A model generated the notes under the pieces. It did no database searches, had not been told where the DNA came from, and saw only the letters and a list, made by a program, of their open reading frames with translations. A DNA stretch of 64,000 bases from an uncultured Gammaproteobacteria bacterium (GTDB taxonomy: Bacteria; Pseudomonadota; Gammaproteobacteria; JACCXJ01), in NCBI GenBank assembly GCA_963764725.1, contig CAVXTM010000018.1, forward strand, positions 288,001 through 352,000, given 5' to 3'. Position numbers and translations under genes: made by a program. Within the stretch, counting starts at the first letter, position 1. Each line of letters opens with the position of its first letter. This document shows, piece after piece, positions 1 to 64,000 of the stretch.

Positions 1-506
1 CCGTACGATCGGGAGCGAGGACGTTAAACGAGTAATCCTTTACGTCCTTCACGCGGTAAAAAACCGTAAACTCGACATCCACGATGTTTTCATCTTTGGT
101 GAGAATCGACGCGTTGTGAGCTATCGAGCGGGTCTGCTCGACATTGACGAGCTCGACACGCTCGATGGGTCTCGGCCAACGGATATTCAAGCCCGGATCC
201 AAGGTCGCGACATAAGCGGCCAAAGCGAAACACGATGCCTTGTTCCTGCTGCTTGACCACGTAGGTCATGTTCCAACCGATGACGATGACAAGGATGAGC
301 GCAATGCCGGCCCAGGTGCCCCGACCCGGCGCGCCGCGGGCCGACCACGGACCGCTTCCGCCCCCGGTGGCGCCACCACCGAACAGCCCTTTGAGCTTTG
401 CTTGCAGCTTCCGGATCACCTCATCGAGATCGGGCGGGCCGCCCTGGCGTCCGCGATTACCCCACGGATCGCGGTCCTTACCGCCCCCCGGCTCATTCCA
501 GGCCAT
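1..506 (-). CDS. hflK: FtsH protease modulator HflK, 5' part (runs off window; apparent +1 frameshift near 213-220)
   Basis: N-terminus MAWNEPGGG..DPWG..GPPDLDEV, then a TM segment and GIVFRFG. The SPFH-like sequence (YVATLDPGLNIRWPRPIERVELVNV..LTKDENIVDV) continues in another frame. Lies downstream of hflX. Confidence 0.93.
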
Positions 507-541
507 CGTTTAGTCACTCCGCGCGCTCATGTGGGTGGGTA

Positions 542-1849
542 TCATACGGGCCTCGGCATGCCGCCGCAAGTTATCGGTGCCGGCTCACCATCCTCGCAAC
601 AGAGGGTTTCAAAGCGACGCCGGCTCATTGCGATGTCAAGCAACCATCCCCCCTCGCGTGCGTGGCGTTCGCCGCGGACAACGCCTTCGGCATAGAGCCG
701 CGCGCGTAGTCTTGCCGCCGCAACCGGTAGTTGCAGCCATCCGCGCAAACAGTCTCCAGCTAGGTGCTCGCCGATGGCTTGCTGGAGGGTATCCAGACCT
801 TCCCCGGTGAAAGCGGAGATCCACACACGCCGCATCGATCCATCGCCTTCGTGTTGACGCGCGGAAGCGCCGCTCTCGGCCCGGCAGCGATCGATCTTGT
901 TAAATGCCTCGATCTGGTGCACGGTGTCCGCATGGAGATCGCGTATGATCTGCGCCACCTGCAGCCTCTGTTCATCTCTGAGCACGGTAGGCAGACTGGC
1001 ATCGACCACATGGATGAGCAAGTCCGCGTGCCGTAGCTCTTCCAGGGTGGCGCGAAACGCCGCCACCAGTTCATGCGGGAGGTCTTTGATGAAACCGACG
1101 CTGTCCCCGAGAACCACCGTGCCGGCTAAGGGCGCCTCTAAGCGCCGCAAGGTCGGATCCAGGGTCGCGAACAGGATATCCGCGGCGTAAACCGAAGCAC
1201 CGGTAAGGCGGTTAAATAAGGTTGATTTACCGGCATTGGTGTATCCGACCAAGAGTACGGTCGGCACGGCGGCCTTGCGGCGCGCCCGGCCTTGCAACTC
1301 GCGTTGATGGCGTATCTCCTCAAGCTGGCGGGTAAGCCGCTTAATGCGCTGCCGCACCCAGCGCCGATCGGATTCTAATTGGGTTTCGCCGGGTCCGCGC
1401 AGCCCGATACCGCCGCGCTGACGTTCCAAGTGACTCCATCCCCGAACCAGGCGTGTCGAGAGGTGCTGAAGTTGCGCCAGTTCAACTTGCAGCTTGCCCT
1501 CAAAGGTTCGCGCGCGCTGGGCGAAGATATCGAGGATGAGATCGGTACGATCGACGACCCGGCAGCCCACGAGGCGTTCTAGATTACGCTCTTGGGCGGC
1601 ACTCACTGCGCGGTTTACGATCACGACGTCCGCGCAGGTCTCCGCAACGAGGGCGCTCAACTCCTCGGCCTTACCGGCGCCGAGAAGATATTTCGCATTG
1701 GGGGCGTCCCGCGCCACCAAGACGACGCCCGCGCACGCAGCCCCTGCCGAGGTAACAAGATCTCTAAATTCGTCTAGTGTCTCGTCCTCTCGGCCGGTTC
1801 CGTAGTGGACTAGGACCGCACGCTCGCCTTTTTCGGGGCGTTCGAACAA
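542..1849 (-). CDS. hflX: Ribosome rescue GTPase HflX
   Basis: LILDIFAQRA, GPGETQLE, GYTNAGKS, FATLDPT and NKID motifs; follows hfq. Confidence 0.98.
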   Translation of the reverse strand: MFERPEKGERAVLVHYGTGREDETLDEFRDLVTSAGAACAGVVLVARDAPNAKYLLGAGKAEELSALVAETCADVVIVNRAVSAAQERNLERLVGCRVVDRTDLILDIFAQRARTFEGKLQVELAQLQHLSTRLVRGWSHLERQRGGIGLRGPGETQLESDRRWVRQRIKRLTRQLEEIRHQRELQGRARRKAAVPTVLLVGYTNAGKSTLFNRLTGASVYAADILFATLDPTLRRLEAPLAGTVVLGDSVGFIKDLPHELVAAFRATLEELRHADLLIHVVDASLPTVLRDEQRLQVAQIIRDLHADTVHQIEAFNKIDRCRAESGASARQHEGDGSMRRVWISAFTGEGLDTLQQAIGEHLAGDCLRGWLQLPVAAARLRARLYAEGVVRGERHAREGGWLLDIAMSRRRFETLCCEDGEPAPITCGGMPRPV

Positions 1850-1879
1850 CGGGATTGGTACAAACCTGTAAGGGCCTGA

Positions 1880-2122
1880 TTATTCTTGCGGCGACTCTTC
1901 TTCCTCGCGCGGCAACCGCACCGGTTTCGACGGTACGATCGTGGAGATAGCGTGTTTATATACCATCTGGCTGACGGAATTTTTCAGCAACACGACAAAC
2001 TGATCGAACGACTCGATCTGCCCCTGAAGCTTGATGCCATTGACCAGATAGATGGACACAGGAACATGTTCTTTACGCAACGTATTGAGGAACGGCTCTT
2101 GTAATGACTGGCCTTTACTCAT
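1880..2122 (-). CDS. hfq: RNA chaperone Hfq
   Basis: [30 protein letters not shown]. Confidence 0.99.
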
Positions 2123-2406
2123 TATCTACCCCTCCTGCTTCAATTTTTTTCGTGTTCTTCAAATCACGCCCTTCCTTCTCGGGAGTAAAGCGCCGTACTA
2201 CCTCGCTTCTTCCCTATCCGCCGCCCGCGCATAGGTTCCTCCGAAGATGTAGTCTATCTGATTACGCGAGTAACGAAAAATTTCGTGCGCCCTTACTTAA
2301 TGTGCACTCTTAATTTTCATCGACAGCCTATTGTTAAGTTATGCAATGACTGAGCGCATCATTTCCTGCTAGCGGCCGGTGTGATCGCCCCTTGTCACGC
2401 ACCTAG

Positions 2407-3357
2407 CTAGGACGGGCATGAGCCCGCGACGGCGTGCTGGCCGAGAAAGGTCACGACGTTGTGGCGCAGACGGGGATCATCGCTCATGAACCAGTGAGCG
2501 TAGCGTTCCGCGCGTAACCACGTCAATTGGCGTTTTGCGAGCTGCCGCGTCGCGGTGACGGCGCGCTCGATCATCGTCTCATAGTCAAACTGTCCCTCCA
2601 GGTATTGCCACACCTGGCGGTAGCCCACCAACCGCATCGACGGTAACGCCGCGGTGAGATCCCCCCGCGAATACAGGCCCTCGACTTCATCTACGAGACC
2701 GCGATCGAGCATGTGCCGAAAACGGGTCCGCAAACGCCGGTGCAAATCCATCCGATCCCCGGGTGCCATGACCAGCTTGAGCGCCCGGTATGGCAGCGGC
2801 TGCCGGGTATCTTTCCGTAGCAGTTCGGTGAGGGTCTTGCCGGACACCTCGCAAACTTCCAGAGCCCGTTGAATGCGCTGCACGTCGTGCGGGTGTATGC
2901 GCGCGGCGGCGCGCGGGTCGAGTGTCGCAAGTTGCTCATGCAAAGCATCCCAGCCTTGCTTGGACGCCTCTCGGACGATCCGTGCGCGCACCTCCGTATC
3001 GGCGCTCGGGAGCGCCGAAATACCCTCGTCGAGCGCCCGAAAATAAAGACCGGTTCCTCCGACCAACAAGGGCACCCGCCCTCCCTTAAAGACCGTGTCC
3101 AGCTCGCGCAGCGCGTCGGCGCGAAACTCCGCCGCCGAATAAGTTTCCCCGGGGTCACGGATATCGATGAGGCTATGCGGTGTGCGGGCCAGAACTTCCA
3201 GGCTAGGCTTTGCGGTGCCGATGTCCATTCCGCGGTAGATCATTCCCGAATCGACGCTGATTAACCGGCATGGAAGCGCCGCGGCCAGATCGACAGCCAG
3301 CGCAGTCTTTCCTACGCCCGTGGGGCCCATGAGAAAAATCGCGGCCGGCACCGGCAT
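2407..3357 (-). CDS. miaA: tRNA dimethylallyltransferase
   Basis: GPTGVGKT, ISVDS, DIGTAKP, VGGTGLY, AKRQLTW. Confidence 0.98.
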   Translation of the reverse strand: MPVPAAIFLMGPTGVGKTALAVDLAAALPCRLISVDSGMIYRGMDIGTAKPSLEVLARTPHSLIDIRDPGETYSAAEFRADALRELDTVFKGGRVPLLVGGTGLYFRALDEGISALPSADTEVRARIVREASKQGWDALHEQLATLDPRAAARIHPHDVQRIQRALEVCEVSGKTLTELLRKDTRQPLPYRALKLVMAPGDRMDLHRRLRTRFRHMLDRGLVDEVEGLYSRGDLTAALPSMRLVGYRQVWQYLEGQFDYETMIERAVTATRQLAKRQLTWLRAERYAHWFMSDDPRLRHNVVTFLGQHAVAGSCPS

Positions 3358-3362
3358 CCCAC

Positions 3363-5087
3363 TTACTCGACCGGATGCTCGTCGGGTTCACGCAGCCTGC
3401 CTGCAATCAGGGATGACAGTTCCTGACTGGTCAGTTGCCGCCACAGGCCGTGGGCCGCGCCGGGGTGTCCCAGACCCAGACTCTCCATCTCACGCAGCAT
3501 GCCGTCCCAGTGGCCGAGGGTTCTCGAAGCGAGCGCCAGGGTTGCACCATGCGTCGCTAAGGCGTCGCAAAGCGCCCGTTCTAGCGCCGCTTCAGGATCG
3601 TCTGGCTTAGCCAGGATCACCGCGATATCTTGGATCAAGCGTTCGCCGTCGCAGCCGCGCAAAAGCGCTGGTATGCGCCGCACGATGATGGTACGGGGGC
3701 CTCCGCGATCGATTTCCAACCCCAAGCGCTTCAATAAGCGCGTGTGACCGAGGACCCGCTCAACCTCCGCGGGCGACACGCTGACCGGTTGTGGGAGCAG
3801 CAAGGGTTGGGAGCAAACCGGGTGGCCCGGGCACGCCGATCGGATGTGCGAGGCAATCAAGCGCCGCAGCGCGCACTCGGCATCGATGACCACCAATCCC
3901 AGGGCATTTTCCGCAAGCAGATAGCGCTGCTTCAACAATGCAATGACGCGTCCGAGTGGCGCACCGAGAGAATCCGGGCCGGCCTCCGGACTTTGAGCCT
4001 GCACATAGGTGGGACGCGCCTGGTTAACGCCAGGCGGCGGCGCAAACTTATGCGCCGCGTTGTCCCTTAAGCGAGAGCACTCACTGCCTGAATCTGTAAG
4101 CGCGCGCTTCACCGCGCTATAGACAAAATCATGAATTAGCCGAGATTGACCAAACCGGACCTCGTACTTGGCGGGATGCACATTGACATCGACCGCGCCC
4201 GCTTCCATCTCCAAGAAAACGATAAAGGCCGGTTCTACGCCTGGAGGTTGCGTATCTTCATACGCCCGGCGGATGGCATGGTTAACCGTGCGATCACGCA
4301 AGATTCGACCGTTCACATAAAAGTATTGAATACTCGGATCTCCCGCTTGCGGGAGCGCCGCCCAACCCCAGGCGCGGATCCCGTCGCTTGTCAGATCGAA
4401 GGAAGCCGCACGCCCCGTAAAGCGATCGCCGGCTAATTCTTGCACCCGAGACTCGCTCTTAGGTTCTGTCGAGCGAAGATTGAGCACGGCGCGGCCGTTA
4501 TTGAGTAAGCGAAAAGCCACGGTGCAGCGGCTTATCGCGATGCGCTTCAGCAACTCCTGTATGTGCAGGAATTCGGTGCGCTCGCGGCGCAGAAATTTTC
4601 GCCGCGCAGGGGTGTTGAACATGAGATCGCGGACGGTAACCGAAGTCCCGGGCGGATGGGCCGTCGGCCGAGGATCGGAAGACCGCGCGGCGCCTTCCAT
4701 ATCGAGGGCCCAGCCAATGTCTGAACCCGCGGTACGCGACGCCAGCGTCAGCTTGGAGACAGCCCCGATACTCGGCAAGGCCTCGCCCCGAAATCCGAGG
4801 CTGGTAATTGCATAGAGGTCTTCCGCACGCTGGAGCTTGCTCGTGGCATGACGGCGGAGGGCGAGCGCGAGATCCTCGGGTGCTATCCCGCAACCGTCGT
4901 CACGCACCCGGATAAGGCCTATTCCGCCCCCTTCGATCTCAATCTCAATGCGTTTAGCCCCGGCGTCGAGGCTATTTTCAATAAGCTCTTTGACCACCGA
5001 CGCGGGACGCTCGATGATCTCCCCGGCGGCGATTTGATTGATGACATCATCCGTCAATAAACGAATCCGGCCAGGCGCGATCGGCAT
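3363..5087 (-). CDS. mutL: DNA mismatch repair protein MutL
   Basis: NQIAAGE, VKELIENSLDAGA, HATSK, GFRGEAL, DVNVHPAK. Confidence 0.97.
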   Translation of the reverse strand: MPIAPGRIRLLTDDVINQIAAGEIIERPASVVKELIENSLDAGAKRIEIEIEGGGIGLIRVRDDGCGIAPEDLALALRRHATSKLQRAEDLYAITSLGFRGEALPSIGAVSKLTLASRTAGSDIGWALDMEGAARSSDPRPTAHPPGTSVTVRDLMFNTPARRKFLRRERTEFLHIQELLKRIAISRCTVAFRLLNNGRAVLNLRSTEPKSESRVQELAGDRFTGRAASFDLTSDGIRAWGWAALPQAGDPSIQYFYVNGRILRDRTVNHAIRRAYEDTQPPGVEPAFIVFLEMEAGAVDVNVHPAKYEVRFGQSRLIHDFVYSAVKRALTDSGSECSRLRDNAAHKFAPPPGVNQARPTYVQAQSPEAGPDSLGAPLGRVIALLKQRYLLAENALGLVVIDAECALRRLIASHIRSACPGHPVCSQPLLLPQPVSVSPAEVERVLGHTRLLKRLGLEIDRGGPRTIIVRRIPALLRGCDGERLIQDIAVILAKPDDPEAALERALCDALATHGATLALASRTLGHWDGMLREMESLGLGHPGAAHGLWRQLTSQELSSLIAGRLREPDEHPVE

Positions 5088-5197
5088 AGCCGATAGTATA
5101 GGTGACGCCCTGCCTTAGGGGGATGCGTGTCGCGTGTACGTGCGCTAGCGTTCGCCGTTTTTGATCCAGCTATGCTTGCCGCACGGACGTGATCGCG

Positions 5198-6385
5198 CTA
5201 ACGCAGGGCGCGCGGGGTCAACGCCCTCGCGTCGCTCAGTGTGTCCTTGTGCATGGCGAGCAGCGTCCCGGGCGGAGCCGCCTCCAGGAAATACGCCCGG
5301 ATACCGTCCAAGATGGCTGCCGCCAGGGCCCCTTGATGGCGTGGATCCGTGAGTTTGCTTTCTTCGAGCGGATTGGTAATGAAGGCCGTCTCCACCAAAA
5401 CGGAGGGGATATCGGGCGATTTCAAGACGGCGAAGCCCGCCCGCTGAACGCCCTGATGGTGGATTTTTCCAAGCCGCTTCAGGCGTTGTAGAACGCGGCC
5501 GCCGACGTTCACGCTGGCGTCGATGGCCGCGGTCTGGGATAGATCGAGCAACACCTTTCGCAACAACTCGTCTTTGTCGTCGAGACTGACCCCGCCGACC
5601 AGATCGGAGGCATTCTCCCGCTCCGCGAGCCAGCGCGCCGCTTCGCTGCTAGCGCCGTGCCTGGAAAGCACATAGACCGACGAACCACTGGCCTGCGGAT
5701 CGCGAAACGCATCGGCGTGGATCGACACAAATAGATCGGCCTTATGCTGGCGCGCGCGCTTGATGCGATTCCGAAGGCTTATGAAATAATCCCCATCGCG
5801 AATGAGCACCGCGCGCATTCCGCGTTCGTCGTTGACCCGGTGGGCAAGCTTGCGGGCAATGGCCAAAACGACCTGCTTTTCGCGCGCACCCCGCTTCCCT
5901 ATCGCCCCCGGATCTTCGCCTCCGTGACCGGCATCGATGGCAATCACGACGTTCCTTAAGCGCAACTGTTCGAAAGTCAGTAGGGCCACCTGCGGCGCCA
6001 CCGCCTCCTGGCCCAGGAGGTCCACGACCAACCGGTGGCCGTAGGGCCGCTGGGGGGCAAGCGCAAATCCCTTGACCTCGGTTCGTTGCTTAAGGTCCAA
6101 CACCACCCGCAGTTTCCGTCCGTGCGGAGCGTATCGAATCGACTTCAAGAATTGATCCGCGGGATCCGATGGCGGCGGGGGTTTCACGAAGCGCCCGCCT
6201 TCGATGTCTAGCACCACGCGGTGCGGACGGGTCATCGTAAAAAGGTGGTAGTTCACCGGAGCGCTTAAATCGAAGACCACCCGCGTATTATCAGGGGCCG
6301 CCCACATGCGTGGGCCGCTAATACTGGTAGCCGCGTGGCAAGGGACGGCAATGCTTAAAAGAAGTGCAGCTAGGCCGCGTGGCAT
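5198..6385 (-). CDS. N-acetylmuramoyl-L-alanine amidase (AMIN + Amidase_3; AmiB/AmiC-like)
   Basis: Signal peptide, AMIN-like TRVVFDL/RVVLD, IDAGHGGEDPGA, FVSIHAD, LVETAFITN. Confidence 0.95.
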   Translation of the reverse strand: MPRGLAALLLSIAVPCHAATSISGPRMWAAPDNTRVVFDLSAPVNYHLFTMTRPHRVVLDIEGGRFVKPPPPSDPADQFLKSIRYAPHGRKLRVVLDLKQRTEVKGFALAPQRPYGHRLVVDLLGQEAVAPQVALLTFEQLRLRNVVIAIDAGHGGEDPGAIGKRGAREKQVVLAIARKLAHRVNDERGMRAVLIRDGDYFISLRNRIKRARQHKADLFVSIHADAFRDPQASGSSVYVLSRHGASSEAARWLAERENASDLVGGVSLDDKDELLRKVLLDLSQTAAIDASVNVGGRVLQRLKRLGKIHHQGVQRAGFAVLKSPDIPSVLVETAFITNPLEESKLTDPRHQGALAAAILDGIRAYFLEAAPPGTLLAMHKDTLSDARALTPRALR

Positions 6386-6489
6386 TGGGAGCGACGCCGG
6401 GTTTATTGGTAGTTCTTATTTTGGTGAGTTATAGCATAAATATCAAGTCTTATGTAGAAATATACACTAACAGTATGAATTTTGGAATA

Positions 6490-6608
6490 AATATACTTTG
6501 CGTGCGGGATATGAACCCGCCTTGACCAAGGGGAGAGCTGCGCTTCTCCCCTTTGGAAACCCCATCGCTAAGGTACTCGCGGCAAGACCGCGGGCTATGC
6601 ATTTAATA
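6490..6608 (+). repeat. ~120-bp palindrome-rich dispersed repeat, copy 1
   Basis: Closely matches the reverse complement of 41322-41442; internal hairpins (ccaaggggagag..ttctcccctttgg; cgcggcaagaccgcg). Confidence 0.85.
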
Positions 6609-6612
6609 TATC

Positions 6613-7116
6613 CTACCGGTCGGTTTCAGGCACCCGAACTCTGGACCCGTCCCCGCTCATCCGCTTCAAGACCGCATTTCCCCATCCGCTGCAAGCCTTG
6701 ATGGCTATTTCACGCTGCTCCCCGGCCAGCGCGATGCGCAAGTGCAGGTCGGACTGTAATAGTCCCACCGCACCGCGTTCCGGCCATTCGATAAGACATA
6801 GCGCCTTCCCGTCAACAAAGTCGCGTACCCCGATAGCCTCGAGTTCGTCTGAACCCGCCAGGCGATATAGATCCAAATGATGGATGGAGCGCCCGCCAAT
6901 CGAATACGTCTCTACCAAGGTGTAGGTCGGGCTCTTGACCAAACCGCGATAGCCCAGAGCCTTCAATAGACCACGAACGAAGGTGGTCTTACCGGCGCCG
7001 AGATCACCGCTCAGGAACACCGTGCCCGCGCCGCGGCCAATCGCCCGCGCGAAGCGTGCAGCGAGCGCGTCCATCTCCGCTTCGGTGCCAATGCCACATC
7101 GCCAGTTGAGGCTCAC
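6613..7116 (-). CDS. tsaE: tRNA threonylcarbamoyladenosine biosynthesis ATPase TsaE
   Basis: GDLGAGKT, VKSPTYTLVE, HLDLYRL, IEWPE. Confidence 0.97.
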   Translation of the reverse strand: MSLNWRCGIGTEAEMDALAARFARAIGRGAGTVFLSGDLGAGKTTFVRGLLKALGYRGLVKSPTYTLVETYSIGGRSIHHLDLYRLAGSDELEAIGVRDFVDGKALCLIEWPERGAVGLLQSDLHLRIALAGEQREIAIKACSGWGNAVLKRMSGDGSRVRVPETDR

Positions 7117-7137
7117 ACGGTCGTTCTAGGGCGGGTC

Positions 7138-8646
7138 TTACCAGACATCGCAGTGCGATTGTGTCGGATTCGCAAGATGTCGGAGATGGGGAAAGAGATC
7201 GCTCGCCAGCAACCCGCGTTGGCCCGCCGCGGCCGCCCGATCCCCCGCGCGCGCGTGTAAACAGGCGCCAAGCGCGGCCGCATCGAGGGAAGAAAGACCC
7301 TGCCCCAGCAACCCGGCGATGACCCCGGTGAGCACATCGCCCATCCCCCCGCTTGCCATGCCTGGATTACCGTAAGGGCAGAGGCTGATGTCCCCGTTCG
7401 GACCGCAGATAAGCGTACCGCATCCTTTGAGAATGACGACGCCGCCGTAACGGCGCTGCAGCTCCGCAACCGCCCGAAAGCGATCGGCTTGAACCTCCGC
7501 CACCGTCGTCCCCAGCAAACGCGCTGCTTCTCCCGGATGCGGTGTGAGCGTCCAAGTACTCTTAGCGATGGGGTCCAGGGCGATGAGATTCAAGGCATCG
7601 GCGTCCGCCACCATAGGCAACTCGCTCTCGATGACACGCGCGACGAGATTGACGGCCCACGATGAGCGGCCGAGACCGGGACCCAGCGCGATGACCGTGG
7701 CTTGCTCCAAAAGCCCCTTGATCTCCGCCGGCGTTTCCACCGGGTGGCACATGATCTCCGGGCGCGCCGCGCATAGCGTAGCAGCATGGGCCGCACGCGT
7801 GGCCAGGCTGACCAGTCCCGCGCCTACCCGCAACGCCGCTTCGGCGGCCATGCGGGCGGCTCCCGCGTACCCGATCTCTCCGCCGACCACCAGGATGTGG
7901 CCGAACCGTCCTTTATGGGAGTCGCGCGGCCGTTGTGGCATGAGGCGTCGCAACGGCCCTAATTCCAAGCGGCGGGCGGAGCACGGCACGCGTTCAAAGA
8001 CCGCGCCCGGCACGCTCAGGTCATCGTAATAGATCTCGCCGCAATGCTCGGGACCGGCGCGCGTGAACATACCCTGTTTGAGACCGATGAAGCTGACGGT
8101 CGCTTCGGCGCGCACCGCCGCCCCCATCACCGCCCCCGTATCGGCATTCAGTCCGGAAGGGATGTCGATCGACAGACGTGGGCGCGGCGACTGATTGACG
8201 GAATCAATGGCTAAGCGAAATTCATCGCGAACCTCGCGATCGAGGCCGGTACCGAGCATCGCATCCACCAACACTTCATGGCTGCTCAGAGACGAAGCAT
8301 CGAACGGCTGCGGCGCGAGGCCCGCAGCTAAGGCCGTCTCGGCCGCGGCGCGCGCATCGCCTTTGAGTGCGATATCGCCGACCTGCTCGATAGCGGCCGT
8401 CAAGCCCGCGCGCCGCGCTTCGCGCGCCAACACATAGCCGTCTCCGCCGTTATTACCGGGGCCACACAGAACGAGGATGCGGCTGGCCGCGGGCCAGCGG
8501 GTACGCAAAACCTCGAAAGCCGCGGCGCCGGCACGGTTCATTAAGATCAAACCCCCAATCTCGGTGCCCTCCATTGCCTCGCGATCGAGCGCCCGTACGG
8601 ACTCGGCGCGGTATAGTGCTAAGGGAAGCGATGAGCGTACGCGCAC
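7138..8646 (-). CDS. nnr: Bifunctional NAD(P)HX epimerase/dehydratase
   Basis: GPGNNGGDG, DIPSG, HKG.FG, TPHPGEA, GGMGDVLTG. Confidence 0.96.
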   Translation of the reverse strand: MRVRSSLPLALYRAESVRALDREAMEGTEIGGLILMNRAGAAAFEVLRTRWPAASRILVLCGPGNNGGDGYVLAREARRAGLTAAIEQVGDIALKGDARAAAETALAAGLAPQPFDASSLSSHEVLVDAMLGTGLDREVRDEFRLAIDSVNQSPRPRLSIDIPSGLNADTGAVMGAAVRAEATVSFIGLKQGMFTRAGPEHCGEIYYDDLSVPGAVFERVPCSARRLELGPLRRLMPQRPRDSHKGRFGHILVVGGEIGYAGAARMAAEAALRVGAGLVSLATRAAHAATLCAARPEIMCHPVETPAEIKGLLEQATVIALGPGLGRSSWAVNLVARVIESELPMVADADALNLIALDPIAKSTWTLTPHPGEAARLLGTTVAEVQADRFRAVAELQRRYGGVVILKGCGTLICGPNGDISLCPYGNPGMASGGMGDVLTGVIAGLLGQGLSSLDAAALGACLHARAGDRAAAAGQRGLLASDLFPHLRHLANPTQSHCDVW

Positions 8647-8649
8647 GGA

Positions 8650-9207
8650 TTAAAGCTTGAACAGATGTTGGCGGTAATAGGCCAACTCGTCGATCGAGGC
8701 GAGGACATCTTCCAAGGCCCTATGATTGGAGTCTTTATCATAGGGTTTGAGATCGGGCGCCCAGCGCCGCGCGAGCTCCTTGAGGGTGCTGACATCGAGA
8801 TTGCGGTAATGAAAAAAACGCTCGAGCTCAGGCATCAGCCGGTGCAGAAAGCGCCGATCCTGACACACGCTGTTGCCGCACATGGGCGAGGCCGACGGCG
8901 CCACAAACTGGCGCACAAAATCCAAGCTCATCCGCTCCGCGGCCGCGACCGTCCATGAGCTTTGTCGGACCCGTTCCGATAGTCCCGATTTTGCGTGCTG
9001 TTTTTTGTTCCAGTCATCCATGGCGCCGAGCACCTCCGGGGGCTGATAGATCGAAAGCACGGGACCTTCCCCTAAAATTTGCAACTGGCCATCGGTCACG
9101 ACCGTCGCGATCTCGATAATGTGATCGGAAAGCGTATCGAGCCCGGTCATTTCCAGATCGATCCAGATGAGGTTGCCGGTTGATTGCGTCACGTATAGGG
9201 TGCTCAC
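8650..9207 (-). CDS. orn: Oligoribonuclease
   Basis: [42 protein letters not shown]. Confidence 0.97.
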
Positions 9208-9803
9208 AGATCGCGGCGGCAGGCGATCGCGTGTGACAAGGTGGTACTATCGACGTATTCCAACTCACCCCCTACCGGGATGCCATGGGCAATTCGCGTC
9301 GCGCGCAGCCCAACCGCGCGCGCGACCTCACCGATATAATGCGCCGTGGCCTCGCCTTCGGCCGTGGCGCCCGTCGCGACGATCACCTCCTTGACCTCGC
9401 CGCTGCTCAGCAGGTTCTTTAACTTATCGATCCCGATGGCCTCCGGACCCACGCCATCGAGCGGCGACAGGCGGCCCATGAGCACGAAATACTTGCCCTG
9501 AAATGCCGCCGCTTGTTCGATCGATTGCACATCGGCTGGGTTTTCGACCACGCACAGTACGCTCGGATCACGCCTCTCGCTCGCGCAGATCGCGCACAGC
9601 GCTACCTCGCTGAGATTGCGGCACCTGTGGCAATAATTGACGCCGGCCATGGCCTCGATCAGCGCGCGGGCCAGGCGTTGGGCTCCCTCGCGGTTGCGCT
9701 CCAATAGGTGAAACGCCATGCGCTGCGCGGATCGCGGACCTACCGCGGGAAGACAGCGCAGGGCGTGGATCAGTTCCTCGATGAGCGGACTGTAGCGTTT
9801 CAA
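9204..9803 (-). CDS. recR: Recombination mediator RecR
   Basis: Hh[13 protein letters not shown]4 zinc finger, [22 protein letters not shown]. Confidence 0.98.
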
Positions 9804-9851
9804 TTTCTAGGTTGAGCGCAAGGGTATTAACAACCGACTCCACGTATGAAT

Positions 9852-10175
9852 TTACATAGGGAGTGTGAACCCCGGAGGTAGGCCCATACCGGCGGTGAGA
9901 CCAGCCAGTTTGTCTTGACTCGCTTGCTCCACGCGCCGATTCGCGTCGTTGACGGCGGCTGCCAGGAGATCCTCAAGCATCTCCTTTTCTTCTTTGAGCA
10001 AGGCCGGATCGAGCGTAACCCTGCGCACGTCATGGCGCCCGGTCATGACCACTTTCACCATGCCCCCGCCGGATTCACCGATGATCTCGACGTTGGCGAG
10101 ATCCTCTTGGGCGCGCTTGAAATCCTCCTGCATTTTCTGGGCTTGTTTTAGTAGGTTACCGAAACCGCCTTTCAT
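9852..10175 (-). CDS. ybaB: YbaB/EbfC nucleoid-associated protein
   Basis: [31 protein letters not shown]; lies between dnaX and recR. Confidence 0.96.
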
Positions 10176-10309
10176 CTGGAGCCTCCTTAATATTTAGTCC
10201 CGGCGATGCCGCGGGGACCTTTGCAATGGGTTTTCCACGGACGCGGAATCGCGCCCCTGGGTCGGATACACCGTGACGGCAGGTTCATGGACGTAGCGTA
10301 TCGCATCTG

Positions 10310-11869
10310 TCAGTTTGCCCTGATCGTCGTCGGATCGACCTCCGCACCGAAGGCCTTTCGCAAGGCCCGGACATTGGGATCGTTTTCGAGCGCTTGTTGC
10401 GCCTGCGCGCGCCGCTTGCGGGCCGCTTGCGCCTCGAGGTCCGCCGGGCTTGCCCGCCCGGCGAGATCAGCGACGGAGATTTTCAAGCGGCTACCGCGCC
10501 CATAGTGGTTTTGCAGCGCCTCGGCTAATCTCGATTCGATGTTGTCATTGACCAGATGGCGTGCCGCCGGAGGCGCGACTAAGTGCAAGTCGGGTCCCAG
10601 GTGATCGGCCGGTACGCACTGCATCGCGAGCTCTCTCACCAAGCCGGAGAGTGCAAGTTCATCGATTAATTGTTGCCAGGCGCCGGCGTCCGCGCTTGCT
10701 GTTGCGGATGCTGTTACGATCCGTGTCTCCGCGGGCGCTGGAGTGAGCGTCTCGTTTCCGGCGCGCGGTTTCTCATTGCTCCCATCTTCGCGGGAGAAAG
10801 CGAGCATACGCAACATCACCATCTCAAAACCCCGCCTCGGGTTGGGCGTGAACGCCAGGTCGCGCCGGCCGATGAGCGCCGTTTGGTAGAATAGCTGGCA
10901 ATCCTCGGGCGTCAAGCACGTTGCCAGCACGCGGACCGCTTGGTCTTCGTCATCCGCGTTGACCTCGGCATCGGGGAGCACCTGACTCACCGCGATGCGG
11001 TGCAATATTCCAAGCACCTCTGCTAATGTCTGTTCAAAATCGGGCGTTAAGGCGGCCAACTGGTCAATCTGCCGCAGTAACCCCTGGGCATCTTGGTTCG
11101 CGAGAGTCTGCAACAAGCTAACTACTTGCCGGCGATCGACGGTTCCTAACATCCGGCCGATGTCGTCCGCGAGCAGGCTTCCGCCGCAGTAAGCGATCGC
11201 CTGGTCCAGCAAGCTCAACGCATCGCGCACGCTGCCATCGGCCGCCTCGGCGATCATTCGGCGTGAAGCCGAGTCACTCGACACGTTCTCCTCCTTCAGA
11301 ATGCGCTCCAACTGTTGCTCTAGGATCTCCTGGGGGATGCGTTTGAGGTTGAATTGCAAGCAGCGGGAGAGGATCGTGACCGGGAGCTTCTTGGGCTCGG
11401 TGGTCGCCAGCAGAAACTTCACATGCGGCGGCGGCTCTTCAAGCGTCTTCAGTAAGGCGTTGAAGCTGTGGTTGGAAAACATATGGACTTCGTCCACGAG
11501 GTACACCTTGAAGCGTCCTCGCGTGGGAGCGTAGGGGACGTTTTCCAGCAATTCGCGGGTCTCGTCGACGCGCGTGCGCGAGGCGGCATCCACTTCGATT
11601 AAATCGATAAAGCGCCCCTCGTCGATCTCAGTACAGGAGGTACAGGCGCCGCAGGGCTGGGAGCTTACCCCCGCTTCGCAGTTGAGGGCCTTGGCCAGAA
11701 TACGCGCGACGGTAGTCTTGCCGATGCCGCGCGTCCCGGTGAAAAGGTAGGCGTGGTGGATGCGGCCCGAATTCAGGGCGTTGGTCAACGCCCGCACGAC
11801 ATGATCCTGGCCGACCAGCTCCTCGAATCGCCGCGGCCGCCATTTGCGCGCGAGTACCCGGTAGCTCAT
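10310..11869 (-). CDS. dnaX: DNA polymerase III subunit gamma/tau
   Basis: MSYRVLARKWRP, GTRGIGKT, DEVHM, SRC motif. Confidence 0.98.
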   Translation of the reverse strand: MSYRVLARKWRPRRFEELVGQDHVVRALTNALNSGRIHHAYLFTGTRGIGKTTVARILAKALNCEAGVSSQPCGACTSCTEIDEGRFIDLIEVDAASRTRVDETRELLENVPYAPTRGRFKVYLVDEVHMFSNHSFNALLKTLEEPPPHVKFLLATTEPKKLPVTILSRCLQFNLKRIPQEILEQQLERILKEENVSSDSASRRMIAEAADGSVRDALSLLDQAIAYCGGSLLADDIGRMLGTVDRRQVVSLLQTLANQDAQGLLRQIDQLAALTPDFEQTLAEVLGILHRIAVSQVLPDAEVNADDEDQAVRVLATCLTPEDCQLFYQTALIGRRDLAFTPNPRRGFEMVMLRMLAFSREDGSNEKPRAGNETLTPAPAETRIVTASATASADAGAWQQLIDELALSGLVRELAMQCVPADHLGPDLHLVAPPAARHLVNDNIESRLAEALQNHYGRGSRLKISVADLAGRASPADLEAQAARKRRAQAQQALENDPNVRALRKAFGAEVDPTTIRAN

Positions 11870-11945
11870 AGGCCTCTCACGGCTCCGCTAGCCTCCGTAA
11901 TACGGGCGCAACGCGTTGCCTGAACTGGGCGCCGGGCTTTTTTGG

Positions 11946-12058
11946 GTGGCGGCCCGTGCCAGCCACGCCCCAGCACCCGCTCCGCTGCTGCCGCTGCTCC
12001 CTCTCGGGCCTGACGGGGTTCACAACCTCGCGTCGCGGGGGTACCGGCACGCGCCACC
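11946..12058 (-). ncRNA. ffs: Signal recognition particle 4.5S RNA
   Basis: Minus strand has the conserved helix-8 core GTCAGGCCCGAGAGGGAGCAGC inside a long hairpin (GGTGGCG..GCCACC); typical position upstream of dnaX; ends approximate. Confidence 0.9.
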
Positions 12059-12105
12059 ATGCTCTCACTATCATGCAGGCTGAAAAGTTCCGGATAGAGT
12101 ATGAT

Positions 12106-12198
<93 letters not shown>

Positions 12199-12702
12199 GG
12201 ATAAGCTCGTTTCAGCGGGCAAGCGACAATCTTTCCGATGTGGGTTTTATAGGGCTCGCTTTTGGAACGCATCGAGCGCCTGTCGCCCCGCTGTTTAAGC
12301 GCTCTGCCTCTCCGCTACCACGCAGGAAAGGGTAAACCAGAACCTTGGGCGGTGCAATTCGGTGCCTCGATGAAGCTTAAGCCCCCAGCCTGCGGGCTAA
12401 CGATAAGACCATAACAGCGCGGGTCATACCGGTGGGTGCGGGTCTAGCCGGACGCACGTGAGTATGAGACGCTAGGTCGCATCAGCCCTGACTTCCCGTG
12501 CGGAAGCGAGACTTGCTCATACGCACGCGCTTCGCATTCGCAGAGACGGTCTGGCGGGCGCCGCCGTACGAAGCGTGAGCTAAATCACGTAATGTGGCGC
12601 TCGATCAATATTTTAATAGCCCACCAGCCTAATATGTCCGTCCCCTTGGTGTCTCCGCACAGTGAGGTTTTGTGAACCAGGCGCCGATATTCTTCAAAAC
12701 CA

Positions 12703-15132
12703 TTGGGTAATGCCTTGAAGCTACGAGCGAAGATTCTCCTGACGCTGCTGCCATTAGTAATCGCGCCGCTGGCCCTCCTAGCGGCAATTGCGGCCAAGGA
12801 CCTGCAGCAGGCGAGGGAGCAGGCGATCGCGGCGCACCTGCTCGGGCCTATCGAGGCGGTGGCGTCACGCTTCCAGTGGACTATGCGCGGGGTGCGCAGG
12901 GACCTCACGGCGCTGGCTCGTCTGCATAACGACGCCGCGGAGAGCGGACCACAAACGCTGTATTCAGAAATCCAACGATCGTTTCTCCTCACTCAACAAA
13001 CCCGATCCGGCTACCTCGATCTCATGCACGTCAGCGAAAAAGGCGGGGTGAAGGTGCGTTCTCATCAAACGCCCGGGAGCAAGCGGTATGCCTCCCAGCC
13101 GGCAATAGCCGCCATGCTGAGGCATGAGACAGACGAATTCAGTACGCTGATATCCGTCGATAGTAAAACAAAGTGGGCTTTGTGGATTTCAAAACGCATT
13201 GCGATAAACGACCCTAATCGGCTCGTTGCGAGTCTGTCCCCGGGCTATTTCGTGGTGGTGGTCAGTCTGGATAGCCTGAGCGAAATCGCCGCGAATGAAT
13301 CACTGAGCGCGTCCTCGCGGCTACTCATTACCGACGGATCCGGCCATACCCTGTTGCAAATCCCACGGGCGAGCCCGACCATGTTAGGCACTCTTGAGGC
13401 CTCTGAGTTGCGACGCATAGCCTCGCAGCGAGAGAGGATCAGCGTCAAGGAAGAGGGGCAAGCGTGGTGGTTCACGGGCCATCAGCTGCACGGTGAATTG
13501 CTCGCGTTCATTGGCCTTCCTGAGGCGGCGCTCGAATCCACTCTACCGGCATTCGCCCCGCGGGTGATGTTGCTTGGATTGGCGTCGATCGCGGTCTTTA
13601 TCGTGCTTGGTTCGATGGTGCTGCGAGCCTTCCTAACACGTCCAGTGGAGGCACTCAAACAAGCGGCGGAACAGCTTGGCCAAGGAAGTAAACCGGTTGC
13701 GATTGATGTTCGCAGCAAGGATGAGCTCGGTGAGCTCGCGGATTTAATCAGCAACGTGGGCCGGGATTTGAAGCAATCGAGCGATAAAATTCGTTACTTC
13801 GCGTATCACGATAGCCTCACGCGCTTGCCGAACCGGCGCTTGTTCAGAGAATACCTGAAACACGCCCTAGCCCACGCGCGCCGCCGCGAGCAATCGCTGG
13901 CGCTATTGTTTCTAGACCTCGATGACTTCAAACGCGTCAACGACATGCTTGGCCATCAAGCCGGCGATGTGGTGCTGCGCGAGCTTTCAGGGCGGCTGCT
14001 AAACTGCGTGCGCGCGGACGATTACGTCGGCCGGCAGTTCCCGAATCCGGCCGAGGGCCAGACCGTAGCGCGCTTAGGCGGAGACGAATTCACTATCTTG
14101 TTACCGAGCATCAGTCTTCCTATCGAGGCCGCGACGGTGGCCGAGCGCGTGCTCAAGGCCGTGGAAACACCATTTCTTCACGGCAATACCGAGCTACATG
14201 TCGGGGCCAGCATCGGGATCACCATTTACCCGAATGACGGCATGGATGCCGATACGCTGATCAAGAATGCCGACATGGCGATGTACCATGCCAAAGAGCT
14301 AGGAAAGAATATCTATCAATTCTACCGCGAGGCCATGAACGTTGCGGCCGTCAAGCGTCATGCGCTTGAAAACGCATTACGGAAAGCCGTCGAGCGGAAT
14401 GAGTTGAAATTGGTCTATCAACCGCAGGTGGAACTGAAGAGCGGACGGATTGTGGCCGCCGAGGCGCTGTTGCGATGGCATCATCCGCACGAGGGCTTGA
14501 TCGGGCCGGAACGATTCATACCGTTAGCCGAAGAGACCGGGCTCATCGCTCCGATCGGAGAATGGATCATCCACTACGCTTGTCAGCAAGCCGGCGCTTG
14601 GCGGGCGGCCGGTCATCACGGATTGACCGTCGCTATCAACGTATCGGGCGTGCAATTCATCCGCCAAGATCTTGTGGCTCTGTTTCAATCCGCGTTACAC
14701 GAATCGGGACTGCCTCCCGAAGCGGTCGAAATCGAGCTCACGGAGACCTCAATACTCCGCGCCGAACAGTCTATCTTCAAGACGCTGCCGGCGCTTAAGG
14801 AGTTGGGAATCCGAGTGACTCTCGACGACTTCGGCACCGGCCGTTCGTCCCTAAGTTACCTCAGGCAACTGCCTGTCGATAAGCTCAAGATTGATACAAG
14901 TTTCGTTCGCCATATCACCGTGGATCCGAAAGACGCCGCCATCGTTTCCGCTATACTAGCCATGGCCGAGAATCTCAAAATCCCGGTGGTGGCCGAGGGC
15001 GTCGAAACCGACGCGCAGGTTGAATTCCTTCGGCGAAGGAACTGTTCCTATATTCAGGGATATATCATCAGCCGGCCCGTATCCGGAGATGTCCTGCCGT
15101 CGATGCTTGCCCAGGCCGCGGTCAGGGCGTAA
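12703..15132 (+). CDS. Membrane sensor diguanylate cyclase/phosphodiesterase (TM-periplasmic-TM-HAMP-GGDEF-EAL)
   Basis: Two TM segments, HAMP (DELGELA), intact ARLGGDEF, EALLRW and DDFGTG. Confidence 0.95.
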   Translation: MGNALKLRAKILLTLLPLVIAPLALLAAIAAKDLQQAREQAIAAHLLGPIEAVASRFQWTMRGVRRDLTALARLHNDAAESGPQTLYSEIQRSFLLTQQTRSGYLDLMHVSEKGGVKVRSHQTPGSKRYASQPAIAAMLRHETDEFSTLISVDSKTKWALWISKRIAINDPNRLVASLSPGYFVVVVSLDSLSEIAANESLSASSRLLITDGSGHTLLQIPRASPTMLGTLEASELRRIASQRERISVKEEGQAWWFTGHQLHGELLAFIGLPEAALESTLPAFAPRVMLLGLASIAVFIVLGSMVLRAFLTRPVEALKQAAEQLGQGSKPVAIDVRSKDELGELADLISNVGRDLKQSSDKIRYFAYHDSLTRLPNRRLFREYLKHALAHARRREQSLALLFLDLDDFKRVNDMLGHQAGDVVLRELSGRLLNCVRADDYVGRQFPNPAEGQTVARLGGDEFTILLPSISLPIEAATVAERVLKAVETPFLHGNTELHVGASIGITIYPNDGMDADTLIKNADMAMYHAKELGKNIYQFYREAMNVAAVKRHALENALRKAVERNELKLVYQPQVELKSGRIVAAEALLRWHHPHEGLIGPERFIPLAEETGLIAPIGEWIIHYACQQAGAWRAAGHHGLTVAINVSGVQFIRQDLVALFQSALHESGLPPEAVEIELTETSILRAEQSIFKTLPALKELGIRVTLDDFGTGRSSLSYLRQLPVDKLKIDTSFVRHITVDPKDAAIVSAILAMAENLKIPVVAEGVETDAQVEFLRRRNCSYIQGYIISRPVSGDVLPSMLAQAAVRA

Positions 15133-15227
15133 TTCTTTATTAGCAAACCGTAGCGGCAGCAATGAGCCCCCCGCGCCCTTCGCCAGGGACGCGCAATGAT
15201 AGTAGTTCATCATCGAACCGACACGAT

Positions 15228-15848
15228 CTACGCCCGCCCCATGCTCCCGAGGTGCGTTCTCAAGACACCGACGACGATCCCCTCAATGACAAGGGAGTCG
15301 TCACGCATATCGACTTCGACGGGGGTGAACTCTGGGTTCTCGGGGAGAAGCCGTACCTGATTACCACGGCGGCGGAAGCGTTTGACGGTAATCTCCTCTC
15401 CCAGACGGGCCACGACGATCTGCCCGCTCGCGGCCTCGGGTGTGGCATGAACGGCTAGGAGGTCGCCGTTCTGGATCCCGGCATCCCGCATGCTCAATCC
15501 TCGCACCCGCAGGAAGAAATCGGCCGCGGGATCGAATATGTCCGGGTCTATGGCGCAGTGGCTTTCGATGTTTTCCTCGGCGACGAGGGGGACGCCCGCG
15601 GCAACCCGGCTCACAACCGGGATCCCGGCCGGCCCTTCGGTTAACACCTGTATGCCGCGAGAGGCCCCTGGTAGAAGCCTGATCGCACCTTTGCGCTCGA
15701 GCGCTCTGAGGTGGTCCTCGGCCGCATTCGGAGAGCGAAAACCAAGCTTGCCTGCGATCTCGGCGCGCGTGGGTGGAAATCCTTTAGAGGCCATAAACCT
15801 GCGGATCATCTTAAGGATTTGAGCTTGACGTGACGTAAGTTTTTCCAT
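15228..15848 (-). CDS. lexA: SOS repressor LexA
   Basis: [18 protein letters not shown] cleavage site, GLSM serine, TVKR lysine. Confidence 0.97.
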
Positions 15849-15863
15849 AGTAATATCGTCTGA

Positions 15864-15879
15864 CTGTCTTTAAACACAG
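15864..15879. promoter_or_regulatory. LexA (SOS) box upstream of lexA
   Basis: CTGTCTTTAAACACAG matches CTGT-N8-ACAG, 15 bp upstream of the lexA start. Confidence 0.85.
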
Positions 15880-16032
15880 CCTATTTTAGCCGCTATTGGC
15901 AGGAAAGCAAGCCCATTCGTTCCTGGATATAAAAATATTTGCATATTGCTCCAGGGGCAAACGCTCTTAAAACACGTCCTTCTATCCACTAAGTTGTTAT
16001 TTATACGTGAGTTTACAAATTGAATCCACAAG

Positions 16033-17385
16033 CTATGCTTCCACCCGGCGTAGGGTCACGAATTCCTCCGCCAGCGTGGGGTGTATGCCCAAGGTGGCAT
16101 CGAACACCGCCTTGGTGGCCCCGGCCTTGAGAGCGATGGCGATGCCTTGGATCACTTCGGCGGCCTCCGGCCCCACCATATGGGCGCCGACCACCCGATC
16201 GCTCGGCGCCGCGACGATGAGCTTCAGAAAAGCCCGCTCGTCACGTCCGGAGAGGGTGTATTTCAGGGGCGTAAACTGCGTCTTATAGACCTTGATCTGA
16301 TCAAAACGCGCGCGGGCGCCCGCCTCCGTGAGGCCGACGGTGGCGAGCTCTGGCTGACTGAACACGGCCGTCGGGATATTGCCGTAATCGACCCCGTGCG
16401 CTGCGTTTCCGAAGAGACAACGGCTCACCGCCATGCCCTCGGCTATGGCTAGCGGCGTTAGTCGGACGCGATCAATGACATCGCCGATGGCATAGACGGA
16501 TGAAACCGAGGATCGATACTCATCGTTTACCACGATTGCGCCGCTTTCGGTCCTGGCGATGTCCAGGGCGTCGAGACCAAGTCCGCTTACCTGCGGGACC
16601 CGTCCGATCGCATACATCACAAGCTCCGCTTCGAGGTCCTCGCCGGTGCCGAGAGACACACGCGAACCGCCCGGGATGCGCGTGAGTGCGTTTACTTCGG
16701 TATTAAACCTGAACGAAACTCCTTTGTTTTGCATCTGCTCCGCCAAGAAACCGCGCGCATCGTCATCGAAGCTCCGAAGAAACAGGGGCCCCCGATGCAG
16801 GAGCGTGGTATGCACTCCCATCCCATTGAAAATGCCAGCGAATTCGACGGCAATGTAACCTCCGCCGACGATCACAATGCGTTTGGGAAAATGCGGGAGC
16901 GAGAAAGCTTCGTCGGAGGTAACCGCAAGCTCCTGCCCGGGAATGTCCGGACGCTTCGGCCGGCTCCCGGTCGCGATGAGAATGAAACCTGCTGTGTAGC
17001 GCGCCTCATCGACCGCGACCGTATGCGCATCCACCAATCGGGCGCGCCCGTGGATGATCGTCACGCCGGCTGCGCGCAACAGGCGTCCATAATGTTGCCG
17101 CAGCCTAGCGACTTGCGCGTCCTTATTGGCGATCAACCGGCCCCAATCGAAAGCCGGTTCTCGTACGCTCCAGCCATATGCGGGGGCCTCACTCAGGTCG
17201 TCGCGATAGTGAGCTCCATAGACGAGGAATTTCTTAGGAACACAACCCAAATTAACGCATGTGCCCCCGAGTTGGCGTGGCTCCGCGATCGCAACGCGCG
17301 CGCCGAGCTCGGCGGCGGTGCGCGCCGCGCGTATGCCCCCGGAACCGGCGCCGATGACAAACAAGTCAAGGTTGTAACCGGACAT
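16033..17385 (-). CDS. gor: Glutathione-disulfide reductase
   Basis: GAGSGG, GGTCVNLGCVPKK, GGGYIAVEFA, GIHPT.AEE. Confidence 0.93.
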   Translation of the reverse strand: MSGYNLDLFVIGAGSGGIRAARTAAELGARVAIAEPRQLGGTCVNLGCVPKKFLVYGAHYRDDLSEAPAYGWSVREPAFDWGRLIANKDAQVARLRQHYGRLLRAAGVTIIHGRARLVDAHTVAVDEARYTAGFILIATGSRPKRPDIPGQELAVTSDEAFSLPHFPKRIVIVGGGYIAVEFAGIFNGMGVHTTLLHRGPLFLRSFDDDARGFLAEQMQNKGVSFRFNTEVNALTRIPGGSRVSLGTGEDLEAELVMYAIGRVPQVSGLGLDALDIARTESGAIVVNDEYRSSVSSVYAIGDVIDRVRLTPLAIAEGMAVSRCLFGNAAHGVDYGNIPTAVFSQPELATVGLTEAGARARFDQIKVYKTQFTPLKYTLSGRDERAFLKLIVAAPSDRVVGAHMVGPEAAEVIQGIAIALKAGATKAVFDATLGIHPTLAEEFVTLRRVEA

Positions 17386-17503
17386 CCTGTGCGCGCCTAC
17401 TCATGGGTATAACACAGTGGCATCGAACGCCGCCCGAAGAGTACTGGACGCGCGTAGCTCTCGAGACCGGTCATGCCGTGTGCGCCCCCCCGCAAGGGAC
17501 GAT

Positions 17504-18547
17504 CTAAGGTGTTCCCGTGCAAAAAGCGGCGAGCACCTCGATGCAATTGGCCATCGCGCCCAGGTGCGCGATCTCATATCCGTGCGTGTTCTGCGTCGGG
17601 AATCCTAGGCAAGCCGCGCGTCCGATATGACCGAATTTCATGGCGAGCGACGCATCGCTACCGAATCCGCTGATGGCGGCTAGCTGCAGTGGCACGTTGC
17701 TCCTTGCCGCGGCTTGCCGCAGATCCCTATTGAGGCTTTCGTCGTAGAGTCCGTGCCCATCTTGAGAGAGTAACACCGGGGCAATCCCATCTTCGATCGG
17801 GTACTCGGGCGCCAAGGGACAGATCTCAAGTGCGATCAGCGCATCGAGCGGCTGTCGTTGCGTGAAGAAAAGCGCGCCCAGTGCGCCGACCTCTTCCTTA
17901 GCGGAGGCCACAAGATAGATGTCGCGCCCGCACTCCCGTAATTGCTCCGCCAGTACCAACAGAATTGCGATCGACGCCTTGTTGTCCAGGGTATAACTGG
18001 CGATATAGTCCTTGATCCGGAAAGGCCGCTTGCGGTGCTTGCCCACTACCATGCGCGTCCCAGGCCGAACGCCCGCCTCGCGCAGTTCACGCGCGCCGCA
18101 TTTGGTTTCGACCCAGACATCTTGCCAGCGCAACGGGGTCTCATCTTGTTTTGCCTTCTGCGGCGATTCGTGCGAAACATGACGGGAGCCGAACGACAGT
18201 ACCCCGCTAACAACAGCGGCGTCCCCGAGTAAGTCCACGACGCCTTCTCCATAAACCCACGGGAAGGCCCCTCCCAATGCGCGTACGTTGACGCGCCCGT
18301 CGGCACGCACCGTTTTCACGATCGCTCCGATCTCATCCTTGTGCGCGGTGACGGCGATCGCGCCCTCATTGCGCCCCGAAACCTTGACGATAATGTTACC
18401 GGCCGGGTCTTGAACCACCTCGTGGCCATACTCTCGCAATCTGTAAAGCAGAAATTCATCGATTTCGCCTTCCACCCCACTCGGCGAGTGATGCATAACC
18501 AGAGTTTCGATCTCCGTGAACAATCGATCGTAGGATACGGACGGCAT
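17504..18547 (-). CDS. M42/M28-family metallopeptidase
   Basis: SPSG.E, AHKDEIG, LDNK, KEEVG, FGSDA, NTHGYE metal-ligand motifs. Confidence 0.85.
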   Translation of the reverse strand: MPSVSYDRLFTEIETLVMHHSPSGVEGEIDEFLLYRLREYGHEVVQDPAGNIIVKVSGRNEGAIAVTAHKDEIGAIVKTVRADGRVNVRALGGAFPWVYGEGVVDLLGDAAVVSGVLSFGSRHVSHESPQKAKQDETPLRWQDVWVETKCGARELREAGVRPGTRMVVGKHRKRPFRIKDYIASYTLDNKASIAILLVLAEQLRECGRDIYLVASAKEEVGALGALFFTQRQPLDALIALEICPLAPEYPIEDGIAPVLLSQDGHGLYDESLNRDLRQAAARSNVPLQLAAISGFGSDASLAMKFGHIGRAACLGFPTQNTHGYEIAHLGAMANCIEVLAAFCTGTP

Positions 18548-18683
18548 GACTTAGAATAACACGAGCACGGGGGGACGGTTCGTCTCTGTCGAATCAATGC
18601 ACTATGATATACGGGAGCATGTGCGCTGTGAGTGCAAGGTTGGCATTCTTCGCCCCGGATGTGACTGCCCATCAACGTAGCCG

Positions 18684-19121
18684 ATGAAATACACACGGTT
18701 TGCTATTAACATCCTCGAAAACGATCGCAACGAAATTCTGCTTCTCAAACGGTCCCTGCACCTAAGCCTCGGTCCAGGACAATGGGGATTCCCGGCCGGT
18801 CATATCGAGCCCGATGAAACGCCGGAGACGTGCTCCATACGCGAGTTAAGGGAGGAGCTAGGCCCCCATCATCGGCTCGTACCCGTGCGCAAGCTCGGCC
18901 CGGTTCGGGACACCTTTTATGGCGGTAAGTTCGAGATTTTCTTACTTCATTACCGGTGGCAGCGTGGAAACATCGAGCTCAACAACGAGCACACCGGCTA
19001 TGCTTGGGTCGGGCGAGAAGCCTATCGCAGTTACGAGGTCGTCGATGGAAGCGACGAGGACCTTGATTATTTCGGGATCTGGCCGCGGTCGTACTTAAAC
19101 AAAGACAAGCTACCCGGCTGA
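18684..19121 (+). CDS. NUDIX hydrolase
   Basis: Nudix box GHIEPDETPETCSIRELREELG. Confidence 0.9.
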   Translation: MKYTRFAINILENDRNEILLLKRSLHLSLGPGQWGFPAGHIEPDETPETCSIRELREELGPHHRLVPVRKLGPVRDTFYGGKFEIFLLHYRWQRGNIELNNEHTGYAWVGREAYRSYEVVDGSDEDLDYFGIWPRSYLNKDKLPG

Positions 19122-19327
19122 TCGGAGCATGATAGAGAACGGGGGCACACACGCGGAGATCCCCGAAACGCCGTGCAATTTTTCACTACACAGTCTAAAG
19201 TAACTAAAGTAAGTGTGTGAACATGGTTTACAACCTTACCAAGAATCTGGACGGCAACCGGCAAAATGCGAACCGTTTTTAATACGTAATCTTCATTTGC
19301 TGCATAAACACGAGCGAGGTGAGCACC

Positions 19328-19519
19328 ATGCAAAGATTCATCTACGGCCTGTTGTTGGTGATGTTATTGAGCGCATGTGGAAAGAAGGAACCAGAAGCGC
19401 AAGTATGCGGCGGTATCACGGGGAAGCAGTGTCCTGCCGGCCAAACCTGTATTGATGATCCCAGCGATACCTGCGACCCGCAGAAAGGCGGGGCGGATTG
19501 CCAAGGGATCTGTAAATAG
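19328..19519 (+). CDS. Small Cys-rich lipoprotein
   Basis: Lipobox LLSAC followed by a 6-Cys module CGGITGKQCPAGQTCIDDPSDTCDPQKGGADCQGIC. Confidence 0.8.
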   Translation: MQRFIYGLLLVMLLSACGKKEPEAQVCGGITGKQCPAGQTCIDDPSDTCDPQKGGADCQGICK

Positions 19520-19677
19520 CTCAAGCTCGGCTGGCTTCAACGAAGTTGTCCAACCGGCGGACGGTACGGCGCCGACCGCCCGCCGGCACGCGCACGACCC
19601 GACGCGGGGTTTTTGAACCCCTCGTTTCTGCGGCGGATTGCCCTGCGTGTATCCGCCCTATCAGTCGGCCTTACGCC

Positions 19678-19956
19678 TTATAGTTCCAGCTTGTCGTCGG
19701 GAACGAGTCGGACGGTGTAGGCATCAACAAACATTACGGCGATGAGCCAGCCGATTAAGAAAAGAGGAGTCGGGAAAAGAGGAGTCGCTATGAATAAAAA
19801 GATCCCGGAAAAAAAGAGAACCGAGATGACAAAAAATTGCCTGTCGATCGATCGCGTTAACCTCGTTCCGCAACGATCACAGCGCAAGGGTGACCAACGG
19901 GAGATTAGCCAGACTTTAAGAGGGGATAGCTTATTGTTACATTTTGGGCATTGCAT
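19678..19956 (-). CDS. Small zinc-ribbon (CxxC-x19-CxxC) membrane protein
   Basis: CPKC..CDRC followed by two hydrophobic helices. Confidence 0.65.
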   Translation of the reverse strand: MQCPKCNNKLSPLKVWLISRWSPLRCDRCGTRLTRSIDRQFFVISVLFFSGIFLFIATPLFPTPLFLIGWLIAVMFVDAYTVRLVPDDKLEL

Positions 19957-19982
19957 AGGGGTACCATCCTGACTGAAAAGGT

Positions 19983-21206
19983 TTACGTGATTTTCGAACG
20001 TTGTCCTGCTATACGCATCCGAAGTGCATTTAATTTTATGAAACCACCCGCGTCTTTTTGATCATAGGCTCCGGCATCGTCTTCGAAGGTCGCAATAGCG
20101 GTGTCGAAGAGACTGTCCGTGTCGGATTTCCGGCCCGTCACCATGACGGTGCCTTTATACAGCTTTAAACGCACGACGCCGTTCACGTGCGCCTGCGCCG
20201 CGTCAATTAATTCCTGCAACATACGGCGCTCGGGGCTCCACCAATAGCCGTTGTAGATCAGCGCGGCATAGCGGGGCATGAGATCGTCCTTTAGATGGGC
20301 CACCTCGCGGTCGAGCGTGAGCGATTCGATCGCGCGGTGCGCCTTGAGCAAAATCGTCCCGCCCGGCGTCTCGTAGCAGCCGCGTGACTTCATGCCGACG
20401 TAGCGGTTCTCTACGATATCAAGCCGCCCGATCCCATGCTCACCGCCTAAGTGATTCAGCGTCGCGAGCACCGCCGCCGGCGCCAGGCGGGTGCCATCAA
20501 TGGCCACGGCGTCACCGCTTTCGAAGGTCAATTCGACGTAACGCGGCTGGCCGGCGGCGGCCTCGGGCGATTTCGTCCAACGCCACATTGAGGGATCAGG
20601 CTCGACCCAGGGATTTTCGAGCTCGCCGCCCTCGTAGGAGATGTGCAAGAGGTTCGCATCCATGGAATAGGGCGCTTTCCTGCCGCTCGTACGCTCGACG
20701 GGTATCGCGTACCGCTCGGCATAGACGAGCAATTGCTCGCGGGAGGCAAGGTCCCACTCGCGCCACGGCGCGATGACCTTGATATCGGGCTTGAGCGCAT
20801 AGGCGCCGAGCTCGAAGCGCACCTGATCATTGCCCTTGCCGGTGGCGCCGTGAGCGATCGCGTTCGCCCCGGTCTCGCGCGCGATCTCGACCAGGCGCTT
20901 AGCGATGAGTGGCCGAGCGATCGAGGTCCCCAACAGATACTCGCCCTCGTAAATCGCGTTCGCGCGGAACATCGGAAACACAAAGTCACGCACGAATTCT
21001 TCCTTGAGATCGTCGATATAGATCTCCTTCACACCGAAAGCCTGCGCCTTCACGCGTGCGGGCTCGAGCTCTTCGCCCTGGCCGATGTCGGCCGTAAAAG
21101 TCACCACTTCACAGCGGTAGGTCTCCTGCAGCCACTTTAAAATCACGGAGGTATCGAGCCCGCCGGAATAGGCCAGCACGACTTTCTTAATCGATTCGTT
21201 CCTCAC
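19983..21206 (-). CDS. argG: Argininosuccinate synthase (likely GTG start at 21206)
   Basis: [37 protein letters not shown]. Confidence 0.98.
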
Positions 21207-21439
21207 ACGATTACTCCGAATCATCTGGTTGAGCCACACACAATCGCTTCCACCATTGTACACATCCGTGCCCCAATTCCCATGAAACGGGCCAAAATTA
21301 ATCGCGGCCTCTACGCATGCGGCTGGTATTGAGCGGCCTGTAGCGTTTTTACATGTATTTTCTGCGCAAGGCGCCGGTTGTTAGCTATAGCCTTATCGCC
21401 GTAGCTCGGCACCGCGCTTGCGCAAGCGTGGTAGGTTTC

Positions 21440-23911
21440 TTAGCTCAGCGGCGCTGTTACGCCGAGCAGAATGAATGCGCCCCAGTAATAGGGATGGTCA
21501 AAGGGATGGTATGAGTCGGGTTGTGTAAGGTATGGTTCGAGGGCAGCACGAACCGTCATCTTGTGATCGCTGAGGCGCTCAAATATCTTGGTATTAAACC
21601 ACCAATCGCGGAGCTGACCGATGGTGAGTTGCCGAAGGTAGCATTGTGCCTGCCGCAGGGCCTCATCGCGACGCATACGCGCATCGATCAGGTTCTCGTA
21701 CAACCGCGACATGAAGATCGCCGTCGGTAAGTCCGCGACTTTCCAAAGGCTCATGATGAGGGTTTTAGTTCCCGCCAGGATGAAGGCTCTCCGCAAGCCC
21801 AACACACCTTCTCCGATCGCGACATCACCCAGCCCCGTTTCGCAGGCCGACAGTACGACAAGCTCCGTGGCTAGCAAATCAAGACCGGCGACCTCTTCCG
21901 CTGTCAAAACCCCATCGTTCCCGTCTTCAGGTAAGACTTCCCGCGTGAAGACATGATTAGCGCCGGCAAGCGCGAGCCCCGAATGCAGTAGCGGGTTTTC
22001 CAGCGGGAATAACCAGGGTTCAGACTCACTAAACGGCAGGGCGGGATCCGAATGAGACCGGTGCTTATTCAAGAAAAACCCATGCGTTGCGAGGTGAAGG
22101 ATGCGCGGAGATCTCCGCCCCTTGAGATGTTTGACCAAGGCTGTTGAGCCGTGCCACAGCGGAACACCAAGCATACTGGCAATGATCTCACCTTCGATGC
22201 GTGTTCCCGGCAGTCGCTCGAAATACCACTGCTTATACCGAGCGTTTGGAGTCTGACGGTTCGACGCTTTATCGCCTGCATCCGGCCGTTCGCTCTCGGG
22301 TCCACCGCGGCCGCGCAACTTTCGAAGCAGTGCTTGGAATAGAGAACGGCTGCGGTGATACCCGTCGCGCCTTGAAAGGTCGAAGTCCGGATCCGCGATG
22401 ACCACGGGCGATGAAGCTAAGGTGCTCGATCCCGTTCGCGAGCGCAACAACTCCCGTCCGCTATCGAGGTAGCTTAGGCAGTAGTCGTCTGCTAAGAACC
22501 GGGTCCCACTGTCTAGAGGTAAAGCTTCAAAAGGTAGCCGAGTGAGCTCCCCATCTGTCGCCAGGATCACGCGCGATCTGTCTCCAATGATGCGCCGTAT
22601 AGGGTCAAAGAGCGCTGCACGTAAGGCTAGTCCCGGCGATTCCATTAGCGCCGTCGATGGTTCCTCGTCGGAAACCAAACCACGATACTGTACATTCGCG
22701 CACCCAATGACGCATGAGCGGAATCGACTAATGAGCCGATCAATCGTAACAGCATCGCCAAGGTCTATTATTCGGACTGCCTGAGGCGCGTCGGCTAGCA
22801 GAATTAACGCCGCATAGCGATACTCCTGCCACAGGTTATTTTCGTGGATTTGCATAGAAGCAACGTCGTATCGGCGGAACTTCACAAACTCGACCAAGGC
22901 GCTGCTTGATGGCAGGGCCGATGCTACGGCATGCAGGCTAATGACGCCTAGCGTCTCTTCAAATGGGGTTACGTCGGAAATCTCCCGCGACAATGCCGCT
23001 TCCTCTTCCCGTCGCTCCGTCTGCCGATTCTGCAGGTCCCGGTAATGCGTATCCGGCGATTCGTTCGCGGACGAGCAGCGAAGGGCCTTCCGTGCGATTT
23101 GCTGGCGGAGCAGCCGGTAAGCTTCTAACCGAGGTTGAATGGGCAACTTACGTTCAGACATCAACGCAACACGCCGGACTAGCGACAATTCGAGACCGAG
23201 CGCCTTACGTCGGAAGATGATCTCCAGCAGCACTCCGGGTGCGTCCGGTGAGCCCGGGAAATACCGCAATGCGATGGAAAGGAACAGATAGTATCCTTGA
23301 CGTATCGATTCAACGCACGCCGTCTGGTCTCGCTCGGAACCCCGGGAAACGACTCGGCTGATCATCTGGTCACGTGCGGTTTCCGAATCCCACATGGCAG
23401 CTAGAGCTTCTCGAACACGACCGGTTATGGCGTATACCCACGCTAGATCGGTCAGGATACTTGCGATAGCCGCCGGATCGTGCAATCGTTTGTAACGATC
23501 CAGGGCTTGCCGGTAGAGTATCTCAGCCTCGGAAAAATTACCCATAGCCCTATGGACTGTGGCCAGGTTGCTGAGACTCATAAGGTACAGAGGGCCGTCT
23601 TCCCCGGCCGTGGCGCGCGAGATGTCTATGACCTGCTGGTGTAGTGTCGTGGCTTCTTTGTAACGTCCCATTGCCACATAAGCTAAAGCAAGATTGTTTA
23701 TACTTTCAGCATAACCGGGATGGGATGGACCATACATCGCAAGGAGCATGTCACTGGCCTCGCGGTAGCGCTTCTCGGCCTGCGCATGGTCTCCTTCCGC
23801 AAGTAGCACATCGGCCTGACGCTGCAGATTTTCCGCGCGCTCAACAGATGGGGCTAACATATGCACATTTGCATCATTCACATCGCCCCATTGCGTGTGC
23901 GCAGTCCCCAA
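21440..23911 (-). CDS. TPR + CHAT (caspase-like) protease
   Basis: TPRs (HPGYAESINNLA, SLSNLA); CHAT motifs DGELTRLPFEAL, LHLATHG (His), VVLSACETG (Cys), SLWKV.D, HPYYWGAF. True start may be a GTG near 23884. Confidence 0.93.
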   Translation of the reverse strand: MGTAHTQWGDVNDANVHMLAPSVERAENLQRQADVLLAEGDHAQAEKRYREASDMLLAMYGPSHPGYAESINNLALAYVAMGRYKEATTLHQQVIDISRATAGEDGPLYLMSLSNLATVHRAMGNFSEAEILYRQALDRYKRLHDPAAIASILTDLAWVYAITGRVREALAAMWDSETARDQMISRVVSRGSERDQTACVESIRQGYYLFLSIALRYFPGSPDAPGVLLEIIFRRKALGLELSLVRRVALMSERKLPIQPRLEAYRLLRQQIARKALRCSSANESPDTHYRDLQNRQTERREEEAALSREISDVTPFEETLGVISLHAVASALPSSSALVEFVKFRRYDVASMQIHENNLWQEYRYAALILLADAPQAVRIIDLGDAVTIDRLISRFRSCVIGCANVQYRGLVSDEEPSTALMESPGLALRAALFDPIRRIIGDRSRVILATDGELTRLPFEALPLDSGTRFLADDYCLSYLDSGRELLRSRTGSSTLASSPVVIADPDFDLSRRDGYHRSRSLFQALLRKLRGRGGPESERPDAGDKASNRQTPNARYKQWYFERLPGTRIEGEIIASMLGVPLWHGSTALVKHLKGRRSPRILHLATHGFFLNKHRSHSDPALPFSESEPWLFPLENPLLHSGLALAGANHVFTREVLPEDGNDGVLTAEEVAGLDLLATELVVLSACETGLGDVAIGEGVLGLRRAFILAGTKTLIMSLWKVADLPTAIFMSRLYENLIDARMRRDEALRQAQCYLRQLTIGQLRDWWFNTKIFERLSDHKMTVRAALEPYLTQPDSYHPFDHPYYWGAFILLGVTAPLS

Positions 23912-24736
23912 TCAAAGCACTTCGTAGTCTTTTCTGAGCAGTTGCCAAAGCGTTTTTGGGGTCTGGGCTATATGGGTAGCCAAGCGGTCGAGTGCATCCG
24001 CCCGGCATCCTTGCATAAGACCTGCGTATAGATCATCGGTAAGGGGGGAGCCCGTGATCAAAACCAAAACGCTTTGCGGTCCTACCGGACCGGCAACTTT
24101 TAAGGTTTTCTCCGGCGCCCTTTGCGGGACTAGCAACGTAGGAGAATTTAGCTGCGCATTTGGCGCCAATGCGGATGGGCAAAGACAAGTGGTTTTAGCA
24201 CGGTCCACACTCAGCAACACTGCGTAGCTATGGCCGCGTTGTGAGTTTTCATTCCATTCGTCAGTCAAGGTAAGTGAAATATACAGCCGTTCACCTAATT
24301 GAAACTGTTCAAGCGGTTCGTCATCGTCAGCGATCAGACCGCGTGACTGAGCTTCCAGCTCTAAACGATGCTCTTGACGCACGAGATGAATCGCATCCGA
24401 GGTAGCTGCCTGCGCTAGCAGTTGCGGCCAAGGCCCGTCCCGTAATGGCGATGAGTGCAGTAAGGCCTTGAATTCCTCTAGCGAGTCGATCTCCAGCCAC
24501 TGCATGGGTACCTCAAATAGATCCGTGATACGCTTGATATGCCGGCTCGGCACCAGCTCCCGCGCACGGACCTCATTGCCGTTGATCCAGATCGAGATGT
24601 TGTTCGGTGCGATCCCGAGATGCTCCGCGAGGAGCTCGTGCGTGTTCACGCGCTCGTGGCGCTGATACAAACACTGTAGCTTCTTGGCTAGGCTTGGAAC
24701 ATGTAGGGGCATGACCTTACGCTTCTCGGAGCTCAA
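23912..24736 (-). CDS. XRE-like HTH protein with C-terminal DUF4384-like domain
   Basis: LAEHLGIAPNNISIWING is HTH-like. The C-terminal FQLGERLYISL..YAVLLSVD..LCP..LKVAGPVG..VLVLIT pattern resembles DUF4384 (recognised by eye). Confidence 0.7.
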   Translation of the reverse strand: MSSEKRKVMPLHVPSLAKKLQCLYQRHERVNTHELLAEHLGIAPNNISIWINGNEVRARELVPSRHIKRITDLFEVPMQWLEIDSLEEFKALLHSSPLRDGPWPQLLAQAATSDAIHLVRQEHRLELEAQSRGLIADDDEPLEQFQLGERLYISLTLTDEWNENSQRGHSYAVLLSVDRAKTTCLCPSALAPNAQLNSPTLLVPQRAPEKTLKVAGPVGPQSVLVLITGSPLTDDLYAGLMQGCRADALDRLATHIAQTPKTLWQLLRKDYEVL

Positions 24737-24822
24737 TACGACAGAATCCTGCGGCCCGGTGTCACCCGTTCAGTCCGGTATTATGCGCCCGTGTTGCTGG
24801 TATCCTCCTCGTGTAAGGCAGG

Positions 24823-24850
24823 ATTATAGGACCCGAGCGCGGGAGATCAA
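24823..24850 (-). promoter_or_regulatory. Putative sigma70 promoter for the HTH/CHAT pair
   Basis: Minus strand TTGATC-N16-TATAAT, about 90 bp upstream of the ORF at 24736. Confidence 0.55.
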
Positions 24851-24880
24851 TGTAAAAATTCGACATTTCTAAGCTGCCAC

Positions 24881-25840
24881 TCACTGGTTTGGTACCTGCT
24901 TCAATCGCTCCGCAGCGATGACGCGAACGGTCTCATCCGCGTCCGAAAGCGCCTTCTCGAGCAGCGCTTCGCCCTCCTTGCCGGGAGCCACGCTGTCCAC
25001 AGCGACGATCCGCACACCTGGGTCTGGGTCCTCCAACGCTTGCCAGAGCTGGCCCATGGCTTCCGGCCCGCCGCGGCTCACCAGGGCTTGATGCGCCGCA
25101 CTACGCACGCTAGGGTCCTTGTCGCTGAGCGCCGCGTCGAGGGTGTTGCGAACCTCCGGCTCGTCCGATTTACCGCTTTGCCCCAGCGCCGAGACCGCTT
25201 CGGCACGCATGGCGGGATCGTCATGCTCCGCCATCTTCGTGTAGTGTTGGATGACATCGTTCTCATCGAGCATCGAATCACTCGCGTCACCTTCGGATTC
25301 AACTGTACTCGGCTGCTCTTCCGGCATCGGTATGGCACCGTGCGCTGGCGCATGAGCTCCGTGCCGCGCGGACGCACTGCCTCCTTCTTCAAGCTGTCCA
25401 AGGATCCAGACCTCCTTCGGTGCGGACGGCGATCCTGACCCGTTTGGAGGATACCGAAAAATAAAACTCGCTTCCGGTCCGAACAGTCGAGCCATGGCTG
25501 GCTCAAAGGAAAGGCCGGTAAAGGACGCGGTGACCGATCCTTGAAACGGGTGGGCGTGATGAAACCGGATCCCGGTCCGCGCTTGGATCGCGTCCAGCAC
25601 ATCTTTCCAGGAGCTGTGCGCCGCCTGCAGGCTTAGCCGGCCGTTTTCAAAACGTACGCTCGGCACCGTGTCGACGGTCACCGGGGATCTCGATAGCGCT
25701 TCCTCGTTAGCGTTCGCACTGGCTAGCGTCGTGAGCAGCCCCGTCGTAACGAGCATGGCAACGAACGCCAGTGCGCGATTAGGCTTACTCCCGCAGTCTC
25801 GGTTTTTCGATAAGGCATTGATTCGGGCGACAGGGTTCAT
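24881..25840 (-). CDS. Exported protein with STN/secretin-N-like domain and HEAT repeats
   Basis: Signal peptide; RLSLQA..KDVLDAIQARTGIRF..VTASF; repeats DDPAMRAEAVSALG, DKDPSVRSAA, DPDPGVRIVA, DADETVRVIA. Confidence 0.8.
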   Translation of the reverse strand: MNPVARINALSKNRDCGSKPNRALAFVAMLVTTGLLTTLASANANEEALSRSPVTVDTVPSVRFENGRLSLQAAHSSWKDVLDAIQARTGIRFHHAHPFQGSVTASFTGLSFEPAMARLFGPEASFIFRYPPNGSGSPSAPKEVWILGQLEEGGSASARHGAHAPAHGAIPMPEEQPSTVESEGDASDSMLDENDVIQHYTKMAEHDDPAMRAEAVSALGQSGKSDEPEVRNTLDAALSDKDPSVRSAAHQALVSRGGPEAMGQLWQALEDPDPGVRIVAVDSVAPGKEGEALLEKALSDADETVRVIAAERLKQVPNQ

Positions 25841-25915
25841 AAGTCGTGACCTACTTCTTGTTAGGGGCCGGCCGCCGTCCCTAAAACCGGGCCGGCGGCC
25901 CCAGCTTACCCTGCG

Positions 25916-26371
25916 CTACTGGTCCTGAACGAGCGTTGCTTGATCCCCGGCAAAGCGATTGCCGTTGGCGTCATGGCAGTCTACCGTGAGGGTATACCCC
26001 TCGAAACCTTCGCCGTCTTTGTGGACCATACCCAGGTAACTGCCTGGTCCGCCCGCCAAGATCGCTTCAGGAGACAAACCTCCATTTACACCGCTCTCGG
26101 TGACGGCACTCCCATGGGGGTTAATGACCTGTACGCTGAGCTGTACTACGTCATTGTTACCTTCGTTGATTTTCGCTCGTGCCGTACTGGTCTCCGGAGG
26201 GCAAGCGAGGAGATACACGTCGGTGGCACCGATCTTATCCGTGGTCGGATCGTTGCTACCGATCCCTCTGGCAGTAGGACCATCTCCCGCCGCATACGCG
26301 GAGAAGGCGCCGCCTATTCCGGCGACTAACGATACCGCCGCGGTCATACATCTAAGTGTCTTCGTATTCAT
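25916..26371 (-). CDS. Secreted two-Cys hypothetical protein, paralog A
   Basis: MNTKTL signal peptide; DVYLLAC..GPGSY..K..EGY..DC..QDQ pattern shared with three neighbours. Confidence 0.85.
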   Translation of the reverse strand: MNTKTLRCMTAAVSLVAGIGGAFSAYAAGDGPTARGIGSNDPTTDKIGATDVYLLACPPETSTARAKINEGNNDVVQLSVQVINPHGSAVTESGVNGGLSPEAILAGGPGSYLGMVHKDGEGFEGYTLTVDCHDANGNRFAGDQATLVQDQ

Positions 26372-26427
26372 GATAAGTTTCTCCTTCCGTTAGCAAGCTA
26401 ACGAATGATCTATTAAGTAGCAATTAT

Positions 26428-26627
26428 GCTGGGGCATCCCTCCGTGGGCACTTCAGCGTGAAAAGCGAAAGCCAGGCTTTTGCTTCTCTCTGGTGATTCT
26501 CAATCCATTCTCGATTGAAAAATCTGGGTCCCTTCCTGGTGCCGCTTGCGATCTAACTCAAGCAGTGATCCCAGAATATCGAGGGTCGGCGGAGGGAGCT
26601 ATTGCAGGAACTTGAGGATTATTGAGG
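26428..26627 (-). repeat. ~200-bp conserved promoter/leader, copy 1
   Basis: Long identical blocks shared with 27406-27606; upstream of paralog A. Confidence 0.9.
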
Positions 26628-26914
26628 TTATCTTTCGCAGACGGTGAAAGCTCGGTTGGGCTGGATGCAATGAACCCCAACAGAATCCGGCGCCGCCACC
26701 ACTTGCAGCATATGGAGATGTCTGGCTGTTGGGGTTCGTACCTCAGCCCAACGAGCTACCGCGGTCGCCGATAAGGCATTGACACGGGCGACAGGGAGCA
26801 TGAGTCGTAACCTACTTCTTTTTAGAAAAGCGTCGAGAACGATCATCTCACTGGGGCCGTACCCGCCTCGGGCCGCTGGCCCAGATTTAGGGACAGCGGC
26901 CCGAATTGGACCCA

Positions 26915-27355
26915 CTACTGGTTTATCCGCCGCGTTAAGCCTGCGACCGGGGCAAGAACCGCCCCGTTAGTGCAAAACGCTTCGCCGGTATAACCTTCAG
27001 CGCCACCGCCGGTCTTCTTGAAGGCCATCGTGTAGCCGACTGGCCCATCAGAGACCGCGGCAAATCCGGACGCCGCACCACCCTCGGTGTCTGTCGCTTG
27101 GGCAGTCGGATTGCCATCGTGTCCCAACACCACTTGCACAGCAGCGGCGGCATTGTTGGGTCCGTTATCCAACACCCTGGCTACGGCACCCAGAGCGGCC
27201 GGCCCACAGGTGAAGGTCCAGACGTCGATACCGTTCGCCACAACAACCCCCAGCGCCTGCTGGCCGGTCGTTGTTGCAAGTGCGGGGGAGGCGGCGCCGA
27301 TGCCGATGAGCAACGATGCCGCTGCGGTCATACCTTTTAGTGTCTTCGTATTCAT
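26915..27355 (-). CDS. Secreted two-Cys hypothetical protein, paralog B
   Basis: MNTKTL signal peptide; DVWTFTC..GPVGY..FKK..EGY..FC..INQ. Confidence 0.85.
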   Translation of the reverse strand: MNTKTLKGMTAAASLLIGIGAASPALATTTGQQALGVVVANGIDVWTFTCGPAALGAVARVLDNGPNNAAAAVQVVLGHDGNPTAQATDTEGGAASGFAAVSDGPVGYTMAFKKTGGGAEGYTGEAFCTNGAVLAPVAGLTRRINQ

Positions 27356-27405
27356 AATATTACTCCGTCAATGTAGTGAGACTAATGTATTTCAGTGATT
27401 TAATT

Positions 27406-27606
27406 GCTGAGACATCCCTCCGTGGGCACTTCAGCGTGAAAAGCGAAAGCCAGGCTTCAGCTTTTCTCTGTTGTATCTCGATCTTCGCGCGATCGAAAAA
27501 ACTCGGGTCCCTTCCTGGTGCCGCTTGCGATCTAACTCAAGCAGTGAGGGCAGAATATCGAGGGGCGATCGATCCGACTATTGCAGGAACTTGAGGATTA
27601 TTGAGG
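27406..27606 (-). repeat. ~200-bp conserved promoter/leader, copy 2
   Basis: Matches 26428-26627; upstream of paralog B. Confidence 0.9.
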
Positions 27607-28667
27607 ATGGGCGGTACCGGCACGCGCGGGGCCGCGGCCGCACCAGGCCTATCGGCGCCGGGGCAGGGAAAGAAGCGGCGTGCTGCCGGACTTTTTCATC
27701 GGTGCCCACGCGGCCGTCCTCAGAGCACCATTACTGACGCGCGATGTGCATCGCTTTCAAAGCTATTTTCCGAGCGTTCGGCTGGTAACGCCATAACGCG
27801 CGTGCGGGGCCTGCGTGCGTTCCGCGGAATGACAGCCGGCCGAAGCCACCCATGCGGCGGATCGCCCTACGGGGCATCCACCCTACGGGCCCTTTGAGAT
27901 AACGGGCACGCGGGGCGAGATGGTGGAAAGCTCAGTACCGAGGATCTCGGCGCGATACGTTACGCCCTATTGCAGGAAGCCGGCTGGATGGGTAACCCCG
28001 TTAAACCTATTTCGAGGCCGCCAAGCGCACACAAGCCTAGGAATCTCTTCGGCGCCGAACACATGCTCCGCGTCCAAAATCTCGATACCAACAAGGCTTC
28101 ACCCGGTCCGATATTCAGCGCGACCTGATCATTCAGCCTCCGAGCATTGCTCCATGGCATGCTTGGTCAGGCGAATCGCTTTCATCGGATCATTGTAGGC
28201 CCGCCGAGCGCCCCACCAACCTACGAGGTAGCACCGGGTAAAGAGCCGCGTGTTACCCGGACTTTTTCATCGGTGGCCGCGCGGGCTATCTCATCAGCGG
28301 AGATCGCGACGCTCAATCCGTTTCAGGAAATCCTTATCGTCACCCCGATGGCCTATCTGGAGTTGGGGAAGCAGGGAGTGTAGCGAGCCTACTCCCATGC
28401 TCGCCGTCCTGCTGGTCCAATGCATGCTAAGTATCGGCCCTCAATTGGTTTATCACAAAGCATTATCTGGAAATTTACCCCAGCCCCGATGCGTGCGATC
28501 CGCACGTACGGATCTAAACCGTGGGTGCTGGTAACCGGCACCCGTCTCAACTGAGACTATGCGTTTGCTACATCGCTGGCCCGATGTGATAACACAAGAC
28601 CTGGCACCTCACGTACGCTGCCCTTCTGGCAGTGGTCCGAACTCGAAAGATTCAGTGGTCTTGTACT

Positions 28668-29120
28668 TTAGTCATTGTCTCGTACGTTAGTCCAATTTTC
28701 TGGATCCGAGCTCATGCCTCCGGCTGTCCTACAATCCACAGATCCTCGGTAATTCTCCCGTCCGCTAGCCGTTTTCAAAAAAACCGCGAGATAGAGGCCG
28801 GGCCCCTTGACTAGGACGGCATAAGGGGATGGGGACGGTGGCGACGTAGGGCCTTCGCCTGCAGGTGCGGGGTCCACGTCCGTGACCTGGGCGGCGCCGC
28901 CTCCCTTCGCCAGCATCACTCTCATCCGGGCCGGCGTATTGTTGGGTGGCAGATCTTGAACGTTGGCTTGAGCGCTGACAGCGGGCGTAGAACACCTGAA
29001 AGTAAAGGCGTCGGTAGCCGTCGCCTCCTCTCCTAACGATTCGTCGATGGTAGTCGCTAGGACGGGAAATGCGCCGCCCATTCCGAGGGAGAGAGCTACC
29101 GCCACACCTAAAGCTTTCAT
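28668..29120 (-). CDS. Secreted two-Cys hypothetical protein, paralog C
   Basis: Signal peptide; DAFTFRC..GPGLY..FLK..ENY..DC. An upstream ATG at 29134 with an RBS would give MKTKTMKAL if one A were restored. Confidence 0.85.
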   Translation of the reverse strand: MKALGVAVALSLGMGGAFPVLATTIDESLGEEATATDAFTFRCSTPAVSAQANVQDLPPNNTPARMRVMLAKGGGAAQVTDVDPAPAGEGPTSPPSPSPYAVLVKGPGLYLAVFLKTASGRENYRGSVDCRTAGGMSSDPENWTNVRDND

Positions 29121-29289
29121 CGTTTCGTCTTCATGATTAGTTACCCCTACCGTTAGCGAGAGGCTAACGGTTCGTCATTCGAAAACAATTCGGTTCTATT
29201 TTGTCTCCTCCAGGTGCCTTCGAGTCAATAGTGCATAGCAAGCCCTCGGCCCGCTAGGCACCCGTGACACCCATGCGCTTTTGGTCGAT

Positions 29290-29763
29290 TTACTGGAACT
29301 GAGTCTGTTGAGGAGCAACCACTCCTGCGACGTCGCCACCGCTAGCGTTAAGGCATCTGATCCGGCCGGTGTAGCTTTCTTCGTTGGAAGCCGTCTTAAG
29401 GAAATGCACTTGGTAGAGACCGGCACCGTCTCCTCGCCTGGTCTCTGGCGAAGATCCACCGCCTTCCCCGGTACCTGCGGGGGTTGCGTCTTCTGCCAGG
29501 ATGGAGGATGGATTAGGAAACTTGATCAAAAATACTCTCATCTTTGCGGTGTTATTCACAGGCGCAGGATCGACGACATCCCAAACCCAAGCTTTAGCGT
29601 TGTTGGTTCCATTGATTCCACTCAGGCAGTTGATCGTAAAGACATCTACGGCGTTCTGGCTTACGCCAAGTGTTCCAGCGACATCGAAGGCACGCACCGC
29701 CGACGCGGTGGCCATACCGACGACTAGCGTTACTGCAGCACCTATCAACATCTTTGTATTCAT
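29290..29763 (-). CDS. Secreted two-Cys hypothetical protein, paralog D
   Basis: MNTKML signal peptide; DVFTINC..GAGLY..FLK..ESY..RC..QFQ. Confidence 0.85.
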   Translation of the reverse strand: MNTKMLIGAAVTLVVGMATASAVRAFDVAGTLGVSQNAVDVFTINCLSGINGTNNAKAWVWDVVDPAPVNNTAKMRVFLIKFPNPSSILAEDATPAGTGEGGGSSPETRRGDGAGLYQVHFLKTASNEESYTGRIRCLNASGGDVAGVVAPQQTQFQ

Positions 29764-30043
29764 GAGGTATGCCTCCTTCTGTTAACTAGACTAAACGTGC
29801 GTCAATAATAAGCCGCTGAGACAGTCCCTCCCTAGACTGGCTCGCCGGGAAAATCAGCGTTCGCTTCCTTCGTCCGCTTGCAAGTTGCCGCAAGACAATC
29901 CGCTGTTGAAATCGACCACCTTCATCCGGTGCGGTGCTCATGCTGCTATTAGGGTTTTCTCCCACCCAAGGCTACGCAGCGTAAGCAGCACTTGTTCTAA
30001 CTATCGGCTCCCTCCGCATAGCGATTACCTTTTGCACGGCGAC

Positions 30044-30096
30044 AGTATAGGCATGAGTAGTCGGGATAACTATTGAAGAATATTGAGCATAATTGA
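30044..30096 (-). promoter_or_regulatory. Putative promoter of paralogs D/C with 3x TCAA repeat at 10-bp period
   Basis: -10 TATACT (30044-30049) and plus-strand TTGA at 30073/30083/30093; same geometry as at 26573-26625 and 27552-27604. Confidence 0.65.
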
Positions 30097-30251
30097 CCCC
30101 GCATGACCCAACCCCAAAGCAGACTCGCTCCAGTTGATTCAGCGGCTGAATGGACTATACCCTAGTACCGTCGCAACTTACGAAATTGATGGCAGTGGTA
30201 AAAGTAAAAACGTTACACATATATAGTCAACCAGTTACTTGCGAACGGGCC

Positions 30252-33200
30252 CTAGAAACTGAGCGTGACTCCCACGAAGATCGTACGATCTGGGGTAAAA
30301 GCGGAAACCGTACCCAAATCCGGCCCTATTTCCTGACCGGGAGGAATCGGGGTGAAAGCGCGAAAATTGTCGTCTTGATAACGAAATTCTTCGTCGAGTA
30401 GATTGCTGACCCCCACGCTGATGATCCCCCGACGCTTAGGTAGACGGTAACCGACGGCCGTATCGAGGGTCACGAAGTCCTCGCGGCCACGTGACTCGGG
30501 TGACAGCGAGGGAAATGTTTCGACCTCTTGCTGGACATAGGTCGCACCGAGGCCGGCAAAAAAGCCTGCTGGGTGAAAGTAGCGTAGGGTGAACGGCACG
30601 GTTGTCGTCTGTGTCAGTATTACGCGATCATCGGGAAAATCCCTCTGATCTTCTAATTCGAATCGATTGAACCGGTATTCGGCGCTGACGGCCCAGCGGT
30701 GTACAGGTGTCCAATAGAGGTAGACCCGGTAGAATTCTTCACGTACTGCTTCTTCTTGAACCGTCCCGTCAGCTATAAAATCAACGAGAGGAACTTCGAT
30801 ATCTCGTAGTGAGACTTCCAGCCCCCCGTAGAAGCCGTCGCTCATACGCGTATCGATGCCTATACCATAGCGCCTCGCGTGCGTGCCGGGCGAATCATCG
30901 AAAAACTGATTGAAGCCCGCGATTTCAGTGGGTTCGAGGGTCTGCTCGATGAGGACAGCGGGCCGCAAGGTTTCAAAGTAGGCCATCCGCACATGCAGGT
31001 TGTTGTTGACATTCCACTGCACGCCGACCTTAGGATGTAGCGCGTCGGTGACGTCGATATCGCGCTCGTCGTAAGAATCGTAGCTTAGGCCGAAGGTCCA
31101 AGAAACGTTATTGGGCCAGTTGAGGTGGCTATACAGGTAGGCGTTATGCTGGTCGCGCGAAAAAGAATTAAGGCCAAAGGCGGGGATGACAGCGAAACCC
31201 GGTATTATTACTCGACCGCTCGGCTCGATGTCCGTGTGATACACGCTGCCGCCAGCGCCCAGGCTGAAGCGTTCGATTCGAAAGAGATACTGGGCGTCGA
31301 ATTGATAACCCGTTTGATCCTGCAGAAACTCCGTCTGAACTAAATTAAACAGCCCGAAGTCACCCCGTTGTGAACTGGTTCGTTTATCTTCGATGTCCCC
31401 ATAGAGGGCCGAAACTACGAAATCGGAGTGGGGTGACAGCCTGATGTGAACCCCAATGCGTCCGGACTCCTCGGTGATGCTCTGCCGGCGCTCGGGTAGC
31501 ACATCAGGTAGCTCAGGATTACCGAAAAAATTTTTTGGATCGAAGTTCAACCGCAGGTCACCTTGCTCGCGGTCCTGAAAACGGTATTCGGTTTGGATAT
31601 CCAAGAACGGCGCGACGGCGACCTGGCCGAAAAGATCGTAGGCATTGTGCTTGAGATCGTTGTTGGCGCGGAAGCCCTTGGTATCGGAATGGAACTGCCC
31701 GAGACTCACGGCGTAGCGATCGTAGAGTCCCGAGAGCACGGCTTCCTCTCCCCAGGTGCTGTGATTCCCGCCAAAGGCCGAGGTCAGGAGCCGCACGCGG
31801 TTGCGTTCGAACAAGGGTGAGAATTCGTTGAACCCGGCATCGGCGGGACCCGCGAACCCGGCGATTCGGATATCCGAGGCGCTGCGGCTCGGGCGCACGG
31901 GGTTGCTCGTTACCGGTTGCAAGATCCGGGATTGCAGCAACTCGCTTCCTCGTGCGATTTCATGGCGTGCCAATCCCAAGTAGCTGTCCGAGAGCAGACG
32001 GTGAGCCGAATAGTTCGCGGGATTGAGGCTCAGCGACTTGGCGGACTCGACCACGGCGAGTTGCTGGAAACCGATATCGGTATAGATGCGCCCTAGGTTT
32101 GTGGTACGCGTTGCCCAATCGTCGTCGAGCAACAGACGGGATCGGTAGACCGCACGGTTGTCGTTGAGGGCGATCGATTTCTGCAGATTCTGCAACGCCT
32201 CGACGGGTCGATTGGTGGTTTGGTCAGAGATCGCCTCATAAAGCCAGGGAGTGGGGTCCTTGGGATCGAGTGCTTTGGCAGTATCGTATTCGCTGCGCGC
32301 CAGCTCGTCTCGCTTTTGTTCGTAGTAGGCCTTGCCCAGGTAGCTGCGAGTGAGCGATTGATTCGGGTCCAGAGTCGCGGCGATCTCGATGGCTTCGGTG
32401 CCTTCATCCAAGTCGCCCTGACGGATCTTCGCAAGGCCCAGCCCAAGCCGCGGGAGGGGGTCGGCCGAATCGAATCGGATGGCCTTCTCGAAGCTCGTTT
32501 GCGCATCCTCAAGCTGGATCTGCGCGAGCGCCACAAAGCCGAGCACGGTTTGGGTCCTGGCGAGCATCGGATCGAGGGCCACGGCCTTCTTCGCCGCCTT
32601 CAGGGCACGGCCGCGTCGGCCGAGCGATAACTCAAGCTCCGCGACGCGTGCCCAAGCGAGGCCGTTGTCTGGGGCGAGCTGAGTGGCCTGCTCCGAGCTC
32701 TCTAAGGCAGCTTCGATATCGAAGCTCGCCTGCTGCGCGTAGGACAAGGCGATGTGGGGAACCGGTGACTGCGGCTCATGCGCAACGGCTTGCCGGGCGA
32801 GGCGCAGGGCATTTTGCTTCTCGTTCTTCACCAATGCGATTATCGATTGCAAGGCCATGGCCGTTGCATCCGTATGCTGGAGACGAAGGGCTTGGGCGAT
32901 GTCGGATCGGGCCTCATCCACGCGGCCGATCGAGAGCAGCATCGCGGCCCTGAGATTGAAATAGCGCGCGTCGCGATAACCGGCCGGAAATTCGTCGAGT
33001 CTTGCTAAAGCCTCCAGCAGCTTGCCTTGACGATAGAGATAAAGCGCATCGCGGATACGGGAAGCATCGCCACCGGCATGGACCTCACTGCGGAAATCGA
33101 TAATGGGTGGATAGTAAAGCGCCCAAGCCACGGCATCTCGCGGGCGCATCACTAAAGACCGTTGCGGCGCTTGACCGGTCTTAGCGATGGCCTGCTGCCC

Positions 33201-33815
33201 GCTCTGAAGCCGGACGCGTCCGGCCCTGTTCTCGGCGAGCACCGTCCCGGAAAAGACCAGGATAGCGGTGTCGTCTGCGCGGACGTGCACGAGAAACTCC
33301 GTGCCCTCGATGTAGGCATTGAGAAAAGGCGTGATGACCTTGAACGATCGCGGCGTGCGGCTCAGGAAGTTGGCGGCGCCCTTTAACAGCTCCAACCATC
33401 TCGGAGCAGAAGGTGCGACCTTCGGAAAAGTGATCGCAGTAAGTTGATCGATCTGTAAGGTGGTTTCATCCTCCCTCAGCAGGATAGCGGCGCGGCTGCG
33501 CTCGGAGACGCGGATCATGTCGCCACCGCAAAAGGTCTGTTCCAAGCCGACCGGCTGCCAGCGCGTTGCGCCAGCGCTGCGCATTTCGACCTGGCCCTGA
33601 AGGGCGACCACCTTCGCGATCCAAGGCGTGCAGCCCGGCGCGTCAGCGGCCTCGGCGCGCTGGCTCGCTGTAACTATTACCAGCGCTATCAACGCTAGCA
33701 GCAGCCTCGTACAACCAGCAACCCGTGAACTGTCTTGCCGCATTTGTCGTTGCATCGCATCCCTTGTAAGGAGGCGATCCTGGAGACCTGCGTGCGCCCC
33801 CGCTCCCTCCATCAA
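30252..33815 (-). CDS. FecR-domain + TPR + outer-membrane beta-barrel (TonB-receptor-like) protein
   Basis: Hydrophobic N-terminal segment, FecR motifs (GDMIRV..SRAAILL..FKVITP..IEGTEF), multiple TPRs, amphipathic beta-strand C-terminal half ending GVTLSF. Confidence 0.9.
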   Translation of the reverse strand: MMEGAGAHAGLQDRLLTRDAMQRQMRQDSSRVAGCTRLLLALIALVIVTASQRAEAADAPGCTPWIAKVVALQGQVEMRSAGATRWQPVGLEQTFCGGDMIRVSERSRAAILLREDETTLQIDQLTAITFPKVAPSAPRWLELLKGAANFLSRTPRSFKVITPFLNAYIEGTEFLVHVRADDTAILVFSGTVLAENRAGRVRLQSGQQAIAKTGQAPQRSLVMRPRDAVAWALYYPPIIDFRSEVHAGGDASRIRDALYLYRQGKLLEALARLDEFPAGYRDARYFNLRAAMLLSIGRVDEARSDIAQALRLQHTDATAMALQSIIALVKNEKQNALRLARQAVAHEPQSPVPHIALSYAQQASFDIEAALESSEQATQLAPDNGLAWARVAELELSLGRRGRALKAAKKAVALDPMLARTQTVLGFVALAQIQLEDAQTSFEKAIRFDSADPLPRLGLGLAKIRQGDLDEGTEAIEIAATLDPNQSLTRSYLGKAYYEQKRDELARSEYDTAKALDPKDPTPWLYEAISDQTTNRPVEALQNLQKSIALNDNRAVYRSRLLLDDDWATRTTNLGRIYTDIGFQQLAVVESAKSLSLNPANYSAHRLLSDSYLGLARHEIARGSELLQSRILQPVTSNPVRPSRSASDIRIAGFAGPADAGFNEFSPLFERNRVRLLTSAFGGNHSTWGEEAVLSGLYDRYAVSLGQFHSDTKGFRANNDLKHNAYDLFGQVAVAPFLDIQTEYRFQDREQGDLRLNFDPKNFFGNPELPDVLPERRQSITEESGRIGVHIRLSPHSDFVVSALYGDIEDKRTSSQRGDFGLFNLVQTEFLQDQTGYQFDAQYLFRIERFSLGAGGSVYHTDIEPSGRVIIPGFAVIPAFGLNSFSRDQHNAYLYSHLNWPNNVSWTFGLSYDSYDERDIDVTDALHPKVGVQWNVNNNLHVRMAYFETLRPAVLIEQTLEPTEIAGFNQFFDDSPGTHARRYGIGIDTRMSDGFYGGLEVSLRDIEVPLVDFIADGTVQEEAVREEFYRVYLYWTPVHRWAVSAEYRFNRFELEDQRDFPDDRVILTQTTTVPFTLRYFHPAGFFAGLGATYVQQEVETFPSLSPESRGREDFVTLDTAVGYRLPKRRGIISVGVSNLLDEEFRYQDDNFRAFTPIPPGQEIGPDLGTVSAFTPDRTIFVGVTLSF

Positions 33816-33899
33816 CTATAGCACGCCGCTCACGCGCCATCTAATACAGCATTGTAACCGCACCTAGGGTACTGGCCGGTCTCCCGTTCACGGTAGCAG

Positions 33900-36170
33900 C
33901 TATCGTCGGATCACCGGGTCCCACACCCCGGAGCGCGGATGGTGTTTATAGAATTCGCATTGCCGGAGGTAGAAATGCGCCGGCCCATCCTCAGGAAATA
34001 CTTCTAAGATCTCCAGTAATTGCTCAATGCTCGTTTGCCATTGCCCGTCTTTGTAGGCGTCGAGCGCATCGGCGAATGCGGCGCAAAGCCATACGACATT
34101 ACCACTGCGAGGTGTATTCAAAAGCTCTGCTTTACGTCCGAGCAGTTCGTAGATGTCTAGGGGTAGCGTCAATCCGGCAAATACAAACGCGCCGACGGGC
34201 CGTATCAACAAACCTGCTAAACCGTCGACCACATCCTTGGATGCGAGGATCCGCGTGCGCAATAGCTTGTTAAGACTTTGGATCCGTTGCGACGTGTTAA
34301 CGATGACGCCAAAGCTGCGATAGTGTTGCGTGGTTCCGATCCGGAGCCCTCCCACGGCGATGCGACCGGTATGCAACCCAATTCTGGTGGCGAGCGCTGG
34401 ATATTCCGGTTCTTTTTGGAAAGACGCAAGTGCTTCACACATATCCAGCGCCCCATCACACGCTTGCTGTCGAAGATGGATATCCGGTTTCGCGGCAGCC
34501 CAAATCGCCAGCATCGCATCACCCGTTTGATCCGATACAAACCCCTCGTGACGGGTGACCGGTTGAGCGATGGTTCTAAAATATTCGTCCATCATCGCGC
34601 TGAGCGCGATCGGATCCATGCTTTCGGATAACGACGTAAATCCCTCAATATCGGTATGCAAACAGGTTCCGTAAACTAAGCCGCTAGTCTTTCGCACAAT
34701 TTCAGGCGACTTCACGATCTGGTCAATTCCGTTGGGAGGCAGCCATTCAGTTAACGCTAGGCGGATCGTCGCTACGCGTCGTTCTAGGTCCTTACGGTTA
34801 CGCGCCACGGCGAGCGTGCTCCCAAAGAGTAGTTGAACGAGCGGTACGACCATGGGCAACCATAGCCCAGCGGCTGTAAAAACGTACAATGCGATGCCCA
34901 AGTAGCCTAGTCCAAAGCCGAGGGTGATCCCAAGTGCAACCGCGGTGCTGTACGAACGCCACAAGACGCTGATGAGAAATCCCCACCCGATAATGATCCC
35001 AAAACTCGCCGGATACCCGAGTCGCCGCACGGGCATGTCTTCTATAACGTTTCCAACAGCGGTTGCCGCTATCTCCACCCCGCTCAGTTTGACTCCGCTC
35101 GGGTCTGAATATACGGTCTCAAAAATATCCTTGTCTTTCTGCTCCACAGGTGATGTTTCGGACATTCCAATAATGATCAATTTGCCACGAAAGACATTCT
35201 GCTCATTGCAGTTACTAACCAATCCGGCGAGCCGCACGGCCTCTGGGTAGTTGATGGTTGTGACGCTGCGCGGCGGACCATAAAAGTTGAGATATTGCCA
35301 ATCGTCACTTTGATATAGATGAATAAGCGCTTTAATAGTCTGCTTCGTTGATTGTGTTAATTGAAGATGCCCGCCTTTGTCGAGCTCCGCCAGCATTTGG
35401 TAACCTATCTCTGGTTCCGTCTTGAAAAGCTCGCGCAAACGAAGGACAAGATGCGTGATACCTTTAGACGCAATGACTTGCTTCTTACTTGCAGGGAGTC
35501 TTGCAGCTTGTTCTGGACTAAGCTTCGTCAGGAGCCGAAGAAAATCCTCGTATGCGTCTAGTGCATAGAGCTGAAATGCGAGCGTAGGGAGTGTCGCGAT
35601 ATCACCCGCACTCGTCTTGAAGACCCAAAGTCCCGTCACTCCTACAGGTGCATTGGGTAATGGAAACGGGGCAACGCCGGCCGCTGCCTCCGCGAGCACG
35701 GGTACTGGAAAATAAGTCATCTGGATGTTTGCTTGGGGTACGCTTGGTAGAAGCTCATCTTCCATGATCCCCAAGTGGCCGACCAGGATGACGTTGCCAG
35801 CGTCACGTATGGCTTCAGCAAACACCCGGTCTTCGCCGGATGAACGGGGAGCGCCGAAAAACATGTCGTATACGATGACCTGAGCACACGCTTTGGAGAG
35901 CTCTCGGACAAGCTGTGCGTGTAAGGTGCGCGGCCATTGGTCGGGTTTCTCTGGCCATCCACTCTTTTTTGCACTGCGGCGGTCCGCAGCGATTATCACG
36001 ACCTCCGACGGTGCCCCTATTGGCCCCCGGGCCCAGAAGAGCCACCCCAAACCGTATCGCTCCTCTACGTCTAAACCATACGGCGCCCAGCTCAACAATA
36101 GTCCGATGAAGGTGACGAGTAATGCGAGGTAGAGACCTTTTAGTTCGCTTGTCCCCTTAATAAATGCCAA
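33900..36170 (-). CDS. CHASE2-domain class III nucleotide cyclase
   Basis: CHASE2 (WPRTLHAQLV..YDMFF, SGVEI.A), 3 TMs, TDIEGFT, GDA, RIGLHTG, VNTSQR. Confidence 0.92.
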   Translation of the reverse strand: MAFIKGTSELKGLYLALLVTFIGLLLSWAPYGLDVEERYGLGWLFWARGPIGAPSEVVIIAADRRSAKKSGWPEKPDQWPRTLHAQLVRELSKACAQVIVYDMFFGAPRSSGEDRVFAEAIRDAGNVILVGHLGIMEDELLPSVPQANIQMTYFPVPVLAEAAAGVAPFPLPNAPVGVTGLWVFKTSAGDIATLPTLAFQLYALDAYEDFLRLLTKLSPEQAARLPASKKQVIASKGITHLVLRLRELFKTEPEIGYQMLAELDKGGHLQLTQSTKQTIKALIHLYQSDDWQYLNFYGPPRSVTTINYPEAVRLAGLVSNCNEQNVFRGKLIIIGMSETSPVEQKDKDIFETVYSDPSGVKLSGVEIAATAVGNVIEDMPVRRLGYPASFGIIIGWGFLISVLWRSYSTAVALGITLGFGLGYLGIALYVFTAAGLWLPMVVPLVQLLFGSTLAVARNRKDLERRVATIRLALTEWLPPNGIDQIVKSPEIVRKTSGLVYGTCLHTDIEGFTSLSESMDPIALSAMMDEYFRTIAQPVTRHEGFVSDQTGDAMLAIWAAAKPDIHLRQQACDGALDMCEALASFQKEPEYPALATRIGLHTGRIAVGGLRIGTTQHYRSFGVIVNTSQRIQSLNKLLRTRILASKDVVDGLAGLLIRPVGAFVFAGLTLPLDIYELLGRKAELLNTPRSGNVVWLCAAFADALDAYKDGQWQTSIEQLLEILEVFPEDGPAHFYLRQCEFYKHHPRSGVWDPVIRR

Positions 36171-36401
36171 GTGACACCGCCGAAACAGCTCAATTTAAGT
36201 GCGAATAGCGATACTTTGGCGCGCCCGAGAAACACTTCTATGCGAACTGGGCCGGGCGGTAGATTCCCGGGTTCTCTGCCTGCTGAGGCAGATGAAGTTG
36301 TTGGAGTGGTTTTGTCCAACATGTGGGACGGAAGAATAACTCGGAGAAGACTATGTTATGTCCCAATTCTACCTTGGGTAAAGATAGTACGGATTTTATG
36401 A

Positions 36402-36482
<81 letters not shown>

Positions 36483-36516
36483 GAGGAATTGTACCCCGCT
36501 GTCGGCGCGCTGCCCA

Positions 36517-36873
36517 TCACCGTCGCAGGATATCGAGCACTTGCTCGAGCTCGACGCGCAACTGCCGGATGATTTGTTGGCTTACGCTAGAATCGGCTTT
36601 CACTTCGTCCCCCGAGAGCCGCTGCCGCGCCCCGCCGATGGTAAACCCTTGTTCATACAGGAGGCTGCGGATCTGCCGGATCAGGATCACATCCTGTCGC
36701 TGATAGTAACGTCGATTGCCGCGGCGCTTGATCGGCTTTAACTGCGGAAACTCCTGTTCCCAATAGCGCAGTACATGGGGTTTTACCGCGCACAGATCGC
36801 TCACTTCACCGATGGTGAAATAGCGCTTTCCCGGGATCGCGGGGAGTTCGTTATTGTTCGATGCTTCCAGCAT
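36517..36873 (-). CDS. MerR-family transcriptional regulator (ihfA-associated)
   Basis: [28 protein letters not shown]. Confidence 0.95.
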
Positions 36874-37159
36874 ACGCTTCTACCCTGGCCTTTAATTTTT
36901 GTCCTGGCCGGAACGTCACCACCCGGCGAGCACTGATGGGTATCGCCTCTCCGGTTTTCGGATTGCGGCCGGGGCGCCGGTTCTTCTTTCTGAGATCGAA
37001 ATTTCCAAAACCGGAAAGCTTGACCTGCCGCCCACTCTCTAACGCCGCCCGGACCTCCTCGAAGAATTGTTCCACCAGCTCTTTGGCCTCACGCTTATTC
37101 AAGCCAACCTCTTCGTAAAGCTTTACCGCCATCCCAGCCTTGGTCAGCGCCGCGTTCAT
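36851..37159 (-). CDS. ihfA: Integration host factor alpha
   Basis: [30 protein letters not shown]; GGAGG RBS before ATG at 37159. Confidence 0.98.
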
Positions 37160-37213
37160 ATCCTCCTCCTCGTCGTTAGACACTGCAAACTACCCTCGCG
37201 CCCGGCCGAGCGC

Positions 37214-39589
37214 TTAGGTCCGCACTGTGACCTCGAACCGTTCCTGCAACCGTTTTAGGACCCGCTCGACCGCCTGATCGACTTCAACGTCTATTAGAGT
37301 GCTTGAAGTCCCTTGAAAGATCAAGCCCAAGGCAATACTTTTTTTCTTCGGATCAATACGTTCGCCCTCATATAAATCAAACAACTGGAAGTCCTTTAGC
37401 CCATCGGGTGCTGTTTCCGCGACGCACCGTATCAGCTCATCGGCCGCAACGCCGCGGTCTACCAACAGGCTAATATCGCGCCTAACCATCGGTAACTTCG
37501 AGATAGGGCTGAATCGTGGGACCGATCCTTGGGTGAGAAGGTTTAACTCGAGCTCGAAGAGGAATACCGGTGGTTCCAGCCCGAGGGCCGCCGCCAGCCC
37601 GGGGTGCAGGGCGCCGAAGATGCCGAGCGATTGGTTCCCTTTGTGAACCCTACTCGCATGGTATGGATGTAACGTGGGGTGCTCAGTGGGTCGATAAGAA
37701 AGACCTTCGGGCATGTCGCCGCGGAGCCCCAAGAGGGCCTCGACATCGCCTTTAAGATCGAAAAAATCGGCCCCCCGCTTGGGCTCGGCCCATTGCTCCG
37801 GATGTTGGAGACCCCAGAGCACGCCCCCCAACATCGGCCGCTGGTCGATTCCTCCTCGTCCGCGGACGAAGGTCAGCCCGCTTTCGAACAAGCGCACGCG
37901 GTCGCATTGACGGTTCTGGTTGTACTTGAGCGCTTGCAGGAGCCCGGCCCAGAGGCTCGTCCGCATGACCGCCATATCGCTCGCGATCGGATTAGCTAGC
38001 GCCACGGGTTCGAGATCGGGTGTGAGGCGCGCCTGCACAGCGGGGTCCACAAAACTATAGGTAATCGCCTCCTGATAGCCGCGCTCAACCAAGACCTGGC
38101 GAATGCGGCCGAGATCGATCTGGGCCTCTGGACGCCCGCGCATGCTCATAAGCTGCCGTGGCGGTTGTCCGGGGATGGTCTCGTAGCCCCGGATGCGTGC
38201 CACTTCCTCGATGAGATCGGGCTCGATGGCCAGATCGAACCGGAACGAAGGCGGGACGCAGTCCCAAACGCCATCTCCGCCGCTCACCCGCACCCCCAGG
38301 CGAGTCAGAATAGTTTCCACTTCCGTCGCCGCGACCTCCGTTCCCAAGACCCGCGCGATACGGCTGGCCCGTAATTTTATCACCTGGCGCTGGGGAAGAT
38401 GTTCTGCGTAGAGGCGATCCACCACGGGGCCCGGCTGACCGCCGCAGATCGCCACCAAGAGCTCGCTCGCGCGCTCGATGGCCCGAACTTGGAGATCGAA
38501 ATCGACGCCACGCTCGAAGCGGTGTGAGGAATCGGTTTGTAGATGGTAGCGGCGCGCCTTGCCGGCCACGCTCACCGGTGTGAAAAAGGCGCTTTCCAGG
38601 AACACCGCGCGCGTCGCCACGGTGACCGCCGTCTCCACCCCCCCCATGATCCCGGCCAAGGCCACCGGTTGCTTGGCATCCGCGATCACCAAGGTGTCCG
38701 CATCCAGCTCCAACGTCTGTCCGTCGAGGAGCGCGAGCCGCTCACCCGGATGGCTAAAGCGCACGACGATGGCTTCTTGGAGTTTCTCGAGATCGAAAGC
38801 GTGCATCGGCTGTCCGAGCTCCAGCATCACGAAATTGGTGACATCGACGACCGAACTAACGCTGCGTAGACCGCTGCGGCGCAAGCGTTCGCGCATCCAC
38901 AGCGGCGTCTCGGCCCGTGGATCGATCCCGCGCACTACGCGGCCGGCGTAATGCGGACAGGCGTCCGGGGCGGCGATCGTAAGCGGCCAAACCTCATCGA
39001 TTCCGGGCAGGACCCGATGGGGCGCGGGGCCATGGATAGGACAGCCATAAAGAACGCCGATCTCGCGGGCGAGCCCGGCCACCCCCAAGCAATCACCCCG
39101 GTTCGGGGTAAGAGCCACATCGAGCGCCTGGTCCGCGAGTGCCAATGCCTCCCAAACATCCGCTCCAACGGGTAGGGTGAGCGGAAGCTCCAGGATACCC
39201 TCGCCGGTCCCGGCCAATCCCAGCTCGTCGGGAGAGCAGAGCATACCCTCTGAAATCACCCCCTCGAAGGATGCGCGTTCGATGATCCTGCCGCCAGGCA
39301 GATCTGCGCCTATGCGGGCGAGAGGGACGCGCATGCCGATGCGCACGTTGCTGGCGCCACAGACGACTACGGCCGGATCTCCGTAGCTCACGGTGCAGAC
39401 GCGCAGATGCGCAAGCGTCGGGTGCGGGTGTAGCGCTTCGATCTCCGCCGCAACGACACCCCGGAACTCCTTTGCCACCGGCTCCACCGATTCGACCTCC
39501 AACCCCGCCAGGGTGAGGCGTTCGGCCAGTTCCGCCGTCGCCACCGGCGGATTGACCCACTCCCTGAGCCAGGCTTCACTCACACGCAT
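37214..39589 (-). CDS. pheT: Phenylalanine-tRNA ligase beta subunit
   Basis: VCGA.N, TPNRGDCL, RFERGVD, DLIEEVAR. Confidence 0.98.
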   Translation of the reverse strand: MRVSEAWLREWVNPPVATAELAERLTLAGLEVESVEPVAKEFRGVVAAEIEALHPHPTLAHLRVCTVSYGDPAVVVCGASNVRIGMRVPLARIGADLPGGRIIERASFEGVISEGMLCSPDELGLAGTGEGILELPLTLPVGADVWEALALADQALDVALTPNRGDCLGVAGLAREIGVLYGCPIHGPAPHRVLPGIDEVWPLTIAAPDACPHYAGRVVRGIDPRAETPLWMRERLRRSGLRSVSSVVDVTNFVMLELGQPMHAFDLEKLQEAIVVRFSHPGERLALLDGQTLELDADTLVIADAKQPVALAGIMGGVETAVTVATRAVFLESAFFTPVSVAGKARRYHLQTDSSHRFERGVDFDLQVRAIERASELLVAICGGQPGPVVDRLYAEHLPQRQVIKLRASRIARVLGTEVAATEVETILTRLGVRVSGGDGVWDCVPPSFRFDLAIEPDLIEEVARIRGYETIPGQPPRQLMSMRGRPEAQIDLGRIRQVLVERGYQEAITYSFVDPAVQARLTPDLEPVALANPIASDMAVMRTSLWAGLLQALKYNQNRQCDRVRLFESGLTFVRGRGGIDQRPMLGGVLWGLQHPEQWAEPKRGADFFDLKGDVEALLGLRGDMPEGLSYRPTEHPTLHPYHASRVHKGNQSLGIFGALHPGLAAALGLEPPVFLFELELNLLTQGSVPRFSPISKLPMVRRDISLLVDRGVAADELIRCVAETAPDGLKDFQLFDLYEGERIDPKKKSIALGLIFQGTSSTLIDVEVDQAVERVLKRLQERFEVTVRT

Positions 39590-39608
39590 GCTATGGTCCT
39601 ACGGTCGA

Positions 39609-40646
<1,038 letters not shown>

Positions 40647-40653
40647 CTAAAAC

Positions 40654-40683
40654 AAAAAAAGGGGATAGGCTGTCCCTTCCCCT
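40654..40683 (-). terminator. Putative intrinsic terminator between rplT and pheS
   Basis: Minus strand AGGGGA..TCCCCT hairpin followed by a T tract. Confidence 0.6.
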
Positions 40684-40729
40684 AACCCTGCTCGGTTACC
40701 GACGGTTTATCTTCGCTAGCGTCGGTCGC

Positions 40730-41083
40730 TCATAACGCGGCCTTGGCGGCCTTCGCGATTTCGGCAAACGCGGCCTGGTCGCTGACGGCGAGGTGGGCGA
40801 GCACCTTGCGGTCGATTTCGATGGCTGCCTTGTGCAGACCGTCCATTAAGCGGCTGTAGGACAACCCACATTGCCGGGCCGCGGCATTGATGCGCACGAT
40901 CCACAAGGCCCGGAACTGACGTTTGCGCTGCCGCCGATCGCGATAGGCGTATTGCTGGGCACGGGTGACGCATTGTTTGGCGATCCGATAGACATTCTTG
41001 CGCCGGCCGCGATAGCCCTTCGCCTGTGCGAGGACCTTCTTGTGTCTTGCGCGCGCGGTGACTCCGCGCTTTACTCTTGGCAT
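40730..41083 (-). CDS. rplT: 50S ribosomal protein L20
   Basis: [32 protein letters not shown]. Confidence 0.98.
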
Positions 41084-41100
41084 AGCAGCATACTCATTCC

Positions 41101-41298
41101 CTAGGAATACGGCATCAGTTTGGTGATCGCGCGCTGGTCGGAACCGTGGATGATCAGCAACCCGCACAATTGCCGTTTCCGCTTGGCGCTCTTCTTGGTC
41201 AAGATGTGGCTCTTGTACGCTTGGCGGTGCTTGAACCGGCCCGATGCGGTGCGCTTGAACCGCTTCGCCGCGCCTCGATTGGTTTTTAACTTTGGCAC
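41101..41298 (-). CDS. rpmI: 50S ribosomal protein L35
   Basis: [21 protein letters not shown]. Confidence 0.98.
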
Positions 41299-41321
41299 TT
41301 CCTACTCCCGATAACCGTGCT

Positions 41322-41442
41322 TATTAAACGCATACCCCGCGGTCTTGCCGCGGGTACCTTAGCGATGGGGTTTCCAAAGGGGAGAAGCGCAGCTCTCCCC
41401 TTTGGTCAGGGCGGAGTTCACACCCCGCTCGCGAAGTATATT
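41322..41442 (-). repeat. ~120-bp palindrome-rich dispersed repeat, copy 2
   Basis: Reverse complement matches 6490-6608; sits between infC and rpmI. Confidence 0.85.
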
Positions 41443-41447
41443 AGCTA

Positions 41448-41960
41448 TCACGCGCGTTTGGGCGACACCACCATCACCATTTGCCGCCCCTCGAGACGCG
41501 GGAACTGCTCGACGACCGCATGCGTGGCTAAATCCCCTTCGACCCGTTTCAGCATCTGCGCCCCCAGTTCTTGGTGCGCCATCTCCCTGCCCCGAAACCG
41601 GAGCGTGACCTTGACTTTGTCCCCCTCGTCGAGAAACCGGATCATGTTCCGGAGCTTAATCTGGTAATCCCCTTGATCCGTGCCGGGTCGGAGCTTGATC
41701 TCCTTGACCTGAATCTGCTTCTGCTTGCGTTTCTGCGCATGGCGTTTTTTACTCAACTCGAACAGGAACTTGCCGAAGTCCATCACGCGGCAAACGGGAG
41801 GGTCCGCCGTCGGGACAATCTCTACCAGGTCTAGGTTATTCTCCTCCGCAGTCTTCTGAGCCTCCGCCAGTGAAACAACGCCGACTTGATTCCCATCCGG
41901 CCCGATCAGGCGCACGCGTGGCGCGCTTATTGACGCATTGACTCGATTTTTCTTATCGAT
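41448..41960 (-). CDS. infC: Translation initiation factor IF-3 (non-AUG start, ATC)
   Basis: [31 protein letters not shown]; GGAGGA RBS 7 nt before an in-frame ATC at 41960. Confidence 0.95.
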
Positions 41961-43890
41961 ATCTCAATCCTCCTGCTGATGTCCGGCCGCGTGTCGTGAT
42001 CTCGGTTTGTAGGCGCTCAGTCATCTCGTTCAAGCTCATCGTCCCCAAATCCTTACCGGCCCGGGTGCGCACCGAGACGGTTTGCGTTTGTATCTCTCGG
42101 TCGCCGGCGATGATCATATACGGCACTCGCTGCAACGTGTGCTCGCGGATCTTAAGGCCGATCTTTTCATTTCTCAAGTCAGGAACCACTCGAAATCCGT
42201 GAGTTAAAAGGGTTTCCGCAAGCCGCTGTGCGTACTCGGCTTGACCGTCGGTGATGTTGAGAACCGCGATTTGTAGCGGCGCCAACCACAATGGCAAAGC
42301 CCCGGCATGTTCCTCGATCAGGATCCCGATAAAACGCTCCAACGAGCCGAGGATCGCCCGGTGCAGCATCACGGGCGTGCGGCGCGCGCCGTCCTCGGCG
42401 ATGTAGTGAGCGCCCAGACGCTCCGGCATTGAAAAGTCGACCTGAATGGTGCCGCATTGCCACACGCGTCCGATACAATCGGTGAGAGAGAATTCAATCT
42501 TTGGACCGTAAAAAGCCCCTTCACCCGGTTGCAGCGCCCACGCCAGCCCCTCGGCGTTCAAGGCCACTTCGAGCGCCTGTTCCGCCTTATCCCAAACTGC
42601 GTCGCTGCCGACGCGCTCTGCGGGACGCGTGGAGAGTTTCACGATGACGTCGGTAAAACCGAAATCGCCATAGACCTCGAACAGCAGGTCGATAAAGGCT
42701 GAGACCTCCGCTTGGATCTGATCGTCGGTGCAGAAGATATGGGCGTCATCTTGCACGAAATGGCGCGCGCGCATCAGCCCGTGCAAGGTACCCGACGGCT
42801 CGTTACGATGGCAAGATCCGAATTCGGCCAGCCGCAGCGGTAACTCCCGGTAGCTGCGCAAGCTCTGGTTGAAGATCTGCACGTGGCACGGGCAGTTCAT
42901 GGGCTTGACCGCGTAATCGCGGTTCTCCGAGCTAGTCGTAAACATGACTTCGCGGAATTTATCCCAATGCCCGGACCGCTCCCACAGGCTTCGATCCACG
43001 ACCTCGGGGGTCCGCACTTCTTGATAGCCATGCCGGTGCAGTTTCTCGCGAATGTAGGTTTGGATCGTCTGATAGATCGCCCACCCCTTCGGGTGCCAGA
43101 ACACCATCCCCGGCGCCTCGGGCTGCATGTGAAAGAGGTGCAAGTGCTTGCCGATCTTGCGGTGATCGCGCCTCTCCGCCTCTTCCAGCCGCCGGAGATA
43201 GGCATCTAGCGCCTGTTGGTCTGGCCACGCGGTGCCGTAAATCCTTTGCAGCATTTCGTTACGCGGATCCCCGCGCCAATAAGCGCCAGCCACCTTGGTG
43301 AGCTTGAAGGCCTTGAGCTTGCCGGTGCTTGGGACATGCGGACCGCGGCAGAGATCGATGAAATCGCCCTGGCCGTAGAGCGAGATCTCGTCCCCGTCGG
43401 GGATGGAGGCGATGATCTCGGCCTTGTAGTGCTCTCCCAAGCTTCTAAAAAACGCCACGGCTTCGTCGCGCGCCAGGAGCGAGCGAGTCACCTTGAAATC
43501 GCTCTTGGCGAGCTCCCGCATCTTGGCCTCAATGGCCTCCAGATCTTCGGGTGTGAAGGTGCGTTCGTAGGCAAAGTCGTAATAAAACCCATCGTCTATC
43601 ACCGGACCGATCGTTACCTGAGCGCTGGGAAACAGGCTCTTGACCGCTTGGGCCAGGAGGTGCGCGCAGCTATGGCGCAAGACCTCAAGCCCTTCGGCAT
43701 CGGTGCTCTTGACGAGCGCAAGCTGACAATCCCGGTTGATGACATACGAGGTGTCCACGAGACGCCCATCGACCTTGCCGGCCAAGGCGGCGCGGGCGAG
43801 ACCGGGGCCGATCGCCTGGGCGACGTCGGCCACGGACACCGGTTGTGAAAATTCCTTGCGGTTCCCGTCGGGGAGGGTGACTGCGGGCAT
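41953..43890 (-). CDS. thrS: Threonine-tRNA ligase
   Basis: TGS domain, RHSCAH, DLCRGPH, KPMNCP, GAFYGPK, HRAILGS. Confidence 0.99.
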
Positions 43891-43980
43891 GGATGCAGCG
43901 ATTTAGGCGCTTGCGCGTTCGGTTGGCTCTAGCGATTGCATCGCCGAACTCTCGGAGATTCTATGGCTCTTCGGCAAAAT

Positions 43981-44361
43981 CTATGGGTATTCAGTTAACT
44001 CCCTCTCCCACCCGGGAGAGGGCGGGGGTGAGGGGATCTCAACCAAGGCAGCGCGAATACTCTCCAAGACCGCGTCAGGATCTCCAAGCACTTTATGATT
44101 CCAAAAACGAATCACGCGACAACCCGATACCTTGAGATATTCAGTCCTCTGCAAGTCGTTCGAGACCTGCTCGGCATGCTGGCCACCATCGACCTCGATG
44201 ACAACTTTGGGCTCCAAGCAGAGGAAATCCACGACGTAGGGTCCCAGGACCTGTTGACGTCGAAACTTGACGCCGTCGAGTCGTCGACCGCGCAATCGAC
44301 TCCACAAGCACCGCTCCGCCTCGGTCGAATTCTTCCTCAGCGCCCGGGCCAGACTGTTCAT
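43981..44361 (-). CDS. DUF559 / Vsr-like endonuclease domain protein
   Basis: ARALRKNSTEAE..LW..FRRQ..YVVDF..IEVDGGQH..VIRFWN. Confidence 0.9.
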   Translation of the reverse strand: MNSLARALRKNSTEAERCLWSRLRGRRLDGVKFRRQQVLGPYVVDFLCLEPKVVIEVDGGQHAEQVSNDLQRTEYLKVSGCRVIRFWNHKVLGDPDAVLESIRAALVEIPSPPPSPGWERELTEYP

Positions 44362-44414
44362 CGGTCTCTCTATCCCCTCACCCCTGCCCTCTCCCGGAGG
44401 GAGAGGGAGTTAAC
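43994..44414. repeat. Pair of ~43-bp inverted REP-like palindromes (43994-44037 and 44372-44414) flanking the DUF559 gene
   Basis: atcccctcacccc(c/t)gccctctcccgg..ggagagggagttaac occurs on opposite strands. Confidence 0.85.
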
Positions 44415-44442
44415 CGTGGCGCCCCGCAGTATCAAGGAAATT

Positions 44443-44519
44443 TGGTAGGCGCGATTGGACTCGAACCAACGACCCCCACCATGTCAAGGTGGTGCTCTAA
44501 CCAGCTGAGCTACGCGCCT
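44443..44519 (-). tRNA. tRNA-Val(GAC), copy 1
   Basis: AGGCGCG acceptor stem, anticodon loop TT-GAC-AT, CCA. Confidence 0.97.
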
Positions 44520-44624
44520 GCTTATCAAGGGTGCAAGAGGATACCGAAAATCATCGGCTCTGGCCAGAGGTAGGAAAGGTGCGGTTGTATGTTCTATTTT
44601 GTAGAAATTAATGAAAATGTATTT

Positions 44625-44790
44625 CGGACTGTGGGGGCTGGTGGGCATCAATCCACAGACCTTTGGTTGCGGTGCGGCAGCTCGTCCAGCCCTTGGGACA
44701 TCAAGCCCGTGGGAGAGCAAAGAGCGTCGCGCCGTTTTCTCACCGACAACCCGAACGGTTGCTGGGGCCTGTAAGCCCGTATTTTTGCAA
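44625..44790 (+). ncRNA. Putative IS110 bridge RNA
   Basis: 5' hairpin (ctgtgg..ccacag), then guide-like segments TCCAGCCCT and GGGAGAG matching the target, and ACGGTTGCT matching the element right end. Confidence 0.7.
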
Positions 44791-44798
44791 GGAGGGGT

Positions 44799-45755
<957 letters not shown>

Positions 45756-45817
45756 ACACGGTTGCTCTCCCGGGGGGAGAGAGGATAACCGTGGCGCCCC
45801 GCAGTATCAAGGAAATT

Positions 45818-45894
45818 TGGTAGGCGCGATTGGACTCGAACCAACGACCCCCACCATGTCAAGGTGGTGCTCTAACCAGCTGAGCTACGCGCCT
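45818..45894 (-). tRNA. tRNA-Val(GAC), copy 2
   Basis: Identical to 44443-44519. Confidence 0.97.
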
Positions 45895-45957
45895 GCTTAT
45901 CAAGGGTGCAAGAGGATACCGAAAATCGTCGGTTCTGGCCAGAGGTAGGAAAGGTGC

Positions 45958-48900
45958 GGTAGTGTCTCAGTTTGAATTTCGGCTACCGACCCGAAGCGGA
46001 CGCTGGACCCGCGCTCCGAAATTGCCACAGATCGAGATGAGCGCCGCCTTCGTGCGCTGAAGGAAGGTAAAGTTTTTCGGCGTCAATGGACAGTTTGAGG
46101 GCTGGCGGCCGGGACTTGTTAGTACTGTGGCCGCCCACTCCTCGCCGCTGCTTCTATACCTTGGCGAGCGCTTGTTCGAGTCGTCTAGCTTCCGCGACTC
46201 CCAGGCGGATAAGAGCAGCGAGGATGCGGTCCACCTCGAACCGTAGCGCGTCATCAGCGCCGAGCAGTGCTGCGTCCTGAGCGCGGACGTTCTCGATCCA
46301 AAGGCATACACGCCGGCCGATCCCGTGATCGAACCAGAACCGACTGTCATCCTGATAGCTGTCGACCCACGTCTTGGCGGCAGCGACCATGAACGGCAGA
46401 TGTGCGGGCCTCGGCGAGACCTCAAGCAAGTTGAGCGCGACCAGCGCCACAAACAGGCATGGCCCGCTCTGCACGAGCTTTTCGAGCACGAGCAGAAAGG
46501 GCGCGAGCCGATCGATACCCTTCGGTAGCAAGTAGCACTGCGTGGGTTGGGCAAAGCCGTGCTGATTGAAAAAGAGGACTGCAATCGCGGGCCCGATGTG
46601 ATGCATCTCGATGGATGTCGAGCGGTTGCGCGCCATCCATTTCCACCCCCTACTCTCCATCAACCGCTCGGCTAGCTTGGCCCGGATACCGACTGTGGCC
46701 GACTCCGCCACACCCTGCGCGCCGAAGTAGACCGTGTCAACGCTTCGCACGAGGTCGGCGATTGCATCGTAAAACGACTCGTCGGGCAGCGCGGCCAACG
46801 GCTCCAGCGCCAATTGCTCTACCTCCGCCCATGAGAGTCCTGCCAGGCACCGAGCGACGAGGTCGAAGTAAGCGTTGTTCCATTCCATCGGCGGATCGCT
46901 GACCTCCTCGCTCCGATCCAGGCCCGCACCGTTCAGAGCCATGGTCCAGGGACCGTAGATCCTGGCGATGTCGCACAGCCATGGATTCTTGGCGACGTCC
47001 CCGAGGCTTTTCGCGTTGGTCAGCCACAGTGCGGCCGCCTGATGATCGGCGTACTCGTCGAACCGCTTTGGCTCAGGCTCAGCATCCTCTGCTCGTCCGT
47101 CGAGCAGCCGGAAGCGCCGCCTGCGCCGCGGCTGCTCCTCGGGAAACTTGGGCCAGTCGGGCTCGGGTCTGAAACCGCTAAGCCACGCCATTTCAGCATT
47201 GACAGCCGCGCGCAGCCTTTTCCGCCAGAGCTCTTCGCCCGCCAGGCGCTCGCTCTCCTCGGCATTCCAGGTACGCCTTCGCCGGATGCACGACGCGAAA
47301 GCGCATCGGAGCACCGCGCGCGGCAGCCGTTCATCGATGGAAGCAAGCACCTGCGCAGCCGCACCCAGGCCGTGCGCGGCTGCTGGATCGCCGTGCGCAG
47401 CTATCTCGAGAACGGCGCGGATCTCGATCCGCTCGCCGATGGTCCTTGGCCGCGTAGATCGTGCCGGCGAATGCGATGGCAACAGGATTGAAACGAAGCC
47501 CCAAGCGGAATCGAGGCGCCGTATCCTCCTTCGCTTCCAAGGCTGACGCGAAAATGCCGCGTGCCCATTCGACCTGCGCTGCACGCAGTTCCGCATCGCC
47601 ATCGCGCATCGCAATCATTGCCGCGGACACGATCGCCTGTTCTCGCATCCTTGCTTCATCGCCCTCGGCCTTAACGCTCGTCGCACCGGATTGCGCCCAT
47701 TTAGCCGCAGCTGCGGCAAATCGTGGCGAGGACGCGGACGGATTGTCGAGCGCGTTCCCAAGCGCGAGCTGCATATTCGTTTCCGCATTCTTTTCTTGCG
47801 ACTCCGCCTGCAGGGCGGCGAGATGCTCTTTCTCCGCTTCAGGCGATACATATTGACGCGCAGTCTCTTGCGAGCCATCGCGCAATATAACGGTCGCTTC
47901 CCGCCAGTTGGCAGGATCAAGAAGATTGAGCGCGTGGACGACCATCAGCCGAGGATCGGCCAGGGTCGACTTGGCTTCCGGCGCTCCCAGGCGTTGTGCG
48001 GCTTGGCGCAGCAGCGCAACAATCAGGTCACGCGACTCGACATGTCCGAATACGGCGATCTTCCCAAGCAGGCGGTCAAGCGACACCTTGCGCGACACCC
48101 GCTTCTTCAGATCTTCGACGCTGACCAACCCGGACGGCTCCTTTTGAAGCGCCTTAAGCTCGAACAGGTCCGGGTACTCGAAGTTGTCGTGCACCTGCCG
48201 CTCCCGATCGAGGCACAGGAGTTCCGGGCAGGCGAGGAACGGTGTCGCCGACTCGCGCGACTTCGGCCAGTGGGAAAGGATGAGATCGATGGCCACGAGG
48301 AGGTAAGCGGCCGGAGTACCTGGTAGGCCGATCACGTCGTCGAGAACCTTCTGGAAGTTCTCCCCCGCCTCGATGCGGCGATGTGCCCACGCCTCGAGCG
48401 CCATGAGTGCCGAGGTCACGCTGTGGTTTCCGTTCGCGTCCCTCGGCCAGATGTACGACCGCTTCCAGGAAAAGCTACGCTCGCCGTCGGGCAACGCGAG
48501 CACCAGTGCATCGGCCTCGGGCTCGCGGCGTCAACTGTAGAACGAGATCGCGTGATCCACCAACCTGCGGATCAACGAGAGCCCGTGTTTGGGCGCATGC
48601 GTGAGGAGATCGAGAAAAGGACCCTGCGAAGGCGAGGCTGGCAGAAAGTCATGGTCGACATAATCAAACGGTTCCTCACGATCTTCGCGGCTATCCCGTT
48701 GCTGTGACCCACGCTTCGGAATCAGCGCATTCGCAGTCAGTTCGGCGAGTTCCGCCGGCGCGGCCTGGGCGAGGGTGCCCCGGAATTTCAGAATGCTGTG
48801 CACCGCGTCTTCGCCGCGCTGCCGCTGACCCAGCGTCCTGAGGTACTCCACCGCGAGTTGTGGAGTGCGATTGGCGAATAGTAGGAAGGCGCTGCGTATG

Positions 48901-51495
48901 TCGGACTCTAGCGAACGCATCCGCTCATAGTCGATCTCGCCGCCGAACGGCTTGAGCAGATCGCGGAACGTCGCGCCGTCCCGCGCCGTCTCGATTTCGC
49001 TCAGCCATTGATGCAGCCATTTCTGGAGCAGCGGCGTGAGCGGATCTAGCCCGAGCATTCCTCTGGACCATGCCGTGTACAGATCGACGACATCCGGAAG
49101 CGCCGCATGTGGCAGCCCGTCGGCGAGGCGCAAGAGCCAGACAATCAGGCGATGCCAAGACGGCCCGCTGGGTACGTCGAGGCTCGCCGGAATGGAGGTT
49201 GGGTCGATTCCTAGCGACGCAAACTGCCTCGCCGCCGGTTCGGTGTCCACAGCCATTACAACCCGGATGAGCTCGCGGAGCGCAGCCGCTCGATTGGCGA
49301 GCAGATAGTCCGTGGCGCGCGTCAGCAATTCCGAGCTGATCTCGGAGCGGACCAGCGCAAGCAACGCGGCCCGGCGCCATGAGCCGTGCACGTCCGCGTG
49401 GCTCAGGCGCTCCAAGACAGACTGCCAGGCCTTGCTATCGTTGGCCCGCTCGATCGCCATGCGTGCGGCGAGCTCAATGCCTCTTGCGAGCGCAACCGGA
49501 GCGGGCTGGCCGAGCGGAAGGCGATCGATGGTCGCCGGCTCGGAATGCAGTAGGTTGGCGATTGCCCATTCGCGGAGCACGTCGTGGCGAAAAGCTACGC
49601 GATCTCCACCCAAATCCCGCAAGCTCTCGCTCGCTACGAGCGCGTTGAGCGCCGCCGCTGGTTGGTCTTTGACGTAAAGCGGTTCGGCGCGAGCCAGGGC
49701 CTGTTCCGCCAACGCCCTCAGAACTCTGGCGCGCTCCCGCTGCTTATCGTCGAGGGGGCCGTCGGCGGTCTGCCACCAGCGCTCGGCCATGTCAACCTCG
49801 CTGCGTGGCATCGGGTCGCCCGCTGCGCTTCCCGCCAAGCGGTCCAGACGGAAGAGGTTGCACGCCACGTTGCGAGCCGGGTGGCTGTCGGCCAGAAGAA
49901 GCGCGAGTCCAGGTGCGGCCTGTCGCATCTCCTCCACCTCGGCGGGGGTGGGTTCCTCGATCACCAGCGGCTCCGCCCGTCCCAGCCGGTTCAGCGCGTC
50001 TGCCGGCAGCCAATCCGGGTCGTCCACGCCAAGTTTGCGGCGTGCCGTCGCGATCACGGCGAAGCCTGGAACATTCGAGGCTTCCCGCACGAGATCGACG
50101 ACGGTCCTGCGCTCCTGTTCCTCAAAGAAATCCAGGTTGTCGACGAAGAGAATTGCCCCACCATCGCCCGCCAAATCCGTGAGCAGATCATGCGCCGTGC
50201 CCTCGAAGCCCAGCCCGGCGCGCATCGCGGTCCACCCTCTTGGCGTCGTCCGGCCGGGGCTGAGGACAATGACGGGGGCTTCTATTGCCGCCTGCTGGGC
50301 GAAATGCTTCAGCAGGCCGGACTTGCCTACTCCGGCATCTCCGCGAATCTCGACGTAGCGGCCGACTTCAAGCGCAGCGTGGATGGCCCCGACAAGCTCG
50401 TGGCGGGTAAGCTTGGCTCCGCCCACTCGGTCAACGATGTCCTCAAGCGCATGGCGGGAGGCCTCGGCCAGAGCGGCACGCGCACTCGCGTAGCGTCGCT
50501 CCCCTGCCAACCGAAATCCCTGCTGCCTCAGCTCTCCGACCAAACCACCGCGCGTGCGGTCGCCGCCGCTGGCCGCGACCTTCAGAGCAAGCTCGACCAA
50601 GGCGGACCAGAGGCTCCCGGCTCGTTCGCCGTCGTCGGCATGAAGAGCGCGAACTGCGCGTTCCCTGGCAAGTTGCTCGGACGCAGAGCCTTGGGTAGTG
50701 AAGTCAAAAACGAGGATCTGAAGCCTGCCGAGCAATCGCCACACGGTCTCGTCATCGCTCGGCGCCCCCGCATCATGGAGATGTGTCCGGAACGTCCTCA
50801 CGAACGTCCGCATGTCGTCATTGGCCGATCCCGGACGGTCGATGCGTGTAAAGAACGTCGCCGCATCGCCGAGTTGGCGCGCCCAGGTCAGAACATCCTG
50901 GTAAGCCCCATCGATCTTCCGTGATGTGCGGGCCGTGGCGATGGCGAGCTCGTATCGAATGCTCCAAAAGTCGGTACGCCGCGACGCCATTGCGATCTGG
51001 GCGACGACCGCCCGGAAAACGTCATCGGCTGGCGCGAAGGTGATTGTGCGCTTGACCTGAATCTCCAGGACAACGGCATCGCCACGGGTGTCGTGCGCGT
51101 ACACGATGACGTCATCGAGCGGCCGCCCCTCGGCCGCTCGCTGAAACTGGATCGAATCGGTCGTTGTACCGGGCAACCCGCGCGGCTCGCTGCCTATCAG
51201 CAAGGCGAGCAGATACGAAGCGCCAACCTGTCCCTCGAAATGGCTGCCCGCCGGGCCGCTTGCCGCCGGGCTGCTCGCGCTAGCCGCCACGTGCCGTCGT
51301 GTTCATCATCGCTCAGCGCATCTTCTCATATTGCGACCAGCATGCGGCACCGGCACCTGTACGCGGAGGTTGGCGGTGCACAAGGCCTAGGGATCAAGCC
51401 TCGTCCGCGTCAGGAGTACTCAATCGGGTGGTTTTAGGCTCGTCGCGAAGTGACCGCTTCTGGCCGATAGGCGAAATTCAAACTGAGACACTGCC
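45958..51495. mobile_element. 5.5-kb non-autonomous element bounded by 47-bp imperfect terminal inverted repeats
   Basis: 45958-46004 and the reverse complement of 51449-51495 match at 40/47, with a perfect core AGTGTCTCAGTTTGAATTTCG; no transposase inside. Confidence 0.75.
46154..51290 (-). pseudogene. Large nuclease-NTPase (Avs/STAND-like, ~1700 aa) interrupted by an in-frame TGA (48531-48533) and a frameshift (~47440)
   Basis: N-terminal LDDVIV..LEIQVK PD-(D/E)xK-like motif, Walker A GDAGVGKS, Walker B ILFVDNLD, long helical C-terminus across ORFs 48531-51290, 47331-48503 and 46154-47614. Confidence 0.75.
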
Positions 51496-51567
51496 AAACG
51501 CGCGTGCACTCTTCGGATTTAGGCGTGCCGCGAGCGCTTGCCGTGGACCACGTTTCATGTCCGTAAG

Positions 51568-53589
51568 TTATATCACCGCCCGTTGCGAGGGGATCCCAAA
51601 CACCGCCGCGCGAATCCGGCCGATCTCATCGCGCAGTTGCGCCGCTTGCTCGAACTCGAGATCCCGTGCATGCCGGAACATCTTTGCCTCGAGTTTCTTG
51701 ATTTTCTGTAGCGCCCGTTCGGGCGCGAGGGTCCGGTAATCGCTTTCGGGTTCCTTTACGCTACTGTGACGCCTCGGCGCGGTTTCCGCGTAACTGACTT
51801 CGATGAGCTCCGTCACCGCCTTGGTGACCCCGCGCGGCGTAATGCCGTGGAGAACGTTGTAATCGACCTGCCTGGTGCGGCGGCGGGCCATCTCCGCCAG
51901 CGCCCGTTCCATCGAGCCGGTTATCTCATTGGCGTACATGATGGCCCTGCCCGTGAGGTTGCGGGCGGCGCGGCCGACGGTTTGAATCAGCGATCGCTCC
52001 GAACGCAAAAACCCTTCCTTGTCCGCGTCCAGGATCGCGACCAAGGAAACCTCCGGGAGATCCAAGCCTTCGCGCAAAAGGTTGATACCCACCAAGACAT
52101 CGAAGCGCCCCAGGCGCAGATCGCGAATGATTTCGACCCGCTCGACGGTATCGATGTCGGAGTGGAGATAACGCACGCGCACCCCGTGCTCGGAGAGATA
52201 ATCGGTGAGATCCTCCGCCATGCGCTTGGTGAGCGTCGTCACCAGCACCCGTTCGTTGATCCGAACGCGCGCGTTGATCTCGGAAAGTAGATCATCGACC
52301 TGGGTCGCTTGCGCCCGGATCTCTACCTCCGGATCGACCAGGCCCGTGGGTCGCACCACCTGCTCGACGACTTGCGCCGAATGCTCCAGCTCATACGGGC
52401 CGGGCGTTGCTGAGACGAAGACCGTTTGCGGCGCGAGCCCCACGAACTCCTCGAATTTCAATGGGCGATTATCGAGCGCCGAGGGCAACCGGAACCCGTA
52501 GTCCACCAAGTTTTCCTTGCGCGACCGATCGCCGCGATACATGCCGCCGAGCTGCGGGATCGTGACATGGCTTTCATCGACGACCAGCAAGGCATCGGCG
52601 GGCAGATAGTCGAAGAGCGTCGGCGGCGGCTCCCCCGGACGACGACCCGAGAGATAACGCGAGTAGTTCTCGATCCCGGCACAATAGCCGATCTCGATCA
52701 TCATCTCGAGATCGAAGCGCGTGCGGCTCTCGAGCCGTTGCGCCTCCAGCAGCTTGTTGGCGGCGCGTAATTCCTGCAATCGATCCCTGAGATCGACCTT
52801 GATCGCCTCGACGGCTTCGAGCAGCGTTTGCCGTCCGGTGACATAGTGTGTCTTGGGATACACCGTGAGCCGCGGGACCCGGCGCAGGATCTCGCCCGTG
52901 AGCGGGTCGAAAAAGCATAAACTCTCGATGCTGTCGTCGCAGAGTTCGACCCGCACCGCCTCGCGCTCGGATTCGGCCGGAAAGATATCGATCACATCGC
53001 CGCGAACCCGATAGGCCGCGCGACGCAGCTCGAGATCATTGCGGGTGTACTGAAGCTCGGCCAAGCGTCTTAGGATCTGGCGTTGGTCCACGGTGCCGCC
53101 ACGCACCAGATGCAGCACCATGCCGTGGTAGGCGGACGGATCGCCGAGACCGTAGATCGCCGATACCGTGGCGACGATGATGCTGTCGTTACGCTCGAGC
53201 AGGGCTTTGGTCGCCGAGAGGCGCATCTGCTCGATGTGCTCGTTAATCGTCGCGTCTTTCTCGATGTACGTATCCGAGGCCGGCATGTAGGCTTCAGGCT
53301 GGTAGTAGTCGTAATAGGAGACGAAGTATTCGACCGCATTGTCGGGAAAAAAACCACGCATCTCGGCATAGAGCTGGGCCGCTAAGGTCTTGTTGGGAGC
53401 CAGGATCAAGGCCGGCCGCTGGACATGTTCGATCACGTTGGCGATCGTAAAGGTCTTGCCGGAACCCGTGACACCGAGCAAGGTTTGGTAGGCGAGCCCA
53501 TCATGGAGACCGGTGGTGAGCCTGCGAATAGCCTGGGGCTGATCTCCGGCCGGGCCGAAGTCGCATTTTAGAACGAAGCTCTTTCTCAT
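51568..53589 (-). CDS. uvrB: Excinuclease ABC subunit B
   Basis: [38 protein letters not shown]; start ATG at 53589. Confidence 0.98.
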
Positions 53590-53655
53590 GGGGATTCTGT
53601 TGCGGCGCAAACTCGAGTATATTACACCGCTCGGGACACAGCATCGGGAGCGTTC

Positions 53656-54759
53656 ATGGCAAATGAGGAGCACCTCGCGCTGCTCAAGCGTTCCGTACTC
53701 GGTGACGACTGGAATGCGTGGCGGACGGCGAACCCCGAGGTTCGCCCGGACCTCGTCGAGGCGCAATTCATCGAGGATGACCTGAGTTTCGCCGACCTTC
53801 ACGGGGCGGACCTTCGCGGTGCGATTCTAACAGAGGCGCGCCTCAGCAACGTGGACTTGAGTTTGGCGGACCTGAGCAACGCGAGCCTCGGCGACGCGTA
53901 CCTGTTCGGGGCGACCCTGAATCGGGCGGACCTGCGCGAGGCGGACCTGAGCGGAGCGAACCTCTTCGGCGTCACGCTGAGCGGGGCCGACCTGCGAGGG
54001 GCGAGCCTCAAATCGGCGAATATTAGCCGAGCCGATTTCAGCGGGGCCGACCTCAGTGATGCCGATCTCACAATTACCAACGCAGTCGAGACAAATTTTG
54101 CGAACGCCAACCTCACCGGCTGCCGCATCTACGGCATTTCCGCGTGGGGGCTGAAGTTGGAGATGGCCAAGCAGCAAAACTTGGTCATCACCACCGATGG
54201 CGAACCCGAGATCACGGTCGACAACATCGAGGTCGCGCAGTTCGTGTATCTCCTACTCCACAACCAGAAGATCCGTGATGCCATCGACACCATCACCTCC
54301 AAGGCCGTGCTCATCCTTGGTCGCTTCACACCGGAGCGTAAAGCGGTCCTCGACGCCTTGCGCAGCGGTTTGCGGGGCCGCGACTACCTGCCGATCCTGT
54401 TCGACTTCGATGTCCCAGCCACCCGGGACATCACCGAGACCGTCTCACTGCTGGCCCGCATGGCTCGCTTCATCGTTGCCGACCTGACCGATCCGAGCAG
54501 CATTCCTAAGGAGTTGGAAGCTATCGTCCCTGGCCTCGCGGTGCCCGTCCAACCGCTGCTCGAAGGCGCGGCCCGGCCCTACGCTATGTTTAAGGATTAT
54601 TGGAAATACGACTGGGTGCTCCCAGTGCATCGCTACGAGGGTCTTGATCCGCTGCTCGCGACGCTTGGCGAGAAGGTTATTGCACCTGCGGAAGCGAAGG
54701 TGAGAGCATTGGAAGAGCGACGGCGGATGATCGAAGCGGAACTGACCATGCCCAAATAG
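53656..54759 (+). CDS. Pentapeptide-repeat protein with C-terminal alpha/beta (TIR/NDT-like) domain
   Basis: A(D/N)L.. repeats at about aa 40-155; C-terminal VLILGRF..PILFDF..FIVADLT..IPKEL. Confidence 0.85.
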
Positions 54760-54843
54760 GTCTCCAGCATCGCTATGTGACCGGTTTGCGGCGCGACCAG
54801 TCGACCTGCGTTCGACTGAGGGATAGGCGACGTTGTTCTCGGC

Positions 54844-55162
54844 TTGGCGGCGCGCAATTCCTGCAAGCGATCCCTGAGATCGATCTTGATCGCCTCGACG
54901 GCTTCGAGCAGCGTTTGCCGTGCGGTCACATAGTGTGTCTTGAGGCATTACGCTCGAGCAGGGCTTTGGTCGCTGAGAGGCGCATCTGCTCGATGTGCTC
55001 GTTAATCGTCGCGTCTTTCTCGATGTACGGTATGCGAGGCCGGGACGTAGGTTGGTAGTAGTCGTAATAGGGCTGATCTCCGGCCGGGCCGAAGTCGCAT
55101 TTCAGAACGAAGCTCTTTCTCATGGGGATTCTGTTGCGGCGCAAACTCAAGTATATTACACG
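54844..55162 (-). pseudogene. Internally deleted duplicate of the uvrB 5' region
   Basis: Three juxtaposed blocks match uvrB ~52757-52856, ~53189-53317 and ~53537-53628, including upstream sequence. Confidence 0.9.
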
Positions 55163-55302
55163 CCGTTTTGGCTTCCATCGTCAAAGCGGTCGAATCCGGC
55201 ATCCAGAAATCGTTAACTCGTTAAAGAGCCGGGACTTCGGCGTTCACCGCGGTGACAACGCCGGGAACGCTTGATCATAACCTTGCAAATGGAGGCTTTC
55301 GC

Positions 55303-56493
55303 TTGTCCGTGAGACTTTCCTATCGCGCCCTTTCGATCAAACCCTCCGCGACCCTCACCGTCGCGGCCCAGGCTACCGCTCTCAAGCAGGCCGGAAAAGA
55401 CATCATCAGCCTAGCCGCGGGCGAGCCCGACTTCGATACGCCGGAGCACATCAAGGCCGCGGCTATCAAGGCGATGCGGGAGGGGTTTACGAAATACACC
55501 GCTGTTGAAGGCACGCCGGCATTAAGGAAGGCTATCAGCGATAAATTTAAGCGCGAGAACGCGCTCGACTATCCGCCCAGCCAGATACTCGTGTCATGTG
55601 GGTGTAAGCACAGTATTTACAATCTCATGATGGCCGTGCTCAATCCGGGAGATGAAGTGATCCTGCCGGCCCCCTATTGGACCTCCTACCCCGACATGGC
55701 GAAGATTGCGGGCGCCGAGACGGTGATCATAAAAACCGGCCTCGACGAACGGTTTAAGATCAATCCCCAAAAGCTGCGGGCCGCGATTTCATCAAAAACG
55801 AGGCTCTTGATCCTCAATAGCCCCTCCAACCCGACCGGGGAATGCTATTCGCGCGGTGAGTTACGGGCCCTCGCAGAGGTGTTGTTGAGCCATCCGGAGA
55901 TCATCATCGCTTCGGACGACATTTACGAACATATTCTTTGGCAAGCGGAGCCGTTCGCGAATATTCTGAACGCTTGCCCGGAGCTGAGCGATCGTACCGT
56001 GGTCTTGAATGGAGTCGCCAAAGCTTACGCGATGACGGGATGGCGCATCGGTTATGCCGCCGGACCCAAAGCGGTCATTCAAGCCATGACCGTCCTGCAA
56101 TCGCAAAGCACCTCGAATCCGACCTCCATTGCCCAGGTCGCGGCGCAAGCCGCACTCGAAGGCGAGCAAGCGCTCGTGCGCGAGCGCTGCGCTATATTCA
56201 AGGAACGCCATGATCTGGTACTCGGGCGGATCAACAAAATACACGGTGTCGAGTGCGTCGCGGCGCAAGGCACTTTTTATGTCTTTCCGAACGTGCAAGG
56301 AGCGATTGGGCGGATGGCGGGCGTGAACAACGATGTCGCGCTCGCCGAGCAGTTACTCGAGCACACGGGTGTCGCCCTTGTTCCGGGGGCCGCTTTCGGC
56401 GCGCCGGGCTACTTGCGTTTATCTTTCGCCACCAGCACGGAGAATCTAATGCAAGCTCTCGATCGTATCGAGGGGTTCTTGGGCGCCAAGTGA
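55303..56493 (+). CDS. Class I/II PLP-dependent (aspartate) aminotransferase
   Basis: GEPDFDTP, NSPSNPTG, DDIY, K.YAMTGWRIG; GGAGG RBS before TTG at 55303. Confidence 0.93.
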   Translation: MSVRLSYRALSIKPSATLTVAAQATALKQAGKDIISLAAGEPDFDTPEHIKAAAIKAMREGFTKYTAVEGTPALRKAISDKFKRENALDYPPSQILVSCGCKHSIYNLMMAVLNPGDEVILPAPYWTSYPDMAKIAGAETVIIKTGLDERFKINPQKLRAAISSKTRLLILNSPSNPTGECYSRGELRALAEVLLSHPEIIIASDDIYEHILWQAEPFANILNACPELSDRTVVLNGVAKAYAMTGWRIGYAAGPKAVIQAMTVLQSQSTSNPTSIAQVAAQAALEGEQALVRERCAIFKERHDLVLGRINKIHGVECVAAQGTFYVFPNVQGAIGRMAGVNNDVALAEQLLEHTGVALVPGAAFGAPGYLRLSFATSTENLMQALDRIEGFLGAK

Positions 56494-56517
56494 TCCTATG
56501 CAAGGAGACCGCGCGCG

Positions 56518-57612
56518 ATGACGACCGACCCGAAGCCAGGCGCGGCCCTAGCTTCGGATCACGCCTATCAAACGCACATTCTGCAAGGCGTATCCAGGAC
56601 TTTCGCCTTAACGATCCCGGCGCTTCCGCCGGCGCTTTGCGGGGTCGTCGGAAACGCCTATCTGCTGTGCCGCATCGCCGATGTGGTCGAAGACGATAAC
56701 CAGCTACAACCCATGCAACAACGCTACTTCTCGAACCAGTTCGTGAGCGTCGTCGAAGGCGTCGAGGCCGCGGAGCGTTTTGCATCCGAGCTTTACCCGC
56801 TGTTATCAGCCGGCACGCCGGAAGCCGAGCGCGATCTGATCCGAAATACGGTTCGCGTCATCCGCGTTACCCACGGTTTTAACGCCCGCCAACGCCAGGC
56901 GCTTGCTCGCTGTGTGCGCATCATGGCCCAAGGAATGGCCGACTATCAACAACGCGAATCGCTCGATGGCCTTCCTGATCTCCCGGCTCTAGATGACTAC
57001 TGCTACTACGTGGCGGGCGTGGTCGGCGAGATGCTGACTGAGTTGTTTTGCGATTACTCACCGGAGATCAACGCGCGGCGCGATGAGCTCATGCGGCTTG
57101 CGGTATCATTCGGTCAAGGGCTCCAGATGACCAATATTCTTAAGGACATTTGGGAGGACGGCAAACGCGGCGCGTGCTGGCTTCCGCGTGATCTCTTCTT
57201 GGCGCGCGGCGTTACACTGGGCGATAAGATCCCAGGCGCATGCGACGCCGGATTCGGCGCTGGGCTCGCGCAACTCATCGGCATCGCCAAGGGGCACCTC
57301 GATAATGCCCTGACCTACACCCTTATTATTCCGTGCCATGAACCAGGGATCCGGAAGTTTTGTCTCTGGGCGTTGGGCATGGCGGTCCTAAGCTTGCGAA
57401 AGCTAAACAAGCACCGCGACTTCAGCGCGGGATCGCAAGTCAAGATTTCCCGTCGCAGCGTTAAGCTAACGGTAGGGATATCGAATCTCCTGGTGACTCA
57501 AGACAGGGTTCTAAGAGCGCTCATGAATATTCTCACAAGGGCTTTACCAGTCAATAACATTCATGAGAAACTTAATAAACTAAATTACAGCGCGGGTTCT
57601 CATACCTCGTAA
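56518..57612 (+). CDS. Squalene/phytoene synthase family protein (single-enzyme squalene synthase type)
   Basis: VSRTFALTI, CRIADVVEDD, YCYYVAGVVG, GLQMTNILKD. Confidence 0.88.
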   Translation: MTTDPKPGAALASDHAYQTHILQGVSRTFALTIPALPPALCGVVGNAYLLCRIADVVEDDNQLQPMQQRYFSNQFVSVVEGVEAAERFASELYPLLSAGTPEAERDLIRNTVRVIRVTHGFNARQRQALARCVRIMAQGMADYQQRESLDGLPDLPALDDYCYYVAGVVGEMLTELFCDYSPEINARRDELMRLAVSFGQGLQMTNILKDIWEDGKRGACWLPRDLFLARGVTLGDKIPGACDAGFGAGLAQLIGIAKGHLDNALTYTLIIPCHEPGIRKFCLWALGMAVLSLRKLNKHRDFSAGSQVKISRRSVKLTVGISNLLVTQDRVLRALMNILTRALPVNNIHEKLNKLNYSAGSHTS

Positions 57613-57710
57613 CACTGTGACACTGAGCGCACGATCAAGACCGGTAACGGTCAACTGGTGCCCGCATCAACGGGGTCACGAACACTCGAAGGCGCGCAAG
57701 GGGGCATGAC

Positions 57711-59648
57711 ATGATGAAACGATCCCTAGTCACCGAGGCCGAAGCTCGCGCCGACGCAGGGCGCGGGCGCGGCCCGTTAGAGCACGCCGTCGACAGGGCC
57801 CGCGCGGGACTCGAACGCCTCCAGAAGGAAGACGGCCATTGGGTGTTTGAGCTTGAAGCCGACTGCACCATCCCGGCCGAGTTTGTCCTCATGATGCATT
57901 TCATGGATGAAATCGATAGCGTGTTGGAGCAACGAATTTCTGTGTTTTTACGCAGTCATCAGGCCGAGCATGGTGGCTGGCCGCTGTACGCGGGCGGCGA
58001 CTTCGATATCAGTTGCTCGGTGAAGGTCTATTACGCGCTGAAGCTCATCGGCGACTCCCCGGAGGCCGCACACATGCTGCGAGCCCGTGAGGCCATCCTT
58101 GCCCACGGGGGCGCCGCCGCAAGCAATGTGTTCACGCGCATCACGCTGGCATTATTTGGCCAAGTGCCCTGGCGGGCCGTTCCGTTCATACCCGTCGAGA
58201 TCATGTTGCTGCCGCGCTGGTTCCCGTTTCATGTCTCGAAGGTGTCCTATTGGTCTCGCACCGTCATGGTGCCCTTATTCATTCTCTGCAGCCTCAAGCC
58301 CAAGGCGAAGAACCCGCGCGCCGTCGACATCCGCGATCTCTTTGTCACGCCCCCGGAAGAGGAGCAGGAGTACTTCCGTATGAAAACGCGATTGGGGCGC
58401 GTGTTTCTTGTGCTCGACCGGCTGGGTCGGGCGCTCGAGCCCCTGATTCCGAGGGCGGTACGCCGCTATGCGATCCAGCGCGCCGAGCGCTGGTTCACGG
58501 AGCGGCTTAACGGAACCGATGGCCTCGGGGGGATCTTCCCCGCGATGGTGAATGCCTACGAGTCCCTGGTTCTCCTCGGTTATCCCAAAGATCACCCCTA
58601 CTGCACTGAAACCAAAGAGGCTTTGAAGAAACTTCTGGTCACCGGAGAGGACTCGATATATTGCCAGCCTTGCGTCTCGCCCGTGTGGGATACGGCCATC
58701 GCGGCCCATGCCGTCTTCGAGGCGAACGGCCGGCGCGCGAGCGCCTCGATGCGCCGCGCCTTGAACTGGCTGCAAGAACGGCAACTCGGCGACGAGGCCG
58801 GGGATTGGCGCGAGACTCGCCCGGATCTCAAAGGCGGTGGCTGGGCCTTCCAGTACGCCAATCCCCATTATCCGGATCTGGACGACACCTCGATGGTCGG
58901 CTGGGCCATGTGCTTGATCGATCCGCAACGTTACAAGTGGTCGATCCATGCCGCGGCCGAATGGATTCACGGGATGCGATCAAAAAACGGCGGCTATGGC
59001 TCCTTCGACGCCGACAACACCTGTTACTATTTGAACCACATTCCCTTCGCGGATCACGGCGCTTTGCTCGACCCGCCGACCAGCGACGTCACGGCCCGCT
59101 GCATCGCACTGCTCGTGCTCGCGGGCGAACCGCGCTACAAAACCGCCATTGCCGCTGCGATCGAATTCTTAAGGAACGAGCAGGAAGCAGATGGCTCTTG
59201 GTTCGGCCGCTGGGGAACCAACTATATCTATGGCACCTGGTCGGTGCTCAGCGCCTTGCGAATCGCCGGTGAAGATCCCTCGCAACCCTATCTTCGGCGG
59301 GCGGTCGAATGGCTCAAGTCGATGCAGCAATCCGACGGCGGCTGGGGGGAGAGCAATGGCAGCTACTTCCCCCTCAAACGCGGCGAATACCATCCGAGCA
59401 CGGGCTTTCAGACGGCCTGGGCCCTGCTGGGTTTGATGGCGGCCGGCGAGGTAGACTCCGAGGCGGTGCGCCGGGGGATTGATTACCTACTCGCGCGCCA
59501 AGGCGCCGATGGTCTTTGGCACGATGAAAGCTTCACGGCGCCCGGTTTTCCTCGCGTGTTCTATTTGAAATACCATGGCTACACCAAGTACTTCCCGCTG
59601 TGGGCGATGGCCCAATACCGCAATTTAATGCCAGCCATTCGCGACTGA
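57711..59648 (+). CDS. shc: Squalene-hopene cyclase
   Basis: YPDLDDT (DxDD), QW repeats, GRWGTNYIYGT, GFPRVFYLKYH. Confidence 0.97.
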   Translation: MMKRSLVTEAEARADAGRGRGPLEHAVDRARAGLERLQKEDGHWVFELEADCTIPAEFVLMMHFMDEIDSVLEQRISVFLRSHQAEHGGWPLYAGGDFDISCSVKVYYALKLIGDSPEAAHMLRAREAILAHGGAAASNVFTRITLALFGQVPWRAVPFIPVEIMLLPRWFPFHVSKVSYWSRTVMVPLFILCSLKPKAKNPRAVDIRDLFVTPPEEEQEYFRMKTRLGRVFLVLDRLGRALEPLIPRAVRRYAIQRAERWFTERLNGTDGLGGIFPAMVNAYESLVLLGYPKDHPYCTETKEALKKLLVTGEDSIYCQPCVSPVWDTAIAAHAVFEANGRRASASMRRALNWLQERQLGDEAGDWRETRPDLKGGGWAFQYANPHYPDLDDTSMVGWAMCLIDPQRYKWSIHAAAEWIHGMRSKNGGYGSFDADNTCYYLNHIPFADHGALLDPPTSDVTARCIALLVLAGEPRYKTAIAAAIEFLRNEQEADGSWFGRWGTNYIYGTWSVLSALRIAGEDPSQPYLRRAVEWLKSMQQSDGGWGESNGSYFPLKRGEYHPSTGFQTAWALLGLMAAGEVDSEAVRRGIDYLLARQGADGLWHDESFTAPGFPRVFYLKYHGYTKYFPLWAMAQYRNLMPAIRD

Positions 59649-60358
59649 AGACCGCCTCGCTCGGGATCGTCACGGCGCTACCGGCCGAGGCGCGCTGCAT
59701 CGCGAAGGCGCTGGGCTGCGTTCCCGGACTGACGCGTCTCGGCGATACCTTGCTCTATGTCTCGGGGATCGGTCAGGCGCGCGCGCGCCAGGCCGCTGAA
59801 ACGCTCGTCGCGCAGGGGGCGCAGGCCTTGCTGAGTTGGGGCACGGCCGGTGCGTTGGCAAGCACATTGCGGCCCGGCGATGTTATCGTTCCCGACACCA
59901 TCCTGGTGTCAGACGTTCCGTTTCCGGTCAACGCGGCGTGGCGCGCCCGTTTGGCCGCGCGCCTCGCACAGCACCTCATAGTTCATCCCGGCGCCATGTT
60001 GCATACTGCTACCGTGATCCCGACTCCCGATGAAAAACGCATGTTGTTCGAGCGTACCGGCGCGCTCGCCGTCGATATGGAGAGCGGCGCGGTCGCCCAG
60101 GTGGCCCGCCGCGCGGGGATCCCCTTCGCCGCCCTGCGCGCCATCGTGGACCCGCAAACGACAGTGATCCCGGCCGCGGCGTTAGCCGCCATTGATGAGC
60201 TCGGATGCCCGAGGATAGCGCGCCTGCTCTCGGCCCTGGCACGCGAGCCGCGCGATCTCCTCGCATTAGTGCGGCTATCGGCGTGCTTCCGCGCTGGGCT
60301 CGCCTCGCTCAAACGCGCCGCCGGAATTGCCGGTCTATCGATCAGCCGTAGCGAATAA
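59600..60358 (+). CDS. hpnG: Hopanoid-associated nucleosidase/phosphorylase (HpnG-like); true start probably near 59645
   Basis: GIVTALPAEA, SWGTAGAL, AVDMES, RAIVD; directly follows shc. Confidence 0.8.
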   Translation: MGDGPIPQFNASHSRLKTASLGIVTALPAEARCIAKALGCVPGLTRLGDTLLYVSGIGQARARQAAETLVAQGAQALLSWGTAGALASTLRPGDVIVPDTILVSDVPFPVNAAWRARLAARLAQHLIVHPGAMLHTATVIPTPDEKRMLFERTGALAVDMESGAVAQVARRAGIPFAALRAIVDPQTTVIPAAALAAIDELGCPRIARLLSALAREPRDLLALVRLSACFRAGLASLKRAAGIAGLSISRSE

Positions 60359-60507
60359 GGCTGCGCTAAGCATGTTGGACGTTGATGAATAAGGGCGATT
60401 GGCGGTCACCGAGAGACTATACGTCGCCGGCTGGATACCGGGCGGCAGCGTCACTAATAGTTATGCGCCGCCGGTCAGGAGCGCTATTCCTAACTCCCCG
60501 GGAAGCG

Positions 60508-61971
60508 CTATGCGCGCGCGGGGCGCCACAGCCGGTACACCGGCAACCCGGCCAAGACCAAAAGCAGACCGAGCCCCGCGTTAAGGCGGGTCTTCTCGGC
60601 GAACAGCAGGACCAGACAGATGCAACCGGCCACGCCGATGTATACCGCCGGCAGGATGGGGTAGCCGAAGGCGCGGACCGCACGCTCGGCGCCCGCGCTC
60701 CGCCGGCGCAGCACGAACACCCCGGCGATGGTAAGCATATAGAAGAGCAAGACCACAAACACGATGTAGTCGAGCAGATTACTGTATAAGTTGCTGTATT
60801 GGCCGCTCGCACTGTCATAGGTGCGCGGCAGGGTGAGCACCGCGCTCCAGATGCCTTGAATGATCAACGCGATCCCAGGGACACAATACCTGTTCAAGGT
60901 GCCGATGCTTTTGAAGAACAAGCCATCGCGGGCCATCGAGTAATACACGCGCGCCCCGGCCAGGATCAAACCGTTATTGCATCCGAAGCAAGAAATCATG
61001 ATGGCGATGGCCATGATCGTCTGCGCATGTTCTCCCAAGATCACCTCGGCCGCGGCGACGGCGACGCGATCCTCGGCGGCATGTTGGATCGCCTCCATAG
61101 GAAGCGTGGCGAGATAGACCATGTTGGCCAATAGATACAGCAGAATCACCAAGGCTACACCGAAGGCCATGCTGAGCGGTACGTTGCGTTCGGGGTTCTT
61201 GACCTCACCCGCCGCGAAGGTGATGTTGTTCCAAGCATCGGCGGCGAAAAGGGCGCCGACCATGGCGGTCGCGATGACTGGGATCAATGCCACGGATCCG
61301 ATGGTTTCGCCGTTCGCGATCGGTGTCCAGAAATCGGCGTTATGCAGAGCGGCTTCGGGATGCTGTCCCGCCAGGAAACCTAAGCCGATCAAGCCGGCGA
61401 GAGCCCCGATCTTGGTAAGCGTGAAGAGAACCTGAATCCATTTACCGGTTTGCAGACCGGTGAGATTGGTGCAGGTGAGCAACAGAACCGAAAGGATCGC
61501 CACCAGTTGTTGGGTCGAGAGCGACAAGGAGAGATCGCCGACGCCGGGAAGCGCGAGCAAACCTCCGTCGAGGACCAGGTGATGCGGGGAGATCTCGGGC
61601 CACAAGACACCAAGGAAGCGCGAAAAGGCGATGGCGACGGCCGCAATGGTTCCGGTTTGAATCACGAGGAATAACGCCCAGCCGTACAGGAAAGCCCACT
61701 TCGATCCAAACGCTTCCCGCAGATACACATATTGCCCGCCGGCCTGGGGCAGCATCGCGGCTAGCTCGCCGTAGCTCAAGGCCGCAATCAGCGTTAATAT
61801 TCCCGTGATGATCCAAACCAGCAGCAGCCATCCCGGCGATCCCACCTGGCGCGCGATGTCGGCCGAGACGATGAAGATCCCCGAGCCGATCATCGAGCCC
61901 GCGACGATCATAGTCGAGTCGAGCAGACCCAAGCCGCGGACCAATTTTTTTTCGACAGGAATAACGCTCAA
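60508..61971 (-). CDS. APC-family amino acid permease
   Basis: GSMIGSGIF, AGGQYVYL, GEVKNPERN; about 12 TM segments. Confidence 0.93.
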   Translation of the reverse strand: MSVIPVEKKLVRGLGLLDSTMIVAGSMIGSGIFIVSADIARQVGSPGWLLLVWIITGILTLIAALSYGELAAMLPQAGGQYVYLREAFGSKWAFLYGWALFLVIQTGTIAAVAIAFSRFLGVLWPEISPHHLVLDGGLLALPGVGDLSLSLSTQQLVAILSVLLLTCTNLTGLQTGKWIQVLFTLTKIGALAGLIGLGFLAGQHPEAALHNADFWTPIANGETIGSVALIPVIATAMVGALFAADAWNNITFAAGEVKNPERNVPLSMAFGVALVILLYLLANMVYLATLPMEAIQHAAEDRVAVAAAEVILGEHAQTIMAIAIMISCFGCNNGLILAGARVYYSMARDGLFFKSIGTLNRYCVPGIALIIQGIWSAVLTLPRTYDSASGQYSNLYSNLLDYIVFVVLLFYMLTIAGVFVLRRRSAGAERAVRAFGYPILPAVYIGVAGCICLVLLFAEKTRLNAGLGLLLVLAGLPVYRLWRPARA

Positions 61972-62245
61972 ATTCGTCCCCTTTTCTCGTTAAACGATGT
62001 CAGCTATTGTCTCCCGACCGGGCCACACCTTCAACCGCATGGCTAGACATTCGCTTGCCCGGGAATGACCGCCCAGCCAACCCCAAGCCACGCCTAACCA
62101 ATTGCCCCAACTGCGCCTCACCGGTATTGAAAGCGGATCTCTAACGGCAAACCCTCAATCAGCCGTTTCTTGGGCCATTCCGTCTCCGGCATGATCGTAG
62201 GCAACACAGACATTGAGCGCACACTGTAGGGCAATCCCCTCAAGA

Positions 62246-62818
62246 TCACGACGCTGCAAGCACGACGGCGATGCCCTGAGCGAAGCCCTTGAGCGATCCG
62301 TTGATCGTCAAGACCTTGCCGGATTTCGAATCCTGAAACATCACCTCCATCGTGCGCGCAGCCTTGAGCTTGGCGATCACCTCCTCATCGATGGGCACCA
62401 CGGCGCGGCAGCCCGTCGGTGCGCACTCTAAGAGCTGCATCTTGAGCTCGTTTTTCTCCGGCACTCTCAGAGTGATGCCGTAGGGAATCGAGAGTCCGAG
62501 CGGGGCACTGACCTCGAGGTAGAATTTGCCGTCGCTCTTCGCCGCAATAAACTCGACGATCCTGCGGCCCTGATCGTCGGTGAGCGTCTGACGCAGCAGA
62601 CAATGCTGCGTGCCGTCATTGCCGGCCACGCACTCGACAACCCAGTCGCCGAACGTGATCGATTGGGGTTGTGCCTGTGGCAACGGATGAGCTTTCGGTT
62701 GGGATTGCGCCTGGGGTTGTAGGGGCGCCTTTGCACGGGCCTGCCCGGCAGAAGCTGGGCCGCTCAGAGCCGCGGCCAAGGAGAAGACGAGTGCCACGCC
62801 GAGAAAAGAGCGGTTCAC
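62246..62818 (-). CDS. Invasion-associated locus B (IalB)-family exported protein
   Basis: Signal peptide, FGDWVVEC..C..Q..PLG..C...GC..SLKGF. Confidence 0.85.
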   Translation of the reverse strand: MNRSFLGVALVFSLAAALSGPASAGQARAKAPLQPQAQSQPKAHPLPQAQPQSITFGDWVVECVAGNDGTQHCLLRQTLTDDQGRRIVEFIAAKSDGKFYLEVSAPLGLSIPYGITLRVPEKNELKMQLLECAPTGCRAVVPIDEEVIAKLKAARTMEVMFQDSKSGKVLTINGSLKGFAQGIAVVLAAS

Positions 62819-62935
62819 ACGTCTGGGTGCCCTGGTACGAATAGGAAGATCCGGAAGCCCATCATGGCAGGAGGCTATCAGATCGAAGCGCGGCTGTCCG
62901 TGGCTTCAAAGTTGGCCCTCGCCCGAAAGTCCTCG

Positions 62936-64000
62936 CTACCAGCCGATCGAAACGCCGATGGCGCCGGCGACCTCGTCCCTGCTGTTGGCCCCGACGCCGC
63001 CGCTCACTACGAGATTGGTGGTGGCCAGCCAGTTTAACTTCGCAGCGTAGCCCTCTCGGCCGTTGTAGCTGCCGACCGCAAAGCCAAGCGAAAAATCCTT
63101 GCCGGGAACCACGGACACGCTGGCGAGCGCGAGCGCCATGGCGACCCCGGCATCGAGATCGTTGAGGCGTTGGTCGTGTTGGGTGATCGTTGCTGAGTTG
63201 TCGGCGATCATCGCCTGGACGGCCGGTGCGAGCCGGTCATGGGTGACCGCTCCAAGCGCGATCTTGTCGGTCGTCACCGCGGCATTCTGAATGTTGCCCG
63301 CGGCCACCGAGTTGAGCGCGAGCTTCCGATTGCTGATCGCCCCGTCTTGGATCTTGGTCGTCGTGACGACATTGTCCTGGATGTTCGTGGTGCCGACGGC
63401 GTCGGTCGCCAACTTTGCGTTGGTCACCGCGCCGTTCTGGATGTTTGTCGTGCCGACAGCGTCGGTAGCGAGCTTAGCGTTCGTGACCGCCGCATCTTGG
63501 ATCTTAATGGTTGTTATCGCGCCGTCCTGAACCTTGGCCGTCGATATGGCGCCGTCCTGAACCTTTGCGTTCGTGACCGCCCCGTCTTGGATCTTTGCCG
63601 TCGTGACGGCATTGTCCTGGATGTTCGTGGTGCCGACGGCGTCGGTCGCCAACTTTGCGTTGGTCACCGCGCCGTTCTGGATGTTTGTCGTGCCGACAGC
63701 GTCGGTAGCGAGCTTAGCGTTCGTGACCGCCGCATCTTGGATCTTAATGGTTGTTATCGCGCCGTCCTGAACCTTAGCCGTCGATATGGCGCCGTCCTGA
63801 ACCTTTGCGTTCGTGACCGCCCCGTCTTGGATCTTTGCCGTCGAGACGGCGTTGTCCTGAATATTGGTGGTTCCAACGGCGTCGGTCGCGAGCTTCGCGT
63901 TGGTGACGGCGCCGTTCTGAATATTGGTCGTCGCGACGGAGTTGGCCGCCAGGTCTGCGTTCGAAACGGAGCCATCCTGGATCTTGGCGCTGTTGACGGC
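62936..64000 (-). CDS. Trimeric autotransporter adhesin, 3' part (YadA-like anchor, decapeptide-repeat passenger)
   Basis: Frame is open to the window end; repeats (I/V)Q(D/N)GAVTNAK; coiled coil, then AGVAMALA..VGSYNG..GVSIGW. Confidence 0.9.
   Translation of the reverse strand, partial: AVNSAKIQDGSVSNADLAANSVATTNIQNGAVTNAKLATDAVGTTNIQDNAVSTAKIQDGAVTNAKVQDGAISTAKVQDGAITTIKIQDAAVTNAKLATDAVGTTNIQNGAVTNAKLATDAVGTTNIQDNAVTTAKIQDGAVTNAKVQDGAISTAKVQDGAITTIKIQDAAVTNAKLATDAVGTTNIQNGAVTNAKLATDAVGTTNIQDNVVTTTKIQDGAISNRKLALNSVAAGNIQNAAVTTDKIALGAVTHDRLAPAVQAMIADNSATITQHDQRLNDLDAGVAMALALASVSVVPGKDFSLGFAVGSYNGREGYAAKLNWLATTNLVVSGGVGANSRDEVAGAIGVSIGW
63361..63840. repeat. 240-bp tandem duplication within the adhesin gene
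   Basis: 63361-63600 and 63601-63840 differ at 2 positions by eye. Confidence 0.92.

Follow-up and report, generated by a model that had tools for sequence, protein, structure and literature searches.

The window, by which we mean the whole 64-kb stretch of DNA that was analysed, contains a pair of abutting minus-strand genes that encode a TPR-CHAT protease and, immediately upstream of it, a smaller protein with a predicted helix-turn-helix (HTH) region and a DUF4384-like domain, here called the partner (Table 1). As orthologues of the protease are 804-817 aa long, its translation likely begins at the ATG at 23860 (M18), giving a product of about 806 aa. The partner likely begins at the ATG at 24712 (M9), where its orthologues begin (MPLH...). 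Both products of the pair are cytoplasmic. The promoter-like site and the hairpin bracket the two genes; the former agrees at 10 of 12 hexamer positions and is the only sigma-70-like site within 21200-25000, and the latter is a possible end of a two-gene transcript. The promoter hexamers are retained at two further loci (L007 and L006), the second of which encodes a protein that is 74% identical. A short palindrome between the hexamers was considered as an operator and dropped, as by eye it is not kept in L006, and no operator is claimed. Annotated neighbours in the window include argG, HEAT, FecR-TPR and CHASE2 cyclase genes; HEAT and small-exported-protein genes lie upstream of the pair.

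Table 1. Coordinates of the two genes, their predicted domains and motifs, and the flanking signals within the window
Feature	Coordinates	Strand	Basis or remark
TPR-CHAT protease gene	21440..23911	-	823-aa ORF from a TTG abutting the partner's stop codon
Kinesin-light-chain-like TPR region, residues 21-190	23342..23851	-	TPR_12 E 2.1e-39, profile matches, Foldseek
Predicted disordered loop, residues 406-423, from middle region to CHAT domain	22643..22696	-	AlphaFold2 pLDDT <50
Motif RGLVSDEEP, residues 410-418	22658..22684	-	Possible cis copy (self-processing or pseudo-substrate)
CHAT caspase-fold domain, residues 427-817	21461..22633	-	Pfam E 8.4e-66
Catalytic H610 (THG)	22082-22084	-	Translation
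Catalytic C690 (SAC)	21842-21844	-	Translation
Partner gene	23912..24736	-	274-aa ORF
N-terminal Cro/XRE-type HTH (predicted), residues 13-98	24443..24700	-	VIA-align, family Pfam matches
Variable predicted disordered loop, residues 121-142, with invariant RGL-ADD core	24311..24376	-	pLDDT, conservation
Motif RGLIADDDEP, residues 132-141	24314..24343	-	Candidate cleavage or bait site
DUF4384-like macroglobulin/Ig-like beta sandwich with two helices (predicted), residues 143-274 (plus strand 116-120)	23915..24310	-	
Promoter-like site upstream of partner gene	24823..24850	-	TTGATC, 16 nt, TATAAT
GC-rich palindromic hairpin just past the CHAT stop codon	21411..21432	.	Reported on the + strand; palindromic stem

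The Pfam scan of the protease returned a CHAT domain (PF12770, caspase fold, clan CD) scoring 222.8 bits against a curated cut-off of 24, along with three TPR_12 stretches, and profile matches of the TPR region to kinesin light chain TPR domains reached E 3e-56. When the protease model was compared with the PDB using Foldseek, Csx29 was the closest structure, followed by separase and DdvA. Csx29 chains occupied ranks 1-16 of the list, with a best E of 1.5e-12 and whole-chain TM-scores that are low (0.28-0.39), while human separase matched at E 4e-9 and DdvA at E 8.7e-9. The original prediction held that the catalytic His and Cys were intact, and both residues were indeed found on the translation and are invariant in a 40-sequence alignment of the protease. 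With this dyad and a Csx29/separase-like fold, the protease looks competent, judging from its sequence. PADLOC returned no defence-system model for either protein, with generic TPR matches only, and an NCBIfam scan of the pair gave only sub-threshold TPR matches.

The N-terminal region of the partner aligned in VIA-align with the regulator BswR (Z 7.9; 77 residues aligned, 21% identity, rmsd 2.3) and with C.Csp231I (Z 7.4). Across the partner family, Pfam matches included YdaS_toxin, a Cro-like HTH, in 31 of 65 members, HTH_3 in 19/65 and HTH_26 in 18/65, and the family profile matches homeodomain, Cro and HipB helices; the HTH matches of the window partner itself are weak (E 0.025-0.08). By predicted fold and sequence signature together, this region meets the description of a Cro/C1/XRE-type HTH and is a predicted DNA-binding domain. 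The C-terminal region scored 23.7 bits against Pfam DUF4384 (PF14326), below the cut-off of 27, and 26.1 bits in a six-frame search, or 27 with neighbouring stretches included. DUF4384 was matched by 32 of the 65 family members at E up to 0.1, and the nearest Atlas clusters of the partner are DUF4384 (score 0.89, a lead only). VIA-align placed the sandwich nearest to macroglobulin domains of C3, C5 and alpha-2-macroglobulin (86-90 residues aligned, rmsd 2.1-2.5) at Z 8.6-8.9, which is close to the stated background of Z 7-8, and Foldseek of the partner model against the PDB yielded nothing beyond unspecific Ig-like sandwiches (GlgE N-domain, RhoGDI, MSP), none with an E below 5.6e-4. The modelled fold is thus an Ig/MG-like sandwich and nothing more specific. 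No peptidase domain, S24 included, was found in the partner's Pfam matches, nor among the 25 family-wide rows listed.

An RGL-acidic motif had been noted in each protein, and both were found on the minus-strand translation at the places given in Table 1. The partner motif was further described as lying at the linker between the HTH and the C-terminal domain. Its position is borne out, but it does not occupy a plain interdomain linker, as the first beta strand (116-120) precedes it and the fold search counts this strand with the sandwich (range 115-274); in the model, the loop sits at the start of the C-terminal domain. As strand 116-120 belongs to the sandwich, a cut in the loop need not free the N-terminal domain at once. 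The AlphaFold2 model, built on 19 sequences only, has pLDDT <50 over residues 124-139. Residues 121-131 vary in both sequence and length among the 19 orthologues, R132, G133 and L134 are invariant in all 19, down to 52% identity, and A136, D137 and D138 are kept at 90% or more. Exposed in the model and strictly conserved in sequence, the partner loop looks like a cutting site.

The corresponding motif in the protease lies in a loop (406-423) that carries variable-length insertions in paralogues. In the 13 CHAT orthologues R410, G411 and V413 are present in every sequence, L412 in 12 (F once) and S414 in 11, with variable flanks on either side. More broadly, R-[DGN]-[LM] is found in 90 of 108 paralogues, so that the CHAT-side R-x-[LM] is, by this sequence comparison, a trait of a large TPR-CHAT clade and less specific than the partner-side motif. 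In two distant pairs (L066 and L068) the CHAT protein lacks the motif, so that the system does not depend on a cis copy. The proposal of a shared recognition site in both proteins gains support on the side of the partner loop and loses ground for the CHAT copy. The R-G-L-V-S-acidic loop of the protease could be a self-processing or pseudo-substrate site of the same specificity, and forms a less certain part of the model described below. Separase is known to have self-cleavage loops and an inhibitor that acts as a pseudo-substrate.

The pairing of the two genes was then followed across genomes. The CHAT gene lies directly downstream of the partner orthologue in seven of eight other contigs, and the eighth contig ends 457 nt past the partner gene. 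In the genome of origin, the sole DUF4384 match and the sole TPR-CHAT are these two neighbours. A profile of close partner orthologues detected nothing real beyond that genome in a 400-genome sample of the class, where the CHAT query found just three weak relatives; in the phylum sample, long paralogues recovered by the CHAT query were numerous and came from 33 of the 401 genomes. All three long partner-family matches in the 401-genome phylum sample, a small sample of three distant loci, adjoin a caspase-fold protease. At L066 a TPR-CHAT gene is directly downstream of the partner relative, whose loop reads RGM..VSDE; at L067 a Peptidase_C14 gene follows 27 nt downstream of a relative with KGI in its loop; and at L068 a TPR-CHAT gene lies 1.3 kb upstream of a relative whose loop is degenerate (SRAGGLG). 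That the two genes are a conserved pair is supported by the orthologous contigs (7/8) and the distant relatives (3/3) alike.

The wider partner family, which is undescribed and counts roughly 190 representatives, has the architecture of a Cro/XRE-type HTH, a bait loop and a DUF4384-like sandwich. RG[LIVM] occurs in the loop of 41 of 94 diverse family rows, where random equal-length segments gave 4.3 on average and at most 11 (200 trials). The looser R.[LIVM] occurs in 64 of the 94, against a random average of 30.6 and at most 45, leaving 30 rows without it. Pro, Asp and Glu are enriched after the motif. Among 14 longer or atypical relatives scanned, three have HEPN_Swt1 above the Pfam cut-off in place of the HTH, with loops reading RGLG, RALG or RGLDL, and HTH_31 was found in one relative. 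The partner loop, put forward originally as a candidate site, thus gains support from its invariance in 19/19 orthologues, its predicted exposure and its recurrence across a wide family.

The best reading of this material, to which we assign about an even chance of being correct, is that the pair is an analogue of Csx29/Csx30 that operates independently of CRISPR, with the partner's loop as the place where the protease cuts. It builds on what was observed at these loci, namely the anatomy of the two proteins, the conservation of the loop, the pairing of the genes and the domain swaps among relatives. The two genes would form a small operon of their own, the first encoding the protease's dedicated partner. 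Some signal, probably a protein or peptide sensed by the kinesin-light-chain-like TPR region, would activate the protease, which would then dock on the partner and cut the RGL-acidic loop after Arg or Leu, at the invariant core R-G-L-[VI]-A-D-D between the beta strand and the DUF4384-like sandwich. Cleavage would separate the DNA-binding domain from the sandwich and thereby alter transcription. What we infer in this model is that the two proteins bind, that one cuts the other and at which bond, what signal acts and which genes are regulated. For the scissile bond, published passages on related proteases offer precedents for either residue: craspases are described as cutting after Met or Leu (10.1101/2022.08.17.504292; PMC11506125), separase as cutting after the Arg of a motif that is unstructured and contains acidic residues (PMC11506125), and orthocaspases as cleaving after basic residues. 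The passages found of a paper on the type III-B SAVED-CHAT cascade contain no cleavage-site rule.

A prediction of the complex between the CHAT protein (823 aa, 40-row alignment) and partner residues 100-274 (19-row alignment) reached a best score of 0.14 against a mark of 0.32, which for this tool is a "no answer" and counts neither for nor against binding. The partner may be bound and left uncut, with its RGL-acidic loop serving as a docking peptide for an acidic-peptide-binding TPR groove or as a securin-like pseudo-substrate that keeps the protease inactive; the similar loop of the protease would then compete in cis, and the real substrates would lie elsewhere. In kinesin light chain, an autoinhibitory acidic motif acts in cis. 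The strong kinesin-light-chain likeness of the TPR region fits such an arrangement, as do several matched PDB entries with titles naming kinesin light chain TPR domains with acidic cargo peptides, and the separase-securin complex is among the Foldseek matches of the protease. The acidic residues that come after RG[LIVM] in the loop across the partner family point the same way, and other CHAT paralogues carry an acidic run, without the Arg, at the same place as RGLVSDEEP. However, it is R-G-L and not the acidic run that is best conserved, the L067 partner pairs with a Peptidase_C14 that lacks TPRs, and a latch placed behind a HEPN RNase in relatives fits the release of an effector better than the inhibition of a protease. 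We consider binding without cleavage unlikely.

It is similarly improbable, in our estimation, that the partner is no more than a local transcription factor of the protease operon, with a loop that serves the sandwich (e.g. in dimerisation or ligand binding) and a resemblance to the CHAT loop that is coincidental. Among ungapped alignments of the two proteins, RGLVSDEEP/RGLIADDDEP scores highest, and shuffled partner sequences reached the score of the motif pair in 183/1000 cases at length 8, 164/1000 at length 9 and 94/1000 at length 10. With chance matches in 9-18% of shuffles, the motif match by itself is not beyond chance, and the original prediction, which had taken the sharing of the motif as a signal, is not supported on this point. 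Nor can the two motifs co-vary, as no orthologous pair shows a change in both cores; in the one CHAT copy with F in place of L, the partner keeps L. It is conservation, as read from the alignments, that exceeds chance, and the partner-side motif that carries the weight. A plain regulator is also compatible with the conserved promoter-like site directly upstream of the partner gene, with an HTH gene beside a protease simply acting locally, with the occurrence of the CHAT loop motif in paralogues that have no HTH neighbour (four loci opened), and with a loop disorder that could be a modelling gap in AlphaFold2 on 19 sequences. At those four loci (L071-L074), no partner-family neighbour is present and the paralogues have hydrophobic N-termini that by eye resemble export signals, and they therefore have no bearing on the pair. 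On the other hand, RGL is fixed while the flanks of the loop vary in length, and a plain regulator would not be expected to belong to a family that adjoins two different families of caspase-fold protease, or to have relatives in which a HEPN domain or another HTH stands before the same latch.

Returning to cleavage of the partner by the protease, the strand, loop and sandwich together would constitute a portable protease-recognition latch, which relatives place behind another HTH or a HEPN RNase. A broader version of this reading, which we advance tentatively, is that strand, RG[LIVM] loop and sandwich make up a widespread "bait latch" from which stand-alone TPR-CHAT or Peptidase_C14 proteases release HTH or HEPN outputs, with loops in the proteases copying the code for self-control. 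If this were true, bacteria would possess a pathway of caspase signalling or defence that works independently of CRISPR and whose cleavage code can be read.

To our knowledge, no substrate is known for most of the thousands of bacterial CHAT/caspase-like proteases. The cases with known substrates are tied to CRISPR systems in the passages found on them. The pair described here is a concrete system of two proteins for which a specific cut site is predicted, with a clear read-out in the splitting of a DNA-binding protein from its C-terminal domain, and relatives hold an RNase on the same latch. If cleavage is true, one clade of the caspase-like proteases of bacteria would gain a substrate rule, Craspase-like protease-to-transcription signalling would exist without CRISPR, and a compact protease-operated switch would become available. 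A search of full-text literature, as distinct from supplementary files, found no description of an HTH-DUF4384-like/TPR-CHAT pair, and on its sequence features the pair may be an undescribed bacterial protease-operated gene switch.

Of the known systems, Craspase offers the closest comparison. According to the passages found, the TPR-CHAT protease Csx29 cleaves Csx30 within a hairpin where the C-terminal domain begins, this domain is of the DUF4384 type in one group of Csx30 proteins, and DUF4384 is often fused to protease domains (10.1101/2022.08.17.504292), which lends support to the likeness to Csx29-Csx30 drawn in the original prediction. By fold, the protease comes closest to Csx29, and Csx30 is likewise described as encoded nearby, with an N-terminal part that is regulatory and a C-terminal domain, rich in beta structure, that is cut at its start. 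By contrast, the N-terminus of the partner is an apparent HTH where that of Csx30 is a sigma-factor-binding domain, and Arg is best conserved in the partner loop, unlike the Met or Leu reported for craspases. Cas7-11 with target RNA would not be the activator here. In the 64-kb window, a search for direct-repeat families (within 120 bp) and one for CRISPR families of Rfam both found none, and no cas gene is among its annotated ORFs. A search of the PDB with the family profile (E up to 10) returned no Csx30 chain among the best 60 of 69 matches, and by this analysis the link of the partner to Csx30 would lie in the DUF4384-type C-terminal domain only.

In separase, as in the protease, helical repeats precede a caspase fold. 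It differs in being eukaryotic and in having acidic residues before the Arg, (S/D/E)xExxR, where here they come after the motif, and the partner has no seen homology to securin or Scc1. DdvA/DdvS of Myxococcus xanthus, in the passages found, is an anti-sigma factor bearing a periplasmic TPR-CHAT module, with regulator release and proposed cleavage of a flexible linker (PMC11506125), and it resembles the present system in coupling a TPR-CHAT to the release of a transcription regulator. As described there, DdvA is a membrane protein with an incomplete active site and its regulator is an ECF sigma factor, whereas the present pair consists of two separate, soluble proteins; cleavage is only proposed in both.

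In repressors of the LexA and lambda CI type, a cut that parts the N-terminal HTH from the C-terminal dimerisation domain switches gene expression. The logic proposed here is the same, but those repressors cut themselves by an S24 peptidase domain, where the present partner would be cut by a separate caspase-fold protease encoded next door. Finally, DUF4384 also travels with caspase-fold proteases in Peptidase_C14-DUF4384 fusions and exported partners, as in two caspase-like proteins that end in a DUF4384-like domain (L069 and L070, caspase part read by eye). Those proteins have signal peptides and no HTH, whereas the present family is cytoplasmic, with an HTH or HEPN domain before the DUF4384-like domain and an RG[LIVM] loop.

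The partner and TPR-CHAT genes adjoin directly, and translation places both RGL-type motifs at the coordinates originally predicted, as listed in the table. The catalytic residues are likewise intact in the CHAT protein (THG, H610; SAC, C690), both C-terminal to RGLVSDEEP. In Pfam searches, the CHAT protein comprises three TPR_12 matches and a CHAT domain (E 8.4e-66), while the partner's DUF4384 match lies just under threshold (23.7 bits against a cut-off of 27). Read by eye, neither sequence has a hydrophobic N-terminus. As partner orthologues start at MPLH (M9, 24712) and the CHAT orthologues, at 804-817 aa, are consistent with a start at M18 (23860), the annotated starts of both ORFs are probably slightly too early; residue numbers throughout follow the ORFs, not the revised starts. 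A palindromic hairpin lies 3' of the CHAT stop codon.

Features of the gene pair, the partner model and the upstream neighbourhood
Feature	Position	Strand	Remarks
Partner ORF (274 aa)	23912-24736	minus	translation; upstream member of pair
TPR-CHAT ORF (823 aa)	21440-23911	minus	directly 3' of partner ORF
RGLIADDDEP, partner residues 132-141	24314-24343	minus	translation
RGLVSDEEP, CHAT protein residues 410-418	22658-22684	minus	translation
Promoter-like site TTGATC-16-TATAAT	24850-24823	minus	10/12 match; conserved at two orthologous loci
Exported HEAT-repeat protein	24881-25840	minus	HEAT_2 E 3.4e-17; just upstream of pair
Four small paralogous proteins, ~150 aa	25916-26371, 26915-27355, 28668-29120, 29290-29763	minus	signal-peptide-like N-termini; upstream of pair
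Partner N-terminal domain			helical; AlphaFold2
Partner strand	residues 116-120		AlphaFold2
Partner loop	residues 121-142		AlphaFold2; pLDDT <50 over 124-139
Partner C-terminal domain	up to C-terminus		beta-rich; AlphaFold2

The motif pair is the top-scoring ungapped segment between the two proteins, and its score was equalled in 183, 164 and 94 of 1000 shuffles at lengths 8, 9 and 10, respectively. Taken alone, the shared motif, proposed as a common recognition site, is therefore not above chance, and any significance has to rest on conservation and context.

A word-index search recovered only 18 partner relatives, at 52-92% identity. Across the 19-row partner alignment R132, G133 and L134 are invariant and A136, D137 and D138 are each at least 90% conserved, while the roughly 12 residues preceding RGL vary in sequence and length. 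In the AlphaFold2 model (19 sequences, mean pLDDT 81.5), VIA-align matched residues 13-98 to XRE-type regulators (BswR, Z 7.9; C.Csp231I, Z 7.4) and residues 115-274 to macroglobulin/Ig-like sandwiches, at Z 8.6-8.9, near the tool's background. The original prediction had set the motif between the HTH and C-terminal domains; it does fall in a loop, but since the sandwich match includes the strand at 116-120, this loop follows the sandwich's first strand.

When 1.84 billion representatives were searched with a profile, 191 proteins matched at E ≤0.001 (99 at E ≤1e-10), many of them over their full length of 250-300 aa. The window protein, five orthologues and 88 of the 147 newly listed representatives (those of 230-340 aa, with 59 shorter or longer ones excluded) were aligned in 94 rows. 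RG[LIVM] occurs in the loop in 41 rows, against a mean of 4.3 and a maximum of 11 for random equal-length segments in 200 trials, and R.[LIVM] in 64 (mean 30.6, maximum 45); the positions that follow show an enrichment of Pro, Asp and Glu. The loop lacks R.[LIVM] in 30 rows. Among 65 rows selected visually as aligning cleanly over their whole length (A3), matches were found to DUF4384 (32), Cro-like YdaS_toxin (31), HTH_3 (19) and HTH_26 (18), and the partner-family profile matches homeodomain, Cro and HipB helices in the PDB.

The N-terminal domains of 14 longer or atypical representatives were also scanned. In P0206, P0214 and P0202 the HTH ahead of the loop and DUF4384-like sandwich gives way to a Swt1-like HEPN RNase domain (47.9, 31.4 and 28.0 bits; Pfam cut-off 27.5), as it does, weakly, in P0222 (19.4 bits, below cut-off). 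These HEPN relatives retain the strand, loop (RGLG, RALG, RGLDL) and sandwich, together with an R-x4-5-H motif identified by eye. P0215 carries HTH_31; P0229 and P0221 have weak, sub-cut-off matches to Homeodomain and HTH_26, and P0219 only a marginal one to DUF4145 (E 0.13). The N-terminal parts of P0194, P0203, P0227, P0248, P0204 and P0177 matched no family.

Partner orthologues were found on eight other contigs (loci L002=L005, L003, L004=L006, L007, L008, L009, L010 and L011), with a CHAT gene directly downstream in seven. The L010 contig stops 457 nt past the partner gene; an open frame that begins immediately after this gene reads like helical repeats but gave no tblastn match. L003 and L004 come from genomes marked unpublished (G001, G005); the L004 locus is also available as L006 in a titled record, and the conclusions are unchanged without L003. 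At L011 (549-2392), on a metagenome contig, the match to the CHAT orthologue is split between reading frames (residues 23-386 in one, 388-642 in another), which is a frameshift or assembly error.

In a phylum sample of 401 genomes, the A3 profile matched 14 at E ≤1e-4. Only three matches outside the own genome were long, the others being short and covering the HTH or DUF4384 part alone, and a caspase-fold protease is a neighbour of the partner-family gene in all three. At L066, a 392-aa member (loop TRGMVLVSDEQ) has a 942-aa TPR-CHAT directly downstream (CHAT E 2.6e-42); at L067, a 280-aa member (SLKGIEPVS) is followed after 27 nt by a 598-aa Peptidase_C14 protein (E 7.6e-34); at L068, a 290-aa member (SRAGGLGYGEP) has a 960-aa TPR-CHAT ending ~1.3 kb upstream (CHAT E 3.2e-46). 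One genome, G540, holds both L066, with its RGM loop, and L067, with its KGI loop and caspase neighbour. Within the own genome, the partner gene is the sole match of the DUF4384 model, and the CHAT model matches the window gene plus one shorter 419-aa ORF on another contig (L016, G000 C10:102980-103777, 66 bits). Exported caspase-like proteins with a DUF4384-like C-terminal end occur at L069 (2617-7395) and L070 (6811-8466), their caspase part identified by eye (SGHG, DACHSGG); the former adjoins an exported 1033-aa TPR-CHAT-like protein.

CHAT homologues form two sets, orthologues (P0019-P0030) at 54-92% identity and thousands of TPR-CHAT proteins at ≤44%. When 13 orthologous rows were aligned with 108 paralogues, R410 was present in all 13 and in 90, respectively. 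Position 411 is G in every orthologue and D, G or N in 61, 13 and 12 paralogues; position 412 is L in 12 orthologues and F in one, and L or M in 50 and 21 paralogues. The acidic run follows the motif in orthologues only. The loop varies in length, with ~40-residue insertions in some paralogues, and CHAT residues 406-423 have pLDDT <50 in the predicted model. A further set of paralogues, taken from the phylum sample, reads YR..IQDEEADEE here, an acidic run without a separate Arg, and the CHATs of L066 and L068 lack R-x-[LM] at this place. Judged from these alignments, the CHAT protein's own motif is thus a clade trait that does not always accompany the partner. A self-recognition site mirroring the clade's specificity would fit, and coincidence fits equally.

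The four small paralogues upstream of the pair matched no Pfam family. They and the HEAT gene lie ahead of the pair in L005, L007, L008 and L009 too, but not in L006, and are possible targets for the HTH protein. Further upstream, 6-12 kb from the TPR-CHAT gene (30252-36170, minus strand), lie genes for a 1187-aa protein combining FecR, TPR and a TonB-type beta-barrel, and for a CHASE2 adenylate/guanylate cyclase. A second gammaproteobacterial genome (G341, L072 7276-14413) has an MtxA-like protein and a CHASE2 cyclase encoded after a 1358-aa TPR-CHAT paralogue, a possible recurring TPR-CHAT/CHASE2 neighbourhood with two occurrences; a full-text literature search found no paper combining CHASE2, FecR and CHAT. 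Two tRNA genes 1.4 kb apart (44446-44519 and 45821-45894, minus strand; identical Rfam scores of 67.6 bits) may be a local duplication.

By fold, the whole CHAT protein model is nearest to Craspase Csx29 (E 1.5e-12), followed by human separase (4e-9) and DdvA (9e-9), the TPR part being closest to kinesin light chain. According to excerpts of PMC11506125, separases cleave after Arg in (S/D/E)xExxR, craspases cleave after M or L, and the TPR-CHAT part of DdvA may cut a flexible linker; orthocaspases are described as cleaving after basic residues in the abstract of PMC6426788. In Csx30, the cut made by Csx29 falls between M427 and K428, within a beta hairpin that belongs to the C-terminal domain (excerpt of Kato et al., 10.1101/2022.08.17.504292). 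Unlike Craspase, the present pair has no CRISPR array in the 64-kb window. Two rival readings, a docking or pseudo-substrate role in which the partner is not cleaved and a plain local regulator, are both considered unlikely. The preferred reading, to which we give roughly even odds, is a stand-alone cytoplasmic analogue of Csx29/Csx30 in which cleavage would fall in the partner's RGL-acidic loop, with the scissile bond after R132 or L134.
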